Program-made: the position numbers and the translations under genes
DNA from: a virus
Lineage: Duplodnaviria; Caudoviricetes
Direction: 5' to 3' (one strand)
DNA: 64,000 bases
IMG/VR virus record: IMGVR_UViG_3300037851_000360
Span: 1 to 64,000 of that record
Shown: one piece after another, positions 1-64,000 of the stretch
Layout: the number at the start of each line of letters is the position of its first letter
How positions within the stretch are numbered: the stretch's first letter is position 1
The notes under the pieces: model-generated
What the model saw: the letters and a program-made list of their open reading frames with translations, nothing else
The model's database searches: none
What the model was told of the DNA's origin: nothing

Positions 1-21
1 TCATAAAAGAAATGTGCCAAA

Positions 22-30
22 GATAAATAT
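22..30 (-). promoter_or_regulatory. Putative late promoter motif (ATATTTATC) inside a hairpin loop, upstream of an ATG at 4-2 that runs off the window
   Basis: Matches the ATATTTAT motif found upstream of about 20 genes in this window. Confidence 0.55.
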
Positions 31-66
31 ACCCTTGGCACACTTTGAATTAGAACTATTGAATGG

Positions 67-510
67 TTATTTCAATGCAAGTCGTTCGGCGCGCAATTGA
101 CCGGCACGAATCTTACCCGCACGTCTGGAGACGAGAAGATAAAGAATAATGCTGTATTTGGAGGGATACTCAGCATACCACTTTGGATATCCATACCTCT
201 CAACGAGTTCGGTGGAAAGACGCTTCATGACTTCCTTGACCTTCTCGGGATTGTCGGGAGGAAGTTTGGCGAGTCGATTCTCAGCAGCAAGTTTCTTGTC
301 TTCTCGGTGTTTCGGATCGTTGATGAACCACGAGAGATTACCCCGCTTGTAAGAGTTGAGAATGGTATGATAATCCTCCTTCCACTGCTTGACCCAATTG
401 AGATACTCTTCTCGGGTGTTAAATGTGAGGTGCTTGATCACTTCCAAAACGGCAGCGTTAAATTCACCCACGAATGGTCTGGTATAGTTTCTGTTATATA
501 GGTTTTTCAT
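67..510 (-). CDS. Hypothetical protein (147 aa)
   Basis: ORF track gives 67..603; start re-called to the ATG at 510, which has AAGGA upstream and avoids overlap with the previous gene; TAA stop. Confidence 0.7.
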   Translation of the reverse strand: MKNLYNRNYTRPFVGEFNAAVLEVIKHLTFNTREEYLNWVKQWKEDYHTILNSYKRGNLSWFINDPKHREDKKLAAENRLAKLPPDNPEKVKEVMKRLSTELVERYGYPKWYAEYPSKYSIILYLLVSRRAGKIRAGQLRAERLALK

Positions 511-514
511 AGTG

Positions 515-985
515 TTAGTTTCCTTCATACTTTGCTTTAAGTTCGGCAAGGAGTTTCTTCTCCTGTGCAATCTTTTCTTCCGACGCCTTCTTGGCAGATT
601 CATCTTTCTGTCTCTGTTTTTCCGCTATCAACTTGAGAGCGGCTACGGTTTCTTCTTGAACCTGTTTGTCAATAGCGTGGGCGACTCGATTGGTGATTTC
701 ATCAACCTTTTCGTGATCCCACTCGCCACAGACGTTGTAGTTGCTGACTTCCTGACTATTCGAGTCGTATCGAATCTCGAACGCGAATGTTTCGCCGCAG
801 TCGTGAAACAGGATGGTGATGTCGTATCCAGATTCACGATCTTCGCGAGGTTTCCGAAGAAGTTCAACGACCTTCTTGATGAGAAATTCCTCGTCAATGT
901 TGGTTAGAAGAATATGGTCGCTGCTAAAGAGACCATAGTCGTAGTTGCCACTATCCGGCTTGTATGCAATCAGTGTGTATTTCAT
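515..985 (-). CDS. Hypothetical protein (156 aa) with C-terminal coiled coil
   Basis: ORF starts 1 nt after the Pth2 stop; tight operon packing. Confidence 0.7.
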   Translation of the reverse strand: MKYTLIAYKPDSGNYDYGLFSSDHILLTNIDEEFLIKKVVELLRKPREDRESGYDITILFHDCGETFAFEIRYDSNSQEVSNYNVCGEWDHEKVDEITNRVAHAIDKQVQEETVAALKLIAEKQRQKDESAKKASEEKIAQEKKLLAELKAKYEGN

Positions 986-986
986 G

Positions 987-1394
987 TTATTCTTTTAGTT
1001 GAAAACGTTTCAGGAACGGTGCCTCGCTTTTCGCGATGGGACCAATACCGACAGCGGTAGCCGTAGTCACGCCATTGAAACAGGTGTTATTGCCTGAATC
1101 TTCAATGAACGTACACGGCAAGCCCAAAGACTGAGCCTGATTGAACGCTTTGATTAGTGCTTCCAGATTCGAACACTCAAGACAAATCTTGGTGCCGATA
1201 CCGCCATCTGAGTGATATTCACTCTGTCTTTCCGGAGACGCTTTAAGAAACGCTCCAAGATAAGCATGACCAGCCTGCGAAGCCGTTTTGCCCGCACTCA
1301 TTCCTAAGTCGCTTCGTACGAGTGCGTAGATACGAAGTGTCTTATCAGGGATTACTCCCGGTTTTTCACTAGCCTATGTATGTTGTGTTTTCAT
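987..1394 (-). CDS. pth2: Peptidyl-tRNA hydrolase type 2 with in-frame amber codon (TAG at 1376-1374, codon 7)
   Basis: Pth2 motifs LRIYALVRSDLGMSAGKTASQAGHA, KICL, IEDSG and TAVGIGP. The conserved first beta-strand lies upstream of the ORF-track ATG (1301). The only canonical start upstream of that strand is the ATG at 1394: ATG AAA ACA CAA CAT ACA TAG GCT... Confidence 0.85.
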
Positions 1395-1404
1395 AGAGAG
1401 AAAA

Positions 1405-1480
1405 TGGCGCTCCCGGAGGGATTCGAACCCCCAACGCGAGATTTTAGAGGTCTCCGTTCTGGCCGTTGAACTACGGGAGC
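1405..1480 (-). tRNA. Amber suppressor tRNA, anticodon CUA (76 nt, encoded CCA)
   Basis: GCTCCCG TA GTTC AACGGCCA GAAC G GAGAC CT-CTA-AA ATCTC GCGTT GGGGG TTCGAAT CCCTC CGGGAGC G CCA: canonical cloverleaf, U33, A37, short variable loop, C31-A39 mismatch. Confidence 0.93.
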
Positions 1481-1496
1481 GTGTCTGACGGTATAA

Positions 1497-1525
1497 AGGT
1501 CTACACCTTTTCCGTATTTTGTCAA
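1497..1525 (-). promoter_or_regulatory. Candidate sigma70-like promoter for the tRNA
   Basis: TTGACA followed 16-17 nt later by TAGACC(T), about 17 nt upstream of the tRNA 5' end; the -10 match is weak. Confidence 0.4.
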
Positions 1526-1528
1526 GCC

Positions 1529-1924
1529 CTAATCGCCAGAAAATCCACTTGGCTTGCTGTAATATGCTGACATTTCCTTGGCATGGCTATCTGCCCACTG
1601 TTGAGCCTCAGCGCCTTTTGCAAGGGTTTTGAACTGTCCACCAAATTTGTAGCCGTATGGATCGCCCGGCTTGGTGTTTCTTTCCACAAACTTACGAACC
1701 ATTTCTTTCAATTCGGCTTCGTCTTTGGCGTAGAAGAGATGCTTGTCTCCAATGAAAACTGGCCCCTTATCGATTGGGCGCTTTACTTGAATGTCGGTGA
1801 TGTAAAATGGAATCTTTCCTTCACCCGGCACACCAAACAATTCATCATGCTCACGCTTGAAATCAGCCGTCATTTTTTCGACAATGATTTCACGAATGAT
1901 CTGTTTGAGTTCCGACTTTTTCAT
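1529..1924 (-). CDS. Hypothetical protein with capsid-targeting-like leader; ends in TAG
   Basis: 131-aa ORF; N-terminus MKKSELKQIIRE; amber stop at 1531-1529. Confidence 0.75.
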   Translation of the reverse strand: MKKSELKQIIREIIVEKMTADFKREHDELFGVPGEGKIPFYITDIQVKRPIDKGPVFIGDKHLFYAKDEAELKEMVRKFVERNTKPGDPYGYKFGGQFKTLAKGAEAQQWADSHAKEMSAYYSKPSGFSGD

Positions 1925-1926
1925 GA

Positions 1927-2079
1927 TTAGGAGAGAATTACACCTGCGACGAAACCGATTCCAAATGAGATGGCAGCATTGACCTTATTTTCTTTGGCGA
2001 AATTCCAAAACGCAATTGCGTATGGAGCGGTGAAGTAATAAACTCCTTTGAGGAAGTTGAAGAATTTCGAATCTTTCAT
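1927..2079 (-). CDS. Small membrane protein (50 aa), below the ORF-track cutoff
   Basis: MKDSKFFNFLKGVYYFTAPYAIAFWNFAKENKVNAAISFGIGFVAGVILS*; fills the gap exactly (ATG abuts the upstream TAA); hydrophobic C-terminus. Confidence 0.65.
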   Translation of the reverse strand: MKDSKFFNFLKGVYYFTAPYAIAFWNFAKENKVNAAISFGIGFVAGVILS

Positions 2080-2895
2080 TTACTTCTTTGCTCCCTTGAG
2101 TGCAGGAGTGTCATCCAATTTCTGAACGACCTTTTCCTTTGAAGCATTTTCCTTGTCAGCCTTGAGGGTGACCTTTTCCTTGGCAGGCATATCTTCCTGC
2201 TTCTTTGTGCCCTTGACGACCTTCATTCCGGGTGTTCCCTTTACGTTGTCGCCTTCCTTGCGCTCTTTTGGCTCAATTGGCTTGTGGTCAATCTGCTTCT
2301 TCTCTTTCTTGACTTCCTTCATCTCGTCGTCTTTTTCTTCCTGCTCTGCCTTTTCCAACGTCACTTCCTTGTTCTCAGGGATAGCGTTCTTGGCATAGGC
2401 TTGTGCGGTGTAGGAACCTGCATCAACGAATTCTTTCAAATCCTTCTTGATGAATTCCACGACTTGATCTTCTGTCAAATTGAGAGCCACGCAGCGTGTG
2501 CCGCCGTGGGCAATTGCTTCGATACGATAGCAATTTTCTGCCATGGGAACAACTTCAACGTCAAAGCAGCATCCACCCTTACCGTCTTGGAAGAGAATCT
2601 TACCGTTGTTGGTATTTTCCTCAACGCTGGCACCGTCGAATGCCGACTTGAGAGCCTTGCTGAACTTTTCCGTCAATTCAGGCTTCAACTGCTTCTGAGG
2701 AGTAGACTTGAAGGTTGTGTAGGTAATCTCGTTGAGGAGGCTCTTATTGTTCTTGAGTGCTTCCATTACCAACGGGCGAAGGGCTTTCTTTAGACGTTCA
2801 CGGAGTTCTGGCTTCATAGTGATATTCTGTTGATTCAGTTTGGCAAGACGAGACTGAATTGATTCGACGAGGTTTTGCTTGAGGGAGTTTCCCAT
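2080..2895 (-). CDS. Hypothetical protein, probably head-associated, K/E-rich C-terminus
   Basis: Start re-called to the ATG at 2895, 5 nt downstream of a late motif; LxE sites (LVE, LME, LNE). Confidence 0.7.
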   Translation of the reverse strand: MGNSLKQNLVESIQSRLAKLNQQNITMKPELRERLKKALRPLVMEALKNNKSLLNEITYTTFKSTPQKQLKPELTEKFSKALKSAFDGASVEENTNNGKILFQDGKGGCCFDVEVVPMAENCYRIEAIAHGGTRCVALNLTEDQVVEFIKKDLKEFVDAGSYTAQAYAKNAIPENKEVTLEKAEQEEKDDEMKEVKKEKKQIDHKPIEPKERKEGDNVKGTPGMKVVKGTKKQEDMPAKEKVTLKADKENASKEKVVQKLDDTPALKGAKK

Positions 2896-2900
2896 AATAC

Positions 2901-2909
2901 CATAAATAT
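2901..2909 (-). promoter_or_regulatory. Putative late promoter motif ATATTTATG
   Basis: Recurrent motif, 5 nt from ATG. Confidence 0.6.
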
Positions 2910-2965
2910 AAGAAACTCCCAACAAATGAGCGAGAAAACGATTCTGTCAATTAAAAATAGTCGCC

Positions 2966-4936
2966 TTACTTGATTGGGCAGACGCCGGAAGCACATTCTG
3001 AAAGATCGACGCCTTCTTTGACGTATTCAACCTTGTTGCTTGTGGTGTTGATCAATCCTTTAAGAGACTTGATTTCCTTGTGATATTCTTCTGCGGTAAT
3101 CGGAATGTAAGGGGCTTGCTTAAATCCATGCTCTTGGTGAAGAAGGAAACTGATAGACTTTACACCGTCTCTGTAGTTTTGCTTCATCCACTCCTTGATT
3201 TCTGGCAACTCCTCTTCCTTGTAATACACCGTGACCGAGACCGAATTATCCGACCAAATGGTTTGGAGTTTCTTTACCAATTCCATCTGCTTGATTGCGG
3301 TCATGTCTTTGGCGAGAATAGCGTCATCCGGGCTTACGCATGGGAAGTAAACAACAACCGTTCCTCTATCCTCCGAACCATCAATGTTCAATGCGTATTC
3401 GATACGATTTCCATTTTCACGGCAGAGTTTCACCAATGCGTCTGAACTGCTCATACGAACGGTTCTGAAATAATGAGAAGCGTATGCAGGGTGAACTCCC
3501 GGAGTTGCGCCAGCAAGAAGGCTCAAAGTGCCACTTGGCTTGACCGTGGTCAATTTGATGCTCTCGGGCCAACCGCGAATCTTGCTCCACTTCCTATCGA
3601 ACTCGCGAAGTGCCTTGTATGTATCATCAAGCCATTCGACTTTATTCAATGACTGGCAGATTCCCGTCACACCCTGACCGATTCTCATGTTCTTGTGAAC
3701 AATCTTGTTGGTCTCTTCGTGAATGAATGGAAGGGCGAGGATTGCCTTCTGCGTCTTGTATAGAAGAATGGAACAACGCTCCAATTCTTCCTTCGAATCG
3801 ATGTTGTTCAAATACAACTCGGCAAGGTCGCAGCACTCATATGGAGCGAGCGTGATTTCCGCACATGGATTTGTGCCTTCACATACATCCTTGCGATTTT
3901 CACCAAGACGACCCTGTTTTCTGCTCAACGGAAGATTGAAGAAACCATATGGCTCTCCCTTTGCCTTGCGTGTGCCCTTGTCATCGACGTATGTCGTGAA
4001 GTTATCCCACAATTCGTTGCTGATGTGATCAAAGTCATCGGCATAAATCGTGTTGTTGCTGGCACCTCTCCAATAAGGAACGTTTCCAAGACTCCACTTC
4101 TTTGCACGAAGGTAATGATAATCATCCGGATCGCCCAACGCAATTTCAGCAGAGCGACGAACGTTTCCAGCCACAACAATGCATCCAATAATGTTGCAAA
4201 TGTCAAGAACGTCGATTGAACGAAGTTTCTTACCTTCACGTGCGGCTATAACATCACCAATTTGCTGAATGCCCTGTACAAGAATGCCGGGACCGGAAGC
4301 CTTGCCACCAAAGCCGCGAATCAATTCACCCGAACCACGAACGAGAATCGTGCTATAGGAGAAGCCCTTACCCGTTACAAAATACGCATCGAGAACATTG
4401 TTCAAGAGTTTGGTCCAACCCTCTCGACTGTCAGGAACGATGAAGTCGGCATCTTTCTCTGCATTGGCAATAATCTTGACGCCCTCTTTGACCTTTGGAA
4501 GTTCCATAACGTCTTCGCGTCTGATAGAAAAACCTACGCCGCCACCAAGCATCAGATTCTCAAAGATAAAGCAAAAGTCGGATGGCTTTTTGATGGAGAC
4601 ATACCAACAATTGAGAAGAGAGTTTGCACCCCAACGATCAACGGTGGAGGTACCAAGTTGCCAAAGCATTCGGCCGGCAAAATTGCACTTGAGATTAAAG
4701 ACAAGATCGTATAGTTCTTCTGCCTCTTCCTTCGTATATCCGGCTCCGATTTTCTGTGCGCCGTTGATACAACGTGCTACGGTTTCCCACCATTCTTCTG
4801 TGGTTCCATCTTCTTTTGGTCTTGCATAGGTACGCTTATATACTACATACCCCATTCCATTGAAACCCCAATTGGGTTGCTTGCCTTTATACTGCTCAAG
4901 AAATTCTTCTGTGATTACTGCTTCGATATTGCTCAT
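2966..4936 (-). CDS. nrdJ: Class II (adenosylcobalamin-dependent) ribonucleoside-triphosphate reductase, monomeric type
   Basis: NCWY, RRSAEIALGD, GTNPCAEI (thiyl Cys), TTVKPSGTLSLL and C-terminal CASGVCPIK redox pair; start re-called to MSNIE. Confidence 0.93.
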   Translation of the reverse strand: MSNIEAVITEEFLEQYKGKQPNWGFNGMGYVVYKRTYARPKEDGTTEEWWETVARCINGAQKIGAGYTKEEAEELYDLVFNLKCNFAGRMLWQLGTSTVDRWGANSLLNCWYVSIKKPSDFCFIFENLMLGGGVGFSIRREDVMELPKVKEGVKIIANAEKDADFIVPDSREGWTKLLNNVLDAYFVTGKGFSYSTILVRGSGELIRGFGGKASGPGILVQGIQQIGDVIAAREGKKLRSIDVLDICNIIGCIVVAGNVRRSAEIALGDPDDYHYLRAKKWSLGNVPYWRGASNNTIYADDFDHISNELWDNFTTYVDDKGTRKAKGEPYGFFNLPLSRKQGRLGENRKDVCEGTNPCAEITLAPYECCDLAELYLNNIDSKEELERCSILLYKTQKAILALPFIHEETNKIVHKNMRIGQGVTGICQSLNKVEWLDDTYKALREFDRKWSKIRGWPESIKLTTVKPSGTLSLLAGATPGVHPAYASHYFRTVRMSSSDALVKLCRENGNRIEYALNIDGSEDRGTVVVYFPCVSPDDAILAKDMTAIKQMELVKKLQTIWSDNSVSVTVYYKEEELPEIKEWMKQNYRDGVKSISFLLHQEHGFKQAPYIPITAEEYHKEIKSLKGLINTTSNKVEYVKEGVDLSECASGVCPIK

Positions 4937-5056
4937 TAGTGTGATCTTTGTGGGATACATAATTACTTTGGTAAAGTGGTTTATGACCGAAAAATATTTT
5001 TGCGTCACGCCCAAAAAATCGGCCGTTTTCTGGAACTCGCCCATACCCGAACCGGT

Positions 5057-6439
5057 TTAGAATCCGGAACGGTTTTTCTTTACTTGCTCGAATTCGTCTT
5101 TCAACATTTTCTTGACGACATTCTCACCGTCATTCATCTCGGATTGAATCTCCATACCTTCCTGAGATTTGCTATCAAAGATTTGAATGTCTCCACATGA
5201 TGCTCTCATACGAGCCGGGTAGGTCAACCCATCAGGACCGAAACGGTTCTTGATCACGTGGAATCTTGCGGTATTGCTTGCTTTGTCTTCCATCTTACGA
5301 CTGAGAGACATAACAAAGTCTGCGGTCATGATCTTTCTGAACGAGTCTGCAACGTTGTGTGCCTGAATTACATCTTCATCGGCGGCACCACGGTTAGACT
5401 GAGAACATGTCCAAATTGGAATCTGAAGTTCGCCAGCGACTCCACGAAGTTCTTCGTAGATGCTTCCGGCATCCTGATATGAGTTGCTATTCTTGTTTGA
5501 CTCAATCGACTTCAAAATATCAGCGTAGTCAACTACGATGAGGTCGGGCTTGCGTCCCAAAAGAATCATTCTCTCGGCGTGGCTCTTGATAGTTAGTGCC
5601 GAAACAGTCTTGGTAGGATAGTATTTGATGACAAGATCGCCCTTACACGAATCTTCGACGATTGCCTTGACCTTATCCTTATGATTGACGAGTTCTTGGA
5701 AATCAATTCCCGTAAAGCAAGCGTCATAACGCTTACCCACATACTTTTCGTTGAGTTCTAGTGTATAGTGGAGAACGGTCTTGCCTTTTCTCAATGCTTC
5801 TGCACCGACTTTGCAAAGACACCAACTCTTACCACCACCTGCCATACCGATGACGACGCCGAGTTCGCCAGCACCAAGACCACCGTTGAGAAGTTCGTCG
5901 ATCAATCCCCAACCGGTTGGAATGCAATTACGCGTTTCCTCGGTCATACGGGCTTCGAAATCCTTCATGTAGTCGTGACCAACATTACGCTCCATACCAG
6001 CCTTCAGAGCATTTTCAACTGAGAATTTGATCTTCTCATACTGACCGAGTTTAAGAAGGTCTACGGAGTCAAGAATTGCCGCCTTCATCTTTTGGTTTTG
6101 GCAAAATTCAAGGAACTGCTCTTTGACGAAGACCAAATCTGGTTCGTTGGTCTTCATGTAGACCGAGTGGAGAGTTTCGATAACCGAAGTCTTCAACACC
6201 TCGTTGGCAAGTTCATCGACGTAAACCTTAAACACGGTCATCGATGGAAGAGACTTGTATTGGTAGAAGTATCCCTTGGTCTTATCTACGATCCACTTTG
6301 CCGAATCGCTTTCAAAATAATCGGCTTCCAAAATGTCGCTGATTCGCTCAAGGAATGCTCTATCTGAGATTAGACCGGCGACACACTTGTTCTGGAAATC
6401 TGCGCCGAATTTTTTGAGGGTATCTACTTGTTCACTCAT
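5057..6439 (-). CDS. dnaB: Replicative DnaB/T4 gp41-like helicase
   Basis: Walker A GMAGGGKS, HYTLEL, IVVDYADIL, WTCSQSNR, KNRFG. Confidence 0.92.
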   Translation of the reverse strand: MSEQVDTLKKFGADFQNKCVAGLISDRAFLERISDILEADYFESDSAKWIVDKTKGYFYQYKSLPSMTVFKVYVDELANEVLKTSVIETLHSVYMKTNEPDLVFVKEQFLEFCQNQKMKAAILDSVDLLKLGQYEKIKFSVENALKAGMERNVGHDYMKDFEARMTEETRNCIPTGWGLIDELLNGGLGAGELGVVIGMAGGGKSWCLCKVGAEALRKGKTVLHYTLELNEKYVGKRYDACFTGIDFQELVNHKDKVKAIVEDSCKGDLVIKYYPTKTVSALTIKSHAERMILLGRKPDLIVVDYADILKSIESNKNSNSYQDAGSIYEELRGVAGELQIPIWTCSQSNRGAADEDVIQAHNVADSFRKIMTADFVMSLSRKMEDKASNTARFHVIKNRFGPDGLTYPARMRASCGDIQIFDSKSQEGMEIQSEMNDGENVVKKMLKDEFEQVKKNRSGF

Positions 6440-6452
6440 GTTGTATGTGATT

Positions 6453-6481
6453 ACTCTGTTTGATCGCTATGGTGAAGTCAA
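6453..6481 (-). promoter_or_regulatory. Candidate sigma70-like promoter upstream of the helicase
   Basis: TTGACT-N17-CAGAGT. Confidence 0.35.
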
Positions 6482-7558
6482 TCACGAAGCGAAGTGATCG
6501 AGGATAGAAAAAGTCTCTCGAAGCCAAATGTGATAGTTCGGCATGTTGTTATGTATTGAGTCTTCCGTCATTTTCCTCGTTATATCAATCATCTTGGTTT
6601 TTTCAACCGGCTTTGAAACCGCTTCCTGAATACCAATCTGGATTGAAGAAGCGAAGTCGGGCTCGCTCAACTGCATCAACTTAAAGTTCCTGTCAACGAT
6701 ATCCTTTGCTGCCACGATTTTTTCATGGAGCGCGTATTTCTTTCCCGGAGGATTCTCCGAGTAATGAATTAAGTCGTCAACCGACACTTTCTTTTCTTCG
6801 GTCATGATCGGAAGATACTTCTTGACAGAGGTCAATCCAGCACCTTTAACACCATCGATGTTGTCAGATGGATCGCCGTCAAGTGCTCTAAACAGAGCAA
6901 AGTTGTTCGGGTGAATTCCATACTCGTTCATAATCTCGCCCGGACCATATATTTTCTTCTTTGTAGGAGACCAGACCTTCACACGGTCGTTGACCAATTG
7001 AAGAAAGTCTTTGTCTGCACTCATAATCGTGACGTTTTGATCCGGCTTGGTGAAAACCTGTGTTGCCAGATATGCAATCGTATCGTCGGCTTCAATGTTT
7101 GCCATTGAAATAATTGTGACGGGCAGCATGTCAAGATACTCAACGAACATGTACAGTTGCTTCTTCATACTCTCAGACTCCATGTCTGGAGTGCTGATAT
7201 CCGCATACATCCGATTGAGACGGATTCGTGTCTTGCGGTTTGCCTTGTAATCGGGGTAAATTCTTCGGCGTCGAGCCGATCCACCATCACCGTCGAATAC
7301 GACGATGCATCGTGTGGGTTTGTTTAGACGGATAGCATATCCGAGCGACTTCAAACTACCGATCAATCCGCCCATCAAATCGCCATTGTCATTCATGGTG
7401 GGGTTGACGGAGAATGATCGGATGAATAGATTCAATCCATCGACGATCAATACGTCGGAATTTAGTGTCTTCTGCGGCTTGTTCTCGACCTTGTTTCGAT
7501 CCATATTCTCGAATAGGGAAAACAGTTTGCGCTTCTCGTCTTGGGAAAATGATGCCAT
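6482..7558 (-). CDS. rnh: 5'-3' exonuclease / flap endonuclease (T4 RNase H, PolI N-terminal-like)
   Basis: LIVDGLNLFIR, EADDTIAY, SADKDFLQL and GDPSDNIDGVKGAG motifs; start could instead be the GTG at 7597. Confidence 0.9.
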   Translation of the reverse strand: MASFSQDEKRKLFSLFENMDRNKVENKPQKTLNSDVLIVDGLNLFIRSFSVNPTMNDNGDLMGGLIGSLKSLGYAIRLNKPTRCIVVFDGDGGSARRRRIYPDYKANRKTRIRLNRMYADISTPDMESESMKKQLYMFVEYLDMLPVTIISMANIEADDTIAYLATQVFTKPDQNVTIMSADKDFLQLVNDRVKVWSPTKKKIYGPGEIMNEYGIHPNNFALFRALDGDPSDNIDGVKGAGLTSVKKYLPIMTEEKKVSVDDLIHYSENPPGKKYALHEKIVAAKDIVDRNFKLMQLSEPDFASSIQIGIQEAVSKPVEKTKMIDITRKMTEDSIHNNMPNYHIWLRETFSILDHFAS

Positions 7559-7618
7559 AACTTTTTTGAAAAGCGGGTGAGGGAATGAACCACTCACCCG
7601 CCTTTACTTTTTGGTTGA

Positions 7619-8878
7619 TTACTCTTCCATACCGTCGCCTTCCTGACTGACTTCAAGTTCGTCAGCCAAAGAAGCGTCGGGGTCTTTATACTTCATCACG
7701 AAGGTCTCGCAAATCTTTCCGTAGAGAAATTCACGAAGTTCCGGGCGTGTAGTAATGAGGTTGATGAAATCCTTTTTTTCGAATTTCACAAGCTCAGTCG
7801 TGTCTGGCGCAGTTGCGTCTGGAACGAAGTCGAAGCACAGGCTCTTCTCCTTCTTTGCTGCTTCCATCTCTGCCTCAAGTTCCTTCTTGGATTTCTTCTT
7901 CTCGACCTTCTCAGTCTTCAGGTCCGTCTTCGTGAGAGGGCGGATGATCTTGTTGTCGATGAGGAATTCAATCCAATTGCCGTAGTTGTCGATACCACGG
8001 TCGAATAGAACATTGAACGTTGCCGAACGGAACGGAGGTCCCATACGGTTCTTGACGATAACAGCCTTGGTCTGAATTCCGACCACTTCTTTTGAAGCGT
8101 CTTTAATCTGACCAACGCTCTTGAGGCGAATACGAACCGATGAGTGGAAGGCAATTGCCTTACCACCTGATGTTGTCCACGGATCGCCGAATCCAACGAA
8201 TCCCATCTTCTGACGAAGTTGGTTCGTGAATAGAATAAGCACTCTCTGCTTACCCATCGTCACGGTGATCTTTCTCATAGCCTTGCTCAACGCAATAGCC
8301 TTCTGTGTGGCATATCCATCCGCACCGTGATCCTTCTCCATTTCCGTCTTCGTAGAAGCAGCGGCAACGGAGTCAACAACGATGGTGACGAGACGTTCCT
8401 TGTCAACCTTACGAACCTGTGCGACGATAGTTTCGAGCGAGTCGAAAATATCTTCAACGGTGTCAAGATTGAGATACAACATTTCCTTGGTGTTAACGCC
8501 GATTGCGTTCAAAAACTCCTTGGATACTGCGGTTTCGGTGTCAATGAAGACAGCGACTCCACCTTTCTTTTGAGTGGAAGCGAGGGCATGGGCAGCGATA
8601 AGAGACTTACCGGATGCTTCAAGACCGCTCAATTCCACGATGCGACCGACAGGCAAACCACCGTTGGGGCGATTGCTGATAGCCAAGTCGAGAAGATCAT
8701 TTCCCGTGCTGATCCAATCTGTGATCTGACTCGGGTCGTCTTCTTCGTCGAGAAAGAATGCAACCTTGCCCTGATCCTTCATCGACTTATTCACCACATC
8801 TGCCAGTGAATTCGTCAACTCGTCACGAGTGGAATTGCCTTCATGCTCAACTTTTTCTGATTGACTTTTTTTAGCCAT
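7619..8878 (-). CDS. recA: RecA/UvsX recombinase
   Basis: GLPVGRIVELSGLEASGKS, VVDSVAA, FTNQLRQK, GGKAIAFHSSVRI, KNRMGPP. Confidence 0.95.
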   Translation of the reverse strand: MAKKSQSEKVEHEGNSTRDELTNSLADVVNKSMKDQGKVAFFLDEEDDPSQITDWISTGNDLLDLAISNRPNGGLPVGRIVELSGLEASGKSLIAAHALASTQKKGGVAVFIDTETAVSKEFLNAIGVNTKEMLYLNLDTVEDIFDSLETIVAQVRKVDKERLVTIVVDSVAAASTKTEMEKDHGADGYATQKAIALSKAMRKITVTMGKQRVLILFTNQLRQKMGFVGFGDPWTTSGGKAIAFHSSVRIRLKSVGQIKDASKEVVGIQTKAVIVKNRMGPPFRSATFNVLFDRGIDNYGNWIEFLIDNKIIRPLTKTDLKTEKVEKKKSKKELEAEMEAAKKEKSLCFDFVPDATAPDTTELVKFEKKDFINLITTRPELREFLYGKICETFVMKYKDPDASLADELEVSQEGDGMEE

Positions 8879-8899
8879 AAGTTCCTTTTGGGTACAATT

Positions 8900-8938
8900 G
8901 ATCTATTGGGGAAGGTTGCCCTTCCCCATTGTTAGATC
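8900..8938 (-). other. Intergenic GNRA-capped hairpin between ssb and recA
   Basis: On the mRNA: GGGGAAGG-GCAA-CCTTCCCC, with outer GATCTA/TAGATC pairing; no U tract. Confidence 0.55.
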
Positions 8939-8951
8939 GGTCGGTTAGAGG

Positions 8952-9785
8952 TTACTTCTTTTTGAAGAGAGCCTCGAACTGTGCAGCGACTTCCGACTGA
9001 TTGACCGTTGCCTTTTCAGCAACCGGAGAAGCAGTGACGGTGCTACCGGCTTCCGATGAATCATCGGTACCCGCGTCTTCACCAGCCGTTGCCGTATCAG
9101 AAGAAGATTCACCCTCGGCACCCTCTTCAGGACCGGCGAGGAACTTTTCGAGTTCGGCTTCGAGGTCAGCGTAAGAAGGCTCCGGATAGATATCCAGAAT
9201 GTTCTTCTGATCTTCGCTCACAGCCTTAACAAGTTTCTGATTGCGAATGTCAAACGCTGGGGTCTGGTTCGGCTTCACGAGAATTGCGGTCTCGGGGAAC
9301 GACTTACCAGCCTCGGCAGCAGCCTTGAATTCGATGGAGATATCGCGACCCTTGGAAAGATCGGTAATATCACCGTAGTCAGGATCGGCGATGATCGAGA
9401 GGAGAACCTCGTAAACCTGCTTGCCGAATCCCCAAAACTTCACGCCCTGATCTTCTTCGCCACGGACGAGGATCGGAACGTAGATACGCATCTTGGGTTC
9501 GAGTTTGCGACCCTGCTGATACTTGTCTTTGTCGCCGCTCTTCTTGAGCTGGTTCGCGAGTTCAACGATAGGATCGGGGCGCGAAAACGAATGGGGACTG
9601 AGGAACGTCTTGCCATTCAGTTGGTAGTGGAAATACAATTCGATGAAGGGATTCTCCAGATTGTACTTGTAGGGAACGATGCGGATGATGTGCTTTCCCT
9701 TGGGCTTCCAGAGCACGTTACGTGCTGTATTCTTACTCGTCAGGTTTGAGAGCCTGTTCTTTAGTTTTGCTAGGTCGATAGCCAT
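8952..9785 (-). CDS. Single-stranded DNA-binding protein, T4 gp32-like
   Basis: MAIDLAKLK, IELYFHY, GVKFWGFGKQVY, DITD..KGRDI; acidic C-terminal tail. Confidence 0.85.
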   Translation of the reverse strand: MAIDLAKLKNRLSNLTSKNTARNVLWKPKGKHIIRIVPYKYNLENPFIELYFHYQLNGKTFLSPHSFSRPDPIVELANQLKKSGDKDKYQQGRKLEPKMRIYVPILVRGEEDQGVKFWGFGKQVYEVLLSIIADPDYGDITDLSKGRDISIEFKAAAEAGKSFPETAILVKPNQTPAFDIRNQKLVKAVSEDQKNILDIYPEPSYADLEAELEKFLAGPEEGAEGESSSDTATAGEDAGTDDSSEAGSTVTASPVAEKATVNQSEVAAQFEALFKKK

Positions 9786-9899
9786 AGTGTGTCTTTCCTT
9801 ATTTGGTTATTTTGTCTATTTTTCAATCAGCAATACCTGATCAAAAGTGGTAAAAGTCAATTGTCAATTTTGAAGGGGAACCATTGCTGATTCCCTATG

Positions 9900-9908
9900 A
9901 ATAAATAT
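9900..9908 (-). promoter_or_regulatory. Putative late promoter motif ATATTTATT
   Basis: Recurrent motif upstream of the ssb leader. Confidence 0.5.
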
Positions 9909-9939
9909 CAACGAAGCGCAGAAGACAAGATAAATTAAC

Positions 9940-10341
9940 TCATCCAACCGAAATAGTTTTCAACTTCGTTTTTATGATGCGCGGCCCATTTTCTCCTACA
10001 AGAATGATGGAATTTGTATAGTCATTCCAGTTGATTCTATAGGAAGTATCGAGCCTTCCTTCATTGAGGGAACGGATAAGACTATTCAAGGCATTGATTG
10101 TATAGATCGTATTTGTGTCTTTGTTACGATGAATCAAAATCGTTGCCCGAAGATGCTCCACCGGAGCACCGCCCACATCAATGTTGTAGGTCAAGAAAAG
10201 GTCGTTGGGAGATGCCACACTAAACAGCACGAATACTTTTTTTCCAACAACGCTGTATCGGTTGTGGATATCATGCAACACTTGATCCTTTGTGGATTCA
10301 GTTGCGAAACTACATAGTAAACTGCTCTTTGCCGGAAACAT
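9940..10341 (-). CDS. Hypothetical protein
   Basis: 133-aa ORF in the same-strand gene run. Confidence 0.7.
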   Translation of the reverse strand: MFPAKSSLLCSFATESTKDQVLHDIHNRYSVVGKKVFVLFSVASPNDLFLTYNIDVGGAPVEHLRATILIHRNKDTNTIYTINALNSLIRSLNEGRLDTSYRINWNDYTNSIILVGENGPRIIKTKLKTISVG

Positions 10342-10357
10342 AACCCTTGAGGAATTA

Positions 10358-11194
10358 TCAGTCTCCTACACCACGAGCCTGCATTTCAGGGCGATTCTCC
10401 GGATTCTTGATCCAGACCTTGAGTCGCTCTTTATTTGCGTCATCAATCGGAACAACTTTTCCGTCGAGGCTGGTTACTGCTGCGAGGTTTCCCTGTGCAT
10501 CATAGTAATTGCCATTTCCGGTGCGTTCCCACTTTTGATTGTGTGCCCATTCAACCGATGGATCGACGTATTCCGTCTTTCCTTGTTCACCGGCTCTCCA
10601 GTGTTCACGCGACTTCTGTTGATCGGTCTTCGTGTACTTTGTTGGAGCGGTTGGAACATCAACGCCTGCTGATGGTTTTTCCATGGCAGGAGCATTTGGC
10701 TTCGGTGCCTCCGGAGTTGCAATTGGAGCAGGAAGTTCGGGTGCCTTCGGTGCTGGCTTTGCTGGGGCAGGCTGTGCGGGCGCAGCGGGCTTTTGTTGCT
10801 GTGCAGGCTGTTCGGGAGCCGGTGGGGGAGGTGCGGAAGGTGCCGCTTCCGGTGCTGTCGGTGCTGGTTCTGCCTTCTTAACCAAGTGCATTCCACCTTT
10901 TCCGCCCGTTGGGTCGCTTTGAAAGAAGTCACCCGATGCAAGAGCATTCTTCTTGTGCTCGGGAGTTGGGAAGGTTACGAGGAATCCCTCACGATTGTAT
11001 GCCTGACGCTCAGGATACTTACCTTCAACCATGTTGTTCACAAACTCGCAAATCCAGCGTCTTTCGAGACCTTTTCTGCCCAAGTGATCGACTAGAACAT
11101 CAACGTGCTCCTGTAGGCTTGGGTCGAAAATGCCGGTGGTCACTCTTTCATCGAGGCACACCGACAGGAGAAGGTCATACATGAATTTTTTCAT
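10358..11194 (-). CDS. Hypothetical protein with Pro/Ala-rich linker
   Basis: 278-aa ORF; late motif upstream. Confidence 0.75.
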   Translation of the reverse strand: MKKFMYDLLLSVCLDERVTTGIFDPSLQEHVDVLVDHLGRKGLERRWICEFVNNMVEGKYPERQAYNREGFLVTFPTPEHKKNALASGDFFQSDPTGGKGGMHLVKKAEPAPTAPEAAPSAPPPPAPEQPAQQQKPAAPAQPAPAKPAPKAPELPAPIATPEAPKPNAPAMEKPSAGVDVPTAPTKYTKTDQQKSREHWRAGEQGKTEYVDPSVEWAHNQKWERTGNGNYYDAQGNLAAVTSLDGKVVPIDDANKERLKVWIKNPENRPEMQARGVGD

Positions 11195-11215
11195 ACGAGA
11201 TGGGTTAGTTCAATC

Positions 11216-11224
11216 TATAAATAT
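11216..11224 (-). promoter_or_regulatory. Putative late promoter motif ATATTTATA
   Basis: Recurrent motif. Confidence 0.6.
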
Positions 11225-11240
11225 AGGTCGAAACCGAAAC

Positions 11241-12632
11241 CTACTCCGGTATGATGAAATTGTTCATGTTTTTGAAATCCGTTCCGGTTTTTATAGAAAT
11301 GGGGAACTCACCTTCCTCCATCATACGACGAATGTCAAAGACCAATTCCGGCCCGTCATCCATACAGAAATCAATTAATATCGAGTCGTATAGATACAAC
11401 ACAATCTTTGATTTCTTATTGTCTAGGTAGTCAAGAACGTTCCGTATGACCATCAGGTTGCGTTCTGTCTCATACGCTTGGAGGAGATAGTTGACGACCT
11501 TGTTTGGGAATGGCTTTTCGCCAAGGTGACATTCTTTAATCTGGCGATTGAAGATCGGCGTTTCCACATACCCGTGTTCACAATAGAACTTCCATCGGCT
11601 ATCGACATACTTCTGAATGGCAGCGAAATACGGAACTTCCAGCAGCAATTCATCGATCTTTCCGTAAAGGTTCTGGAAGGTCAGACTCTTGACTGCCTTC
11701 AACTCATCGGTCGTAACGTCATCCTTACCGAGAATTTCTGTAGCAATCCATCGGTATGTGTCAGCCTTTGCGGCTTTGTTTAGAGGATAGTTGGCAAGTC
11801 GTGCCAAAAGGTGAGGGTGATATGACTTGAAGTCGGAAAGCAGAAGGATTCCATTTGAACCAAAACGGGAGGTGAAATGAAGACGCTCATCGTTTTCTTT
11901 GTTCAATGCCGCCAAATTCACTCCACCGAACGTATTACTAGGTCTGCCCGTCGAACTCCATGGATTGTAATTACACCGGAACAGATTGTCGCTGTTGATG
12001 AATGTTGAGGAGTTGGGGAAAAGAGATAGGAAACTCCGTCGATCAACGTGCATACCACCTTCCTCCATTCGAGAGAGAATAGGAATGATGTGATTGACCA
12101 AACTGGCATAACCCAAATCCTTCAGTTCAACGTCGGTTGGAATCGCTTGCTTCATGATCCACATACCGAACATTTCGATGTGCTTGGTCAATGGAATCAC
12201 GATGTTGATCTTGCTTCCGTTCGGATACATCCTGTGAAAATATTGATGTGCGACCGTCTCGATAGGGTAATCCGGATCGCCACCGCGAATGTAGTTTAAT
12301 GCATCTGCCATTTCAAACTTCACACCCGTTCCACGAAGATACTGCGTCGTTGACTTTCCACAATCAGCAATGAGTTTGACCTTTGTTCGTGGAAGACCCA
12401 TCAACGCCTTGTAGGCGATTGCAGGAGTTGTGTTCACGTTTTCCGTTAAAGAAAACCCGATGACGATGATTTTATCTCGGTTTCCAACGAGAATACCCGC
12501 CACCTTTGTGTCCAGAGGATGACGATTATGGTCTTCGGGAATGATAGTCATCCAGAGAACGCCTCTGGCAATTTCATTCAATGATGACACCATATCCTCG
12601 TCGTCAATCGGAAAGTATGCAGACGGAAACAT
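11241..12632 (-). CDS. polA: Compact, divergent family A DNA polymerase-like protein
   Basis: STGRPSN, motif A SDFKSYHP, motif B KSLTFQNLYG, NYLLQA and motif C LYDS; start re-called to the ATG at 12632; TAG stop. Confidence 0.8.
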   Translation of the reverse strand: MFPSAYFPIDDEDMVSSLNEIARGVLWMTIIPEDHNRHPLDTKVAGILVGNRDKIIVIGFSLTENVNTTPAIAYKALMGLPRTKVKLIADCGKSTTQYLRGTGVKFEMADALNYIRGGDPDYPIETVAHQYFHRMYPNGSKINIVIPLTKHIEMFGMWIMKQAIPTDVELKDLGYASLVNHIIPILSRMEEGGMHVDRRSFLSLFPNSSTFINSDNLFRCNYNPWSSTGRPSNTFGGVNLAALNKENDERLHFTSRFGSNGILLLSDFKSYHPHLLARLANYPLNKAAKADTYRWIATEILGKDDVTTDELKAVKSLTFQNLYGKIDELLLEVPYFAAIQKYVDSRWKFYCEHGYVETPIFNRQIKECHLGEKPFPNKVVNYLLQAYETERNLMVIRNVLDYLDNKKSKIVLYLYDSILIDFCMDDGPELVFDIRRMMEEGEFPISIKTGTDFKNMNNFIIPE

Positions 12633-12638
12633 ACGAGG

Positions 12639-12667
12639 ATTCTTCACCAAAACCACGCGTCCGTCAA
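12639..12667 (-). promoter_or_regulatory. Candidate sigma70-like promoter for polA
   Basis: TTGACG-N17-AAGAAT. Confidence 0.45.
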
Positions 12668-12673
12668 CATTTT

Positions 12674-13063
12674 TTATGGTCGCCAGAATTGCAATGGATC
12701 GGAGAGTATCGTGCGAATGTCGGGAATTTTTCTTTGGACCTTGACAATCTCCTCTTCGTTTGATTGTCGTGCACCTTTGGTGGTAATTCCGTTTTGAATG
12801 GTGCTATCGCGTTGACCTGAAATCTTCCATGAAGCGGAGGTCTTGATCCACATTTGCTCCGGTGTGCGATTCCACTCGTCTTGACTGGTTTCCATAGGCG
12901 GTCCCTCATTGAACCTGCGTACAAACCAACGAGTGATCGATCCGTTTCTATAATCACCTTCGGTGATAATTGGAGAAGATGATGTTGGAGAATACAGAAC
13001 ACTATCGGTGAAGGGTCGGTTCGCCAATGAATTGTAGATGACTCTGTTTAGGAATTCGCTCAT
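12674..13063 (-). CDS. Hypothetical baseplate-region protein
   Basis: Start re-called to the ATG forming an ATGA overlap with the upstream stop. Confidence 0.65.
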   Translation of the reverse strand: MSEFLNRVIYNSLANRPFTDSVLYSPTSSSPIITEGDYRNGSITRWFVRRFNEGPPMETSQDEWNRTPEQMWIKTSASWKISGQRDSTIQNGITTKGARQSNEEEIVKVQRKIPDIRTILSDPLQFWRP

Positions 13064-15711
13064 TTCTTGGGTGTTTCTTTGAATAGGGCTCGGGTAGGTC
13101 GCACGGCACATTCAACCAGCGTTTCCCACTTACCATTTTGAACTACGTGTTTGACGTTTCTGATTTGGAACACACAATTTGTTCCGTATGGCTTTGGAAG
13201 TTCCGACACACTGAAGCATTGGAGTGTGCGCATACCTGAGATTCCTTGCATAGTGATTTCGAGAGATAGATTAGGCTGAACGATGGAATCTGCGAGGTTT
13301 TCGTTGTGCAAGCCAAACATGGTTTCCTTTAGGAAGGAAATGTCAGGCTCAACCAATGTGGCAAAATTCCGAATCGACGTATCATCGGAGAACGTGTATG
13401 TGTATGCCGTTTCTTGTGGAGACGTTTGTGATAGTTGCTTGATCTTTTCTGTGAGTGCGACTTGCTTCTTCTTCTCTTCGGTTGTTGTCTCTTCGCCCTT
13501 GGTTGGCGCAGGTTTGAACTGACCATCGTTGAAGATTCTATCAAATGTGACGACTTCCTTCGACTCTGGATCGGATTGATCGGATTGAATTCTGAATTGA
13601 AACTTGTAGTCGCTTACCTTGGCGTTCTTGATCGGTGGAGTCATCGACTCGAATAGAATTTGAGTCGTCTGGCTGTCACTCAACTTTACGGAGAACGCCA
13701 TCTTCGAAAGAATGCCCGATGGAGTTAGATATGAGAAGTCGAATAGATCATTATACGAAGTGAGATTCGATGCCTTATGTGTGCAATTCCGATCAATTAC
13801 TGTCAGGGTTGATGGTGAGAGCGGGTCAAGTTGAACAATGTCAAACGACCAAATGTTCCCGGCAGCAGCGTTCATCTTCTTCAAGATTTCCATTACAGCA
13901 GTCTTTACGTCGCCCGCCGACTCCAATTCACTCTTGACCAATTCCTGATGAACATACAAGTTTTTGAGATACCCAACACATCCACGGTCTTTTTCATCTG
14001 TAGTAATTTCTCCATCGGCTACATTTGCAGGAAATGCTCGACGAGACTGACTGTCGGGGTCAGAATCCCACCAGTTGATAATTTTGTTCAAATCCTTTCG
14101 AACGACCTTCACATTTTTGTATGTTGTGGTGTCAAGGGAATTGATGAACTGTGCGTCGGCGTCGCTTGGAGAAGTTGTTGAGTGTTCTCCGACCAATTCG
14201 TTCTTCTTTTTGATTAGAACATCAATTTGGGATTGAAGATTTGCATTTCCTATCTTTGTAAGTCGTCGCAACTCAGCATTCGCCTCGCGTGGGGTTTGAA
14301 AGCCGGAGTACACACGAACGTCTTTAGCCTTCTCAGACATGGCTGCGAGGCTATCATCAGATTCCTTCAACTTTCTGTTGTTGGTGTCTATACCATCTTG
14401 TAAATTCTGAATCTCGGCATCTATTGCTCCCACACCGGTCGGTCCCAAGAACGAAAATGTCTGGTATCGCTCGGGTGATTTGGAGTTTGGAATCAAGAGA
14501 ACTTTTCCATTGCTGCTTTTAATGTTTGGATGAGCCGATATGATCGACTTGCTAATATCAAATGATATGATCTTGTTATCCTTGGCAACAATCTTGTTAA
14601 TCCAAAAGAACAAGTTTTCCATAGACATCCACCAATCATTCGTGTCTCCACCAAAGTCGAAATCACCCTCAAACGGTTGAGCAGAACCTCCCGCCGCTTG
14701 CTTTGCGTTGAAATCTTTGATTCTTGTGTTAGTCACTTCAACCTTTTTTCCTAGACGAGATTTGTATGGAGAATATCTGCCGGATGTGGTAAACCCACAG
14801 CGACCATAGAATATCTGTGCACCAATGTTATTGGAAATCCCCAATCGATGTAGTTCTCCTGCTGCGCTTGGAAGATTTAGATACCCATACGTGTTGTCCA
14901 AGAAAGTCAAGACCGTTTGACTCGCCTTCTTCTTTTCCTTACCCTCTTCTCCGGTGGAATCTGAACTGTTGTCTAAATACGCCAATCCAGAGTAGATTCC
15001 GCCCGGATGCTTGATTGTCGTCGTGCACGTGAAGCCTCCATCGGGTCTTGGGTCGAAAGTGTATCCCGTAACGAATCCATACGATATGTCATAGTTTCCG
15101 GAATTCTTTCTGCTCATTTCTAAGAATGATCCGGTTGTGTTTACCATGTTCGCCAACGCGTTTGTATCTTTAAGATCGACAACTTTGAGGGGCTCATTTC
15201 CATACACCCAACCGTACTCTATGATCAGGCTTACTCCCGGATTGAGAAAGTATGGAGCGATGTATTCCAGTTGGCTCTTTGACCAGCAAATCCACTTGAT
15301 TGTGCTCACTCTGAACTGGCGGCTATCTCCTTCAGCAGAGGAATTTTCAATCGACTCAATCTGTGGAAGTGGGCGATTCTTCATTGGGTCGTCGCGAACA
15401 ATGTGAGGATTTCCGACCGGATCATATCCGATAATGCTACCGGCGTTATTTCCGATGTTGTATGTATTTTTGAACCCCATCGTCTTTTCACTATTTTCAA
15501 AGACAAAGCCTCTTCCGAAATTTGAGCAAACCCTACTCCACACCGTCCGAGGGTGACCGTGGTTTTTTGACCCTGCGGGCACGAATCCGAACACGGCGTT
15601 TTCTTTGTTCTTCACCGTCAATTGATTTGAACGTGCGAGCAATTCTTCAATCACGAACGACGGAAGATTTTGAATCGAGTTCGGATACAAGTATTTTTCT
15701 TGTTCTGCCAT
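13060..15711 (-). CDS. Putative baseplate hub protein (gp27/gpD-like)
   Basis: 883 aa; position after the gp53/LysM-like gene; C-terminal ITMQGISG...FQIRNVKH..WET resembles gpD-type hubs. Confidence 0.6.
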   Translation of the reverse strand: MAEQEKYLYPNSIQNLPSFVIEELLARSNQLTVKNKENAVFGFVPAGSKNHGHPRTVWSRVCSNFGRGFVFENSEKTMGFKNTYNIGNNAGSIIGYDPVGNPHIVRDDPMKNRPLPQIESIENSSAEGDSRQFRVSTIKWICWSKSQLEYIAPYFLNPGVSLIIEYGWVYGNEPLKVVDLKDTNALANMVNTTGSFLEMSRKNSGNYDISYGFVTGYTFDPRPDGGFTCTTTIKHPGGIYSGLAYLDNSSDSTGEEGKEKKKASQTVLTFLDNTYGYLNLPSAAGELHRLGISNNIGAQIFYGRCGFTTSGRYSPYKSRLGKKVEVTNTRIKDFNAKQAAGGSAQPFEGDFDFGGDTNDWWMSMENLFFWINKIVAKDNKIISFDISKSIISAHPNIKSSNGKVLLIPNSKSPERYQTFSFLGPTGVGAIDAEIQNLQDGIDTNNRKLKESDDSLAAMSEKAKDVRVYSGFQTPREANAELRRLTKIGNANLQSQIDVLIKKKNELVGEHSTTSPSDADAQFINSLDTTTYKNVKVVRKDLNKIINWWDSDPDSQSRRAFPANVADGEITTDEKDRGCVGYLKNLYVHQELVKSELESAGDVKTAVMEILKKMNAAAGNIWSFDIVQLDPLSPSTLTVIDRNCTHKASNLTSYNDLFDFSYLTPSGILSKMAFSVKLSDSQTTQILFESMTPPIKNAKVSDYKFQFRIQSDQSDPESKEVVTFDRIFNDGQFKPAPTKGEETTTEEKKKQVALTEKIKQLSQTSPQETAYTYTFSDDTSIRNFATLVEPDISFLKETMFGLHNENLADSIVQPNLSLEITMQGISGMRTLQCFSVSELPKPYGTNCVFQIRNVKHVVQNGKWETLVECAVRPTRALFKETPKK

Positions 15712-15718
15712 AACCTAT

Positions 15719-16015
15719 TTAAGAGTTGAGTGTGTTAAATTCTTGTACGATGGAAAATACGTTTTGTGGAATGCGAAGCAATGTACCTTCTGGAACTTCA
15801 AGAGTTCCTTTACCGAGTGAATTTGCACGTGCGATAATCCACCACAAGGTAGAATCGCTATAGTATTTTTGTGCCAACGAGTCGAGTTTTGTGGTTTCGT
15901 TGGTGCTGATGAAAATGTCGCTCGAACCGACCGGTATCGTTGGATATTGGGTTGTGAGATAAGCCCTCTTACCGTCAAACCTCTTGAATATGTTTGGTGG
16001 ATTGTAGCGGATCAT
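15719..16015 (-). CDS. Baseplate wedge protein, gp53/tail-X/LysM-like
   Basis: KLDSLAQKYYSDSTLWWIIARAN...GTLLRIP. Confidence 0.75.
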   Translation of the reverse strand: MIRYNPPNIFKRFDGKRAYLTTQYPTIPVGSSDIFISTNETTKLDSLAQKYYSDSTLWWIIARANSLGKGTLEVPEGTLLRIPQNVFSIVQEFNTLNS

Positions 16016-17937
16016 TAGGTAGAGAAGTTGAAGTTTCCGGAAAAATCTCTTGAGCCAAAGAGAGGCACGCCTGTCTTTGGTGTTTCTTTTTCGAGAACGG
16101 ATAGATTGACGCTAACATCAACTCGCGTCGGTACCTGTGCATACTTGGCACCGTCGATGACGATTTGTTGACCGATTCCATATTGGTATGGAACTCCACC
16201 TTGATTTGCAGGGATCAACTCCCACGACGCATCATCCGGAATAGTTATCGAGATGGTGCGCATAATCACGGGCTGATTGTAGTACATATCACCCATACGC
16301 AACTCAACCAATGGGGGAACGAAAAATCCCTCGCCATGGTAATTTGCTGGGCGAGCCATTCCCAATAGATAGTTGATCTTCTTCCACATAGGTTCCAAAT
16401 CTTTGACCGACATGCAGTATGCGGTAAAAGTGAACGACACATCGCGAGTGAATCCCTTGTAGTTGTAAACCTTATCAGGTCGTCCCAAATACTGAACTTC
16501 TTCCCAATCGATAGTGTGATTGTCGGAAATTCCCTTGATTGTCGTATTGAATGGAAGATAAATTCCGTTGGCAACATCCTTGAACCAAAAGGCGATAATT
16601 TGTTCCTGTTTTGTAGAAACGTTTTCAAAGTTCTTAATCGGTCCCACCTGAGATTCTATCAACTCACTCACAACGATCTTTCCGGTGGAATCCACCGTGC
16701 CATCAGCACTTGAAACACCGGTTCTGAATCCTACATTCTTGAGCGCACGGTCGGCATCAGTGGAATTCTCAACTTGCTTGGAGTATCCGCCATCAACCTC
16801 ACGACCGGCTCCGCGATTTCCAACATTGCTCTTCTTAGAGATTAGGTTGGAGTATTTCTTGTAAACTGCGGAGGCTCCCGGAACAGGTCTAACCGGAACC
16901 TCAAACACCGATCCACCTTGGTCATCCGTTCCTTGTGATCGTGGAGTGCTAAGTTTCGGATCATTGTAATATGTGATTGGCGGTTTTGGATATGTGTCTC
17001 CATCGACCTTCTTGGATAGGTTTCCACTCTGATCAGATTCGACAAATGTCTTCTGATATCCTCCAAGAGCCATGCTCATTATCTTTCCATCATTAATCCG
17101 GTTGGTGTCAACTCTGACGGATGTTGGTGAGATATACGGATACAAATCGCCGAAGAGACGCTTGCTGCCGCGCATCTTGGCATACAAATCTTCATCCGCC
17201 CGATACTTGTCGGTCAGACCACTAAATTGGTCGGGGTTTCCACCAACGGCGGGAAGAAATGTCTTTAGTAGTTGCGATCCCAAATTGGAAAGGAATCCGC
17301 CTTTACCATTTTCGGCCGCAGAGCCGTACTTGGTTAGAATGATCTTTCGAGCAGCATTACCCGTCTTCGCACGAATGAGACCCTTTGTTCCGGTCTTTGC
17401 TTCGGTCGGCAACTTCTCGGCGGCAGCAGTTCCGTCAACGTGATTTGGTCCACCTTCTCCGATGAAATTGTCAAGTCCGAGACTCGAACCTAACGCTCGA
17501 AGCAATCCACCGGAAGTGTCAACGTGACGCTTTGGGCGAACGACAATGCCAGCGGTCGATGGCGCAGCGGCAGCAACGATTGGACTTGCTGGATTGTAGA
17601 GATTCGTTTCATTGAAAGCATTCTGTTGCTGAAGAAGAAATTGCTTTCCCAAGAAAAGAATACCCGTGCCTGTTTGAAGAAACTTGGTCAAACGCTGCAC
17701 ATCGGTCACAGCCGACGCAATTGGCAATCCTCTTCCGGTGTAATTCTGAACACTTTGAAGTGCGCTGTTGTATCCGGGCTGTCTCCAAATCAACGGTTGC
17801 TTTGGTCCCACACTCAAAAAACCGCCCTCTTGCCCGGAATATGGGCTTGGCGACTTTTTATAGATGGCATCGACCGCGACTGGATTGCTCAATCTGTCGG
17901 GTGAACCTACTTGAATGGGGAATTGCTTACTTACCAT
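16015..17937 (-). CDS. Putative baseplate / tail-tube initiator protein
   Basis: C-terminal tube-like domain (WEEVQYLGRPDKVYNYKGFTRDVSFTF...PPLVELRMGD); synteny. Confidence 0.6.
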   Translation of the reverse strand: MVSKQFPIQVGSPDRLSNPVAVDAIYKKSPSPYSGQEGGFLSVGPKQPLIWRQPGYNSALQSVQNYTGRGLPIASAVTDVQRLTKFLQTGTGILFLGKQFLLQQQNAFNETNLYNPASPIVAAAAPSTAGIVVRPKRHVDTSGGLLRALGSSLGLDNFIGEGGPNHVDGTAAAEKLPTEAKTGTKGLIRAKTGNAARKIILTKYGSAAENGKGGFLSNLGSQLLKTFLPAVGGNPDQFSGLTDKYRADEDLYAKMRGSKRLFGDLYPYISPTSVRVDTNRINDGKIMSMALGGYQKTFVESDQSGNLSKKVDGDTYPKPPITYYNDPKLSTPRSQGTDDQGGSVFEVPVRPVPGASAVYKKYSNLISKKSNVGNRGAGREVDGGYSKQVENSTDADRALKNVGFRTGVSSADGTVDSTGKIVVSELIESQVGPIKNFENVSTKQEQIIAFWFKDVANGIYLPFNTTIKGISDNHTIDWEEVQYLGRPDKVYNYKGFTRDVSFTFTAYCMSVKDLEPMWKKINYLLGMARPANYHGEGFFVPPLVELRMGDMYYNQPVIMRTISITIPDDASWELIPANQGGVPYQYGIGQQIVIDGAKYAQVPTRVDVSVNLSVLEKETPKTGVPLFGSRDFSGNFNFST

Positions 17938-17941
17938 GACC

Positions 17942-17950
17942 TATAAATAT
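17942..17950 (-). promoter_or_regulatory. Putative late promoter motif ATATTTATA
   Basis: 4 nt from ATG. Confidence 0.6.
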
Positions 17951-17965
17951 AGGCTCGGGAAGGAA

Positions 17966-20275
17966 TTAGGCTCGCTCCGATATCAATTCGTTTGCTCTCT
18001 TACCATCAATGTTTACGGCAATTCCACCATTTCGCATAAGATTGATGAGTTCATCCAACTTTGCGGTAATGATTTCATTGGTAGAAGCACCCGCCTCAGT
18101 TGCAGCCTCAACGACGGAAACCTTCGATGACGCCGTTCCACCAGCCTCAACGACGGCATTTTCTGTCTGTAGACTCGACATTCTTCCACCGGTGATCTTA
18201 TCAACCATCCAGCGGAGAGGTGCTGGAAGAGCGTTGAACATATTCATCAGGATTTGACCGAAGTTCTTTCCAGTAAACAAACCTTTGATGAGTTCCCACG
18301 TTGTCTTGAACGGCCAGAAGAGAGCGTCAAAGATCATGGTTCCAACTGACTTGATTCCATCGACGATTCCGAGACCAAGTTGGGAAGGAGATTCTCCCAT
18401 GATAGTCTTACTTAGCCAATTCCAAACATCAACGAATGGTTGGATAAGTGTATCAAATATGGCTCCGACAACAGCCTTCAATCCCAGCAAAATTCTCTCT
18501 CCGATATTGGCATTCTTCCACTCATCGGAATCCATCAATTTTCCAAATCTACTAAACAAGTTGATGACAAACTGAACGGCGGTGATTATCCAGCCAATAA
18601 TGGGGATCAACTTTCCAAACGCTCCTAAGAATCCGAATAGCCTTCCAACTGTTCCAACCCATGCTCCTAAGCCAGAGAAAAGTGTTGCGAAAAATCCCAC
18701 CCCCTTCGTTATCTTTGCGATAATGGATACCACAGCAGCAAACGGAACGATTAGTGCATTGACGAGCATTAATGCCCGCCCAAACCACATTCCAAGTGCT
18801 TCTGCCCAACCAACAATCTTCTGCATCATCTTCTCATAATCCTGCGAACTTCCTGTGAGGTCGCGGAACAAATTTCCAATGTCTTTCAGGGGAGACATCA
18901 CTCCCTTGACGAAGGCAAAAATTGGGCGGAGAATTGCCATGACAAGAGATACAATCGGCAGAAGAATTTCGGCAATGTCAAGTGCAATATCTTTCAACGC
19001 ATTCATGAGTTGAGTTTGAACTGCCTGCATTTCCTGTTGCTTCAAGAATTGATCTGCTGTTTGCTTCGAAATATCAAGAGAGGCTTCCATCGCCTTCCGC
19101 GCCGCTTGAATGTTTTCCAGCCTCTTTTTCTCTTGCTGGTTGGTACCATTCAAAATCTGACGTTCGATGTTTCTTGTGGCATTTATCCGTACAAGTTGCT
19201 CGACTGTCATACCAGCCGCTTCGGCAAATGCCTTCATCTGAATTGGATTGAGTTTTGAAAGATCACCGATCCTATCCATCTGTTCGATGATCTTATCCAT
19301 AGCACCGGCTGTATCACCCAAGAAAGATAGGCGTCGCGCCTCCATGAAATTCAACTCTCGGTTCAAGAGAATTGAAGCGTTCAACTCAGCATCGATGCTC
19401 TCTTGGAAATTGAGCATCTTTGAAGTCGTCTTTGCCATTTCATCCAGAGACAAACCAAGCGATCTTGCATGAACCGATGCGCGAAGCATGTTTTCGGGAA
19501 TTCCACGTGTATTCAGATACACTTCTTCCGATGACGATGCCAAATCTTCCATCACCTTGTTGACTGGAATTCCTGCCATCTTTGCCCATGCGCCAGCAGA
19601 TGCTATTAAATTCTTTGCGGTCACCATCGACTGACGACCTATACCAATCATATTCTTAAAGATTGCCGCAGTCTTGTCCTCACCGACTCCATAATTGGCA
19701 GCAAGAAGTGCGGAAGTTTCCATCATGTCTCTGGAAAGAGTTCCAATGCTCTTAAACTCGTTCACAAACGCTGCGGCAGACTTGTAAACATCCTCCGCTT
19801 TGATTCCCATTGCCTTATACGCAATGTTTATTCTCTCCACTTCGGCACGTATCAACTGCATCTGTGAAGCCGAAATACCAGTCGATTTTCTAAATGCCTC
19901 CGCAGCAGCATCCAGTTTGAACCACCGACTTGCTGCCAATGCTATAATAGCAACCAATGCACCAGACTTTTCAACAACGGCTTCCATGCTCTTGATCAAT
20001 CCTTGGAACAATCCCGGCTTGGACGCTGCGGCAGAAATTTGATTGAACATCAAATCACCAAATGGGATTTTGGAAAATCCGCTTCGAATATCATTGACTA
20101 CCGCTTTGGCTCTATCGCTCTTTAGAAAGTCGAATGCCTTTTTTGCCTTAGCATCATCACTTCCAGTCGCCTTTTTTTGTAACTCCTTGGTCAAATCCTC
20201 GACAACACCGGTCAGTTTATCAAACCGATTCAGTAGCGGGTCTTGTTCTTCGGGTCCGTGACGATCTTCTGCCAT
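17966..20275 (-). CDS. Tape measure protein
   Basis: 769 aa, helical Ala-rich, with a hydrophobic repeat segment; between chaperone-like and baseplate genes. Confidence 0.8.
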   Translation of the reverse strand: MAEDRHGPEEQDPLLNRFDKLTGVVEDLTKELQKKATGSDDAKAKKAFDFLKSDRAKAVVNDIRSGFSKIPFGDLMFNQISAAASKPGLFQGLIKSMEAVVEKSGALVAIIALAASRWFKLDAAAEAFRKSTGISASQMQLIRAEVERINIAYKAMGIKAEDVYKSAAAFVNEFKSIGTLSRDMMETSALLAANYGVGEDKTAAIFKNMIGIGRQSMVTAKNLIASAGAWAKMAGIPVNKVMEDLASSSEEVYLNTRGIPENMLRASVHARSLGLSLDEMAKTTSKMLNFQESIDAELNASILLNRELNFMEARRLSFLGDTAGAMDKIIEQMDRIGDLSKLNPIQMKAFAEAAGMTVEQLVRINATRNIERQILNGTNQQEKKRLENIQAARKAMEASLDISKQTADQFLKQQEMQAVQTQLMNALKDIALDIAEILLPIVSLVMAILRPIFAFVKGVMSPLKDIGNLFRDLTGSSQDYEKMMQKIVGWAEALGMWFGRALMLVNALIVPFAAVVSIIAKITKGVGFFATLFSGLGAWVGTVGRLFGFLGAFGKLIPIIGWIITAVQFVINLFSRFGKLMDSDEWKNANIGERILLGLKAVVGAIFDTLIQPFVDVWNWLSKTIMGESPSQLGLGIVDGIKSVGTMIFDALFWPFKTTWELIKGLFTGKNFGQILMNMFNALPAPLRWMVDKITGGRMSSLQTENAVVEAGGTASSKVSVVEAATEAGASTNEIITAKLDELINLMRNGGIAVNIDGKRANELISERA

Positions 20276-20280
20276 ATTCC

Positions 20281-20289
20281 TATAAATAT
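20281..20289 (-). promoter_or_regulatory. Putative late promoter motif ATATTTATA
   Basis: 5 nt from ATG. Confidence 0.6.
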
Positions 20290-20299
20290 GGCTGACCCG

Positions 20300-21205
20300 T
20301 TATTTTACTGCGGGAGCCTTCGCTATTTTTGGGGGTGCTTTTTCATTACCCTTCGCCGCTTCTTCTTCCTTCTTCTTGGCGTCAATCAATTTGCCATAGA
20401 AGAAACTGCGCTTCGTCGTTTCCATACGCTCTACTTCAGAGATATTGAATCCCCCACCACCATAGTAGCAAAGTTCGAACATTTGTGTCATGATATCCGA
20501 TTTTGTCTTCGGCTCATATCCGAAAATGTCTTGGTCAATTTCGATAGGCTGATGCACCACGGAGCCACATTGCTTGCATGTGGCATTTATTTGAGAGTCG
20601 AACCGTGGCAACCCCTTAGCAAGAATCTTTCTAAATGCTGCCGACTGCTTTGCGGTGAGAAGGTCTATGTCGGTTTTTTTAAGTATGTCTTCGTTTCCCG
20701 GCACTTCAACCAAAATTCGATTGAGCATACTGACGAGGGATTCACCCGCCGCCAACTTATCTTTCCAAGTCGGGGCGCGAAAGCACAAGATTTTTCCCAT
20801 CTCATGATGGGGATGCAAACAAAGTGTCTTGTCATTACTCAAAGATGGAATCATGGGATTCTGTGAGAATGCACCCATGTCAATCTCCTCTTTGTTGACA
20901 TTATCACAACGCGAGCATGTCCATTGGAATTTGAGAATTCTGCCGTAGTTCATGATGCGAATGTTGAGAAGCAACGCTTCAACATCCATTGCCATCCAAT
21001 CGTCGATTGGAACGATTGGGTCTACGACTATGTTTTTGATGATGTAATCTGCAATCTGCTTCTTGCGAATGAGATTGGAGTTGCACATAGCCATCTCATC
21101 TTCGCCCGTTATCATGCGAGCGATGACACTTCCCCTCCGAAGGGGATGATCCGGAGAGTAGAATCTACCCTCGGATGGGAGGGAGATTACTTCGGTTGAA
21201 TTCAC
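20300..21205 (-). CDS. T4 gp26-like baseplate hub assembly protein with fused gp51-like C-terminus
   Basis: LPSEGRFY, two CxxC motifs, then MFELCYYGGGGFNISEVERM..KRSFFY. Confidence 0.65.
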   Translation of the reverse strand: MNSTEVISLPSEGRFYSPDHPLRRGSVIARMITGEDEMAMCNSNLIRKKQIADYIIKNIVVDPIVPIDDWMAMDVEALLLNIRIMNYGRILKFQWTCSRCDNVNKEEIDMGAFSQNPMIPSLSNDKTLCLHPHHEMGKILCFRAPTWKDKLAAGESLVSMLNRILVEVPGNEDILKKTDIDLLTAKQSAAFRKILAKGLPRFDSQINATCKQCGSVVHQPIEIDQDIFGYEPKTKSDIMTQMFELCYYGGGGFNISEVERMETTKRSFFYGKLIDAKKKEEEAAKGNEKAPPKIAKAPAVK

Positions 21206-22026
21206 GACTCGGCGGATGGCCAGAAGAATTCCATTCCAATCGGAATAGATTGACGACCTTCATGACCGCACTTACCACAGGAGAAATCGAATGACATATC
21301 CATGTCAGGAACGACCTTTCGGATTTCTGTGCGGAGTGCGAGAGAATCCATGCTGGTCAACTCAAGGTCTACAAATCTCTTGATTGCCATTCTGTCTTCT
21401 TTTCCGTTGATAGAAACGATGAGATACTTGAGGCGAGTTGTCAACTCAGCGGTATTCGAACCGACCTTTGCAAGAGCCTTCAATTCAGCGTCAATCGAGG
21501 TTTCATCACGGTGGGAGAGAATCTTCCAGACGACGGTCTTTTGACTGGATGGAAGTTTGAACTCGAAGCGATTCAGACCCTTTTCGAACTTGCTGTAATC
21601 AACGTCGGTTCTGACAGCAATCTTGGATAGATCGATTGCAACCTTACTTTCGGCACCGCACTTTGGGCACGTGATGGTTGTCTGATACTCATCACCATAT
21701 GCCGCACGGCGAGCAGCAACAAACAAAGCATTCTTGTCGTTGACGAGGAAATCGTCAAGAGTCACACCCTTGGTTGCAACCAATGCCTTCAGAAACTCGT
21801 CAAGAACGGTGCCCTTCTTCATCAACACCTGATTGCTCAGAATGTCTTCATGACGGGCAGTGACTTGGTGTAGTTCAACTACGCCAGATGCCAATGGATG
21901 ACTCTCGGCATAAAACAACCCCTTGCTTGGAAGTTCCACCTTAAATGTGGGGAGGGTCGGGGTCTTAACGGTTGGGATTTCTCCAGCCGGTCTAGCGATA
22001 GGAATAACTACGTCGTTTTCGTTCAT
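21202..22026 (-). CDS. T4 gp26-like baseplate hub assembly protein
   Basis: VELPSKGLFY, EDIL, AAYGDEY, CPKC and CGKC motifs. Confidence 0.75.
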   Translation of the reverse strand: MNENDVVIPIARPAGEIPTVKTPTLPTFKVELPSKGLFYAESHPLASGVVELHQVTARHEDILSNQVLMKKGTVLDEFLKALVATKGVTLDDFLVNDKNALFVAARRAAYGDEYQTTITCPKCGAESKVAIDLSKIAVRTDVDYSKFEKGLNRFEFKLPSSQKTVVWKILSHRDETSIDAELKALAKVGSNTAELTTRLKYLIVSINGKEDRMAIKRFVDLELTSMDSLALRTEIRKVVPDMDMSFDFSCGKCGHEGRQSIPIGMEFFWPSAES

Positions 22027-22042
22027 AACTTGTCTTTCTTAC

Positions 22043-22051
22043 CATAAATAT
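22043..22051 (-). promoter_or_regulatory. Putative late promoter motif ATATTTATG
   Basis: Recurrent motif. Confidence 0.55.
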
Positions 22052-22083
22052 GGCACCAAAAGATTTTTTGGGTGTGGTTTGGG

Positions 22084-22596
22084 TTATCGTTTTAGATTAA
22101 GACGACCCTGATTGTCAACAAAAAAATTCAATTCGTTATTCTTCTCATTCAACATACCGGCTTGCTTTTCCTGACGAATGATCGCAAGCGTGTGATCCAC
22201 ATCGGGAGACACTTCTTTTATTTCCGGGAACTTCTTCTTGAATGCCTCATACACTTTGTTTAGTTTCTTGTCGCTAATTGATGTAAGGTCGATTCCGTCG
22301 AGTTTCACGCGCTTTCCGGATGGGTGGTGAAAGAAAGTCTTTGCACCGGAGGCAACTTCTGGAATGGGGTGAGGGGTGAATTCCGACTTGGAAACTTCGG
22401 CTTCGTTGTCAACCCACGCTTTCCAGAATGTTTTGAGCATTGAATGTTCCGACTTCAGTTGTGTTGAAGTGTATTCAATGTCTCCCTTCTCGGCGGTTTC
22501 CGCCATCTTCTTCAGAATTTCGACAAGACCCTTTTGAACTTGGTTGAACTTGACCTTGCCGTATCCGGGAACGAGTATGATTTGATCACCAGCCAT
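22084..22596 (-). CDS. Hypothetical protein
   Basis: 170-aa ORF, operon packing. Confidence 0.7.
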   Translation of the reverse strand: MAGDQIILVPGYGKVKFNQVQKGLVEILKKMAETAEKGDIEYTSTQLKSEHSMLKTFWKAWVDNEAEVSKSEFTPHPIPEVASGAKTFFHHPSGKRVKLDGIDLTSISDKKLNKVYEAFKKKFPEIKEVSPDVDHTLAIIRQEKQAGMLNEKNNELNFFVDNQGRLNLKR

Positions 22597-22600
22597 AGGT

Positions 22601-23365
22601 TTATTTTCCTTCCGTCACTTTGGAAACATTCTTCACAGCGCCTTTTAGGATATGCTCAATTGCATCGCGCTCTGCCTTGTATTCTGGTCCTTCCAAACGA
22701 AGAAGGATTGTGTGTAATAGTTTGTCTCCGACGCCCTTTTTCTTTCTCTCATAGTCGCGATACAAACGGAGGAATGCGTCTTGTATTTCGGCAGGAGGAA
22801 GAGCGTGAACTACGTCAAAGAATTGGTCGTATTGACCCTTCTGAAAATTTGCAATTGCATTGGTAAGTTCATCGGGCTGACCGCCTTTCAAATAGTGCTG
22901 AAGGTCGGCGAGCGACTTGACGTTGAAGGTTTCGTAAATCTTGGCAACCCGAGCGTCGCCAGATTCCTTCATGTTGTGAATCTTCCACATCGTTGCATAT
23001 GCCTTGTCATCCTGACCGGGATACTGACCTTTGATCTTATTGTAGAGATTCTTCGGAAAGTTTGGAGGGGCGACTTCGGCAAGTGTGTCATCCGTTGGAA
23101 CCGCAATTTTACTCGTGGCATTATCCATAGGAGCAATTGGTTTTCCATCCTTGTCGGTAATACCACCGTCTCTGTCAACCTTCACCACTTCACCCGCTTT
23201 GTTCTTCAACACGATAATGTCATTCTGCTCTCTGGCAATCGCAACGAATCCCTCTTTTACTTTTTGGGCAATCACTTCGTTTTGCTTTTCGTGTACTCCG
23301 TGTGCTTCTTTCATCACTTCGATGATAGATTCGCGGATGAGTTTCTTCAGGTCAAATTTCTTCAT
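22601..23365 (-). CDS. Hypothetical protein with capsid-targeting-like leader
   Basis: MKKFDLKKLIRE; internal TLAE-VAPP...KAYATMWK segment. Confidence 0.75.
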   Translation of the reverse strand: MKKFDLKKLIRESIIEVMKEAHGVHEKQNEVIAQKVKEGFVAIAREQNDIIVLKNKAGEVVKVDRDGGITDKDGKPIAPMDNATSKIAVPTDDTLAEVAPPNFPKNLYNKIKGQYPGQDDKAYATMWKIHNMKESGDARVAKIYETFNVKSLADLQHYLKGGQPDELTNAIANFQKGQYDQFFDVVHALPPAEIQDAFLRLYRDYERKKKGVGDKLLHTILLRLEGPEYKAERDAIEHILKGAVKNVSKVTEGK

Positions 23366-23384
23366 ATGTGGAAAGGGTGATTTC

Positions 23385-23393
23385 TATAAATAT
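23385..23393 (-). promoter_or_regulatory. Putative late promoter motif ATATTTATA
   Basis: Recurrent motif just downstream of a terminator. Confidence 0.6.
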
Positions 23394-23412
23394 GGGAGTG
23401 TTTGCAATAGTC

Positions 23413-23446
23413 AACAAAAAATCTCCCGACTTTCGCCGGGAGATTT
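23413..23446 (-). terminator. Intrinsic terminator after the tail tube gene
   Basis: AAATCTCCCGGC-GAAA-GTCGGGAGATTT followed by TTTGTTG. Confidence 0.85.
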
Positions 23447-23469
23447 GAAGACAATCAAGAGTGGTTTCC

Positions 23470-23958
23470 TTAAAATTGAAGAACCGCGTAGTCGTAGGAT
23501 AGCGTAAGAGAAACCATAGCAGGGTCTTGTGAAGACCAATCAAGTTGACCACCATTGAACTGGCTGACGAAGGCTCCGTAGAGAGTCCACTCTTCAACCT
23601 TATCTCCAACAGGACCGAGGAGGTTCAATGTGATGTTCTTCTTGTAGAAGTCAGCGTACCCATCACGACCGGTGACGGATTCATGAGAAAGACGAATCCA
23701 TTCCATCGAAGCCTGTGCAGCAGACGGAACAACAGCGTCGTAAAGTTGAATTTCAATGTCGTTCCATTCAGCCTTGCCCTTCAACTTACGTTTGATGTTG
23801 ATGTGGTCAAGAGTGATGGTATTGAGATTGAGGGAAGGGCGGTTTGCCATCTTCACAAGGAAGGTTGGAATTCCGTCGATATACATCACGAAGCGATTCT
23901 GAACCTTTGGTTCGAAACTTGTGAAGAAAATCTCATCGGGTTGGAGTAGTTCTGCCAT
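23470..23958 (-). CDS. Tail tube protein (T4 gp19-like)
   Basis: FEPKVQNRF, KGKAEWNDIEIQLYD, SMEW, GRDGYADFYKK, EEWTLYGAF. Confidence 0.9.
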   Translation of the reverse strand: MAELLQPDEIFFTSFEPKVQNRFVMYIDGIPTFLVKMANRPSLNLNTITLDHINIKRKLKGKAEWNDIEIQLYDAVVPSAAQASMEWIRLSHESVTGRDGYADFYKKNITLNLLGPVGDKVEEWTLYGAFVSQFNGGQLDWSSQDPAMVSLTLSYDYAVLQF

Positions 23959-23992
23959 ATGTGTGATTCTTTAGATGGTTGATTGTCTATTG

Positions 23993-24001
23993 AATAAATA
24001 T
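23993..24001 (-). promoter_or_regulatory. Putative late promoter motif ATATTTATT
   Basis: Upstream of the tail tube gene. Confidence 0.6.
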
Positions 24002-24036
24002 GGCAAACGCCAACAAATGTGAGATATTTTTCGGAG

Positions 24037-24726
24037 TCAAACCTTCTCGATGAAAACTTCGTACATGTCTTTCACCCCATAGCGGAGACCTGACGAACGG
24101 GCGTTGTTAAGATAACCATTCCTTTTTTCCTTGTCTTGGTATGCCCGAACGTCTCGCATGTGGTCTTTGGTCGTCTCGTGAAATACTTTACGAAGACACT
24201 TTTTATAGGTCTCCATGGAGGTTTTGACCCATGCGCCCTGCCTTGCCAGAACATCGCGCTCGTCAACGATTTCGACAAAGTGGTGCCAGATATCTCCGTC
24301 GTACGAAAAGGTTTTGGGCTTGATCTTCTTCATCAGAATCCAACGGGTAGGAACATCCCAGCCATCAACCTCGTCAGACGGCTTCAGGTCAACGCCGATT
24401 GACCAATACTTACCCGAATGCTTTTCGCACAATTCTGCATACTCGGGATGATTGCTGTCGATGATATTTCCATCCTTATCCCGAACGTAATTCATTCGGT
24501 TGATTTCACCCTCGTTCTTTTTTGGATTGATGAACTCATCACCACCCAATAGAAAGGGTTCCATGAGAGGCCACACAAACGAGTAAATCCCTCGGCGTGC
24601 GGGAGGAGCGTGGAAATTGTCTTTGTTCGGATCGTAACCCCGCTGGTTGACCGATGACAATCCACCATACCGCACGAACTTCAGTTTTCGTGCCGAAGAG
24701 AAATCAAACTTTCCTTTGTTAGCCAT
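24037..24726 (-). CDS. Hypothetical protein
   Basis: 229-aa ORF; TAATG overlap with the Nudix gene. Confidence 0.7.
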   Translation of the reverse strand: MANKGKFDFSSARKLKFVRYGGLSSVNQRGYDPNKDNFHAPPARRGIYSFVWPLMEPFLLGGDEFINPKKNEGEINRMNYVRDKDGNIIDSNHPEYAELCEKHSGKYWSIGVDLKPSDEVDGWDVPTRWILMKKIKPKTFSYDGDIWHHFVEIVDERDVLARQGAWVKTSMETYKKCLRKVFHETTKDHMRDVRAYQDKEKRNGYLNNARSSGLRYGVKDMYEVFIEKV

Positions 24727-25289
24727 TAGAAACCAAGGCGCATAACCATCGTGAACCAGATAGGGTCAACAACTTTCTTTCGAAGTTCTGCGGTGTCGGT
24801 CATCATTTCAAATTCTGCTTCTGTATCGTAAACGCTGCCGTCTCCTGTCTTCTCTCCCATTTTCAAATCCGTCACATCGACGGCGAAGAGGTGGTAAAGA
24901 GTGTCTGTTGACTTCGTTCCTCGGCAAGTTCCAAGAGATTTGAGGTCTTTCGTTTCGCAAATGTATCCCGTCTCTTCCTTCAATTCTTTCACAGCCATCT
25001 CTTCGGGTGATTCTCCCTTATCAACGCCACCGGTCACAGAACTGAATTCTGGCTTGAGACCCCACGAGGGAGTAACCTCCTTGCGCACCCCGTAAGACCA
25101 AGCATCGCGACCTTCACGACGATACGGAAGAACCGCGACGATGTTTCCATCACAGCGATTCTCGTGGGAGTAAACGTATTCTCCGTTCGGGGTATCCATC
25201 TTCATCAATGACAACCACTCCGTTCCTTTGAGAACGGTCGGCTTCTTTTCTTCGTGAAGATGCTTGAGAAGTGAACGGAGTTGAATCAT
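24726..25289 (-). CDS. Nudix hydrolase with capsid-targeting-like leader
   Basis: Nudix box GGVDKGESPEEMAVKELKEETG; start re-called to MIQLRSLLKHLHE (TGATG overlap). Confidence 0.88.
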   Translation of the reverse strand: MIQLRSLLKHLHEEKKPTVLKGTEWLSLMKMDTPNGEYVYSHENRCDGNIVAVLPYRREGRDAWSYGVRKEVTPSWGLKPEFSSVTGGVDKGESPEEMAVKELKEETGYICETKDLKSLGTCRGTKSTDTLYHLFAVDVTDLKMGEKTGDGSVYDTEAEFEMMTDTAELRKKVVDPIWFTMVMRLGF

Positions 25290-25942
25290 CAGTAAATGAG
25301 AGAGTTGACGAGTTTGTATCGAATGTTGAAGGCTTCCAGCAAAAAGCGAAATTCGGATAGGCACTGATCCTTAGCGCCACCACATAAGTAGCAACCGCTG
25401 AATCGTTTCAGTTCTGAAATGCTAATGTCGGGAACGAACAACGGTTCATCTTCGACTATTCTTAACAAATCGTCAAGCTCAAAATCTTTTGCACCAACAT
25501 CTGTGAAAATCTTCTCCCACTCCTTTGTGGTAATTTCTCGACTATCACGTATGTCGTTCATCACCATATATCTAATGGCTTTTATGATGAATTTTCTCTC
25601 CATACCCGCATCCATCCACCCTCTGAAGAAAGCGTATGTCTTTGGTCTGAAGTCGATTGAGTTCAACCGATCATCCTCAATACCGTTCTCCAAGTAGTAA
25701 TCCACTACCTCGTGTTCAACGTTTCCACCAACCTCGGGATCGTTAAAGAAACAGAGAACCGGTCCGTGGCTCTTGTTAAGAAAATTCGTCAGTGCTGGCA
25801 TAATCTTTCCACACCACTTGTCATAAGCCGGTTGAACGTCGATGACGATGATGGGTGTGTTTCCACCTTCCATGATCAACTGCGCACTTGTTTTCTCAGG
25901 GCGAGTCAATACCTCATTGAAAATCTGACGGTATTCATTCAT
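25289..25942 (-). CDS. Cysteine hydrolase (isochorismatase/nicotinamidase-like) fold protein
   Basis: IIVIDVQ (catalytic Asp position) and YLCGGAKDQCL (nucleophile Cys position). Confidence 0.55.
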   Translation of the reverse strand: MNEYRQIFNEVLTRPEKTSAQLIMEGGNTPIIVIDVQPAYDKWCGKIMPALTNFLNKSHGPVLCFFNDPEVGGNVEHEVVDYYLENGIEDDRLNSIDFRPKTYAFFRGWMDAGMERKFIIKAIRYMVMNDIRDSREITTKEWEKIFTDVGAKDFELDDLLRIVEDEPLFVPDISISELKRFSGCYLCGGAKDQCLSEFRFLLEAFNIRYKLVNSLIY

Positions 25943-26163
25943 TAGCCACCACCTCGGAAGAACAACGACGTTGCCATTTTTCTATATTCAGATGCAGGAA
26001 GGTCATGACCGGGATCATCTGGATTCACTTTCTTTGCCTCGGGAGAATTTTCATCCGGTGGAAGGGTCGTATCTCGTGAAGATACATTTCCGTCCACCTG
26101 TGGCAAGACCAATGGTCGCGAGGTGGAAAGCAACTCCTTCAACTTGGGACATCTCTTTTTCAT
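25942..26163 (-). CDS. Small hypothetical protein
   Basis: 73-aa ORF 3 nt from a motif variant; TAATG overlap downstream. Confidence 0.55.
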   Translation of the reverse strand: MKKRCPKLKELLSTSRPLVLPQVDGNVSSRDTTLPPDENSPEAKKVNPDDPGHDLPASEYRKMATSLFFRGGG

Positions 26164-26166
26164 ATC

Positions 26167-26204
26167 AATAAATAACGGATAACCGGCGGTTTTTGATATT
26201 TATA
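26167..26204. promoter_or_regulatory. Divergent pair of putative late promoter motifs
   Basis: TTATTTATT on minus (26175-26167) and ATATTTATA on plus (26196-26204) at the strand switch. Confidence 0.55.
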
Positions 26205-26208
26205 GTCG

Positions 26209-27405
26209 ATGTCTGACATTATCTACGTACCAGGTCCTAACAATGAGATGATCCCACTCACGCAGTCGTTTGGGCCACAATATCCCATCCTGTCCGATAC
26301 TGCGTCATATGCTCTTACCGCAAGTTACTTTGTGGGGTTCATTGAAAGTGCAAGTTATGCCAAGTATGCGGAGACGGCGAGTTACCTGTTGGGATTTGTA
26401 GAATCTGCATCGTATGCCGAGCACTCGAAAACATCAGATTCGGCTTCATATTCCGACACCGCTGGGTTTGCTGATTTGGCTGATTCTGCCAGTTACTCCC
26501 TTACCGCGGACTATGCAAAGAATGCTTTGAGTGCAAGTTGGGCACCGATGCCTTCTGCATCGCTAACCTCAAGTTATAGTCTATTTTCCGAAACTGCCAG
26601 TTATCTTCTCGGAACCATCGCATCAGCGTCGTATGCCCAAAACGCAGCAACCGCCAGTTACTTCACAGGCAGCGTCAGCAACGCAATTCTCGCAATCAGT
26701 TCGTCATACGCGGTCTCAGCATCACACGCATCGGAATCCGACTACGCAGATTCAGCGTCGATTGCTGACACAGCATCATTTGCATACCAAGCCGCAACGG
26801 CGTCACTCGCCACCACTGCATCATATTCGATTATTGCTGGCTTGGCAATTACATCAAGTTTCTCAACAACCGCTGCGAGCGCAAGTTTCAGTGAAAATTC
26901 AAACACTGCCAGTTACGCTCTCTATGCAGAGGATGCTGGAATTGCAATCCTCGCCGAGACCGCTTCTCTTGCAAACACCGCAAGTTATGCGCTCACATCG
27001 TCGTATGCTGGTTCATCCATTACGAGCAGTTATGTTAGCGGGTCAACCGCAGAAGTTAAAAACCTTTACATCGTCGATAAGAATGGCTCGTTTGTTGGTC
27101 AAATTGCCACCACCTATGTAACCGGCATCAACTTCGCAACACAAGTAGATTCGTTCCCCGACACCGAAGGAAGCACCGCCCGATGGTTGGTGTCAGTCAT
27201 CTCTCAAAGCGTTGCCCGTTCCTTCGACGTTTTTGCCGCTTGGAACGCTGTAAACAACCAAGTCACTTTTTGGGAAACCACCACAAATGCTGTGGGAACG
27301 GTGCCCGTCACCATGAGTGCGTATATATCATCCAACAACCTTGTTCTCCTTTGCACACCAACCTTGGGAACATGGGATGTCAAAACAATGCGATTTTTGT
27401 TATAA
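26209..27405 (+). CDS. Fibre-like virion protein with TASYA repeats and beta-rich C-terminal domain
   Basis: [ST]ASY[AV] repeats; C-terminal domain shared with 27461..29407. Confidence 0.7.
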   Translation: MSDIIYVPGPNNEMIPLTQSFGPQYPILSDTASYALTASYFVGFIESASYAKYAETASYLLGFVESASYAEHSKTSDSASYSDTAGFADLADSASYSLTADYAKNALSASWAPMPSASLTSSYSLFSETASYLLGTIASASYAQNAATASYFTGSVSNAILAISSSYAVSASHASESDYADSASIADTASFAYQAATASLATTASYSIIAGLAITSSFSTTAASASFSENSNTASYALYAEDAGIAILAETASLANTASYALTSSYAGSSITSSYVSGSTAEVKNLYIVDKNGSFVGQIATTYVTGINFATQVDSFPDTEGSTARWLVSVISQSVARSFDVFAAWNAVNNQVTFWETTTNAVGTVPVTMSAYISSNNLVLLCTPTLGTWDVKTMRFLL

Positions 27406-27421
27406 TTCACTCATCCCTCCG

Positions 27422-27430
27422 ATATTTATA
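27422..27430 (+). promoter_or_regulatory. Putative late promoter motif ATATTTATA
   Basis: Recurrent motif. Confidence 0.6.
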
Positions 27431-27460
27431 GAACAACACCTGTCAACGGAATAACTCACT

Positions 27461-29407
27461 ATGTCTAACGAATTCATTGTAAAGAATGGTCTAATCGTAA
27501 AAGGTAACTTGGATGTTACCAACGGCGGAATCATTACGACCGGACCAGCGGTAAACCAACTCACCGCTTCATACGCAATCACAGCATCGTACGCAGCGAA
27601 CGTTCCAGCAACCGCATCGTATGCAGTATCCGCTTCACATGCCGACGAGAGTGACTTCGCTGACACCGCTTCTTATGTGGAGAACGCTCAGACCGCATCC
27701 TACGTTCTCAATGCCGTTTCGGCTTCACATGCAGCATACGCCGTCACCGCATCGTTTGCTCTCAATTTCAATCCGACCGCGACCGCTTCGTATGCATTGA
27801 TCGCACAGACTGCATCCTACGTCGAAACTTCGCAAACGGCATCATATGTAGAGAATGCACAGACTGCTTCTTACGTTGAGACAGCACAAACCGCTTCATA
27901 TGCACTAAACGCCGTCTCAGCATCTTACGCAACAAGTGCTTCCCATGCAGAATACGCTGATGATGCATTATCATCGTCGTATGCACAAACAGCAACTCTC
28001 GCCGACACCGCTTCTTATGTAGAAACGGCACAGACCGCCTCGTATGTTCTGAGCGCAGTTTCCGCTTCTTACGCAGTGAGTGCATCCCACTCTGAATTTG
28101 CCGATGATGCTCTCTCTTCATCGTATGCTCAAAACGCATCGACTGCCAACACGGCATCATATGTTGAAACGGCACAGACAGCATCATATGTGTTGAATGC
28201 AGTTTCTTCATCCTACTCGGTAAGTTCTTCACACGCAGAATACGCAGACGATGCATTCTCAGCATCCTATGCTCAAGCGGCTACAAATGCCGATACTGCT
28301 TCCTACGTCGCCTTGGCACAAACTGCATCGTATGTAGAAAACGCTCAAACTGCCTCTTACGTTCTCAATGCGGTTTCTTCTTCGTATGCAGTCAGCGCAT
28401 CGCACTCTGAATATGCAGACGATGCTTTCTCCGCTTCGTATGCACAGACAGCAACTTTGGCAAACACCGCAAGTTATGTAGAGAATGCACAGACGGCTTC
28501 GTACGTCGAAAATGCACAGACCGCATCCTACGTTTTGAACGCAGTTTCCGCTTCGTTTGCACAACAAGCATCGACTGCATCTTACGTTGAAAATGCTCAG
28601 ACCGCCTCGTATGTTGAAACTGCTCAAACTGCATCCTACATCGTGTGGGATAATGTCGCCAACAAGCCAGCCGACATTGTGTCTTCTTCGGCACAACTCG
28701 AAAATGGTGGTGGTGTAGCATTTGATTCGACCAGCAACCTAACGGTAGGTCAATTGACTGCTTCCTCAATCACGGTCGAAAACCTACACGTTCAGACAAT
28801 CACCTCATCTGTGATTTACTCTTCCGGCTCAAACGTATTTGGAAATTCTCTTTCCAATACCCACATATTCACCGGATCGGTAATCGTGACCGGATCGTTG
28901 ACAGTTTACGGTCCAATCACCGGAACAATCACAACGGCTTCTTACGCACTATATGCTGTCACCGCTTCACATGCTCTAACGGCAGTTACCGCTTCGTTTG
29001 CATTGACTTCATCTCTCGCGATCCGCTCGATTTCTTCGAGTTATGTTTCCGGAGGAGTTGATGCGTCATCCCTCACACTAAATAATGACGGTGTGTGGGC
29101 ACGTTGGTTCAATGCCGAAGCAAATGGAATCACCACAACAACTCCGGTTGACACCTTCGCATCATCGCTTGGGTATTCCGCACGTTGGTTGGTAGCAATC
29201 AAAGACGGAGCAAACTTCAGAACAAGTGAAGTGGTCGCCGTCTGGTCAGGTTCATCTGCAACATTCTACGAGGTATCTACAACGGCTATCGGAAATACCG
29301 ATCCGGTAACTATGAGTGTAGACATTGCGGGCGGAAACACCGTTCGACTCCTCGCCGATCCAACCTCGGGAACATGGGACGTTCGTACTACAAGAGTGGT
29401 CATCTAA
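27461..29407 (+). CDS. Fibre-like virion protein with TASYA repeats
   Basis: N-terminus MSNEFIVKNG; long 9-aa and 48-aa periodic repeats; beta-rich C-terminal domain. Confidence 0.75.
   Translation: MSNEFIVKNGLIVKGNLDVTNGGIITTGPAVNQLTASYAITASYAANVPATASYAVSASHADESDFADTASYVENAQTASYVLNAVSASHAAYAVTASFALNFNPTATASYALIAQTASYVETSQTASYVENAQTASYVETAQTASYALNAVSASYATSASHAEYADDALSSSYAQTATLADTASYVETAQTASYVLSAVSASYAVSASHSEFADDALSSSYAQNASTANTASYVETAQTASYVLNAVSSSYSVSSSHAEYADDAFSASYAQAATNADTASYVALAQTASYVENAQTASYVLNAVSSSYAVSASHSEYADDAFSASYAQTATLANTASYVENAQTASYVENAQTASYVLNAVSASFAQQASTASYVENAQTASYVETAQTASYIVWDNVANKPADIVSSSAQLENGGGVAFDSTSNLTVGQLTASSITVENLHVQTITSSVIYSSGSNVFGNSLSNTHIFTGSVIVTGSLTVYGPITGTITTASYALYAVTASHALTAVTASFALTSSLAIRSISSSYVSGGVDASSLTLNNDGVWARWFNAEANGITTTTPVDTFASSLGYSARWLVAIKDGANFRTSEVVAVWSGSSATFYEVSTTAIGNTDPVTMSVDIAGGNTVRLLADPTSGTWDVRTTRVVI
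27863..28465 (+). repeat. Four tandem ~48-aa higher-order units built from 9-aa repeats
   Basis: Units start at 27863, 28007, 28151 and 28295 (TASYVETAQ TASYVLNAV SASYAVSAS HSEFADDAL SSSYAQNAS TAN). Confidence 0.85.
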
Positions 29408-29460
29408 TAAAATAGACCGACCGCCCTTGTTGCTCCGAGGAAACGTGAATCGAGTAACAA

Positions 29461-31422
29461 ATGGCTAACGAATTCGTAGTACGTAACGGCATAGTTGCTA
29501 AAGGAACGAGTAGTTTCGACACCGATGTAAAGGTGTCCGGAAGCATCATTGCGCCAAATGGCATACACCCACTCACAGCATCGTGGGCGGTACACGCCAT
29601 AACAGCATCGTATGTCAATCCCGCACTACTGTCAGCGGGATCGTCGGCGTCGATTCCAAATACACTGGCTTTGCGCGATATATACGCAGGAACCGCGTTT
29701 GCTCATATTCTTTTCGATACGACAGGATCAAACATTCCAGTTCACACAACCGGTCTGGTTGATTGGAATCTGTTTGAAGGAACACTTGATATTCACACGG
29801 ATGTAACTGATGTTACGATTCAAGCCGGTCAGGAACTTGTCATCAAGGTCAGAAATAATACCGGAGCACCTATACCAAATGGAGGAGTTGTTTACATTTC
29901 CGGATCGCTGGGAAATAGACCTTTGGCGTGGTTGGCTCAAGCAAACAACTTCGACGCAGCGAATAGTATCATCGGTCTTGCCACGAACACGATGGCCGAC
30001 AATACAGACGGGTACGTAACCGTTGCCGGAAAGGTTCATGACTTAGACACATCGATGTACGCAGGCGGACAAGTTCTTTATCTGTCTACAACTATTCCGG
30101 GCGGATATTCAACTACAGAACCGACCGGCTCCAATGTTCCGGTAATTCTCGGAAAAGTTGTTCGTTCTCACGTGACTCTTGGAAGCGTCCTCGTCAACGT
30201 TCGACAGAACTTCATGGATGGAAATCATTTCGCAGCAGTCGAAGCATTGGTGAACGGAGTCGTTACCGCAAGTTTGTATGGAACTGCATCGTGGGCACTG
30301 AATTCTCTAACGGCATCGTATCTTCTCGGGTCGATTGAATCTGCATCGTATGCTGCAACGGCGTCGTATGTTGCTACCGCCTCTTGGGCGTTGAATGCAG
30401 TTTCATCGTCATACGCAGTTTCTTCATCTTACGCAGTCACCTCTTCTTTCGCCGTTTCCGCTTCGATTGCACAGACGGTAATCAATGGCGTGTCGATGAC
30501 AGGTAAGTATCGTTTCTCCGACAGCACAACGATGGTTGACCCGACAATAGGAAAGTTGAGATACGATTCGGCAACCTTATCGTCGGTTCAAAACGTTGCC
30601 ATTTCATCTACGACTTGGGAAAGTACAAACGCTTACAACTATCTTCGCTCTCTTGATGTAGGCGATCAAATCTACATCCAAACACAACTACAGCCGGGTG
30701 AATGGTTCCGTGGAAGAATCAGAGCGACACCCGTCGATAATACCTCGTGGTTCCTACTACCGGTTGAATATATCACAGGAAGCGTCGCTCTTCCATCCAA
30801 TAACGAGGACCTTGTTGTTACCATCGTTTTGGGATTGAACACCTCCGAATTTCGCACCGGTTCATTTACTGGATCATTTACTGGCGCGTTCACCGGAAAC
30901 CTGACAGGAACAGCATCGTGGGCAACAACTGCACAAACGGCAAGTTATGTTGCACAAACTTCGATTGTTCAATCGGGATATGCACTGGCTGCACACACAT
31001 CAAGTGTGAATCTTGTTTCGACGAATACATGGGAAAACATACCATTCAGCACCAATCTCATTACACCCAATGGATTCACACACCCATCGGCGCTTGGTGG
31101 ATTTACATCGAGTGTTTCTGGTATCTATCGAGTTCGGTTTGATGCAACCGCTTATAAAAATGTCGGCGGCACAAACAACTTTGGATTTCGACTTCTCAAC
31201 GATGAGCAAGAAGTGTCCGGGAGTTACACGTACTTGACCATGATTTCAAGTAATACCTACACTCCTGTCTCAACCGAGGTGTATGTACCACTGGTATCTG
31301 GCTCAAGAATATCAGCACAAATGATATCAGACACAAACCAAGGTGGTATTTATACACAAGGAACCATTGGTTCTCCAACACCTTTCGTATATTCAGGCAA
31401 ACTAACAATCAGTCGCATCTAA
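29461..31422 (+). CDS. Fibre/spike protein with TASYA segment and C1q/BclA-like C-terminal domain
   Basis: N-terminus MANEFVVRNG; internal GLAT...GYVTVAGKV..LDTS domain; C-terminal jelly-roll-like pattern. Confidence 0.7.
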   Translation: MANEFVVRNGIVAKGTSSFDTDVKVSGSIIAPNGIHPLTASWAVHAITASYVNPALLSAGSSASIPNTLALRDIYAGTAFAHILFDTTGSNIPVHTTGLVDWNLFEGTLDIHTDVTDVTIQAGQELVIKVRNNTGAPIPNGGVVYISGSLGNRPLAWLAQANNFDAANSIIGLATNTMADNTDGYVTVAGKVHDLDTSMYAGGQVLYLSTTIPGGYSTTEPTGSNVPVILGKVVRSHVTLGSVLVNVRQNFMDGNHFAAVEALVNGVVTASLYGTASWALNSLTASYLLGSIESASYAATASYVATASWALNAVSSSYAVSSSYAVTSSFAVSASIAQTVINGVSMTGKYRFSDSTTMVDPTIGKLRYDSATLSSVQNVAISSTTWESTNAYNYLRSLDVGDQIYIQTQLQPGEWFRGRIRATPVDNTSWFLLPVEYITGSVALPSNNEDLVVTIVLGLNTSEFRTGSFTGSFTGAFTGNLTGTASWATTAQTASYVAQTSIVQSGYALAAHTSSVNLVSTNTWENIPFSTNLITPNGFTHPSALGGFTSSVSGIYRVRFDATAYKNVGGTNNFGFRLLNDEQEVSGSYTYLTMISSNTYTPVSTEVYVPLVSGSRISAQMISDTNQGGIYTQGTIGSPTPFVYSGKLTISRI

Positions 31423-31423
31423 C

Positions 31424-32848
31424 ATGGCAGTTCCCGTAATCCAAGTTCACCCCGTCAACGGACCAGATATCGTTCTGATGAGTCCTGACCTTTCTCTAAC
31501 GAGAAGTTTGGGATTGTCAAACGATAACATCCTGACGTTGGACGATGTTCCGATTACTACCGCAAGTTATGCTTTGTATGCAGAAACGGCATCATATTCA
31601 ATCAGTGCTTCACATGCAATATTTGCCGACACCTCCTCAAACTCCAACTTCGCGTCTACTTCATCCTTCGTTGAATTTTCCAACGTAGCAAACAAACCAA
31701 CGCTGGTCAGTTCATCGGCGCAAATAAACACAGGGTCATTCACAGGATCGTTTTTTGGAACGTTTGTTGGCACCGCATCGTGGGCAAACAATTCACGCAC
31801 GGCATCATACGTTACGTTCGACAATGTTGCCAACAAACCGGCACTTGTATCTTCGTCGTTCCAAGTTTTATCCGGGTCGGGTGTTTACTCATCGTCAGCG
31901 CAGATCACTTTTCCAGCAACCACATCATACGCAATCTTTGCGGAAACATCTTCGAGAGCGACTCTTGCAAACAGTGCGTCTTATGTTGAATTTGCAAACA
32001 TAGCAAATAAACCAACCCTTGTATCATCATCGGCACAAATAAACACCGGTTCATTCACAGGATCATTTACCGGAGTGCTCGTAGGTACATCCTCGTGGGC
32101 AATTCAGGCAGTAACAGCGTCACATGCGCTGACAGCACTGACTGCTTCTTTTGTTGCTACATCCTCGTGGTCGATACGCTCAATATCATCTTCATATGCG
32201 GATACCGCATCATTCGTTTCAACTGCCTCATGGGCAAGAAATGCAATCACGGCATCGTATTTTTCCGGATCGATCACGAATGCCATTTCATCTTCGTATG
32301 CACTTTCGGCGTCATATGCTGTAACCGCATCGTTCGCCGTTACGGCATCGTACACCGCAACTGCGTCTTATGTAAATCCAAGAACTATAGGCGATCACGG
32401 ATCATCTTTCGTTATTCGAACGGGGTCACTCACGGTAACGACGGCAAACACATGGCAATCTGTTCCGTACGAGCACAACGTTTTCACCGACTCCGTTGAT
32501 TGGACCTATTCATCCGGTGGTACTGTGCTCACATGCTCGACTGCTGGTGCATACAACATTGACGCTGTTATGTATCTTCAAAAAACCGGCGGTACCGCTG
32601 CTGTCGGGGCGATGAGAATACTAAAGAATTCTTCGGAAATTTCCGGAAGTTATGGCGCATACACTTTCGCATCAAACAACACCGCAATTCCGATTCTTGT
32701 GCACGTTCGAGAAACATTCGCGGCAAACGACACACTCACGATCCAACTTACCGGAACATCGACGACAATTCAAGCAGCGCCTCCTCCGACAGCCGGTACT
32801 CCGGTGACCCGACCAACATCAACTCTACGTGTTCACCCATCAGCCTAA
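31424..32848 (+). CDS. Fibre protein with TASYA repeats and C1q/BclA-like C-terminal domain
   Basis: Internal duplicated NVANKPTLVSSSAQINTGSFTGSF; C-terminus similar to the previous gene. Confidence 0.7.
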   Translation: MAVPVIQVHPVNGPDIVLMSPDLSLTRSLGLSNDNILTLDDVPITTASYALYAETASYSISASHAIFADTSSNSNFASTSSFVEFSNVANKPTLVSSSAQINTGSFTGSFFGTFVGTASWANNSRTASYVTFDNVANKPALVSSSFQVLSGSGVYSSSAQITFPATTSYAIFAETSSRATLANSASYVEFANIANKPTLVSSSAQINTGSFTGSFTGVLVGTSSWAIQAVTASHALTALTASFVATSSWSIRSISSSYADTASFVSTASWARNAITASYFSGSITNAISSSYALSASYAVTASFAVTASYTATASYVNPRTIGDHGSSFVIRTGSLTVTTANTWQSVPYEHNVFTDSVDWTYSSGGTVLTCSTAGAYNIDAVMYLQKTGGTAAVGAMRILKNSSEISGSYGAYTFASNNTAIPILVHVRETFAANDTLTIQLTGTSTTIQAAPPPTAGTPVTRPTSTLRVHPSA

Positions 32849-32851
32849 TTT

Positions 32852-33655
32852 ATGACAAATCTTCCAGAGTTTATTTTTGATTCGGTTAATGGTCCGATAA
32901 TCAGCCTCCACGATAGCAATGGAAAGCGCCGAGTATTGACCGTTAACGAAAACGGTCGTCTACACATCAAAGACCCCGAGTTCAATGAAACGAGGGATGT
33001 GATGGAAGTAGATTCACAGTACAATGTTTTCCTGAGAGACCACTGGTTCGGAAGCGACTACAGCGGCATCTTGGGATGGCAGAGAAGTATCGCGGGCAAT
33101 TCAGCAACCGCCGAAAAAATCGAAGGTGAAGTTGGTGCTCCGGGAATTATTCGCCTTTCTGCTGGAAAATCGTCTACTGGTCGCTGTGCTCTATCTCTCG
33201 GAACCAAAGACGTAGTGCTTGACACGGCAGAAATCACATACGAGTTCAAGATTCGCCTACACCAAGCATCGACAAATGGCTTGGATTACCGAGTTTCCGT
33301 TGGATTTGGTGATGTGACAGGAAATGGTGAATTTGCAAATGGCGTGTGGTTCGAACACTCGGCGATCAACCGAGGCTATTGGATCGCCAGAACCGCAAAG
33401 AACAATATCCGAACGACAATAGTCACCACCGATCCGGTTAGCCCCGGAAATTGGCATGTTCTGAAAATGATTATCACCGATGCCGCTGTGCAATACTTCT
33501 GCGGTCATACGCTTCTTTGCACCATCGACAGAAACATTCCGACCGGGCAAGCGTTCTCACCGATCATCAAAATAGAAGGAATCAGCGGCGCGGCGGATAG
33601 ATATTTCGACTTAGATTTCATCTCAATCAACTTGGAGTGGCCGACAAATGAATAA
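32852..33655 (+). CDS. Putative receptor-binding / lectin-like (ConA/LamG-type) fibre tip protein
   Basis: Beta-sandwich pattern (YEFKIRL, WHVLKMII, VQYF); follows the fibre genes. Confidence 0.5.
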   Translation: MTNLPEFIFDSVNGPIISLHDSNGKRRVLTVNENGRLHIKDPEFNETRDVMEVDSQYNVFLRDHWFGSDYSGILGWQRSIAGNSATAEKIEGEVGAPGIIRLSAGKSSTGRCALSLGTKDVVLDTAEITYEFKIRLHQASTNGLDYRVSVGFGDVTGNGEFANGVWFEHSAINRGYWIARTAKNNIRTTIVTTDPVSPGNWHVLKMIITDAAVQYFCGHTLLCTIDRNIPTGQAFSPIIKIEGISGAADRYFDLDFISINLEWPTNE

Positions 33656-34049
33656 ATACAAAATTGACATCATCTCCGGAAGTATTGAGTTCGCCACCGA
33701 GCCCGAAGCAATTGAGTATGCCGTTGCACAAAGCATCGACACCGGCTCCATTTATTCCGTGACGGAATCTGTCGTGGTAGATAAAGAAGCAGAATTTGAA
33801 GCGTTGGTCGCTGCTGGTTTTCCAATCGGAACCTCATCACTCGCACTCACAGACGTTGACCGTGCCACATTTTCATCGATGCTTGCATTGGTCAACGAAG
33901 GATTGATGCTCGGTCAAATGACAACCGAATCGATGGTCACGATCAAGAGTCAGGAAGGCGATATCATTCCACTTACGGCTCTTCAGTTCAAGATCACGAT
34001 GCTCCAATACGGTTTTTATTACAAGACCATCTGGGACGCAAAACAGTAA
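33648..34049 (+). CDS. Putative tail fibre assembly protein (DUF4376-like)
   Basis: Position after fibre genes; LALTDVDR...TIKSQEGDIIPLT pattern. Confidence 0.45.
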   Translation: MNKYKIDIISGSIEFATEPEAIEYAVAQSIDTGSIYSVTESVVVDKEAEFEALVAAGFPIGTSSLALTDVDRATFSSMLALVNEGLMLGQMTTESMVTIKSQEGDIIPLTALQFKITMLQYGFYYKTIWDAKQ

Positions 34050-34056
34050 TTTTGAG

Positions 34057-34085
34057 TTGACTTATTTTGAGGGATTCACGAGTAT
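34057..34085 (+). promoter_or_regulatory. Candidate sigma70-like promoter
   Basis: TTGACT-N17-GAGTAT. Confidence 0.4.
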
Positions 34086-34091
34086 GGATTC

Positions 34092-34658
34092 GTGAATATC
34101 TTCTTCCTCAGTTTCAATCCCGAACAGTGTGCCCGATGGCACTTGGATAAGCATGTGGTCAAGATGCCTTTGGAGAGTACACAGATGCTCTTTTCGGCAT
34201 ACTATGCCTGTCTCGGGTTCAAGACTCCCAAGGAACGCAAAGCCAACATGGGCAAGGTGTGGGAACGATTCAAGACACTTCCGCGTGTGGATGACAAAGG
34301 TCGTCCTGCTCCATACGGAATGTCTCATTTCAACCACCCATCTACCAAGTGGGCGAGAGAATGTATCGAGAATTGGGAATGGCTACACAGCCTCGCAATG
34401 TCTCTGTGTGAGGAGTATCACCGTCGATACGGTCCGAAGCCTCTGAAGGTTGAGCCACTTCTTATATGGATGTGGCAGAACAAACCTGAACTTCCGTCGA
34501 ACGGGGGCAAAATAACCCCTCCTCCACTTTGTATGCCCGACGATTCAAAAGTAGTTGACAACCCGATTGAATCGTATCACAACTATTACATCAGACATAA
34601 GAAGGACTTCGCCACATGGAAGTCTCCGTCAAGAAAACCCAAATGGTATAAAAACTAA
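34092..34658 (+). CDS. Pyrimidine-dimer DNA glycosylase (DenV)-like protein
   Basis: MNIFFL...CARWHLDKHVVKMPLESTQML, HFNHPSTKW, YHRRYG, PPPLCMPD. Confidence 0.7.
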   Translation: MNIFFLSFNPEQCARWHLDKHVVKMPLESTQMLFSAYYACLGFKTPKERKANMGKVWERFKTLPRVDDKGRPAPYGMSHFNHPSTKWARECIENWEWLHSLAMSLCEEYHRRYGPKPLKVEPLLIWMWQNKPELPSNGGKITPPPLCMPDDSKVVDNPIESYHNYYIRHKKDFATWKSPSRKPKWYKN

Positions 34659-35650
34659 TGAGCGATAACAACGAAGATTTTTCAATGGCAGATTTCGGAA
34701 CCGAAGGTGCTGAAAAAAACTACGGCACAAAAACCTCGGAGCCTCCACAGGCTGCAAATGAGGAAAAATCCGAAAAGAAAGGCGCAAAGGGATTCTGTCA
34801 GTGGACCGAGACCGAGCCATCTACTTTCATGGCTGTTGGTAAGACCACTGCCACGCTGACCTCCGGTGTTTACGCCATTGATCAAGATCGTGGCACTCCA
34901 ATCTTCATCCAAAAGGATGTGAAGGTTGACGACCTCATTGAATTTCCAAACTCCAAGTCGGATCGAATCCTCACGGAAATCGAAGACTTCTGGAAAAAGG
35001 GTTCAGTATTCAAGCAGTATGGATTTCTCCACCGTCGCGGTTACCTCCTCTATGGTGATCCGGGTGGCGGTAAGACATGCTTGGTGCAACAGGTCATCAA
35101 GCGAATCGTCAAGAACAACGGAATCGTTTTCCTGTGCGGTCATCCGAATGTGTTCGGTGAAGGACTTCGCGTTTACCGCAAGGTTGAACCGGATCGCCAA
35201 ATCGTCTGCATTCTTGAAGACGTTGATGCCATCATCGAACAGTTCGGAGAAGACGAAATCCTCTCCCTGATGGATGGTGAAAATCAGGTTGACAAGGTGA
35301 TTAACATCGCCACGACCAACTACCCGGAACGTCTCGACAAGCGCATCACCGGTCGCCCTCGCCGGTTCGACCGCATCATCAAGATTGCTATGCCTGACGA
35401 AGCAGTTCGTCGCGTCTACTTCAAGATGAAACTTCACATCGATGATAACGAAGTCGAAAAGTGGGTCAAGGCAACCAAGGATTTCAGTTTCGCCGCCATG
35501 GCGGAATTGGTCATCAGTGTGAAGTGTCTCGACCACCCGTTCGAAAAGTCGGTCGATACGTTGAAAAAACTCATGACCAACAAGCCAAAATCGACCGACT
35601 CAGGAGACGAGGAAGACGAGCCAAGAAAAGCAGGATTTGGATTCTCTTGA
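34658..35650 (+). CDS. AAA+ ATPase (BCS1-like single AAA domain)
   Basis: RRGYLLYGDPGGGKT, ILEDVD, ATTNYPERLD..ITGRPRRFD. Confidence 0.9.
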   Translation: MSDNNEDFSMADFGTEGAEKNYGTKTSEPPQAANEEKSEKKGAKGFCQWTETEPSTFMAVGKTTATLTSGVYAIDQDRGTPIFIQKDVKVDDLIEFPNSKSDRILTEIEDFWKKGSVFKQYGFLHRRGYLLYGDPGGGKTCLVQQVIKRIVKNNGIVFLCGHPNVFGEGLRVYRKVEPDRQIVCILEDVDAIIEQFGEDEILSLMDGENQVDKVINIATTNYPERLDKRITGRPRRFDRIIKIAMPDEAVRRVYFKMKLHIDDNEVEKWVKATKDFSFAAMAELVISVKCLDHPFEKSVDTLKKLMTNKPKSTDSGDEEDEPRKAGFGFS

Positions 35651-35681
35651 TTGAAAAAATCACTTTTTTCTCTGTGGGGAG

Positions 35682-35690
35682 ATATTTATA
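35682..35690 (+). promoter_or_regulatory. Putative late promoter motif inside an 11-bp inverted repeat
   Basis: ATATTTATA between TTTCTCTGTGG (35667-77) and CCACAGAGAAA (35704-14). Confidence 0.6.
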
Positions 35691-35716
35691 ACTGAACTTC
35701 AAACCACAGAGAAATT

Positions 35717-35863
35717 ATGAGAATTTTCAAAACAGGCGTAGAAATCACACTCCAGCAGGCAATCGATCAGGGTCTCGTTACCGTCGATGGTCAAGGCAAC
35801 GTTTGGTTGGCTAAAGACACCGCCCACCTCGTCAAGATCACGGGCGACTTGATTCTACCTTAA
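35717..35863 (+). CDS. Small hypothetical protein (48 aa), below the ORF-track cutoff
   Basis: MRIFKTGVEITLQQAIDQGLVTVDGQGNVWLAKDTAHLVKITGDLILP*; downstream of a late motif. Confidence 0.6.
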   Translation: MRIFKTGVEITLQQAIDQGLVTVDGQGNVWLAKDTAHLVKITGDLILP

Positions 35864-35884
35864 TATCAACCCCACCAAACGGTT

Positions 35885-36211
35885 ATGAGCAACACAGACT
35901 TGAAGTTTTACGTCGCTGACTCCACCTTGAAAAAGGGAAGTCAGACACCAGTTTTCATCTACGACTCTACAGCAGAGTTAGTACGCCACCTTGAAGGAAC
36001 GGTCTTCCGTCAATTCAACAAGACGCGTGCACGCTTTATGGAAGACGCTGCCGACATGGGCGTAGCCGAAGACGATAATATCGGAAGAGCATTCACGGAA
36101 CTATTGACCGAGTATTTCAACATCGGATTCATTAAGAACAACGTTCCGATTCGAAAGAACATTTTCGAAGCCGACCACTATCTCCGTCGCACAGACGTTC
36201 ATGGCGATTAA
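35885..36211 (+). CDS. Hypothetical protein
   Basis: 108-aa ORF. Confidence 0.7.
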   Translation: MSNTDLKFYVADSTLKKGSQTPVFIYDSTAELVRHLEGTVFRQFNKTRARFMEDAADMGVAEDDNIGRAFTELLTEYFNIGFIKNNVPIRKNIFEADHYLRRTDVHGD

Positions 36212-36213
36212 CC

Positions 36214-36242
36214 TTGACAATCCCATAAAAGTTTTCAATCGT
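36214..36242 (+). promoter_or_regulatory. Candidate sigma70-like promoter
   Basis: TTGACA-N17-AATCGT. Confidence 0.4.
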
Positions 36243-36251
36243 TGATGACTT

Positions 36252-37907
36252 ATGGGGTTGGATATCAAATGGTCTTCAGCAAGACGAGTAATGACGAGCA
36301 ATGGCCCGTCATATGTTCGTAGTTGGGTCATACCCGTTCAACTCCTAACGGGCTTCTTTCAGTTCTGGAATGAGAACAAACTTGGTTTGAAACTTGACGG
36401 ATACTCCGTCAGCAAAAACCAAGAGGATAAGTGGCAATTCAATGAATGGAGAAAGCGCCTAACCGACTTCAAGGATTTGGGCTCGTCTCAGCCCGCCAAG
36501 GTAATCACCATTCCAGAAAAAAGTTCGCTCGTTCTTGAGCCATTGCGTTTCCCACAAGGTCTCAGGGAATGGCAACCACCGGTCGTTCAGCAATTGGTGG
36601 CATCGATTAAGAAGTGTGGAGCAGCAATCGACGGCTCGGATACCGGAACCGGAAAGACATACACGGCAGTTGCCGTGGGTCGTGAGATGGATTTGGAAAT
36701 CGCAGTTGTTTGCCCAAAAGCCGTTATCACGGCATGGAAGAGGGTAATTCGCAACCACTTCAAGATGACTCCAATTTTCGTCATCAACTATGAAGCATTG
36801 AAGGGTGGAAAGCAGAAGCACATTGCCACATGGGAAAAGGTAAGTAAGAAGTGTAAACGGGAAACCTTCGTATGGAAGATGCCCAACCCGAAACAAACAC
36901 TCATCATTTTCGACGAGAGCCATCGATTAAAGTCGGGAACAACAATCAACTCCGAAATGGCTCTGGCGGCACACAAGCAGGGATACAACATCCTTTGTTG
37001 TTCAGCAACAAACGCCATCAATCCAATTGAACTAAAAACGGTTGGAAAGATTCTTGGTCTTCACTCTGGCTCTTCCAAGGGCTTTGCTCAGTTTCTTCAA
37101 GAGCATGATTGTGCAAAGGGAAGATTTGGTTGGGAGTTTGGTGGAGACCAAATGGTGTTGAAGAAACTCCACTTCGACATTTTCAAGGAACGTGGTGCTC
37201 GCCTAAAGAAAGAGGAGATTCCCGGATTCCCCGAATGCGATCTTGTCGCAGAAGCCTATGACATGGATGAGCAATCCAAGGCGGATATCAATCAGATTCA
37301 CTTCGACATGAAGCGAGAACTGGATAAGATCAACAAGACCATCAAGAACGAATCTGAGAAGATGGCAAATGCTCTCACCGCACAACTTCGCGCACGACAG
37401 AAGACCGAACTCATTAAGGTTCCGCTCTTTGTTGAAATGGTAGAGGAGGCAATTGAAGATGGAATGTCGGTCGTAATCATCGTAAACTTCACCGAAACGA
37501 TCAAAGCCCTTCAAGAGAGATTAAGTAAATTCGGCGACATTCCTATCATATGGGGTCTCGATCCAAAAAATCGCCAAGCCAACATCGACAAGTTCAATGC
37601 AGACGAGGCTCGGATTATCCTTGTCAACATCAAGGCGGGTGGTGTAGGATTGAGTTTACATGACCTCAACGGAAAATATCCTCGGTTTGCCATCATTTCA
37701 CCCGGACCATCAGCCGTCGAACTTCGACAGGCAACCGGTCGTGTTTGGAGAGCAGGAGCGTTGACCAAGGCTATGCAGAGAATCGTCTTCGTCGCCGGTA
37801 CGGTTGAAGAGGGAATCTGCGAGCAACTAAAAACGAAACTTGATCACCTCGATCAAATTAATGACGGCGACTTATCAACCAACGAATTTTCTATCATACA
37901 GGAATGA
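36252..37907 (+). CDS. SF2 (SNF2-like) helicase
   Basis: DTGTGKT, IIFDESH, CSAT, GGVGLSL, QATGRVWRAG. Confidence 0.88.
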   Translation: MGLDIKWSSARRVMTSNGPSYVRSWVIPVQLLTGFFQFWNENKLGLKLDGYSVSKNQEDKWQFNEWRKRLTDFKDLGSSQPAKVITIPEKSSLVLEPLRFPQGLREWQPPVVQQLVASIKKCGAAIDGSDTGTGKTYTAVAVGREMDLEIAVVCPKAVITAWKRVIRNHFKMTPIFVINYEALKGGKQKHIATWEKVSKKCKRETFVWKMPNPKQTLIIFDESHRLKSGTTINSEMALAAHKQGYNILCCSATNAINPIELKTVGKILGLHSGSSKGFAQFLQEHDCAKGRFGWEFGGDQMVLKKLHFDIFKERGARLKKEEIPGFPECDLVAEAYDMDEQSKADINQIHFDMKRELDKINKTIKNESEKMANALTAQLRARQKTELIKVPLFVEMVEEAIEDGMSVVIIVNFTETIKALQERLSKFGDIPIIWGLDPKNRQANIDKFNADEARIILVNIKAGGVGLSLHDLNGKYPRFAIISPGPSAVELRQATGRVWRAGALTKAMQRIVFVAGTVEEGICEQLKTKLDHLDQINDGDLSTNEFSIIQE

Positions 37908-38254
37908 AGCCAGATACTTATCCAAAGGAAACAATGAAATACACCGCCGAATCAGTGAATTGGAGGCTGGTAATCGACATTGATGAAAACGTGTTCGATG
38001 CTGACACTGCATTTATGGAAGCCGCTACACGCGGAGCAGAGCAAGCATTTCGAGAATACAAGAACAATTTCCTCTGTGGGCCTTACATCGAAGTGTCTTG
38101 TAAGAATGCCCAAGGCGAACTTATCACCAAATACGTCAACGCATTCTTCGTTCTCCTGAATGCCGCCCTCTATAAAAAGGCTGAGGAACTTCGAACGAAC
38201 TTTCAGACTCGTTCTGAAGAAAAGATAGATTTGGCGAAACAGCCATATTTATAG
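37904..38254 (+). CDS. Hypothetical protein; ends in TAG
   Basis: 116-aa ORF; ATGA overlap upstream. Confidence 0.7.
   Translation: MKPDTYPKETMKYTAESVNWRLVIDIDENVFDADTAFMEAATRGAEQAFREYKNNFLCGPYIEVSCKNAQGELITKYVNAFFVLLNAALYKKAEELRTNFQTRSEEKIDLAKQPYL
38245..38253 (+). promoter_or_regulatory. Putative late promoter motif overlapping the upstream stop codon
   Basis: ATATTTATA(G). Confidence 0.55.
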
Positions 38255-38272
38255 ATAGAACTCAAATAGGTT

Positions 38273-38770
38273 ATGTCAATCGGAGGTGTAAAGCGTATTC
38301 TGCTGGAATCCGAGATTCGTGCGGCTCAACAAGTCGGAATCTCTGCAAGGCAGTGCGCCCGCATCCTTGGGGTGCATGTTGCGACCTACAAGAAATACGC
38401 GAAGGCATACGGGCTCTACACACGCGTTCTTAACCGCAATGGCAAGGGTCTGAAAAAAGAAAAATCCGCATTCGTGGGAAAGTATCCTATTGGTGAAATA
38501 TTGGAAGGAAAGCACAACAGCAACTCCTACCTCACCCCCGTCTACGTTTACCGAAAACTGATTCGATCCGGTGTTAAAGAAAATAAGTGCGACATATGCG
38601 GGTTCTCCGAATGTCGGATCACCGATGACAAGTTCCCACTTATTTTAGTTGGCAAAGACGGAAATCGCCATAATTACCACAAAGACAATATTGAGATTGT
38701 CTGCTACAACTGCTATCACAACTTCTACAACGGGTTCGCTGGAAAGCCTACCGCCAAAATAAATGGATAA
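38273..38770 (+). CDS. HTH plus HNH-like (zinc-binding) protein, probably nuclease-dead
   Basis: SARQCARILGVHVATYKKYA (HTH-like); CDIC...LILVGKDGNRHN..DNIEIVCYNCYH. Confidence 0.65.
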   Translation: MSIGGVKRILLESEIRAAQQVGISARQCARILGVHVATYKKYAKAYGLYTRVLNRNGKGLKKEKSAFVGKYPIGEILEGKHNSNSYLTPVYVYRKLIRSGVKENKCDICGFSECRITDDKFPLILVGKDGNRHNYHKDNIEIVCYNCYHNFYNGFAGKPTAKING

Positions 38771-39224
38771 CCAAGACCACTACCAGATTCTATTAGAAAA
38801 CGCCCGAAAAGAGATTGAGATTTACAATCGCGGTCTTCAAGCCGTTTTGGAGAAGAAGCGTGTTCGTGACGAAAAGCACGCCAAGTTCCTTCGCATAATC
38901 AACAAGCAAGTGAAGAAGTGGAACACGGGCAAGGAAAAGGCGGAAACAAGAATTAAAGAAATTGAAGCCTTGATGGCGTCGGAGAGAAAGACCGGAGAAA
39001 AACCGGTCATGTCGCAGGAAAAGAAATTCCCGATATACTCACCCGCAAAGCCTGAAATTCTATCTCTCCCTGTGATGCCAGAGTCAGACGTAAAGGTGCC
39101 GTTCGATGTAGTAGACAATTCGGCACAAGAAGCGGTATCTGTCAAGAACGAGGCGACCGGTGAGGAAGTTTCACTCACCGAAGAAGAACTTCGTCAATTG
39201 GAAGATTTGGCGAAGGAAGATTGA
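38763..39224 (+). CDS. Hypothetical coiled-coil protein
   Basis: 153-aa ORF. Confidence 0.7.
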   Translation: MDNQDHYQILLENARKEIEIYNRGLQAVLEKKRVRDEKHAKFLRIINKQVKKWNTGKEKAETRIKEIEALMASERKTGEKPVMSQEKKFPIYSPAKPEILSLPVMPESDVKVPFDVVDNSAQEAVSVKNEATGEEVSLTEEELRQLEDLAKED

Positions 39225-40277
39225 TTACTTGTAGCCAAGTGCCTTCTTGATATCATCAATTGCACGCTTTTCTTTGATATCAAAAGCCTTCGACAATTCG
39301 TCTTTAAGATCGCGAATTGTGCTCGTATCTTCCAACTGCTGAATTTCGTCTACCATCTTCTTGAGGGTACCATCTTTCAAGTCATGGAGTTCTGATTTTA
39401 CGTGCCCTGCCATCTCAAACACACGTGGTAGCATGGTTGCAATAACCCGACCGAAAAGAGCAGCGATTTGCTCAAATACACTGAAGATGGCACCGATGAT
39501 TGGATTCGACGCCGCACCAATTCGTAGAATGAGGAATAGAACACCGAAGCCTGTCAAGAGCCACATTGCGTTACGAACAAAAATCCAGACACCGTGCTTG
39601 ATAGCATACCATCCCCACGCGCTGTCGAATTTCTTCAACTCTGCCTTTAACTCATCGACTTCGATTGTTGATTGGGCGAGATTGTCGGTAATGGTGTCGA
39701 TTGACTTTCCCTGTTCTAGCAACTTCATCTTCAACTCTTCAACCTGCTTGATGAGCAATGCCTGATCCCTCTCCGATTTTTCTTGTAGTTTGATGTATTC
39801 GGAGTCGAGGTTGGCGAGAAGTTTGGCACCCTCTGAATTTCTGGCAGCGAGTTCGGCGTTGGCGACCTTCAATTGTTCTCCGGATACTCGCTCCTTTACC
39901 AAGTCGGATACGAGTTGATCAACCGCCGTATGAACTTGATTCTTTTCTTCAATGTTTGGATCGCCTGCGAGACTCTTGGTTCTGTCGTTCATCTGCGTTG
40001 CCACAGTGACGGCAGCGCCATCAACGGGAGGAAGTGATGCCGTGTTCACCTTATCAAGTGCATGGTCGGTTCCTTCAGCATACACACCAATAGCGTCGAG
40101 TTTCTTTTCGTTGTTTTGTGCAACGACTTGCTCGGCAGCGTTCAATTTATTAACTTGTGTAGTCGCCTGCTTCGTTCCAGAATTGCTGCTCTTGATGAAC
40201 TTAGGAACGAGATTACAGGATGTTGTAGTCAATGCCACAAACATCATGAAGACCATTATTGCTTTCTTGAATTTCAT
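39225..40277 (-). CDS. Lipoprotein with long coiled coil and C-proximal transmembrane segment (unimolecular-spanin-like topology)
   Basis: MKFKK + hydrophobic stretch + LTTTS-C21; TM segment around AMWLLTGFGVLFLIL. Confidence 0.6.
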   Translation of the reverse strand: MKFKKAIMVFMMFVALTTTSCNLVPKFIKSSNSGTKQATTQVNKLNAAEQVVAQNNEKKLDAIGVYAEGTDHALDKVNTASLPPVDGAAVTVATQMNDRTKSLAGDPNIEEKNQVHTAVDQLVSDLVKERVSGEQLKVANAELAARNSEGAKLLANLDSEYIKLQEKSERDQALLIKQVEELKMKLLEQGKSIDTITDNLAQSTIEVDELKAELKKFDSAWGWYAIKHGVWIFVRNAMWLLTGFGVLFLILRIGAASNPIIGAIFSVFEQIAALFGRVIATMLPRVFEMAGHVKSELHDLKDGTLKKMVDEIQQLEDTSTIRDLKDELSKAFDIKEKRAIDDIKKALGYK

Positions 40278-40280
40278 AAC

Positions 40281-41294
40281 TTACTTGGTTGCGTGAAAGA
40301 TGGATTCCCATACTGGCACGGTCTTTTCCAAACCAGCCTTGTTTAGTTCTTCCCAATTTCCACATTCTGCCAGTTTGATCATGTGGTCGATTCTTCTTGC
40401 GATTGACTCACGGATTTGACCGGCGTTGATATTTCCTACCTTGGCAACTTTCACTGCCTGTTCATTTGTGAAGCCTTTTTTCATTCCCGTTGCGTTCTCA
40501 CGAACGTCAATGTTGTGATAGATTGACTCCATAAGGTTGACGAGTTCCGTCAACTTGTGCTTGTAAGGGCAGTCAGGAAGACCACAGTTTTCAAATGCTT
40601 TGCGAAGACGATCCGACTTGTCAGCGACCGAGTGAATCTCAGTCATATCAAGACGATTCTTTTCGCCAAAGTTTTCCTTGTTCTCTTCTCCACTGATGAT
40701 GGTGTGGTCATCCTTCACGGTGTGCTTCGTCGTTCCTGCAAATTCTTCTTCAAGAGGAGGAGTTTCCTTCTTGTTTTCTTTGTCGTGGGTGTAAGCGGAA
40801 ATGGTCCATCTCTTACCCTTCATATCAGAAGTTAGACCTTTTCCGAGCATTTTTGCCCCGCCTTCTTGGATTGGTGATAATGGAGCCGGGCTTGACAATC
40901 CAATTGCTGACACGCATACCACATTGGCTGTGTCTCGGTCGGCATCAGGAAATTCAGGAGTTCCACCGATTTTGCCAGAATATTGTTGGGTATCTTTGAA
41001 ATTTTCATCCGCTTCCTTCCCGTCTTTCAATTCATCTGCCAATCCAGCACGTTTCATTCCGCTGTAGTACTTTGGATTTTCCTTGAGGTGATCGAGGGCA
41101 ATCTTTGCAGCCTGACGGGGGTCGGTCGTGTGTTCCATCTCGACCTTGATTCCCATGATAAGTTCGTTCTTATCAATCTTCAATGCGGCAACTGGCGCGG
41201 CAACAACTGGTGCTGCTGGCGCTTGAACTTGTGCCAAGCCGGGCGATGACAAACCCAACGAGTGTATTTCTGTAAAGAATGATTTGAATTTCAT
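40281..41294 (-). CDS. DUF5661-like protein with capsid-targeting-like leader
   Basis: MKFKSFFTE; ELIMGIKVEMEHTTD...IALDHLKENPKYYS. Confidence 0.7.
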   Translation of the reverse strand: MKFKSFFTEIHSLGLSSPGLAQVQAPAAPVVAAPVAALKIDKNELIMGIKVEMEHTTDPRQAAKIALDHLKENPKYYSGMKRAGLADELKDGKEADENFKDTQQYSGKIGGTPEFPDADRDTANVVCVSAIGLSSPAPLSPIQEGGAKMLGKGLTSDMKGKRWTISAYTHDKENKKETPPLEEEFAGTTKHTVKDDHTIISGEENKENFGEKNRLDMTEIHSVADKSDRLRKAFENCGLPDCPYKHKLTELVNLMESIYHNIDVRENATGMKKGFTNEQAVKVAKVGNINAGQIRESIARRIDHMIKLAECGNWEELNKAGLEKTVPVWESIFHATK

Positions 41295-41296
41295 GA

Positions 41297-42409
41297 TTAC
41301 TTCTTCTTCATCTCCCTCATGATGGAACTGATTGATTCAATTGAGCGACCTTGTGTTCTTTGAGCGACACCGTTTCGCATGATTTCAGCAATGGAGTCTG
41401 GAACTACTTGTTTCTTAGGTGTCATTCCACGAATGATGGAAGCAATCTCATTGACGTTTACTTTGTCGTCTGGCAATTCTTCTGATCTGTTGATTCCGAG
41501 CATTTGTAGTCCTGAGTAATAGTTTGGGTTTTTCTTAATGTTGGCAATGGCGATCCTCTTGGATTCGTCTTTGTCTTGGTCGAATCGACGAGACATTTCG
41601 TATTTGATTCCGATGAACAATTCATCCGGATCAATACCGGGCTCTTTGAGGTCTTCTGGCTTGATCGAGTCATATGGTGCCCAACCCATCACCGTATTTC
41701 CGTTCATCGGTATTTCTCTCGATCCGAGAGTAGATGAACCAGCAAATTTGTTTGGATTCTGTCTTACACCGGGAGAAGCAAATGTTCCGAACGCACCCAA
41801 CGGAGCAACGGCACCACCGGCTGATCCATATCCACCGGAACTTCCACCATATTGACAGAACTCTTTCAAAACAGCCTTCTTCCAATCCTTGTCGCTATAG
41901 AGAATCTTGCTGAATGCAAGTTCCTTTCCTACGAATCTTTGATCCCCGACAAACTCATCTCCCTTACCTTTCTTTAGGTATGCGATGGTTACGTGAGGAT
42001 GATAGTCAGTGTATGAATTCTTCCAATTGACGTTATCCTTGATCAAGCCATTCAATTCATGAAGGTCTTCTGACTTGACTTCGATCTTGAGAACGTCGAA
42101 TTTCTCATTTCTGAATTTGGATACGACGCCGAGAGAAGCGGAGAGTGGAGTTTCAATCTGACCGATCAATTTCTTGACCTGATCCTTTCCGCCATTTTCA
42201 ACTCCATACAATACGGTGATGTGGGGATCATCTTCACGCCCCTTAATATCATCCTCTTCATCGACGTAAATGTAATCCTCGGGGATAGCCTTAATGAATT
42301 CCATCAACTCTGGAAAGTGTGGAACTCTAACCATTACAGTTTCCTCGAACCCTTCAGCACCCTCAGTCAAGAGAGCCTTCATCATTGATCTGTAGGTTAC
42401 GTCTTTCAT
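41297..42409 (-). CDS. 2H phosphoesterase (T4 gp57B/Acb1-like family) fused to a degenerate DUF5661-like domain
   Basis: Two HxT motifs: PHITVLYG and YHPHVTIAY; C-terminal ELFIGIKYEM...IAIANIKKNPNYYS. Confidence 0.8.
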   Translation of the reverse strand: MKDVTYRSMMKALLTEGAEGFEETVMVRVPHFPELMEFIKAIPEDYIYVDEEDDIKGREDDPHITVLYGVENGGKDQVKKLIGQIETPLSASLGVVSKFRNEKFDVLKIEVKSEDLHELNGLIKDNVNWKNSYTDYHPHVTIAYLKKGKGDEFVGDQRFVGKELAFSKILYSDKDWKKAVLKEFCQYGGSSGGYGSAGGAVAPLGAFGTFASPGVRQNPNKFAGSSTLGSREIPMNGNTVMGWAPYDSIKPEDLKEPGIDPDELFIGIKYEMSRRFDQDKDESKRIAIANIKKNPNYYSGLQMLGINRSEELPDDKVNVNEIASIIRGMTPKKQVVPDSIAEIMRNGVAQRTQGRSIESISSIMREMKKK

Positions 42410-42723
42410 CCTAACAAAATGTCTCTCTTTGGTTGTGGCTGTTCGTAAATTCCCATACGTCCCTTGAGCATTCTCAATGCTGCCTTTGGATTCATTCTTC
42501 CGGCGTTAAACCCGATGATGCCATACTTTGCACAGAACGATTCCAATTCTTTCAAATCCTCTTCCGGCCATTCGTTTACATTGGTTCCCGGAGGAGCGAT
42601 GAACGCGTTGCGTTCCTCCGACCGTTCTTGCTCTTGCCTTTTTTTAGCAAGTAGCATTGCAACCGGATCGAAGGTGGGCTGCTTGAAAAAACTCATATCA
42701 CCTGTGTTGAAGGTAGACGACAT
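42406..42723 (-). CDS. Hypothetical protein
   Basis: 105-aa ORF, 4 nt from a late motif. Confidence 0.7.
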   Translation of the reverse strand: MSSTFNTGDMSFFKQPTFDPVAMLLAKKRQEQERSEERNAFIAPPGTNVNEWPEEDLKELESFCAKYGIIGFNAGRMNPKAALRMLKGRMGIYEQPQPKRDILLG

Positions 42724-42727
42724 ATCC

Positions 42728-42736
42728 TATAAATAT
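42728..42736 (-). promoter_or_regulatory. Putative late promoter motif ATATTTATA
   Basis: 4 nt from ATG. Confidence 0.6.
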
Positions 42737-42756
42737 GCCAAGGCAAGAGATTACAC

Positions 42757-42788
42757 AACAAAAAACCCCGGTATTTCTACCGGGGTTT
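42757..42788 (-). terminator. Intrinsic terminator after the fibre gene
   Basis: AAACCCCGGTA-GAAA-TACCGGGGTTT followed by TTTGTTG. Confidence 0.9.
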
Positions 42789-42813
42789 GATGTGATATTC
42801 TATCCCTTAGTTG

Positions 42814-45027
42814 TTATGGGAGGAAGGTTGCGATTGCAACTCTCTTCCAAGTCGATCCACGCTTGAAGTAAACGTAGTCGTCTGCGATTCTGATTTCACC
42901 GGTGATACCAGCGTCAGATGCGCTGATAGGTGCGGTTGCTGTCGTTACCAACACTCCGCTTGCCGTTGCTGCCGTGATGGCATACGATGCGGTTGCGAGA
43001 GGGTTGAAGTTCTGCGCGAACGATGCTGTGACCGAGAACCATGCGTATGAGGCAGTGTCAGCGTTCAAGGCGAACGATGCAGTTCCGGCAAACTGACTTG
43101 CGGCAGTGATACCAGATACATTGGCGTAATCAACATCCAATGCAACTTCAGCGGTCAAGGCATACGATGCTGTTCCTGCGAACTGGCTTGCAGCGGTGAT
43201 ACCGGCGACGTTTGTATATGCTACATACGATGCGGTTCTTGCTGTTTCCACGTAGGAAGCGGTGTTTGCGTCGATTGCGGTGGTTGCCCACGATGCAGTT
43301 CCGACAACATTTCCGAGAAGCGATCCCGTTACGCCACCGTTTGCGGTCAACGGACCAGAGACCAAGAGCGATCCAGAAACATAATCCACAGACGAGGTAA
43401 TCGTCAAAACGTGGAGCGTGTCAACCTGAATTGCCGAAGCGGTCAAAGTCGTCAACGTTACATCCTGACCAATCAAGTTTGCTACGGTTTGAGCCGAAGA
43501 CGAAACGATACTTGAACCCTGAAGGTTTACAAGGGTCTGTGCAGAAGACGAGACAATGTTTGAACCCTGAAGGTTTACAAGGGTCTGTGCCGACGATGAC
43601 ACAATTCCAGAACCACTCAATGCGCCGCCGATATCAACGTTTGTTGCGTAGGATGCTGTTCCTGCGCGGAGTGCGTAGGATGCTGTTCCTGCGAACTGGC
43701 TCGTCGATGTGATGCCTGTTACGTTGGAGTAAGCAACGTTCGAAGCGGTCTGTGCGGTCTGAACGTAGGATGCGGTTCCTGCTACGAGAGCATAGGAAGC
43801 GGTTTCACCTACAGGAACTCCGTTGATGTAGAGAGAACCGGTGATGAGAACCGAACCGGTGAACTCGGATACGTCTGTGAGAGAATCACCAAATACGTTC
43901 GAGCCTGCGCCACCCGTTAGAGTGATGGAACCCGAAACGTTAAGAGAACCGGTGAACTCGTGAACGTTTGCGCTGGTCGAACCTGCGATAACGTTGCCAT
44001 TTACATCGGCGTTTCCTGTTACTGCGACATTTCCACCTACAGAAGCGTCACCCGATACGGCGACAGCGGATGCTGTGACCTGACCGAATGTTACGTTGCT
44101 TGTTCCGGAGAATGCTACGCCGCCGCCGTTTTCAAGTTGTGCGGAGGATGTTACGATGTTGGCAGGCTTGCTTGCTACGTTTGCCCACTGAACATACGAT
44201 GCCGTCTGTGCCGTCGTTACATAGGATGCTGTGAAAGCATTTACTACATACGAAGCGGTTGCAGCGGTGATTGCGTATGATGCGGTTGCAAGAGGATTGA
44301 AGTTTTGAGCGAACGATGCGGTCAAAGCATTCAATGCATAAGAAGCGGTTCCGGCAAACTGGCTTGTGGAAGTAATTCCAGTTACGTTGGAGTAAGCAAC
44401 GTTGGAGGCTGTCTGAGCCGTTTCAACGTATGATGCTGTCTGAGCCAACGAAGCATTTGATGCCCAAGATGCGGTTCCAACAACGTTACCGAGGAGTGAA
44501 CCGGTCACACCACCGTTTGCGGTCAATGGTCCTGTGACCAAGAGTGAACCGGAAACATAGTCAACCGATGAAGTAATGGTTAGAACGTGGAGGGTATCTA
44601 CCTGAATGGAAGATGCCGTCAACGACGTTAGTGTTACTGTCGTTCCAACGAGGTTGGCAACCGTCTGTGCCGAAGACGAAACGATGCTTGAACCTTGGAG
44701 GTTAACAAGTGTTTGCGCCGAAGACGAGACGATGCTCGAACCCTGAAGGTTTACGAGAGTTTGTGCAGAAGAAGAAACGACGCTCGTTCCTTCGAGAGCC
44801 GCACCGAGAACGGTTGGGCTGACGTAGGATGCCGATTGTGCCGTTTCAACATACGAAGCGGATTGTGCGACCTCGACATACGAAGCAGATGGTGCCGTTG
44901 CGGAAGCAACAAGACCACCTGTGCCGTCAGTTCTGACGAGGAGGTTTGAACCGCTTAGAACGGTTTCAACGAAATTGGAGTTTGCTCCATTACGTTGCGT
45001 TAGTACGATATCATAGGGATTAGACAT
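42814..45027 (-). CDS. Fibre-like virion protein with TASYA repeats and large internal duplications
   Basis: A ~100-aa block and a ~36-aa block each occur twice; C-terminal GEIRIADDYVYFK...WKR motif. Confidence 0.75.
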   Translation of the reverse strand: MSNPYDIVLTQRNGANSNFVETVLSGSNLLVRTDGTGGLVASATAPSASYVEVAQSASYVETAQSASYVSPTVLGAALEGTSVVSSSAQTLVNLQGSSIVSSSAQTLVNLQGSSIVSSSAQTVANLVGTTVTLTSLTASSIQVDTLHVLTITSSVDYVSGSLLVTGPLTANGGVTGSLLGNVVGTASWASNASLAQTASYVETAQTASNVAYSNVTGITSTSQFAGTASYALNALTASFAQNFNPLATASYAITAATASYVVNAFTASYVTTAQTASYVQWANVASKPANIVTSSAQLENGGGVAFSGTSNVTFGQVTASAVAVSGDASVGGNVAVTGNADVNGNVIAGSTSANVHEFTGSLNVSGSITLTGGAGSNVFGDSLTDVSEFTGSVLITGSLYINGVPVGETASYALVAGTASYVQTAQTASNVAYSNVTGITSTSQFAGTASYALRAGTASYATNVDIGGALSGSGIVSSSAQTLVNLQGSNIVSSSAQTLVNLQGSSIVSSSAQTVANLIGQDVTLTTLTASAIQVDTLHVLTITSSVDYVSGSLLVSGPLTANGGVTGSLLGNVVGTASWATTAIDANTASYVETARTASYVAYTNVAGITAASQFAGTASYALTAEVALDVDYANVSGITAASQFAGTASFALNADTASYAWFSVTASFAQNFNPLATASYAITAATASGVLVTTATAPISASDAGITGEIRIADDYVYFKRGSTWKRVAIATFLP

Positions 45028-45081
45028 ATCAGTGACTTATGGTTAAGGTTGTATAATAAATAACTGGCAAGGTGAGTAAAA

Positions 45082-45474
45082 TTACGACAAAATCAATGTA
45101 AGGTCGTAAATCTTCAAAGGGTCTTCAACCGGTCCGGCACCAGAAGCGGTAATATTGCCTACCAACTTGTCTTCTTTCCCTTGGTTGTTGATGAATGGAA
45201 CTTCAACATACCAAACTTTTGATGTGTTCACACCTTCGCCGTTGCCACGATACTCGGTCTTGATGATGTTGAACGGAAAGCCGAGTTGTGATGCGGTCTC
45301 CAAAATCTTCTTCACACCATTCCAGTATTCATCCTTGAAAAAACCGGTAGTTAGGTTGTGAAGTTTGGAGTAGGCAAATGTCTTTGCCGACTGTTTGGAA
45401 CGGCCGTCGAGTTGGTTTTTCACGGCAGGTTCTTGGTTTTCATTCAAATCTCTAAAAAAATCTCGATATTTCAT
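45082..45474 (-). CDS. Hypothetical protein with capsid-targeting-like leader
   Basis: MKYRDFFRDLNE. Confidence 0.7.
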   Translation of the reverse strand: MKYRDFFRDLNENQEPAVKNQLDGRSKQSAKTFAYSKLHNLTTGFFKDEYWNGVKKILETASQLGFPFNIIKTEYRGNGEGVNTSKVWYVEVPFINNQGKEDKLVGNITASGAGPVEDPLKIYDLTLILS

Positions 45475-45490
45475 GGTTCGGTTGCCTAAC

Positions 45491-45499
45491 CATAAATAT
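45491..45499 (-). promoter_or_regulatory. Putative late promoter motif ATATTTATG
   Basis: Recurrent motif; divergent partner CTATTTATA at 45525-45533. Confidence 0.55.
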
Positions 45500-45547
45500 A
45501 GATGCTTAGAAAGATAATTGCATCCTATTTATACATGACGACAAAAT

Positions 45548-47926
45548 ATGATAGCGGTAAACCTCATCCTCATAACAGGATCGTTGGCGGGCACATCCTC
45601 CCTCGGTCCGGCACATAAAGACCAATTCTACTATGCGACCGATTATCGGGGTGGAACGCTGTACTACAGCAATGGAGTCATTCCTCCTATACAAATCGGC
45701 TCGTCGCTCACAGCATCATACGCCACGTATTCGATTCAGTCGAGCCAATCACTTTCCTCCGTCAGTGCGGTCAGTTCAAGTTATGCAGTTACCGCTGTCA
45801 CCTCAAACTACGCACTGACGGCAGGAACCTCTTTATCCGCATCTTTTGCTGCACAAGCAAGGTCTGCGTCATATGCTCTCACGGCAAGTTACCTAACCGG
45901 AGTCACATCCGGTACAGCAAGTTTTGCCGTGACCGCATCATACGCACTTACGGCAAGTTACCTAAATGGATTCAATGGGGGAACGGCATCTTGGGCGATT
46001 TCGGCATCAAGAGCAATTTCTTCAGAAACGGCAGACTCGACGCCATTTGCATTGACAGCATCGTATGCCCTGAATGCGGGAACTGTTCCAACCGCTTCAT
46101 TCGTTGTGACCGCCTCGGGCGCTCTATCCAATCTCACAGCATCTTACGCACTAACCGCCAGTTACATTTCCGGATTCAGTGTTACTGCATCTTGGGCGGT
46201 TTCGGCATCGCGAGCCGTTTCGGCAGAAACCTCCGTTTCTTCAAGCACATCAATCAGTTCAAGTTATGCTTTAACCGCATCGTTTGCTCTTAATGCCGCT
46301 TCTGTTCCAACGGGGTCATTCGTCGTCACTGCATCTGGTGCACTATCAAATTCAACGGCATCATATGCTCTCACAGCAAGTTATATGAAGAACCAAGGAA
46401 CTTCCAGTGGATACATCATTGGAAATGCCATGGATGGTTTTTATGGTCCGGGATCAACGGGTTCAGTTGCCAACATCCAAGAAGGAGACCGTGTGGAAGA
46501 CGCATTAAACAAAATCGATGACATTCTGTTCAAGTTGGCACCAGCGCGACCACCAAATCTGAGTACAAAGTCTCTCACGTTGGGCGGAATTTACACTGCA
46601 AATCTCGCAGGTACCAATACAGCAATTACGACAGTAACTACCGATACAACTCCTCTATTCACTCTATCCGGAGGAATGACTTCTTCCAATGCGTTTGGAG
46701 ACGGCGATGCAGGAGAACTTTCAGCATCACTCAATGGAACGACAATCGGTTCCCGTCTGCTATCGGCAGCAGATGATTCGGGATCATACGGAGATTTGGG
46801 AATCACACTCGACATTGACTATTACCTTGGTCAAGCCGGTAAAGCCGGATTCTGGAAGGCACTGCTTGCACAGGTCAATGTTTCTTCCCCGATTGCCACG
46901 GTTGGTCCTCACAGCGCATCTCTAAAGCACACGACGACGGGTCAAACTCCGGATTACATCTTCTACATCGACACTCCGGTTACACCAACAGCCGTCACGG
47001 GAAGTGTTGTTGCGTCTGGTGTGACCTATATCTCGGGCGTTCCGGCTTTGGTTGGTGGAGTAAGTGCCTCGGCAATTTTACTATCAGCAACCGCATCCAA
47101 TACGGTTGGTCGTTTCTACAACACCACGAGAATATTTCAAGGTTCTGGAACGGGTGTCACCGCTGCAAACTTTACCCTGCCATCCTCACCGGCATCAGGT
47201 TCGATTCAATCGGGTTCAAGATCATACACCGTCAACGCTTCCAGCACTACGGAAAATGCATCTTACACGGTGACGGCTTACAACTCGTTTGGAACGACCG
47301 CCACGAACACAATCACCAACACACGAATCCGTATGGATTCCACAGTCGATCCTTCGACTCGTGTAAGGTCTGGTCAAGGTCATTACCCAACATCCGGTTC
47401 ACTCGCTTCCCAATACGCTGGAGCATTTGATTCTACAACATCCCTCTCGGGTTCCGGAAGCGAAGAACTTCAAATGCTGAATGGTCAGTTCCAATACCCA
47501 ACCGGAAACTACACAGGTTCCGTTCCGGTGGCAGGACCGAACTATTCATCGGTTCCAACGGGATCGTTCAATAACTTCCGCTGGGTGACATTCAACATGG
47601 GTTCGATTGTCAACAAGGCAAACATTCAAGTCAATTTCTCCAATACTACAGGATTCACAACTGTCGTTCTAACCAACTTCCAACTCGGAGTTCGTGTAGA
47701 AGGATCAACCCCGACCGCTGGTTGGGTTGATGGCAACGTGGCATTTCCGGGTGTTGGCGATCCTACAAACAACGGTGATGCCGCACTTGTTATTGCAAGT
47801 TCGACGGCAACATCAAAATTGGTTACGTTTGGAACGGCTGTAAAAACTGGAACGGTATTTGTTCGTGTTGGAATACCTCTCGGTGACACTAAGAAGTTCG
47901 GCGGAATCACGATAACAGCGACCTAA
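45548..47926 (+). CDS. Virion structural protein with N-terminal TASYA repeats
   Basis: 792 aa, Ser/Thr/Gly-rich; repeat region, then EGDRVEDALNKIDDIL and a beta-rich body. Confidence 0.7.
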   Translation: MIAVNLILITGSLAGTSSLGPAHKDQFYYATDYRGGTLYYSNGVIPPIQIGSSLTASYATYSIQSSQSLSSVSAVSSSYAVTAVTSNYALTAGTSLSASFAAQARSASYALTASYLTGVTSGTASFAVTASYALTASYLNGFNGGTASWAISASRAISSETADSTPFALTASYALNAGTVPTASFVVTASGALSNLTASYALTASYISGFSVTASWAVSASRAVSAETSVSSSTSISSSYALTASFALNAASVPTGSFVVTASGALSNSTASYALTASYMKNQGTSSGYIIGNAMDGFYGPGSTGSVANIQEGDRVEDALNKIDDILFKLAPARPPNLSTKSLTLGGIYTANLAGTNTAITTVTTDTTPLFTLSGGMTSSNAFGDGDAGELSASLNGTTIGSRLLSAADDSGSYGDLGITLDIDYYLGQAGKAGFWKALLAQVNVSSPIATVGPHSASLKHTTTGQTPDYIFYIDTPVTPTAVTGSVVASGVTYISGVPALVGGVSASAILLSATASNTVGRFYNTTRIFQGSGTGVTAANFTLPSSPASGSIQSGSRSYTVNASSTTENASYTVTAYNSFGTTATNTITNTRIRMDSTVDPSTRVRSGQGHYPTSGSLASQYAGAFDSTTSLSGSGSEELQMLNGQFQYPTGNYTGSVPVAGPNYSSVPTGSFNNFRWVTFNMGSIVNKANIQVNFSNTTGFTTVVLTNFQLGVRVEGSTPTAGWVDGNVAFPGVGDPTNNGDAALVIASSTATSKLVTFGTAVKTGTVFVRVGIPLGDTKKFGGITITAT

Positions 47927-47927
47927 G

Positions 47928-48935
47928 ATGCCTAATACCAACCAACAAGCCGACCTACTCTTCAAGAAGTCCCTCGGAAAAGGTTCTTCGGGAACATCAT
48001 CGTTTTATTTCAACGAACCAATCAACGGAAGAATTGCAGTTTTCCCCACGCAGATTTGGCAAGACCAAGGGCTCATTCCAGTCACAGCATCGTATTTGAA
48101 TGGAATCGTTGAGCAAGTATTGACTCAATCTCTGATTCAAGTTCCCGGTCAACCCGCCGCCTATTACCACCCCAATCTAAGAGATGCCATCCCGTTCAAC
48201 TACGACCCTTCCGGATCGTATGTTCCACAGGTGATGAAGAATGACCTGACACCAATTGCATTCGGTGAAAATGATTGGGTTATCGACATTGATACGGGAA
48301 TGCTCACTTTCTATAGTGGCGTTCCAACCGGTGTGACCGATCTTCTTCCTCCAAAGGTAACCTTCTGGAAGTACATTGGTTCAAAAGGAATCCCAACAGG
48401 ATCGGTTACGGCATCATACGCATTGACTGCCAGTTATGTTGAAGGAGTCAACGCAGCAACCGCAAGTTGGGCGATCACCGCATCGTATGCACTTTATGCA
48501 GAAACGGCGTCGGTTGCAACTTCGGCTTCTTATTCCGTCTCGGCATCCTACGCAACTTTTGCAAGAACTTCGGTTTCCTCAAGTTACTCCGAAACCGCCT
48601 CGTATGCGTTTACGGCGTCTTATGTTCAACAGGCTCAATCGGCACTGTCGGCAACATCGGCTTCATATGCAGCCAGCGCGAGTTATGCCCAATCGTCACT
48701 TTCTTCAAGTTATGCGGTAAGCGCATCCTACGCAGTAAGCGCATCGTATTCGGTCTCGGCATCATACGCCGCCACATCATCCGTTGCTCTTTTTGCATTG
48801 AGCATTGAAGTTGCCACACCTCCTACATCACCATCAGACCCCGGAATTCAGGGTCAATTTTCGATAGACGATGACTATTTCTATATCTTCTGGAATGGGG
48901 TTTGGAGTCGCCAAACAAGAAACACGGTATGGTAA
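47928..48935 (+). CDS. Virion structural protein with C-terminal TASYA repeats
   Basis: C-terminal motif GQFSIDDDYFYIF...WSR shared with 42814..45027. Confidence 0.7.
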   Translation: MPNTNQQADLLFKKSLGKGSSGTSSFYFNEPINGRIAVFPTQIWQDQGLIPVTASYLNGIVEQVLTQSLIQVPGQPAAYYHPNLRDAIPFNYDPSGSYVPQVMKNDLTPIAFGENDWVIDIDTGMLTFYSGVPTGVTDLLPPKVTFWKYIGSKGIPTGSVTASYALTASYVEGVNAATASWAITASYALYAETASVATSASYSVSASYATFARTSVSSSYSETASYAFTASYVQQAQSALSATSASYAASASYAQSSLSSSYAVSASYAVSASYSVSASYAATSSVALFALSIEVATPPTSPSDPGIQGQFSIDDDYFYIFWNGVWSRQTRNTVW

Positions 48936-48954
48936 GTTTTTACCCGCCAATCCC

Positions 48955-48963
48955 ATATTTATA
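48955..48963 (+). promoter_or_regulatory. Putative late promoter motif ATATTTATA
   Basis: 4 nt from the ATG of the giant gene. Confidence 0.6.
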
Positions 48964-48967
48964 GAAG

Positions 48968-51900
48968 ATGAACGAGTTGACGAAACATTTGGTTGAGGGA
49001 GTGATTAACGAAATCGCAATGGCACCTATCCCGGTGTTCATATATTCCGGTCATTTTCAACCACCGCATTTGGGAAACAAGTGGGTCTGGGACTGGCTCG
49101 CAAAGACAAGAGGAGCGGACAAATGCTTCATTGCGACTCCAAGTGATGCTTCACCACTGACCTTTGCCGAAAAGAAATCGGTATTCGCAGCGATGGGAAT
49201 GGATTCATCAAAGGTCAACCAATCCATCGGTTTGTTTAGAGCGCCATCCATCACTGAAAAGTTCGACGTGAACAAGTATGCATTCGTTTATGTTGTGAAT
49301 GAAGTTGATGCCGGAAACGTTCCCCCTCGCTTCAAGCCATACAAAGATAAGATGGTGATCACACCACACATCCTTGGCGAATCATACTACATGGTCGTTC
49401 CGAAGGAAGCATTCACCGTTGGAGGAATCACAATTGACGACGAAAAGGTTATCAAGTTCCTCGGCTCACCAAAGATGGATTACAAAACCTCAATGGAGGC
49501 ATTCCACAAGTTCTTCGGATTCTTCGATGAGCACATGTTCAATGTTCTCGTGAAGAAGTTTGAGAAAACCGTTAAGGAAGACATTACCCCAATAGTTCAG
49601 ACAACGGAGCAATCGTCAAGCCTTTCACCTCAATTCAAGGCACCGACACTAAGCGTTTCTGAGAGAGCCTCTCTTGCTGAAAGAATGGGAGTCGAACAAT
49701 CGTGGGTAGATGAACTTTTGACAGAAGACCCCGATGGCGTTGATGATGGAGATGAGGTGCATCCTTGGGATAGCCGTCAGGCATACCCATTCTTTTTGAT
49801 TGACGACTTTTTGTTGGTCGGAAGACCAGCATCCACACACAGAAGTTTGATCAAGGCTCTGAACTTCACTCCAGACGACCTCCACCGATTCACTCGACCG
49901 AATAATACCGACTCAGCGTTTTACGTTGAAAAGTTGAAAAGCATTCTTCAAAACAATTTGGATTATCTTGAGATGGATGATCCCGACGATGAGTTTAACG
50001 GGGCGTATGAACGAGACGAAGCATCAATGAAATTCGTTGCCGGAAGATTGTGGAAAAACGAACAGATAATATCGTTTTGGTCTCCAAAATCCCTCGTGGT
50101 GAAAAATTGGGAAACTCTGAAAAAAGCAGTGTCAAAATTTCATTCGTTTGGCAACCTCGACGACTATAGAATTGACTGGATTGAAAGAGATTCAAGCGAG
50201 CCTATGACCGATGGTTCGTCAATATCATCAACTTCATCCAATACGAAAGACGACTTGTCTCCAGAAGAATACAAGAAGTTGCTATCAAAGCAGCATCTTG
50301 ACCCAAACGCCAAGAAAGTATTGGCAAAGATGGCAGAACATCCAAACAAAGCCGCTGAAATCGCCGATAAACTTGGTATGTCTGTGGCAGAACTCAATCA
50401 CTTGATTGGTGTTGTGGCAGAAGGAGCGACGGCACAAATCTTGAAAGAAGACCCGGATGAAGTTGTCGATGAAGATGGAACGGCAATCGCATATTTGGAG
50501 GAGAATGACACAAGAGCATTCTTCTTCTTTGACGACGTTGCCATTTTCTCCATTCCCGGTGGTCGCCACGAGGAACTATTCAACACCATCAAAAGAGTTG
50601 CCGAAGTCGGGCGGTTCGACCGTGTTGACCTTGAAAGAATGGTCATTGCTGATGGAAAGCCAAACAAAGCAGACTTGGTTCGAGTAGTTCGTGCATTCAC
50701 AAAATACAAGAGTCAGATTTTCAGTGGTTCTGGAAGAAACATTGCCGGTGTTCTGGTTGGTAGAGTGTGGACAGAAAAGAAACTCATGTCGTTCTGGACA
50801 CTGAAGAGGGTTGCCATCAAGAGTTGGGATAACGTCGAGAAGATTTTCCAACAGTTTCCAAACCTTCTAGGAAACCGTCATGAATACAGAATCGACTGGC
50901 TCGAACGTGCATACAAGAAGCCGATTCCTCCATTGACAAGATTTGACAATGCACGTGATGGAGCACCAGAGGAGAAGATCACCCCCGAGAAGTTGAAAGA
51001 CCTTCTATCCAAGCAACACCTTGACCCAAAGGCAAAGGAAATCTTAAAGAAGGTTCAGGGTCTTCCTCCCAACAAGGCAGCACACCTCGCCACATTGCTT
51101 GGATTCAACAGCCCGGCAGAAATGTTCTATCACCACGGGCACGACGGAAGCGGTGGAACTCAAAAGATAAATGAAGACCCCGGAGAGGTTTACGAGAAGA
51201 ACAAAGAGATTCTCAACTACACCGCCGAGGATGCAGTTATTTTCATCACACTTGAAGACGGAACGATCTTTGGCGGAAACGGAATGCTTCACGAAGAACT
51301 TTATCACAGCATTCTCAGTTACATTTTCAAGCGAGAATGGAAGTATGTGGAAAATGATGGATATTTCTCCGATCAAAAGAAAGTGGAACGTTATCTAATC
51401 ATCAAAGGAAAATACCTCGCAGATCATGACAAGATTCAAGATGATGGTCGATCACCATATAAGGGTTTGGCGGGAAGAATTTGGACAGACAAGAGAGTAA
51501 TTTCATTCTGGCAAACTCCGGAAGAAACTCGTCCACACTGGAAGAAGATTGAAGAAGCGTTTGCTCGCGATCCTCAACCCTGCCGCCAAAAGGATGGTTC
51601 GACAAAGAACAGCCAACCACTTCACCTAGGAAAACTTGAAGAATACCGTCTCGACTTCGTTGATAGTGGCGGAAATGCTGACGGATTGATTCCAGTTCAA
51701 AGTTTCCTATCAGGTGAGATGAAAAAGAGCCGCCTATCCCCCGAGGAATACAAAGAACTTCTCGCAAAACAGCACCTTGATCCAGAGGCAAAGAAAAAAC
51801 TTGCCGCCGATCTTGAAGGTGGTCCTTATAACAAGGCTGCTGAATTGGCAAAGAAACTTGGCTACGACTCTGTTGCTCAGATGAACGCTGACATTCACAC

Positions 51901-54900
51901 AAATCTCGACGAGAAGAAACTCACGGAGAGCCCCGATGTTGTACGCGACGTTGCACGTGAAGATGATGCTGAGATGCCAAGAGATTTGGCTACATACGGA
52001 GATGCTGACGCCACCACGTTTGTTGCATTTGAAAACTTCGACATCACCACGGGAATGTATCACTATCACATTTTCAAGGCACTCCAAGAATTTGACAGAA
52101 TGGGAAATTGGAAATACGCCGATGGAAACTACATGGATTTTGATAAAGAGGCTGCTGCGGAATACATTCGCAGCGATCTTCCAGAAGAATTTGACGGGTC
52201 TGATGTGAATGAGGGTCGAGAATTCCCACACGCTCTTGCGGGGCGTCTCTGGACCAATAAGAAAATCATATCATTCTGGCATCATCAATCCGAAGTTCAA
52301 CACTACTGGAATAATGTGGTGGAAATGTTCCAGAGACACACCGAGTTTGGTTCGTTGGATGATTACCAGATCGATTGGTTGGAACGGTCGGAGGATTTGA
52401 CTCTTCCGCTAACCAAGGCAAGTACGTCAGCCAAGCCGAACATAGAAAAGAAAACTAACTCTTCTGTGGATAAATTGGATGCCGTCAAGAAGGCTATGCA
52501 CGTTATGGACCCGGGTGCGAAGGGTCAACTCATGAAAATGCTCCAAGGTGCAAGCCCAAACAAAAAGCAAGAGATTGCCGACAAACTTGGAATTTCCGTG
52601 GCACAACTCAATGCTATGGATCGCATGGATGAAGCAGTCAATTCTCCAGACAAGCCGGTAATCGCAATTTACTCGGGAAGATTCCAACCATTCCACATCA
52701 ACCACTACAAGGCATATCAGGAAATGGTCAAGGAGTTCGGTAAGGATAACGTATTCATCGTCACCAGCGATAAGACGGAACCCGGCACCAGCCCATTCGA
52801 TTTCAAGCAGAAGTCGCAAATCATGACTCGTGTGTTCGGTATTCCACAGAGACAAATTGTGGAAGCACTTCACATGAATGGCGACAAGCCAAACCGTGGT
52901 CCATACTTCACCATCGACAAGACGGCAGGAAAGTTGAGCGATTGGATGAAGGAAATCGCGAAGCGTATGGGAATGAACCCCGACAATCCACCCCCATTCG
53001 GTCTCGTCATCGGATTTGGTGGCAAGGATGAAGCCAGAAGCAGAATCGCCAAATCTGAATACTCTCCCGGAAAGCCCGTTCCAAATTTCATGCCCGAAGG
53101 AAACGTCATGTCGTTTACCATTCCAATGCAGGATGTGAATTTCAAGGGACACGTCATCAATGGAACCATGGTTCGAGAAATCATCACGAAGCATCCCGAG
53201 ATGGCTGATATGCTATTCAAGATTCTCTATCCACAGGGAATCGATCCACAGACAAAGGCTATGATCGTTTCCACGATCCAGTCGTCAATTGCACCAGAGC
53301 CAAAGGTAAAGAAGAAAAAACTTGAAGAAGGAGTTCAGTTCGGATTCATTAAGCACATCGAAGACATGTCTCCAGAAGAACTCTTGAATTTTTTCAAGTT
53401 GTGGAATGCGGATCAAACGAAATTTGAGACGTTCGAGAAGGTAGACGGAAACTTCTATCGATTTGGATTGAGCGTTGGAAAGTTCTACGTCAAAGATTCC
53501 AAGCAGGCTTATAACAAACCCGAAGAATATCCAGAGCCATACTTCTACGATGACTTCCGTCGATTCCATGCGGAATTGCAAAAGATCGATTGGTCTCTCA
53601 TCTTGAAAGAAGTTGGAGCATACGACAATCTGAACTTCGAAGCCGACAGTGAAGCCGTTCCACACGCTCACCACAATCAGGTTGAGTACAATGGAAAGAT
53701 CATCGGTGAAGGAATCGTTGTCATCTTTGGATTGACAATGGATGGATCGAAGACCGACTACAACACTATTGTCAAGTTCTGCAAGAAGGCAAACGAGCAC
53801 AGCCCAAAGATCAAATTCCACGCTGTTCCAAAGGTTGACCTTTCCAAGATCAAGTTCGACACATCCACGGTCGAGACTCTGGAATCTCTCATCACCAAGC
53901 ACGGAAACTTCCTCAAGAAGCCTGCTAGAAAGCCAGAAGACAAAGCCCTCAAGCAAAAGATTCTCGGTTTGATCCATGACATTGCTGTTAAGGCAAAGAA
54001 TCGCGTGTTTTCCACAAACATCAAGTCGGCATTCGGTCAAGACTATGAAGGAATGGTCGTTCACCTTCCCGGTGGAGGTATGGTCAAGTTCGTTGACAAA
54101 GACAAGTTCACAAAGTCGAAGGATGAAAGTTGGAAGGTCATCTCCGACATGGATTCCGTTCTCAAGCCAATTCGCGACGATATGAAGAAAGGTGTCGCTG
54201 ACGGGATGATGCAGAGATTGCAATCCGCCAAGACACAAATCACCACAATCTACAACGCCTTCAAGAAGAATCCCGAATCGGTAAAGAGCGAAAAGAAGCG
54301 TGAGGATACTCACAAGCACTATGACCTTCTCATGAAACAGATTGACAAGGCATTGGCTTCTCTTCAGCAGGGTCAACCTGTAACCCAACTGCGCGAAAGC
54401 GGAAAGGCAGTCGGTGAGGTCAACCCAATCCCAAGAAGTTACCTTGAAAAAACCGTTGAGCACGCTCTCAACATTTGGGGATTCAAGGGAACCCCATACG
54501 AACTTCTTGGAAACATCAACAAGGATATCCTCGGAGATATTGACGTTGGAATCGATTACCCACATGTAGAAAAAGTCGTAGGTGCTGCGCCCGACTCTCC
54601 CGATTTCTGGCAGAAGGTTGAAGAATACTTCAGCAAGCAGTCGAGTAAGGTTCAAGGTCGCGAACCGAAATACAAGATCATGAAGGGTCTCGAAATCGTT
54701 TCCGTTCTTTCCTTTGCCGTTGATGAAACTGGCAAGGTTCATCCCGAACTACCAGTTCAGGTTGACATTGCATTCGGCGACATGAAATTCATGAAAGCCG
54801 GTCGCAGCGGAGCACCAAAGGATAGCAAATACAAGGCTCTCCACAGAAACATTCTCCTTGCTGATATCCTCTCGACTATCTACCACGAGCAGGTAGACGA

Positions 54901-55204
54901 CAAGACCCGTCGCCGTTATCAAATCAATATTTCCAAAGGCGTGCAGACTGCGGATTTGATTAAAGGACCAAGAGGCGGCGAAAAGAAAGCCAATGTCAAG
55001 ACCATCATCAACGACCCCGACAAGATGGCAGAACTTCTTTTCGGCCCGGGAATGAAGTGGGAAGACATGAACAGTTTCGAGAAGTTATACAAACTCCTCG
55101 TCGGTCCAAAATTCCGCTACAAAGACAAAGTTAAAGAAATCGTCGATAAGTTCAAAGACTCCATGAAACGTATGGAGCGTGATGTTCCTTCGGAACTTGC
55201 GTAA
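48968..55204 (+). CDS. Giant multidomain protein (2078 aa): HxGH-type nucleotidyltransferase, 4 x unknown repeat domain, second HxGH domain, KxDG ligase-like domain, Pol-beta-like NTase
   Basis: YSGHFQPPHLGN; YSGRFQPFHINH; IKHIED...FEKVDG; LGNINKDILGDIDVGID...VQVDIAF. Confidence 0.8.
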   Translation: MNELTKHLVEGVINEIAMAPIPVFIYSGHFQPPHLGNKWVWDWLAKTRGADKCFIATPSDASPLTFAEKKSVFAAMGMDSSKVNQSIGLFRAPSITEKFDVNKYAFVYVVNEVDAGNVPPRFKPYKDKMVITPHILGESYYMVVPKEAFTVGGITIDDEKVIKFLGSPKMDYKTSMEAFHKFFGFFDEHMFNVLVKKFEKTVKEDITPIVQTTEQSSSLSPQFKAPTLSVSERASLAERMGVEQSWVDELLTEDPDGVDDGDEVHPWDSRQAYPFFLIDDFLLVGRPASTHRSLIKALNFTPDDLHRFTRPNNTDSAFYVEKLKSILQNNLDYLEMDDPDDEFNGAYERDEASMKFVAGRLWKNEQIISFWSPKSLVVKNWETLKKAVSKFHSFGNLDDYRIDWIERDSSEPMTDGSSISSTSSNTKDDLSPEEYKKLLSKQHLDPNAKKVLAKMAEHPNKAAEIADKLGMSVAELNHLIGVVAEGATAQILKEDPDEVVDEDGTAIAYLEENDTRAFFFFDDVAIFSIPGGRHEELFNTIKRVAEVGRFDRVDLERMVIADGKPNKADLVRVVRAFTKYKSQIFSGSGRNIAGVLVGRVWTEKKLMSFWTLKRVAIKSWDNVEKIFQQFPNLLGNRHEYRIDWLERAYKKPIPPLTRFDNARDGAPEEKITPEKLKDLLSKQHLDPKAKEILKKVQGLPPNKAAHLATLLGFNSPAEMFYHHGHDGSGGTQKINEDPGEVYEKNKEILNYTAEDAVIFITLEDGTIFGGNGMLHEELYHSILSYIFKREWKYVENDGYFSDQKKVERYLIIKGKYLADHDKIQDDGRSPYKGLAGRIWTDKRVISFWQTPEETRPHWKKIEEAFARDPQPCRQKDGSTKNSQPLHLGKLEEYRLDFVDSGGNADGLIPVQSFLSGEMKKSRLSPEEYKELLAKQHLDPEAKKKLAADLEGGPYNKAAELAKKLGYDSVAQMNADIHTNLDEKKLTESPDVVRDVAREDDAEMPRDLATYGDADATTFVAFENFDITTGMYHYHIFKALQEFDRMGNWKYADGNYMDFDKEAAAEYIRSDLPEEFDGSDVNEGREFPHALAGRLWTNKKIISFWHHQSEVQHYWNNVVEMFQRHTEFGSLDDYQIDWLERSEDLTLPLTKASTSAKPNIEKKTNSSVDKLDAVKKAMHVMDPGAKGQLMKMLQGASPNKKQEIADKLGISVAQLNAMDRMDEAVNSPDKPVIAIYSGRFQPFHINHYKAYQEMVKEFGKDNVFIVTSDKTEPGTSPFDFKQKSQIMTRVFGIPQRQIVEALHMNGDKPNRGPYFTIDKTAGKLSDWMKEIAKRMGMNPDNPPPFGLVIGFGGKDEARSRIAKSEYSPGKPVPNFMPEGNVMSFTIPMQDVNFKGHVINGTMVREIITKHPEMADMLFKILYPQGIDPQTKAMIVSTIQSSIAPEPKVKKKKLEEGVQFGFIKHIEDMSPEELLNFFKLWNADQTKFETFEKVDGNFYRFGLSVGKFYVKDSKQAYNKPEEYPEPYFYDDFRRFHAELQKIDWSLILKEVGAYDNLNFEADSEAVPHAHHNQVEYNGKIIGEGIVVIFGLTMDGSKTDYNTIVKFCKKANEHSPKIKFHAVPKVDLSKIKFDTSTVETLESLITKHGNFLKKPARKPEDKALKQKILGLIHDIAVKAKNRVFSTNIKSAFGQDYEGMVVHLPGGGMVKFVDKDKFTKSKDESWKVISDMDSVLKPIRDDMKKGVADGMMQRLQSAKTQITTIYNAFKKNPESVKSEKKREDTHKHYDLLMKQIDKALASLQQGQPVTQLRESGKAVGEVNPIPRSYLEKTVEHALNIWGFKGTPYELLGNINKDILGDIDVGIDYPHVEKVVGAAPDSPDFWQKVEEYFSKQSSKVQGREPKYKIMKGLEIVSVLSFAVDETGKVHPELPVQVDIAFGDMKFMKAGRSGAPKDSKYKALHRNILLADILSTIYHEQVDDKTRRRYQINISKGVQTADLIKGPRGGEKKANVKTIINDPDKMAELLFGPGMKWEDMNSFEKLYKLLVGPKFRYKDKVKEIVDKFKDSMKRMERDVPSELA
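49727..52633 (+). repeat. Four tandem ~240-aa domain repeats within the giant protein
   Basis: Units start at aa 254, 495, 737 and 988; shared GR[LVI]W...SFW, G.L..Y.[IL]D[WF], H..DP.AK, NK..[EH].A..LG. Confidence 0.85.
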
Positions 55205-55276
55205 AATATATACGTTTGGAGAAAAATAAAGGGTCTTGGTCAACGAGACTCATACTTATCCATATATACAAACGTT

Positions 55277-55915
55277 ATGAGTAAAAGAGCCTCTGGAAAA
55301 AAGAATATCGATATCGTCAAGGACTATCTCTCCGGAGAGCGTCCTTTTGTTCAGTTCGGTTATCAAGGTGCCAAAGACACCACAAAACGAGCGGAAGGAG
55401 AGATGTGGACGGATGCAGACGGCAGAAAGTGGGTAATGCGTAATGGCACCCGCGTCAGCCAAAACTTCGACGCAATCCACGCTATCGCCAAGCAAAAGTG
55501 CACGTGCTGTGGAATCGACCTCAAGGTGTTCGGAACGCGCATTGATAAAAAGGTCTACGGAAAGACTGGTCTTTGCTTCGACTGTCTCATTAAACGCGAC
55601 ACTGACAGAAAGATCGACGGAACATTCCGCGAATACGAGGAGATGAAATATCTCAAGAATCAATTGGCATTCTTCGTCGTCAGCAAGCAGAAAATCCGCG
55701 AGAGTTACGACTACATGAAGAAGGAGAAGGAAATCAAGATGGTTCACTCCAACGGGGACGTTGAGGTTTGGCCGATCGCTGAGGGTGATCGTCAAATGGT
55801 TCTTGAGCGTTGTGTCAAGGATCAATGGATCGCCTGCCGACAGATCAAACTTCTCCAGAATCGTATTGCAGAACTTTCACTCAAGATCGAAGAGCAGAAT
55901 CAATCGACAACGTAA
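55277..55915 (+). CDS. Hypothetical zinc-finger protein directly upstream of the terminase large subunit (possible small subunit)
   Basis: CTCC and CFDC motifs; 3-nt gap to terL; the terS assignment rests on synteny only. Confidence 0.55.
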   Translation: MSKRASGKKNIDIVKDYLSGERPFVQFGYQGAKDTTKRAEGEMWTDADGRKWVMRNGTRVSQNFDAIHAIAKQKCTCCGIDLKVFGTRIDKKVYGKTGLCFDCLIKRDTDRKIDGTFREYEEMKYLKNQLAFFVVSKQKIRESYDYMKKEKEIKMVHSNGDVEVWPIAEGDRQMVLERCVKDQWIACRQIKLLQNRIAELSLKIEEQNQSTT

Positions 55916-55918
55916 AAT

Positions 55919-57526
55919 ATGGCAATCGACAAGATCAAAGAGCAAATCAAGAAAGAGTTCGTAAAGTGTGCGGCATCACCATCGTACTTCATGAAGAAGT
56001 ACGTCAAGATTCAGCACCCACTTCGCGGAACAATCCCCTTTGATCTATATCCTTTCCAAGAAGACGTTCTGGAAGATTTCAAAGCATACAACAAGAGCAT
56101 TGTGCTCAAGTCACGTCAGTTGGGAATTTCCACCCTCATCGCGGGATACATCCTGTGGCTGATGACTTTCTACAGTGACAAGAACGTTCTTGTCATTGCT
56201 ACCAAGCAGGAAACCGCAAAGAATCTTGTCACCAAGGTTCGCTTTGCAAACGAGGCTCTTCCGTCTTGGTTGAAGGTGCCAGAAGTTGAAAATAATCGTC
56301 TGTCGCTCAAACTCAAAAACGGTTCACAGGTCAAGGCAGTGTCAAGCGCCAGCGACTCGGCACGTTCCGAAGCACTTTCGCTTCTGGTCGTTGACGAATG
56401 TGCATTCATCGATGGAATCGAAGATATCTGGATTTCGGCGCAATCGACGCTCTCAACCGGTGGTCAGGCAATTCTCCTCTCCACACCAAATGGTATCGGT
56501 AACTTCTTCCACCAGACATGGGTTGCAGCCGAAGCCGGTGAAAACGGATTCCACACAATCAAGTTAAAGTGGGATGTGCACCCGGAACGAGACCAAGCGT
56601 GGCGCGACGACCAGACTCGTCTTCTTGGTAAGCATGGTGCTGCACAGGAATGTGACGCTGACTTTATCTCATCGGGTAACTCCGTCGTTGATGCTGAAAT
56701 TCTCCAGTGGTATAGAGACAATCTGTGTAAAGAACCCATCGAAAAGCGAGGAATCGAACATGCATATTGGCTGTGGGCGTATCCGGAATACTCTCGACAG
56801 TATGCCATTATTGCTGACGTTGGTAGAGGAGATTCAACCGACTATTCGGCATTTCACGTATTCGACCTTCAAAAGTTGGAACAAGTTGCCGAATTTCGAA
56901 GTAAGATGCCAACAAAAGATTACGGCAAACTTCTCGTCGCCGTTGCGACAGAGTGGGCAAATGCACTACTCATCATTGAAAATAACAACATTGGTTGGGC
57001 GACAATTCAGGAAGTCATAGATTCTGGTTATCCTAATATGTTCTACTCATCGACCGACCTACAGTATGTCGATGTGGAACAGCAGGTATCCAACAAAATC
57101 AACCGCGACGAAAAGAAGATGACTCCGGGATTCACAGTATCTCCGAAGAATAGACCTCTCATTATTTCAAAGATCGAACAATACATTCGAATGAAAGAAG
57201 TAGTTATCCGGTCAACCAGATTGATCGATGAACTATTCACTTTTGTTTGGAACAATGGTCGAGCCGAAGCCGCACGTGGATATAATGACGACTTGGTTAT
57301 GGCACTCGGAACGATGCTTTGGGTGCGTGATACGGCAATGCGCCTTCAGCAAGAGAGTATGGATTTGATGAAGGCCGCGCTCGGAGGAATCAGTCGAACA
57401 CAACAAAGTCTAGCATCGGTTCCAGTTTACCAGCAGAAGAATCTTCAGAGCGATCCTTGGAAGATGCCCATGGGACTTTCCGGAACTTCCAGAATGTCAG
57501 AGGATTTACGCTGGCTTATCAAGTAA
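55919..57526 (+). CDS. terL: Terminase large subunit (T4 gp17-like)
   Basis: LKSRQLGIST, VVDECAFI, LSTPNG, IADVGRG..DYS, GYNDDLVMAL. Confidence 0.95.
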   Translation: MAIDKIKEQIKKEFVKCAASPSYFMKKYVKIQHPLRGTIPFDLYPFQEDVLEDFKAYNKSIVLKSRQLGISTLIAGYILWLMTFYSDKNVLVIATKQETAKNLVTKVRFANEALPSWLKVPEVENNRLSLKLKNGSQVKAVSSASDSARSEALSLLVVDECAFIDGIEDIWISAQSTLSTGGQAILLSTPNGIGNFFHQTWVAAEAGENGFHTIKLKWDVHPERDQAWRDDQTRLLGKHGAAQECDADFISSGNSVVDAEILQWYRDNLCKEPIEKRGIEHAYWLWAYPEYSRQYAIIADVGRGDSTDYSAFHVFDLQKLEQVAEFRSKMPTKDYGKLLVAVATEWANALLIIENNNIGWATIQEVIDSGYPNMFYSSTDLQYVDVEQQVSNKINRDEKKMTPGFTVSPKNRPLIISKIEQYIRMKEVVIRSTRLIDELFTFVWNNGRAEAARGYNDDLVMALGTMLWVRDTAMRLQQESMDLMKAALGGISRTQQSLASVPVYQQKNLQSDPWKMPMGLSGTSRMSEDLRWLIK

Positions 57527-57544
57527 GTTTTTTTAGACCGTCTC

Positions 57545-57553
57545 ATATTTATA
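57545..57553 (+). promoter_or_regulatory. Putative late promoter motif ATATTTATA
   Basis: Upstream of portal. Confidence 0.6.
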
Positions 57554-57576
57554 GACATACACCTTAAAGGCTATTT

Positions 57577-59427
57577 ATGGAAGAAATCAACAACCAATCG
57601 CTGTTCAACAGGCTGAAGAGACTCTTTAGCACGAACGTAATTGTGCGCAATGTGGGAGGAAAGAAACTCAAGGTTGTTGACACCGACGAGGTTCAATTTG
57701 CAACCGATAGACACTCACTCCGTGACAGGTTCAACCGCCTTCGTTCCAGTACATACAACTTGCACAACCGAGACATGGCTATGTCATATCAAGCCGCCCG
57801 TCTCGAATTGTTCCGCGACTATGATGTTATGGATATGGACCCAATCATCTCGGCGGCACTTGACATTTATGCCGATGAGTGCGTCACCGAGTCTGAAATG
57901 GGTGATATTCTCACCATCACATCGGAAGATGAGAACATCAAAGAAATCCTTGAGAACCTCTTCAAAGACATTCTCAATGTAGAATTCAACTTGTGGTCAT
58001 GGGTTCGTAACATGGTCAAGTACGGAGACTTCTTCCTGAAACTCGACATTTCTCCTGAATACGGAATCTATACCGTGGTTCCTCTTTCAGCATACGAAGT
58101 CACCCGTGTTGAAGGATCGAATCCTGACAACATGAATTATGTCAAGTTCCAACACGACGGTCCCATGGGCGGTCAGGAATACGAAAACTTCGAGGTTGCA
58201 CACTTCCGTCTATTGGGCGACTCCAACTTCCTTCCTTATGGAAAGTCGATGTTGGAAGGTGCTCGTCGCGTTTGGAAGCAGTTGAGCCTCATGGAAGACG
58301 CTATGTTGATCCACCGCATCATGCGAGCGCCCGAAAAGCGTATCTTTAAGATCGACATTGGTAATATCGCTCCGTCCGACGTTGATCCATACATGGAAAA
58401 GATCATCTCCAAGATGAAGAAGGTTCCATACATTGACGAGAGAACCGGCGACTACAACCTTCGCTTTAACCTCATGAACATGGTCGAAGACTTCTTCCTA
58501 CCTGTTCGTGGTGGTGACTCCGGAACATCCATTGATTCCTTGCCGGGTATGGAGTTTACTGGAACGGATGATATCGAATATCTCCGCAACAAGATGATGG
58601 CAGCACTCAAGATTCCAAAGGCATTCTTGGGTTATGACGAGTCGATTGGTGGTAAGGCAACATTGGCACAGGAAGATATCCGCTTCGCCAAGACCATCGC
58701 TCGCATTCAGAGAATTCTCGTCAGCGAACTTACCAAGATCGCCATCGTTCACTTATATGTACAGGGTCACCAAGACGCATCTCTTGTCAATTTCAAACTT
58801 TCTCTAACCAATCCGTCGAGTATCTTCGAACAGGAGAAAATCTCCCTTTGGAATGACAAGACCGACCTTGCAAAGAACATGCAGGAAGCCAACCTCTTCA
58901 GCGCCGAGTGGATATACAAGAAAATCTTCGGCCTCAGTGAAGGGGATATTGAAGAAATTCAAGAGCAGATGGTGGAAGACAAGAAGATGATTTGGAGATT
59001 TGCACAAATCGAAGAACAGGGTAATGATCCAGCCACAAGCGGTCAGAATGTAAACGCTGATGGAGATTTGGAAAACGCTGGTGGTGAACCAGCAGCAGAA
59101 CCAGCAGCCGGTGGGGAAGCCCCACTAAAGGAAGAGGAAGAAAAGCCCGAGCGTGATCAATCTGGAAGAAAAGATGCTCGTGAATATCCCTTCGGTGAAG
59201 ACCCAATTGGAAAACTAGGTCGTAAAGAAAAGACCCGCTCCGACCCCATCCGTCACAGTTTCCGTGGTGGATTGTTCAAGATCAATGAACTTGAAAGAAT
59301 CAAAGAAGCCGTTAAACAAAAGGCATCAAAGACGACAGTCGCTAAGGAAATCTTGACCGAAAAAAAGTCATTGCTAGATGAAAGCAACATCTTGGATGAC
59401 GTAAGTGAAAAAGGTACATCTGGTTAA
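57577..59427 (+). CDS. Portal protein (T4 gp20-like)
   Basis: LMEDAMLIHRIMRAPEKRIFKID, EDFFLPVRGG, LKIPKAFL, EDIRFAK. Confidence 0.95.
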   Translation: MEEINNQSLFNRLKRLFSTNVIVRNVGGKKLKVVDTDEVQFATDRHSLRDRFNRLRSSTYNLHNRDMAMSYQAARLELFRDYDVMDMDPIISAALDIYADECVTESEMGDILTITSEDENIKEILENLFKDILNVEFNLWSWVRNMVKYGDFFLKLDISPEYGIYTVVPLSAYEVTRVEGSNPDNMNYVKFQHDGPMGGQEYENFEVAHFRLLGDSNFLPYGKSMLEGARRVWKQLSLMEDAMLIHRIMRAPEKRIFKIDIGNIAPSDVDPYMEKIISKMKKVPYIDERTGDYNLRFNLMNMVEDFFLPVRGGDSGTSIDSLPGMEFTGTDDIEYLRNKMMAALKIPKAFLGYDESIGGKATLAQEDIRFAKTIARIQRILVSELTKIAIVHLYVQGHQDASLVNFKLSLTNPSSIFEQEKISLWNDKTDLAKNMQEANLFSAEWIYKKIFGLSEGDIEEIQEQMVEDKKMIWRFAQIEEQGNDPATSGQNVNADGDLENAGGEPAAEPAAGGEAPLKEEEEKPERDQSGRKDAREYPFGEDPIGKLGRKEKTRSDPIRHSFRGGLFKINELERIKEAVKQKASKTTVAKEILTEKKSLLDESNILDDVSEKGTSG

Positions 59428-59461
59428 GACGAGATAATCTATAATTTTACCCAACCAACAT

Positions 59462-59470
59462 ATATTTATT
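59462..59470 (+). promoter_or_regulatory. Putative late promoter motif ATATTTATT
   Basis: 4 nt from ATG. Confidence 0.6.
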
Positions 59471-59474
59471 CAAC

Positions 59475-60374
59475 ATGAGTCTACCGACACCAAAGAAGCT
59501 AAAACACAGTAAGTTCAAGAACACGGGCATCCTCTTTGAACTTTTAGTTCGTCAAGTGACTTCTGACATCATTTCGAACAAACCTTCCCTCGCGAATCCC
59601 ATCCTCCAGAAGTTTTTCAACGAGGCAACTGAATTGGGCAAGGAGTGGAAATTGTACCAACTCATCACCGAAGAAAAGGTGAAGTCACAGGAGCAAGCCG
59701 AGAAGTTTTTGGAAGTGATCATCAACACTCGTAAAAAGATCAACGAATCCAAACTATCCGCGCAGAAGTTTGAGTTGGTGAAGGAAATCAAGGCTCATTG
59801 GGATTTGGAAAAGTTCATGGCTTCGCCCGTAAGCAACTACAAACTTTTTGCATCCACGTTCAAACTATTCGAAGAGGCAACTCATCCCGAAATCATCGTT
59901 GAGGCAAAGGAATTGTATCAAGCCAAGTCGTTTATCACGGAGCACATGTCAACCAAGTCCGCTCCTAAGACCGACCTCGGCGACTACAATAAGTCGGAAT
60001 TGATCGAAATGTATAGAAAGCAAACCGAAGAAATGCGTTTGCTCTCTTACAAACTTCTCATCGACAACTTCAACAAAAAGTATTCCAACCTCGACACCGA
60101 GCAGAAGAACCTTCTTCGCGAATACATCAACAACGTAAGCAACACTCAGAGCCTACGTGAATATGTTGATAAGGAAGTTGAGAGAGTTAAGAAGAAACTT
60201 CAGGAATTGGCAAAGACCATCAACGATGACGTTATCGTGATCAAGTTGAATGAAGCACTTGCACAACTATCCAAGTTGAACGAAGGCAGATTGGTAAAGG
60301 ATAATCATATCACCGCCCTCTTGATCGGCTACGAACTGATCAAGGAGATTAAGAAAACCACAGGAAAAGAGTAA
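59475..60374 (+). CDS. Head-module hypothetical protein (helical)
   Basis: 299-aa ORF between portal and protease. Confidence 0.75.
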   Translation: MSLPTPKKLKHSKFKNTGILFELLVRQVTSDIISNKPSLANPILQKFFNEATELGKEWKLYQLITEEKVKSQEQAEKFLEVIINTRKKINESKLSAQKFELVKEIKAHWDLEKFMASPVSNYKLFASTFKLFEEATHPEIIVEAKELYQAKSFITEHMSTKSAPKTDLGDYNKSELIEMYRKQTEEMRLLSYKLLIDNFNKKYSNLDTEQKNLLREYINNVSNTQSLREYVDKEVERVKKKLQELAKTINDDVIVIKLNEALAQLSKLNEGRLVKDNHITALLIGYELIKEIKKTTGKE

Positions 60375-60832
60375 TGGATAAGAACGGTCTCAACAAGTTA
60401 ATCGCGGAGGTTTTGAAGGATATTCAAACCGAGATGACCACAACTGGAGCCGTCGCTGGTTACCAGACTCCAAACGCATTTTCTGCAAACAAGAAGAGCA
60501 AGGGCAATAAGAAAGCCGCTGCCGCTACTTCGGGTTACACTCCTGTAAAGGAAGAAGAAGACCCTGAAGTATTGAGTGAAGCACGTGGTCGATATTTCAA
60601 CTTTCGCGAAAGCGAAGAATTCAGACACCCAAGTAGCAAGGTATCATTTTGCATTCGTGAGATGAAGAAGATGCTTGGTGAAGTGGAGTTCCTCGTCAAA
60701 ATCGGAAAGCGTCTCAAGACCGAGGCTGGCGTGTCAAATGACATGCTCTGGAAAAGAACCGAACATGACGTTCAGGCGATTAACGAACGCCTCAGAAACC
60801 TCGCCCGTGGAATTAAGGAAATGACCAGATGA
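60374..60832 (+). CDS. Putative prohead core protein
   Basis: LxE leader; TE-MTTTGAVAGYQTPNAF segment; synteny. Confidence 0.6.
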   Translation: MDKNGLNKLIAEVLKDIQTEMTTTGAVAGYQTPNAFSANKKSKGNKKAAAATSGYTPVKEEEDPEVLSEARGRYFNFRESEEFRHPSSKVSFCIREMKKMLGEVEFLVKIGKRLKTEAGVSNDMLWKRTEHDVQAINERLRNLARGIKEMTR

Positions 60833-61278
60833 ATACAAAACTAACCTCCTTGCTACAAGAAATTTTTAACGGCTCAAAACTCGCCGAAGTGGGTGGTGTT
60901 GTATCAACCCCACCTGTAGGTCAAGTTGCAAAGAAACCTGCCACCCCAACTACAGCACCAGCAACAGAGCCAGCAACTCCTGCACCAGCCGCGCCCGCCG
61001 CTGCGCAGGTTTACAATCCAGCGGTCGAAATGCAATCGTTCGAATCTGAAATCGCCAAGTCGATTGAAATTCACGAAAAGAACATCAAGGCACGCCTTCT
61101 CAACAAGACCGTCACCGCCCGCGCATCAAAGGGATATGGTCAGGTTGAAAAGGATTACACATTCGTAGTAGTTTCCGCATCAATCGTTCTTTTCAAGGAA
61201 GACTATCACCTAGTACTTCGCGACAAAGAGAAGAAGGAATATTACGTCAACACCAACACAAAGATCAAGGTAAGTTAA
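60829..61278 (+). CDS. Putative prohead core protein
   Basis: MNTKLTSLLQE leader; Pro/Ala linker; synteny. Confidence 0.6.
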   Translation: MNTKLTSLLQEIFNGSKLAEVGGVVSTPPVGQVAKKPATPTTAPATEPATPAPAAPAAAQVYNPAVEMQSFESEIAKSIEIHEKNIKARLLNKTVTARASKGYGQVEKDYTFVVVSASIVLFKEDYHLVLRDKEKKEYYVNTNTKIKVS

Positions 61279-61279
61279 C

Positions 61280-61888
61280 ATGAAGATACCTCTAAACAAT
61301 GTTATTCCATTCGAAATCTCGCCTCGCGTTCTTCAAGAAGTTCGCGAGAACGTATCTGGCCCAGTAACCGTCGAAGGTATCCTACAGAAAGCAAACGAAC
61401 AGAATCAAAATGGTCGTCGCTATCCAAAGCCAATTCTCGAAAGAGAAATCATGAACTACCAAAAGAACTTCGTCAATGAACGTCGTGCTCTTGGAGAACT
61501 CGACCACCCAAATTCGGGTGTAATCAACCTCAAGAACGTATCCCACAACATCGTGGAATGCCATTGGGAAGGCGACAACGTAGTTGGAACCATCGAAATT
61601 TTGACCACGCCCGCTGGAAACATTCTTCGCGAACTCATCAAGAACAACATTCGTCTTGGTATCAGTTCTCGTGGTATGGGTTCCGTTAAGGAACTTCGCG
61701 AAGGTGGTGTTGAGGTACAGGACGACTTCGAACTTCTTTGCTTTGACTTCGTATCCAACCCATCCACCCGTGGCGCATTCATGCAGCCACAATCGCTCAA
61801 TGAAGGTCTTGAAAAGACACTTGAAGCAGTTTCCAAGTACGGAAAAGTCGAAGGATTGATCTACGACCTTCTCTCGGAGATGAAATAA
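61280..61888 (+). CDS. Prohead maturation protease (T4 gp21-like)
   Basis: NQNGRRYP, ALGELDHP, LGISSRGMGS, DFVSNPST. Confidence 0.95.
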   Translation: MKIPLNNVIPFEISPRVLQEVRENVSGPVTVEGILQKANEQNQNGRRYPKPILEREIMNYQKNFVNERRALGELDHPNSGVINLKNVSHNIVECHWEGDNVVGTIEILTTPAGNILRELIKNNIRLGISSRGMGSVKELREGGVEVQDDFELLCFDFVSNPSTRGAFMQPQSLNEGLEKTLEAVSKYGKVEGLIYDLLSEMK

Positions 61889-61889
61889 T

Positions 61890-62342
61890 ATGCCTCACGA
61901 CGTAAATGGAAAACTGACTAGACAAGACGTTTTCGGCGCGAAGCAAGCACTTGAATACCTTGAGAAGTATTCCAACGAACTTTACACAAGCGCAGAACAT
62001 GACGAAGAAGACATTGCTGCTTGGAGACAATGCTGCGATAAGATCGCATCGTTTGCATCCAAACTTGACAAGCGTCTAAAAGAACTCACGGCAAAAAAGC
62101 CTGACGCTGCGTTGGCTGAAAATGATCAGTTTGGAATTCGTAACATCGAAAACGAACAGATTGCCGAAAAAATTCTAGCCGTATTGATGGGTAAGGGAAA
62201 GATTCCTGCCATGAAGGGCGGCAACGAAAAAGAATCCATTAAGGCGGAAATCGCCGACGTTCTCGATCAAGTTAAGCCCGGAATGAACGAGAGCATTTAC
62301 AAGAAAGCACTCAAGGCACTTATCCGCGAGGCAAAGAAATAA
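61890..62342 (+). CDS. Head-module hypothetical protein
   Basis: 150-aa ORF; LxE sites. Confidence 0.7.
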   Translation: MPHDVNGKLTRQDVFGAKQALEYLEKYSNELYTSAEHDEEDIAAWRQCCDKIASFASKLDKRLKELTAKKPDAALAENDQFGIRNIENEQIAEKILAVLMGKGKIPAMKGGNEKESIKAEIADVLDQVKPGMNESIYKKALKALIREAKK

Positions 62343-62344
62343 TC

Positions 62345-63064
62345 ATGAAACCAACACCATATCTCAAGCAAATTCTAACGGAGATTGCACAACACGCAAA
62401 TGCCGGCCGTCTACAGGCTGACGGAAAGACCATTCTCCAAGAGGGAAAGTTCCGCCCAACCAAGATGTCTCTACGTGAACGCGCTCTCGGCGAAGCAGAC
62501 AAGCCGGAAGACAAACCAGAAGACAAGGGTGATGAGTTGGATTCCGCACTTGCTGATTTGAAGGGCTCAGAGGCAGATAAAGCACCAGCAGATGCTCCTG
62601 CTCCAAAGGATGCTCCAGCGGATGCTGCTCCAAAAGCACCTGCTCCGAAGGCACCAGCCCCAGCAGATACCGCTTCCGATACAGCCGATACGGCTGAAAA
62701 AGAAGCACAGGCGAAGCAGGCACAAGCCGACGCAGCAAAGGCAGACGCCGCAGCCGACAAAGCAAAAGCCGAAAAGGCACAAGCAGAGAAAGAAGTTGCC
62801 GAGCAAGGGCATGTCAAACTCGCATCGGTTCCCGGAATCAGTTTCCTCCTCGCAAAAGTTCTTGCACCAGCATTGAGAGAAAACACAATCGACGGACTTG
62901 CACAAGGATTCGTTGATGGTCTCAAGATCGACGATGCACAGAAGTTTGAAGTCTTCAAACAAGAAACTGCTCTTTTCCGAAAGGTAAAAGGATTCCAGCA
63001 ACTCATTGATTCTATGGCAAACCTCGTTGGCGCTCCAACATCCGCAGATCAGGCGGAAGGCTAA
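62345..63064 (+). CDS. Putative prohead core/internal protein with Ala/Pro/Lys-rich linker
   Basis: MKPTPYLKQILTE leader; several LxE sites. Confidence 0.7.
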   Translation: MKPTPYLKQILTEIAQHANAGRLQADGKTILQEGKFRPTKMSLRERALGEADKPEDKPEDKGDELDSALADLKGSEADKAPADAPAPKDAPADAAPKAPAPKAPAPADTASDTADTAEKEAQAKQAQADAAKADAAADKAKAEKAQAEKEVAEQGHVKLASVPGISFLLAKVLAPALRENTIDGLAQGFVDGLKIDDAQKFEVFKQETALFRKVKGFQQLIDSMANLVGAPTSADQAEG

Positions 63065-63067
63065 TCT

Positions 63068-63673
63068 ATGACCGAAAAATGGCTTAAACAATCCTTGTCA
63101 TCCGGGCAAAATTCCCTCAAAAGATTCGAAATGATCGCTGAGGGAAAGGGTGATCCATTTGCCAAGGAATTGTATCACAAGATCGCAACCATCGATCCAA
63201 AGTCATTTACCCAATGGGCAATCGACGGATACGGTCCCACACAAGGTCTCGAAGGTTTGTATCTCAGAATCAATGATAACATGATGTTTCGTGGTGTTGT
63301 GAAAATAACAATCAACGATCACGATCTATACGACATTGAATTCATCGCTGCTCCAAATCAAAAGACCACTGAGAAGTTTTCCGACGTTCATTTGGAAGAC
63401 ATTCCAAGAAAACTGAATCAGGTTTTAATCTCCCCTATGAAGGAAGCCGTTCTCGGGGAAGTTCCACAAACCGATCAGGCAGTTGCAGAGGTTCCACAAA
63501 TCGACCCTCGCGACGCCGCAAAACTTGCAGAGTTGGAAAAGAACACTTCTAAAATAAGTTCCGACGTTCAGAAATTGGATGCCAGAATGGCTCCACTCAT
63601 GAAGAAAAAAGCAGACCTCCAACTTCGATTGGAAAAACTTAACGCAGAAAAAGCGAGAATCAAGTCTCGTTAA
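63068..63673 (+). CDS. Head-module hypothetical protein, C-terminal coiled coil
   Basis: 201-aa ORF. Confidence 0.7.
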   Translation: MTEKWLKQSLSSGQNSLKRFEMIAEGKGDPFAKELYHKIATIDPKSFTQWAIDGYGPTQGLEGLYLRINDNMMFRGVVKITINDHDLYDIEFIAAPNQKTTEKFSDVHLEDIPRKLNQVLISPMKEAVLGEVPQTDQAVAEVPQIDPRDAAKLAELEKNTSKISSDVQKLDARMAPLMKKKADLQLRLEKLNAEKARIKSR

Positions 63674-63676
63674 CCC

Positions 63677-63685
63677 ATATTTATA
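63677..63685 (+). promoter_or_regulatory. Putative late promoter motif ATATTTATA
   Basis: 6 nt from ATG. Confidence 0.6.
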
Positions 63686-63691
63686 GACACC

Positions 63692-64000
63692 ATGAAACTT
63701 CGCGCACTACTCACAGAAATGGAACAACAGCAAAATCAAGACGCTGTTCGCAAAATGTCTCCTGAACAGAAGAAGACAATGATGGAAATGATTGCCAACT
63801 ACAATGAGTTTGGCAAGCAACTTCGTCGTGAAGGAAGCCTCTGTGATATCGCCAAGCGTTTGAGCGAAATTGCTGCCCACGCAGAAACCATGGCAATGAA
63901 CGAGACCGACGATTGGTTCGATAAAAAGACCGTATCCCGCAACATGGAAGGTCTCAAGAAGTCTTGTGCTGAATTCGATAAACTTGCCAAGGAAGCGCAG
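63692..64000 (+). CDS. Putative prohead core/scaffold protein (3'-truncated by the window)
   Basis: MKLRALLTE...; open to the window end. Confidence 0.65.
   Translation, partial: MKLRALLTEMEQQQNQDAVRKMSPEQKKTMMEMIANYNEFGKQLRREGSLCDIAKRLSEIAAHAETMAMNETDDWFDKKTVSRNMEGLKKSCAEFDKLAKEAQ

What the first reader, a model, noticed from the sequence alone, without database searches (positions are those of the whole stretch)
987..1480. Amber-suppressor tRNA gating a Pth2 gene that carries an in-frame TAG
Seen: a canonical 76-nt tRNA with anticodon CUA (1480-1405) ends 10 nt before an ATG (1394) reading M-K-T-Q-H-T-[TAG]-A-S-E-K-P-G-V-I-P-D-K-T-L-R-I-Y-A-L-V-R-S-D-L-G-M-S-A-G-K. No ATG/GTG/TTG/CTG lies between the TAG and the LRIYALVR.DL strand. 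Established: that strand followed by M-S-x-G-K-x-A-x-Q-x-x-H is the conserved N-terminus of Pth2, so the ORF-track product (start 1301) lacks a core strand. Pth recycles tRNAs from dropped-off peptidyl-tRNAs. Inference: full-length Pth2 needs the adjacent suppressor, so the cassette is self-gated. Pth2 would be made only when the suppressor is charged, or when release factor 1 activity is low, and could in turn recycle peptidyl-tRNA, including short MKTQHT-tRNA drop-off products. An amber-gated translation-rescue module in a phage that is not globally recoded is the best candidate for an undescribed system here.
Basis: partly seen in the sequence, partly recalled or inferred. Interest (0 to 1): 0.9.

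Follow-up and report, generated by a model that had tools for sequence, protein, structure and literature searches.

The report
Suppressor-tRNA-gated phage Pth2 gene
A phage that otherwise uses the normal genetic code puts a UAG stop at codon 7 of its peptidyl-tRNA hydrolase gene and encodes a UAG-reading tRNA 10 bases upstream; about 100 related loci keep this pairing, so the enzyme is probably made only when that tRNA overrides the stop.

Summary
A 76-nt tRNA(CUA) lies at 1405-1480 (-). Ten nt downstream, ATG 1394 opens the leader MKTQHT, then TAG (1374-1376), then an in-frame Pth2 domain with no start codon. The gene-callers' start (ATG 1301) would drop core strand beta1.

The phage is not recoded. 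It is 96% coding under code 11, and pth2 is the only gene in 88 kb that needs TAG read-through. An independent soil metagenome contig keeps the TAG.

The layout is conserved: 108 of 113 related loci (27 of 32 clusters at 70% identity) have an early in-frame stop, and most have a same-strand suppressor tRNA nearby. Stop and anticodon covary:
- TAG with CUA in many loci, including cultured phage Phosso
- two TAA with UUA in L018
- TGA with UCA in Phosso's relative Atu_ph07

Upstream of beta1, TAG is enriched five-fold in frame, while TAA and TGA are depleted.

Suppressor-dependent translation of Pth2 is therefore well supported (about 0.78), but nothing is experimental. Why the enzyme is gated is unknown. 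I found no paper describing this. The scan has already found the same module on many other genomes.

The parts
1405..1480 (-). Amber suppressor tRNA gene, anticodon CUA, elongator type, CCA encoded
   Evidence: ARAGORN. Rfam tRNA model 56.7 bits. Homologous suppressor tRNAs in 67 unique versions keep the loop CU-CUA-AA while their stems change in a compensating way.
1395..1404 (-). 10-nt pyrimidine-rich spacer (TTTTCTCTCT) between the tRNA 3' end and the leader ATG; no Shine-Dalgarno sequence
   Evidence: Sequence. The same layout, CCA plus a 7-10 nt YTTTC spacer plus ATG, is found in relatives L036, L038, L008, L043 and L044. Genes of this phage generally lack a Shine-Dalgarno sequence.
1377..1394 (-). 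Leader, six sense codons (MKTQHT), starting at the proposed true start codon ATG 1394-1392
   Evidence: Sequence. In-frame ATG leaders of 2-10 codons precede the stop in most relatives.
1374..1376 (-). In-frame TAG, codon 7 of the pth2 ORF, in the context ACA TAG GCT
   Evidence: Sequence. An independent soil-metagenome contig covering 1240-1390 keeps it. The context is conserved: the -1 codon is ACR in 58 of 87 unique contexts and +4 is a purine in 85 of 87.
987..1373 (-). Linker plus complete Pth2 domain (128 codons plus TAA stop at 987-989)
   Evidence: Pfam PF01981 E=7e-19. AlphaFold2 model with pLDDT 91.8. Foldseek match to M. jannaschii Pth2 2zv3 with target-normalised TM-score 0.88.
1314..1337 (-). 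Codons for strand beta1 (LRIYALVR), upstream of the gene-callers' start
   Evidence: DSSP on the model gives a strand at residues 13-20 with pLDDT about 96. It aligns to residues 2-8 of 2zv3.
1299..1301 (-). Internal ATG that gene callers take as the start (conserved Met of DLGM-x-x-GK); a product from here lacks beta1
   Evidence: ORF list. Most database homologues are called from this same Met as 103-104 aa proteins.

Best explanation
This is a two-part translational gate. The gene at 1405-1480 (-) makes an elongator tRNA that reads UAG. Ten bases downstream, probably on the same transcript, translation of pth2 starts at AUG 1394 and meets UAG at codon 7. If host release factor 1 wins, only the hexapeptide MKTQHT is made. 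If the phage tRNA(CUA) wins, an amino acid of unknown identity is inserted in a non-conserved linker, and the ribosome goes on to make the 135-residue full-length Pth2 peptidyl-tRNA hydrolase. Pth2 output therefore follows the cell's UAG-suppression capacity, meaning functional charged suppressor against RF1.

Shown:
- the anatomy of the locus
- the Pth2 fold, and that beta1 lies upstream of the only canonical internal start
- that the genome uses the standard code
- that the layout is conserved, and that stop identity covaries with the anticodon

Inferred:
- that the tRNA is expressed, charged and decodes this UAG
- that the two genes share a transcript

Most likely purpose (speculative, about 40% among the purposes I considered): Pth2 dosage is tied to suppressor activity, because read-through and short-ORF drop-off raise the peptidyl-tRNA load. 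A delay or threshold switch is the next candidate. Many relatives carry two stops, which would make the response steeper.
For: 1. Anatomy. There is no ATG, GTG, TTG or CTG between the TAG and beta1. ATG 1301 corresponds to Met13 of the solved M. jannaschii enzyme.
2. Not recoded. The window and the 88-kb record are 96% coding under code 11. TAG ends a few ordinary genes. pth2 is the only gene that needs TAG read-through. Three other short 'leaders' lie in terminator or promoter sequence.
3. The TAG is real. The source run shows 0 differences. An independent soil run has a contig over 1240-1390 with only one change, which is synonymous.
4. Conservation. 108 of 113 analysable loci, or 27 of 32 clusters at 70% identity, have an early in-frame stop and no ATG before beta1. 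18 of those 27 clusters have a same-strand suppressor tRNA that matches the stop within 3 kb. None of the 5 normal-start clusters has one. A hand calculation of Fisher's exact test on 18/27 vs 0/5 gives p about 0.01. One search gave p=0.006 for a count of 19/27 that I later corrected to 18. The median tRNA-to-stop distance is 48 nt.
5. Covariation. TAG goes with CUA in dozens of loci. L018 has two in-frame TAA and a tRNA(UUA) just upstream. Atu_ph07 has TGA at codon 7, and its only suppressor tRNA is UCA (PMC6102473). Its relative Phosso has TAG at codon 4 and two CUA tRNAs; no UCA or UUA was found among the 55 distinct tRNAs fetched, out of 59 Rfam matches.
6. Frame signature. In the 90 nt upstream of beta1, TAG occurs 101 times in frame against 21 and 19 out of frame. 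TAA (14 against 38 and 47) and TGA (21 against 90 and 108) are depleted in frame.
7. Context. +4 is a purine in 85 of 87 unique contexts, against 48 of 85 at the same genes' terminal stops. By my recollection of E. coli work, a 3' purine favours nonsense suppression. Only 5 of 85 first stops downstream of the leader stop are TAG, and some of these may be internal read-through TAGs as in L121 rather than true terminators.
8. The closest relative, L036 (78% identical), keeps the tRNA and the TAG but has a different leader, MNTNTTPV.
Against: There is no experimental evidence of any kind and no RNA data. Whether the tRNA is charged, and with what, is unknown.

An in-frame ATC at 1352-1350 lies upstream of beta1 and could in principle initiate. 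Some relatives have a GTG between the stop and beta1, or directly after the stop (L036, L051, L152, L153), so the gate may be leaky or bypassed there.

The tRNA and its target appear to be co-transcribed, so the gate adds no obvious transcriptional information and its benefit is unexplained.

XacN1 carries CUA suppressors but has a pth2 with a normal start, so suppressors are not tied to this target exclusively.

Two lineages (L014; L016/L112/L113) have a TAG leader that is out of frame with pth2. The simple model does not explain these.
Confidence: 0.78

Rival explanations
1. The short ORF is only a regulatory upstream ORF. Pth2 is made independently of the tRNA, by non-canonical initiation or re-initiation downstream of the TAG. 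In this window that would be at ATC 1352-1350, which follows a GGGAG. The tRNA sits nearby only because translation genes cluster.
For: An in-frame ATC upstream of beta1 exists. The codon after the stop is often GTT, GTA or ATT, and occasionally GTG. pth2 often lies inside tRNA arrays.
Against: This does not explain the covariation of stop identity with anticodon. It does not explain the five-fold in-frame TAG enrichment with TAA and TGA depleted. It does not explain tandem in-frame TAGs, or the TAG inside the domain in L121. GTT and GTA are not known start codons, and here the next codon is GCT. The GGGAG-to-ATC spacing is 2 nt, and the phage does not use Shine-Dalgarno sequences.
Confidence: 0.08
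2. This is neutral, incipient recoding. After the phage acquired a suppressor tRNA, a nonsense mutation in a dispensable stretch of pth2 became harmless and drifted to fixation. It has no regulatory role and is a first step towards a TAG-recoded genome.
For: Borges et al. (10.1101/2021.08.26.457843) propose that suppressor acquisition precedes the accumulation of in-frame stops. The TAGs sit in non-conserved segments. TAG is a rare terminator here.
Against: The same gene, the same N-terminal position and the same ACR-TAG-GTW context recur in 27 diverged clusters. Many have two stops, and the same pattern is seen with all three stop types. No other gene in this 88-kb genome has acquired a TAG. 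Drift would scatter stops over many genes.
Confidence: 0.08
3. The 104-aa product from ATG 1301 is the real, functional protein, and the upstream frame is untranslated.
For: Gene callers choose this start here and in most homologues.
Against: The upstream 24 codons are conserved as protein (LR[IL]YA[LI]VR-DLG), match the Pfam profile from position 3, and form beta1 of the fold with pLDDT about 96. Solved Pth2 enzymes start at this strand.
Confidence: 0.03
4. The gene is a pseudogene, or the TAG is an assembly error.
For: A single in-frame stop is the usual mark of a pseudogene.
Against: An independent run keeps the TAG. The domain is intact and conserved. The stop is conserved in about 100 loci.
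Confidence: 0.01

Closest known systems
Stop-codon-recoded phages with their own suppressor tRNAs (TAG read as Gln or TGA as Trp; crAss-like, Lak and others; Borges et al. preprint 10.1101/2021.08.26.457843; PMC7886860)
   Same: A phage-encoded suppressor tRNA makes an in-frame stop readable. In-frame stops have been proposed to control when certain proteins are made.
   Different: In those phages dozens of mostly late or lysis genes are recoded, and coding density collapses under code 11. Here the genome is 96% coding in the standard code, TAG still ends genes, and exactly one small translation-factor gene carries the stop, at its extreme N-terminus and next to the tRNA.
Orphan suppressor tRNAs of cultured jumbo phages (Atu_ph07, PMC6102473; XacN1, PMC5852040)
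   Same: These are standard-code phages that carry CUA or UCA suppressor tRNAs.
   Different: The authors reported no target. Here Atu_ph07's annotated 'hypothetical protein' (record positions 198552-198884) turns out to be a Pth2 whose codon 7 is the TGA that its single tRNA(UCA) would read. XacN1's pth2 has a normal start.
prfB (release factor 2) autoregulation through an early in-frame UGA (from memory)
   Same: An early in-frame stop in a translation-factor gene makes the yield depend on competition at that stop.
   Different: prfB needs a +1 frameshift, and its own product acts at the stop. Here read-through is in frame, a dedicated tRNA does the decoding, and no feedback from Pth2 onto the stop is evident.
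Lambda bar minigenes and host Pth (from memory)
   Same: These are very short ORFs, 2-7 codons followed by a stop, linked functionally to peptidyl-tRNA hydrolase. Such ORFs are known sources of peptidyl-tRNA drop-off.
   Different: The bar minigenes are free-standing and toxic to Pth-deficient hosts. Here the minigene is fused in frame to a pth2 gene.
Archaeal and eukaryotic Pth2 (PF01981; 2zv3, 3erj, 1xty, 1q7s)
   Same: The fold matches (target-normalised TM-score 0.81-0.88) and the signature motifs GK-x-A-x-Q-x-x-HA and D-x-G are present.
   Different: The gene is phage-borne. It has a short N-terminal linker and needs stop-codon read-through to be made.

Membership tests
Pth2 peptidyl-tRNA hydrolase (PF01981) | Profile match above the curated cut-off over the whole domain | tested here: met
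   68.5 bits against a cut-off of 23; residues 15-117 match profile positions 3-104 of 115.
Pth2 peptidyl-tRNA hydrolase (PF01981) | Pth2 alpha/beta fold | tested here: met
   The AlphaFold2 model has pLDDT 91.8. The Foldseek top hits are all Pth2 structures, with target-normalised TM-score 0.88 to 2zv3.
Pth2 peptidyl-tRNA hydrolase (PF01981) | Conserved active-site Lys (in the GK motif) and Asp (in D-x-G); the catalytic roles are from memory of the Sulfolobus enzyme work | tested here: met
   K29, D92 and G94 are nearly invariant, and S32, Q33, G35 and H36 invariant, across 32 homologues. They align to the DLGMGKGK and RDAG segments of 2zv3.
Pth2 peptidyl-tRNA hydrolase (PF01981) | Hydrolysis of peptidyl-tRNA | not testable with these tools
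   This needs an enzyme assay or complementation of a pth(ts) strain.
Functional nonsense-suppressor (elongator) tRNA | Cloverleaf with a 7-nt anticodon loop, U33, a stop-complementary anticodon and a purine at position 37 | tested here: met
   ARAGORN and Rfam at 56.7 bits. The loop is C-U-CUA-A-A. Stems covary across 67 unique homologues.
Functional nonsense-suppressor (elongator) tRNA | Not an initiator tRNA (no 1-72 mismatch, no three consecutive G-C pairs in the anticodon stem; criteria from memory) | tested here: met
   There is a G1-C72 pair, and the anticodon stem reads GAGAC/AUCUC.
Functional nonsense-suppressor (elongator) tRNA | Expressed, aminoacylated, and decodes UAG | not testable with these tools
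   No RNA run was listed. Amino-acid identity could not be inferred from similarity.
Genome-wide stop-codon-recoded phage (code 15 type) | Many genes carry in-frame TAG; coding density is low under code 11 | tested here: not met
   Coding density is 96% under code 11, and pth2 is the only gene that needs TAG read-through in 88 kb.
Genome-wide stop-codon-recoded phage (code 15 type) | TAG is no longer used as a terminator | tested here: not met
   Three credible genes end in TAG: 1529-1924, 11241-12656 and 37904-38254.
prfB-type autoregulatory recoding | A frameshift is required at the in-frame stop, and the gene product acts at that stop | tested here: not met
   The Pth2 domain is in the same frame as the leader. 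Pth2 acts on released peptidyl-tRNA, not on the ribosomal A site (established knowledge).
   The window has all three features. So do 18 of the 27 stop-interrupted clusters, within 3 kb.

The most novel reading that the evidence does not exclude
The cassette is a self-contained, portable translational sensor and actuator. It measures the cell's capacity to decode one stop codon (charged phage suppressor against the release factor) and sets the level of a peptidyl-tRNA hydrolase accordingly. Double stops give a threshold response. In one subclass the tRNA lies in frame inside the very ORF it unlocks, so each transcript becomes either a tRNA or an mRNA. This would explain why many standard-code phages carry 'orphan' suppressor tRNAs. 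It would also be a natural single-gene use of genetic-code expansion logic.
Probability: 0.3. Interest if true: 0.9.

Novelty: new variant of a known kind. Interest (0 to 1): 0.8.

Why it matters
Authors of cultured jumbo-phage genomes (Atu_ph07, XacN1) reported suppressor tRNAs with no identifiable target. This module supplies a specific, conserved target, and a testable pair of related lab phages: Atu_ph07 (TGA with UCA) and Phosso (TAG with CUA).

It shows that suppressor tRNAs are used in phages outside genome-wide recoding, to control a single translation-quality-control enzyme.

It also exposes a systematic annotation error. Most database copies of this Pth2 are called 20-30 residues short, from an internal Met.

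If confirmed, the conserved ACR-UAG-GUW context and the compact tRNA-plus-leader unit could be useful parts for engineered stop-codon suppression.

Tried and rejected
- **RNA evidence.** No RNA holder was listed for this stretch, so expression could not be examined.
- **Read-through-stimulating RNA structure downstream of the TAG.** The fold of 1290-1404 is unremarkable: -26.4 kcal/mol, z = -1.5.
- **Own promoter for the tRNA.** The sigma-70 scan found none on the minus strand. A TTGACA at 1521-1526 lies 24 nt from the nearest -10-like hexamer.
- **Amino-acid identity of the suppressor.** Similarity to other phage tRNAs scatters over Arg, Trp, Lys and others. The blastn hit to an XacN1 tRNA-Trp is not decisive. 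The one hint is that L120 has CAA (Gln) where relatives have the second TAG.
- **Other TAG-gated genes in the 88-kb genome.** Three short in-frame 'leaders' (upstream of the genes at 22601, 7619 and 5057) sit in terminator hairpins or promoter-like sequence and were dismissed.
- **L014 as a TGA/UCA example.** Withdrawn. Its neighbouring tRNA is CUA-like, and its TAG leader is out of frame with pth2.
- **Homologues that seemed to have normal starts or Gln at the stop position.** In P0047 and P0051 the 'start' is a GTG directly after a TAG. P0010 and P0032 were called with TAG read as Gln.
- **Open reading frame across the tRNA as a general rule.** There is only mild enrichment: 43 of 54 against 26 and 33 for the other two frames, and the loci are not independent.
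- **Literature.** Seven full-text searches and six papers read found no description of a stop-interrupted pth2 paired with a suppressor tRNA.

Full report
**Observation.** ARAGORN finds one tRNA in the window, at 1405-1480 (-), with anticodon CUA. The Rfam tRNA model scores it 56.7 bits against a 29-bit cut-off. It has a G1-C72 pair, a 7-nt loop C-U-CUA-A-A, discriminator G and an encoded CCA. It is therefore an elongator-type amber suppressor, not an initiator. ARAGORN's label 'Pyl' only reflects the anticodon.

After a 10-nt spacer comes ATG 1394, then five codons (MKTQHT in all), then TAG at 1374-1376. The next 24 sense codons contain no in-frame ATG, GTG, TTG or CTG before ATG 1301. Two in-frame ATC codons occur in that stretch, one of them (1352-1350) upstream of beta1.

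**What the gene is.** The 128-residue translation after the TAG matches Pfam PTH2 at 68.5 bits, from residue 15 (profile position 3). It matches solved archaeal Pth2 enzymes by sequence, and residue 2 of M. jannaschii 2zv3 aligns to residue 14. An AlphaFold2 model built with 32 homologues has pLDDT 91.8, with strand beta1 at residues 13-20. Foldseek returns only Pth2 structures at the top, with target-normalised TM-score 0.88 to 2zv3. ATG 1301 corresponds to Met13 of the M. jannaschii enzyme, so a product from that start lacks one of the four core strands.

**The phage is not recoded and the TAG is real.**
- The record is viral. It encodes a terminase, a DnaB-like helicase, a UvsX-like recombinase, an SSB and a ribonucleotide reductase. 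The cassette sits at the end of the minus-strand replication block.
- Under code 11 the window and the 88-kb record are 96% coding. Stop usage is TAA 59, TGA 27 and TAG 5.
- Reading TAG as sense lengthens only pth2 in a meaningful way. Three other short upstream 'leaders' fall in terminator or promoter sequence.
- The probable source run reproduces the stretch without any difference. A contig from an unrelated soil study covers 1240-1390 with the TAG intact and a single synonymous change.

**Conservation.** In a 5.8-billion-protein search, most close homologues are called as 103-104 aa proteins that start at the same internal Met. I fetched DNA for 28 IMG/VR loci, 80 metagenome loci and 4 MAG loci and read upstream in frame.
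- 108 of 113 analysable loci have an in-frame stop a few codons upstream of beta1 with no ATG in between. In most it is preceded by an in-frame ATG leader of 2-10 codons.
- At 70% identity these loci form 32 clusters, of which 27 are stop-interrupted.
- 18 of those 27 clusters have a same-strand suppressor tRNA that matches the stop within 3 kb. None of the 5 clusters with an ordinary ATG start has one. A hand calculation of Fisher's exact test gives p about 0.01. One search reported p=0.006, but on a count of 19 that I later corrected to 18.
- The median distance from tRNA to stop is 48 nt.
- The window's closest relative, L036 (78% identical), keeps the tRNA, a similar tRNA-to-ATG spacer and the TAG, but has a different leader, MNTNTTPV.
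- Many lineages carry two in-frame TAGs, for example MNTNTNS-stop-VPDT-stop.

**Covariation.** Stop identity follows the anticodon.
- TAG goes with CUA in dozens of loci.
- L018 has two in-frame TAA and a tRNA(UUA) directly upstream.
- The cultured jumbo phage Atu_ph07 has MIGEHF-TGA, and ARAGORN on its tRNA loci finds a single suppressor, UCA. This agrees with its genome paper, which named no target (PMC6102473).
- Its relative Phosso has MKY-TAG and two CUA tRNAs. No UCA or UUA was found among the 55 distinct tRNAs fetched, out of 59 Rfam matches.

**Frame and context signatures.** In the 90 nt upstream of beta1 (93 unique regions), TAG is in frame 101 times against 21 and 19 out of frame. 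TAA (14 against 38 and 47) and TGA (21 against 90 and 108) are depleted in frame. That is what a translated frame looks like when TAG is sense and the other two codons are stops.

The local context is also conserved. The -1 codon is ACG or ACA in 58 of 87 unique contexts, and the +1 codon is GTT or GTA in 51 of 87. The +4 base is a purine in 85 of 87, against 48 of 85 at the first stop downstream of the leader stop in the same genes. Only 5 of those 85 downstream stops are TAG, and some may be internal read-through TAGs, as in L121, rather than true terminators. From memory of E. coli work, a 3' purine favours nonsense suppression. The window's context is ACA TAG GCT.

**Mechanism.** The best reading is that full-length Pth2 is made only when the phage tRNA(CUA) outcompetes RF1 at codon 7. 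Otherwise the product is a hexapeptide. The stop lies in a non-conserved linker, so the identity of the inserted residue need not matter.

The local details fit a single transcript.
- The tRNA's CCA is followed by a 7-10 nt YTTTC spacer and then the ATG, in this lineage.
- The phage's genes lack Shine-Dalgarno sequences (24 of 91 have any core).
- A motif ATATTTATRG occurs 16 times against about 4 expected. It lies on the coding strand in intergenic sequence 3-29 nt upstream of gene starts wherever I checked, and often only 3-5 nt before the ATG. This suggests a host that translates leaderless or short-leader mRNAs.

Why the enzyme is gated is not established. Candidate purposes are matching Pth2 dosage to the peptidyl-tRNA load that suppression and minigene drop-off create, a delay or threshold switch (supported weakly by the double stops), or a check that the tRNA works in the current host.

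**Rivals.**
- Non-canonical initiation or re-initiation after the stop cannot be excluded without experiments. It fails to explain the covariation, the frame signature, the tandem stops and a TAG inside the domain in L121.
- Neutral incipient recoding does not explain why the same gene, position and context recur in 27 clusters while no other gene in this genome has a TAG.
- A functional truncated protein is contradicted by the conservation and structure of beta1.
- Assembly error is contradicted.

**Caveats.**
- XacN1 has CUA suppressors but a normal-start pth2.
- Some relatives have a GTG after the stop.
- L014 and L016/L112/L113 have TAG leaders that are out of frame with pth2.

**Comparison and novelty.** The closest known systems are genome-wide recoded phages with suppressor tRNAs, prfB autoregulation, and the lambda bar minigenes; the last two are from memory. 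This is not a recoded genome, and no frameshift is involved. Seven full-text searches and six papers read turned up no description of the module.

The scan's own records show that it has been reported before on many other genomes. My L018 appears to be the 203-kb phage of note e1-5364104. Those notes agree with my reading, but I relied on my own tests.

I rate this a new variant of a known kind. It is of high interest because it gives orphan phage suppressor tRNAs a concrete, testable target in cultured phages.

Noticed in passing
window 2900-2909, 11215-11224, 17941-17950, 20280-20289, 22042-22051, 23384-23393, 26196-26205, 27422-27431, 38245-38254, 42727-42736, 45490-45499, 48955-48964, 57545-57554, 63677-63686: The motif ATATTTATRG occurs 16 times against about 4 expected. 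It lies on the coding strand in intergenic sequence 3-29 nt upstream of gene starts wherever checked, and often only 3-5 nt before the ATG. One copy has TTGACT 16 nt upstream. It looks like a phage promoter -10 element that gives leaderless or near-leaderless mRNAs. Genes also lack Shine-Dalgarno sequences.
   Followed up: partly
window 1391-1531 (-): The upstream 131-aa gene (1529-1924) ends in TAG followed by G. Read-through would add 45 codons across the tRNA gene. It would then stop at TGA 1393-1391, which overlaps the pth2 leader ATG (ATGA), a classic coupling arrangement. This may be chance.
   Followed up: no
L120 1471-2010; L154 196-720; also L046, L050, L009, L076, L047, L104, L042: In a subclass of relatives the layout is a TTGACA-17-TATACT promoter, an ATG leader, a TAG, then the tRNA(CUA) gene lying in frame INSIDE the ORF, then usually a second TAG, then Pth2. 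Excision of the tRNA and translation of the mRNA would be mutually exclusive on one transcript.
   Followed up: partly
L016 ~2890-2960, L112, L113 ~200-260; L014 ~2960-3000: Two lineages have a typical ATG-x-x-TAG-GTT leader in a different frame from the Pth2 domain. This suggests a frameshift requirement, decay or indel errors.
   Followed up: no
L013 4380-4459, L020 3402-3480, L027 3352-3429, L120 2344-2421: tRNA-like genes that ARAGORN calls with four-base 'anticodons' (gcaa, gtaa, taaa), i.e. enlarged anticodon loops, sit next to several cassettes.
   Followed up: no
L121 ~1501-1911: One relative also has a TAG inside the Pth2 domain (…APT-stop-VQEEY…), again in the ACA TAG GTT context.
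   Followed up: no
L152 2583-3512: A 239-aa protein with an alanyl-tRNA-synthetase core hit (PF01411) lies just upstream of tRNA-Val and tRNA(CUA), ahead of the gated pth2. It could bear on how the suppressor is charged.
   Followed up: no
window 67-603 (-): A 178-aa protein of no known family lies two genes downstream of pth2. It is conserved downstream of pth2 in relatives of this lineage (L036, L037, L038, L041, L043, L045, L107).
   Followed up: partly
L116 (CAWJTA010000001.1, 1.83-Mb contig), L117, L118: The cassette also occurs in Verrucomicrobia MAG contigs, one of them 1.8 Mb long. It is either on a prophage or is a cellular copy.
   Followed up: no
G000:C1:76043-76224 (outside the window): A tRNA-Glu(UUC) is directly preceded by a 107-nt tRNA-like gene with an apparent intron. 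ARAGORN in intron mode calls it Asn(AUU).
   Followed up: no
L002 1570-1902 (MF403008.1 198552-198884): The Atu_ph07 Pth2 homologue is annotated as 'hypothetical protein' from the internal Met. Most metagenome gene calls for this family are truncated in the same way.
   Followed up: yes

Follow-up and report, generated by a model that had tools for sequence, protein, structure and literature searches.

The question raised by this locus is whether a very long protein encoded next to the packaging genes of a T4-like environmental phage acts as one chain or, as a sequence-only reading of the DNA had proposed, is a polyprotein that the prohead protease cuts into about eight packaged and injected enzymes. 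The gene (48968..55204, + strand) lies in a window of 64,000 nt, i.e. the whole stretch of DNA that was analysed, and is an uninterrupted open frame encoding 2078 aa (236 kDa); to our knowledge a precursor of this size exceeds any known T4 core protein. Its neighbours include the putative terS, terL and portal genes; the distance from terL, earlier given as about 700 nt, is 715 nt. The promoter-like motif TATTTATA (48956..48963, + strand; extended form ATATTTATAG) indeed ends 4 nt 5' of the ATG start codon. Counted across the window it occurs in 14 copies versus 0.48 expected, and the 88-kb record contains 15, all oriented with the genes and 14 of them situated 3-30 nt ahead of a start codon; the portal gene and other structural genes have the ATATTTATAG motif in common with the polyprotein gene. 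The genome also encodes RlaP, a 2H phosphoesterase, a Nudix protein and PTH2. A neighbouring scaffold-like ORF (64251-65552) has many LxE sites.

Behind a short leader the chain is composed of eight modules, of which two had been described as HxGH domains; this holds for the second only. Module 6 (aa 1223-1454; 52634..53329, + strand; 26.1 kDa, ending with KLEE) is an intact HIGH nucleotidyltransferase according to Pfam and to its motifs (HINH 1243-1246, INGTMVR 1397-1403): it scores 27.7 bits against CTP_transf_like (cut-off 21), is also matched by phrog_395, and has a NaMN adenylyltransferase as its top PDB sequence match (E 0.008). Module 1 (aa 16-253; 49013..49726, + strand; 26.8 kDa, ending with LLTE), placed by alignment to the HIGH nucleotidyltransferase family, has H-L-G-N in place of the family's HxxH and ITIDDEKV in place of SGTxxR, and is thus a degenerate copy, probably inactive as an HxGH enzyme; it shares 25% identity over 275 aa with the N-terminal domain of P0003, a syntenic giant protein of a related phage. 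Between these two lie four repeats of a domain of about 240 aa with a HTH-like tail (31-35% pairwise identity), all on the + strand: repeat 1 (aa 254-494; 49727..50449; ending with ILKE), repeat 2 (aa 495-736; 50450..51175; KINE), which is missing from P0002, the only close full-length homologue of the polyprotein, repeat 3 (aa 737-987; 51176..51928; KLTE) and repeat 4 (aa 988-1222; 51929..52633; RMDE). The fold of the repeats could not be assigned, and at E up to 1 Pfam revealed in the polyprotein neither a fusion to MuF or portal nor a zincin-like peptidase embedded in it.

Module 7 (aa 1455-1810; 53330..54397, + strand; 40.9 kDa, ending with QLRE) comprises a RNA-ligase-type adenylyltransferase and a helical C-terminal part. 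The KxDG motif noted before is in place (FEKVDG at 1488-1494, EKVDGN at 1490-1495), and the ligase motifs KVDG (1491-1494), EGMVV (1694-1698) and VKFVDK (1706-1711), identified by eye from the sequence, are conserved in P0002. In the AF2 model of modules 7 and 8 together (aa 1455-2078, pLDDT 94), module 7 aligns with NgrRnl 6vt9 (Z 12.2, rmsd 3.9, 190 residues), REL1 (Z 11.4) and T4 Rnl2 2hvq (Z 11.3) in VIA-align, and T4 Rnl2 (2hvr) is its first-ranked Foldseek match (E 2e-5). The model presents the adenylyltransferase fold of ATP-dependent RNA ligases (covalent nucleotidyltransferases), of the nick-sealing, Rnl2/Rnl5/REL1-like kind. The polyprotein (P0001) has no match to Pfam RNA_ligase (PF09414), and its homologue P0029 attains 26.3 bits, under the cut-off of 27; because no match exceeds the gathering score, we describe module 7 as ligase-like and not as a member of PF09414.

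Module 8 (aa 1811-2078, 268 aa, 30.3 kDa; 54398..55201, + strand) is a minimal family-X (Pol-beta-fold) nucleotidyltransferase. The Pol-beta-type motifs were correctly recognized earlier (GDIDVG at 1856-1861, VQVD at 1930-1933), and GN (1848-1849), the pair D1857 and D1859 (DID 1857-1859) and the third carboxylate D1933 occupy positions that are invariant in the family alignment A6. According to the model the module has the Pol X palm with the adjoining subdomain, with moderate VIA-align Z scores against pol lambda 1rzt (Z 9.7, rmsd 4.2, 171 aligned) and ASFV PolX 5hrg (Z 9.1, 159 of 177 aligned) and with pol beta among its Foldseek matches. The 8-kDa dRP-lyase and BRCT domains of cellular Pol X are absent from its 268 aa, the alignment extending from the palm to the C-terminus. 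We also considered RlaP (PF10127) as the identity of this module and rejected it, as there is no Pfam match and hhalign of A6 against the genome's own RlaP gives a probability of 0.1.

All eight [LIM]-x-E sites listed by the sequence-only reading are present at the residues given, namely INE13-15, LTE251-253, LKE492-494, INE734-736, LTE985-987, MDE1220-1222, LEE1452-1454 and LRE1808-1810. Over the 2078 aa as a whole [LIM]xE is not enriched (27 seen versus 24 expected from composition); its placement along the polyprotein is non-random. The seven internal domain starts were set independently, at the points where homologues that stand alone or lack a leader begin, and all seven have [LIM]xE ending 1-8 residues upstream, directly adjacent in five cases. 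In 20,000 composition-preserving shuffles at best five of the seven starts were preceded by the triplet, never seven, and when the four repeats are treated as a single boundary the placement has p = 0.0003, so that the anticipated enrichment at boundaries over background is borne out. Likewise, P0002 retains [LIMV]xE at all seven joints that it possesses, each with a substituted residue (non-joint [LIM]xE sites: 10 of 17 retained); since it is the sole close full-length homologue, the case for conservation of the sites comes mainly from distant families. Of the joints, two were modelled, and both fall in linkers and not inside folds: LRE1810 lies in a 20-residue coil, the only long coil of the aa 1455-2078 model, where pLDDT dips to 70 against a mean of 94, and around LKE494 the AF2 pLDDT stays below 50. 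Within aa 1455-2078 there are three internal LxE sites, and these are predicted in helices or well-folded parts.

The comparative evidence from stand-alone relatives is, at the level of sequence, decisive for reading these triplets as joints. All four module families (the repeat, the RNA-ligase-like, the minimal Pol X and the HIGH nucleotidyltransferase family) are also found as separate genes, as had been suggested for checking, and those that bear a leader end it in hydrophobic-x-Glu (h-x-E) exactly at the joint position; three of the families also have leaderless forms that start there. Among 82 PolX homologues h-x-E directly precedes the GGN start in 66, 10 begin with M-GGN or M-SGN and 6 otherwise; in the 72 with upstream sequence, the triplet directly before GGN is [LIM]xE in 57 and [VFAY]xE in 9. 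Since 10 homologues begin with M-GGN or M-SGN, the fold does not include the triplet. The leaders of this family include MKTFKEYLIE/GGG, MITFKQFIQE/GGN and MVSFKQFLLE/GGN (the slash marks the joint), and leaderless PolX genes are also present in T4-like contigs. The ligase and PolX homologues occur fused, in leaderless proteins of about 650 aa (e.g. P0009, P0024), or as adjacent separate genes (L095). Stand-alone ligase homologues start with M-GIKHIEDL, mostly without a leader, and this enzyme is thus not generally cargo. HIGH nucleotidyltransferase homologues either begin with a leader that closes with h-x-E or have the first strand right at their N-terminus; in the fused forms of both this and the ligase family LxE lies 0-8 aa ahead of the domain, while the stand-alone forms begin at the domain. 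Stand-alone homologues of the repeat (P0005, P0007, P0008) possess a leader followed by [DNS]PD, and in 16 multi-repeat proteins almost all full repeats start after [LI]xE; the homologues compared included no repeat protein without a leader, and h-x-E could therefore be part of the domain in this family.

The polyprotein itself begins with the leader MNELTKHLVEGVINE (aa 1-15; 48968..49012, + strand; containing LVE10 and INE15), a candidate capsid-targeting sequence that is short, N-terminal and terminated by L/I-x-E like the leaders of T4-type capsid cargo. P0002 keeps this leader, and so does P0003, which otherwise differs from the polyprotein: it begins with MSELSKFLVEQIISE and carries other enzymes behind the leader, a CCA-adding enzyme and a HD domain. 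A similar leader pattern is found in 10 of the 85 ORFs of the genome, versus 0.43 expected. The capsid-targeting sequence of T4 is MKTYQEFIAE (PMC8442874), to which MNELTKHLVEGVINE appears similar only loosely; the stand-alone repeat protein P0008, whose gene sits on a T4-like contig, begins with MKTFKEFLAE/DPDG and is identical to it at 7 of 10 positions. The gp21 homologue reported at 61280 was confirmed as a T4 gp21-type prohead serine protease, the trans-acting part (61280..61888, + strand), by its matches to Peptidase_S77 (PF03420; 102 bits, cut-off 27) and to phrog_207 (E 1e-54), and the capsid protein of the Gp23 family has KQLIE/E at the position where T4 gp23 is cut. An S77 protease is encoded in four of five long IMG/VR records in which PolX homologues bear a leader.

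With the cutting motif of the head protease at every joint, it is probable that the chain enters the capsid and is separated into its modules. We consider it fairly probable that the protein is a polyprotein that is loaded into the capsid, processed by the protease and brings along a ready-made RNA repair kit, with the four diverged HTH-tailed repeats fairly probably being cargo as well, of unassigned function. Targeting, cleavage, retention and injection, as we infer them, would proceed as follows. The 236-kDa precursor would be produced late, along with the head genes, and its 15-residue leader would dock it into the prohead scaffolding core, as the capsid-targeting sequence does for T4 internal proteins. 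The Peptidase_S77 protease, once activated, would cut after the Glu of exposed h-x-E triplets, the predicted points being the leader and the seven inter-module linkers, and eight proteins of 26-41 kDa would remain in the head and exit with the DNA. Modules 6-8, a set seen again in many phages, whether in one chain or in neighbouring genes, would act as a unit that most likely restores and reseals broken RNA, e.g. tRNA cut by host anticodon nucleases, and less likely repairs nicked or gapped nucleic acid duplexes; the modelled folds of modules 7 and 8 do not decide between RNA and DNA as substrates. With pre-loading, repair could begin ahead of the translation of any phage protein. Among the functions offered before, RNA or nucleic-acid end repair is the best supported, NAD resynthesis is only possible, and for interference with nucleotide signalling we found no evidence.

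Three other explanations have to be weighed against capsid loading with full processing. The protein may work uncut, as one cytoplasmic chain in the infected cell (e.g. a late RNA-repair factory), with the h-x-E triplets as leader relics or linker chemistry. Many phage RNA-repair enzymes are cytoplasmic, the stand-alone ligases of this family lack leaders, leaderless fusions such as P0009 and P0024 exist, and LxE is not enriched overall; yet the seven joints retain the motif class in spite of drifting residues, they are located in flexible linkers, the leader is conserved in two architectures although relic leaders would decay without selection, and the gene lies among head genes and has their upstream motif, so we regard an uncut enzyme as unlikely. 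The joints bear also on the quite unlikely case that the chain is packaged with only its leader trimmed and acts near-intact after injection as a polyvalent protein, like P1 DarB or the N4 virion RNA polymerase: the internal joints obey the same rule as the leaders of stand-alone relatives and are exposed in the models. In T4 proteins internal LxE sites are often spared, which would suit such a chain. Large uncut virion proteins are known too, the N4 enzyme being packaged unprocessed (PMC5512222).

A role in head assembly, namely as a core or scaffold component for core filling or sizing that is cut up and mostly expelled, so that the fragments are not injected effectors, has precedents in T4 gp22, gp67 and gp68, which undergo cleavage at multiple sites and are lost from the head (PMC5694885), and the LxE-rich scaffold-like ORF next to the gene would be in line with it. 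We consider it improbable, given that modules 6-8 are well folded with intact catalytic motifs, that the fragments of 26-41 kDa are at least as large as the T4 internal proteins, which are retained, and that the same enzymes are ordinary genes in other phages.

Capsid loading with processing at the joints remains our preferred reading, and its closest known counterpart is found in T4. The T4 internal proteins reportedly combine a capsid-targeting sequence with gp21 processing (Mullaney and Black 1996). This combination is described for IPI, IPII, IPIII and Alt (PMC8442874, PMC3012670, PMC5694885). The present system shares with it the short leader ending in hydrophobic-x-Glu, diverse cargo behind a conserved leader, a prohead protease of the Peptidase_S77 family and portal and capsid proteins of T4 type, and stand-alone relatives of two modules have leaders nearly identical to that of T4. 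T4 cargo, however, consists of single modules cut once (Alt at both ends), whereas here eight modules have a predicted site at each joint, and the predicted cargo includes putative nucleic-acid repair enzymes. The polyvalent proteins of phages and conjugative elements (Iyer, Burroughs, Anand, de Souza, Aravind 2017; PMC5512222) are similar in that many effector-type domains, shuffled between phages, form one polypeptide whose gene lies among those for the virion and for which packaging and early delivery are predicted. The eight modules fall within their range of two to fifteen domains, the gene adjoins terminase and portal, and a relative in Flavobacterium phage immuto combines PolX-like and HIGH nucleotidyltransferase modules with HExxH motifs. 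Polyvalent proteins are typified by MuF/portal fusions and embedded metallopeptidases, neither of which is seen here by Pfam, whereas the defining feature of our polyprotein, a regular h-x-E joint matching the head protease, is not described in PMC5512222.

The enzymatic part resembles phage RNA repair, where RNA ligases act with Pol-beta-fold nucleotidyltransferases (PMC7824862), e.g. Rnl2-type or nick-sealing ligases with RlaP and CCA-adding enzymes in the modules of Burroughs and Aravind 2016, as far as these are described in PMC7824862. Here too a Pol-beta-fold nucleotidyltransferase accompanies the RNA-ligase fold, in the same chain or from a neighbouring gene, RlaP, a 2H phosphoesterase and PTH2 are encoded in the genome, and P0003 has a CCA-adding enzyme and HD; unlike those modules, the Pol-beta-fold domain is minimal family-X-like and not RlaP, and ordinary cytoplasmic gene products are replaced by presumed capsid cargo. 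A minimal family-X polymerase of similar size paired with a ligase is also found in ASFV, which however differs in that the ligase here has the RNA-ligase fold. In that eukaryotic DNA virus, Pol X and the DNA ligase serve DNA base-excision repair.

In the literature searched we found no description of a class of h-x-E-jointed cargo polyproteins. Whether T4-like phages use such polyproteins as a general loading system, in which one leader takes in many unrelated enzymes and the head protease separates them, is to our mind evenly balanced. With four families in leader-bearing and fused states, three of them also leaderless, travel in the virion could be switched on or off by the gain or loss of about ten codons, or by fusion. 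If the reading is true, the load of the phage would include an RNA or nucleic-acid repair kit that is active before any phage gene is translated.

The giant protein is encoded by an ORF (48968..55204, + strand) that is open throughout and specifies 2078 residues (236 kDa), in a record of 88 kb whose completeness CheckV estimates at 43% and whose first 64 kb form the window. We regard it as a real gene because a metagenomic homolog of 1818 aa (P0002) is colinear with it from end to end, with only the second of its four internal repeats missing (54% identity by BLAST, 64% in the alignment), because Pfam recognizes a cytidylyltransferase-like domain in it, and because its C-terminal 624 residues yield a confident predicted fold (mean pLDDT 94). 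Downstream lies a 212-aa ORF that matches no family and is by position a putative small terminase, followed by terL, a T4-type portal, three small ORFs, a prohead protease and more small core-like ORFs; genes for a scaffold-like protein and for a capsid protein of the Gp23 family (262 bits) follow just beyond the window edge. The protease at 61280, proposed in the sequence-only reading to be a homolog of T4 gp21, indeed belongs to Peptidase_S77 (102 bits). By portal sequence, the nearest cultured phages are Microcystis phage Mel-JY01 (56%) and the Flavobacterium immuto phages (51%).

The motif claimed to lie 4 nt upstream of the giant gene was found as the octamer TATTTATA (extended form ATATTTATAG), which ends at that distance from the ATG. 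The motif occurs in 15 copies in the record, all in gene orientation (14 in the window between 11216 and 63685, where 0.48 copies are expected, and one at 75268-75275 of the whole record), and 14 of the 15 copies are located 3-30 nt before a start codon, including that of the portal gene. Several end just 3-6 nt before the ATG, a gap that excludes a ribosome-binding site, which suggests a late promoter making leaderless or near-leaderless mRNAs. Read in gene orientation, ATATTTATAG and the TATAAATA of T4 are reverse complements of each other.

Analysis of the modules reveals a composite of enzyme-like and uncharacterized domains. Of the two HxGH domains originally proposed, only the second stands: module 6 (1223-1454) is an intact HIGH NTase with HINH and INGTMVR, whose nearest solved sequences are NaMN/NMN adenylyltransferases (with weak E-values) and for which NAD synthesis is one possible role, while module 1 (16-253) aligns with the same family, is degenerate, reads H-L-G-N and has no SGTxxR, hence is probably not catalytic and was rejected as an active HxGH enzyme. 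Modules 2-5 (254-1222) are four copies, with mutual identity of 31-35%, of an uncharacterized domain of ~240 aa with a beta-rich core, conserved GRxW, SFW and YxxD motifs and a HTH-like tail. For this domain we found no match in Pfam, PHROGs, PDB sequences, the protein atlas (best scores ≤0.81) or by fold; its profile matched only designed helical repeats in the PDB, a BFVD search gave nothing below E 0.1, and the best structural match of its AF2 model (moderate confidence, pLDDT 65.7) covers only the helical tail (Z 4.3). The predicted ligase-type and Pol-beta-type domains were both borne out. Module 7 (1455-1810) is an RNA-ligase-type adenylyltransferase with a helical extension, in which KVDG, EGMVV and VKFVDK are present, and it resembles Naegleria RNA ligase (Z 12.2), T. 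brucei REL1 (Z 11.4) and T4 Rnl2 (Z 11.3). Module 8 (1811-2078) has a minimal family-X polymerase (PolX) fold, with G-N, D-x-D and the third Asp intact, and matches pol lambda (Z 9.7) and ASFV Pol X (Z 9.1). It is not RlaP, since hhalign finds it unrelated to the genome's own RlaP, an RNA-ligase-associated Pol-beta nucleotidyltransferase encoded by a separate gene at 74102-74863(-) of the whole record (L096:103-864; PF10127, 46.5 bits).

A stand-alone ligase homolog (P0029) reaches 26.3 bits against Pfam RNA_ligase (cut-off 27) and has a single marginal match in PHROGs (phrog_2154, E 0.0055), which contains no family for the repeat or the PolX module; a PDB sequence search with the ligase and PolX modules returned no match below E 0.3. 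An IMG/VR locus search with the whole giant protein found no relative, tblastn against 50,697 phage records gave no match for the repeat and none for the PolX module, and matches of the whole protein to phage records were limited to the NTase part, in two records.

All eight [LIM]-x-E sites (INE15, LTE253, LKE494, INE736, LTE987, MDE1222, LEE1454 and LRE1810) are found at the residues originally reported. The expected enrichment holds at the domain boundaries and not over the protein as a whole, where 27 such sites compare with 24 expected from composition, so it is the position of the sites that matters. With domain starts set independently of the motif, from the N-termini of stand-alone or leaderless homologs, all seven internal starts have a [LIM]-x-E ending within the preceding 8 residues, five of them exactly adjacent, whereas in 20,000 composition-preserving shuffles at most five starts were preceded by a site (p = 0.0003 when the four homologous repeats count once). 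All seven joints present in P0002 retain [LIMV]xE, each with at least one residue changed (INE to LNE, LTE to LKE, LKE to IKE, LTE to VKE, MDE to IDE, LEE to LME and LRE to ITE), compared with only 10 of the 17 non-joint sites. The sequences ahead of each LxE differ, which rules out one conserved linker cassette. In the predicted models, the two modeled joints fall outside folded domains. LRE1808-1810 is located in the sole long coil (model 347-366) of the high-confidence C-terminal model, where pLDDT falls to 70; this segment has three further LxE triplets, all within helices or tightly folded parts. LKE494 is part of a low-confidence stretch (pLDDT <50) that connects repeat 1, after its HTH-like tail, with the opening strand of repeat 2.

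Homologs of the modules do occur as separate genes, with or without leaders of their own. A full HMMER scan identified 293 relatives of residues 1455-2078, with the ligase and PolX modules found fused to each other, fused behind a HIGH NTase, or alone. We aligned 82 PolX members from domain position 1, as fixed by six proteins starting with M-GGN or M-SGN; immediately before the domain 57 have [LIM]xE, 9 have [VFAY]xE, 6 have other residues and 10 have no leader. Stand-alone members carry short, T4-like leaders (e.g. MKTFKEYLIE/GGG, MITFKQFIQE/GGN, MVSFKQFLLE/GGN and MKNPLKELIKELIREIIVE/GGN, the slash marking the predicted cut after Glu, and from IMG/VR MIKLKDILLE/GGN, among others). The stand-alone repeat protein P0008, from a T4-like contig with adjoining gp2, gp19 and baseplate genes, starts with MKTFKEFLAE/DPDG, its relatives P0005 and P0007 have leaders of ~20 residues ending in ILQE/NPDG and ILDE/SPDE, and in 16 longer proteins with two to five repeats [LI]xE precedes nearly every full repeat start. 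Fused ligases read IDE/GIKHIEDL, LNE/GIKHIEDL or LEE/GVQFGFIKHIEDM at the joint, and stand-alone ligases open with M-GIKHIEDL; HIGH NTases have a leader such as MNPLVKFLIESFITE or MNNLTDFLVRRFLDE or start directly at the first strand. Across four unrelated families, each domain begins with the residue that follows the hydrophobic-x-Glu triplet in the polyprotein, and for three of them the triplet is shown not to be needed for folding.

In a related phage, the position upstream of terL and portal (on a 22-kb Logan contig) is occupied by a 2445-aa protein (P0003) with a like leader and N-terminal NTase and otherwise different enzymes, namely a CCA-adding enzyme, a HD domain and a C-terminal KLDG ligase-like part. 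Mel-JY01 encodes a 640-aa NTase-ligase fusion (L003:6244-8163) with the joint IIAE/GGLGGHMNHPFD; the locus upstream of terL is variable. A 907-aa protein of the cultured Flavobacterium phage vB_FspM_immuto_3-5A (L005:7088-9811), which carries the annotation NMN adenylyltransferase, comprises in this order a leaderless PolX-like module (MSGVAGGN...GDLD), TLAE/A, a HIGH NTase and two HExxH motifs, and is a shuffled relative with features of polyvalent proteins. Unannotated PolX-like homologs (29-34% identity to the family member P0139) were also found in Lak megaphages of Prevotella, in 15 of 15 records of the collection (e.g. MK250024.1, 528381-529187). Repeat-family genes of other phages (loci L006, L009, L098 and L099) contain one to five copies and have a conserved neighborhood, with DUF2201_N and PhoH genes a few kb downstream.

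The phage's Gp23-family capsid protein contains KQLIE/E ~30 residues ahead of a conserved VSVQPM, which we take, by eye, to correspond to the maturation site of T4 gp23. Peptidase_S77 is present in four of the five long IMG/VR records with leader-bearing PolX homologs, the fifth being a 43%-complete fragment. Of the 85 ORFs of the genome, 10 have the leader pattern h-[KT]-x-h-h-x-E within their first 22 residues (0.43 expected), among them small ORFs flanking the protease, with looser variants on a Nudix protein and a 2H phosphoesterase. Many other ORFs have leaders ending in h-x-E (e.g. MKKSELKQIIREIIVE, MKKFDLKKLIRESIIE and MKVQALKSIIKEIIRE); ORFs of this kind are located at 1529-1924(-), 22601-23365(-), 24726-25289(-), 41297-42409(-), 60374-61278(+) and 62345-64120(+) of the window and at 68361-69548(+) of the whole record, and include the Nudix protein, the 2H phosphoesterase (weakly Acb1-like as well) and a GP88-family protein. 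The phage probably packages an entire set of enzymes. The scaffold-like protein (64251-65552(+) of the whole record; L097:152-1453) has 433 aa, is acidic, lacks a Pfam match and contains ~20 LxE sites and a ~35-aa repeat present three times (...LTE/TEKSWEDAKAPGAAKTEDPQGAS...); it resembles a gp22 analog built for shredding by the protease. In T4, the capsid-targeting sequence (CTS) MKTYQEFIAE causes any fusion partner to be packaged and is removed by gp21 (PMC8442874; PMC3012670; PMC5694885).

Our analysis demonstrates the architecture, folds, joint rule and protease of this system. In the most likely mechanism, the giant precursor would be docked by its leader into the scaffolding core and cleaved by the S77 protease after the exposed Glu residues, and the eight products (26-41 kDa) would be retained in the head and injected together with the DNA. 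That the giant protein instead acts uncut in the cytoplasm, with the joints as relics, is unlikely, as the motif is conserved within otherwise drifting linkers and the N-terminal leader is conserved too. Packaging with removal of the leader alone is somewhat less likely still, as it is weakened by the identity of the internal joints with the leader sites of stand-alone relatives. The least probable of the three is a role as a core component whose fragments are expelled after cleavage, against which the size of the products and the intact catalytic motifs speak.

In the phage RNA-repair logic described by Aravind's group, lost nucleotides are restored by nucleotidyltransferases that work together with ligases (PMC7824862; PMC9503650). 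The combination of a HIGH NTase with an RNA-ligase fold and a Pol-beta-fold NTase, which recurs fused or as neighboring genes (e.g. on locus L095), fits this logic, as do the genome's RlaP, 2H phosphoesterase, PTH2 and tRNA genes. The PTH2-type peptidyl-tRNA hydrolase is encoded at 987-1301(-) of the window (53.7 bits). The main functional alternative would be repair of nicked or gapped duplexes, as by Pol X and ligase. A link between ligase, 2'-phosphotransferase and NAD is unsupported, since no KptA/Tpt1 gene was found in the 88-kb record.

The T4 CTS, gp21 specificity, phage RNA-repair modules and polyvalent virion proteins, the last an established concept (PMC5512222), are already known; the literature searched contained no account of a multi-enzyme chain that is loaded by a single leader and has a head-protease site at every joint. 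If packaging, cleavage and injection of the giant protein hold true, head-protease processing does more than trim scaffold and internal proteins, and a tailed phage uses a polyprotein strategy like that of eukaryotic viruses, which decides what enzymes are on hand in the first seconds of infection. A hydrophobic-x-Glu leader or joint directly before a domain start, together with Peptidase_S77 in the genome, would provide a rule for recognizing virion cargo in uncultured T4-like phages, and the widespread ~240-aa repeat domain is probable injected cargo. On this reading, enzymes that mend cut tRNAs or damaged nucleic acids could be pre-loaded, a sensible arrangement given that a phage can no longer translate such enzymes after its host has cut the tRNAs, an inability that pre-loaded enzymes would bypass.
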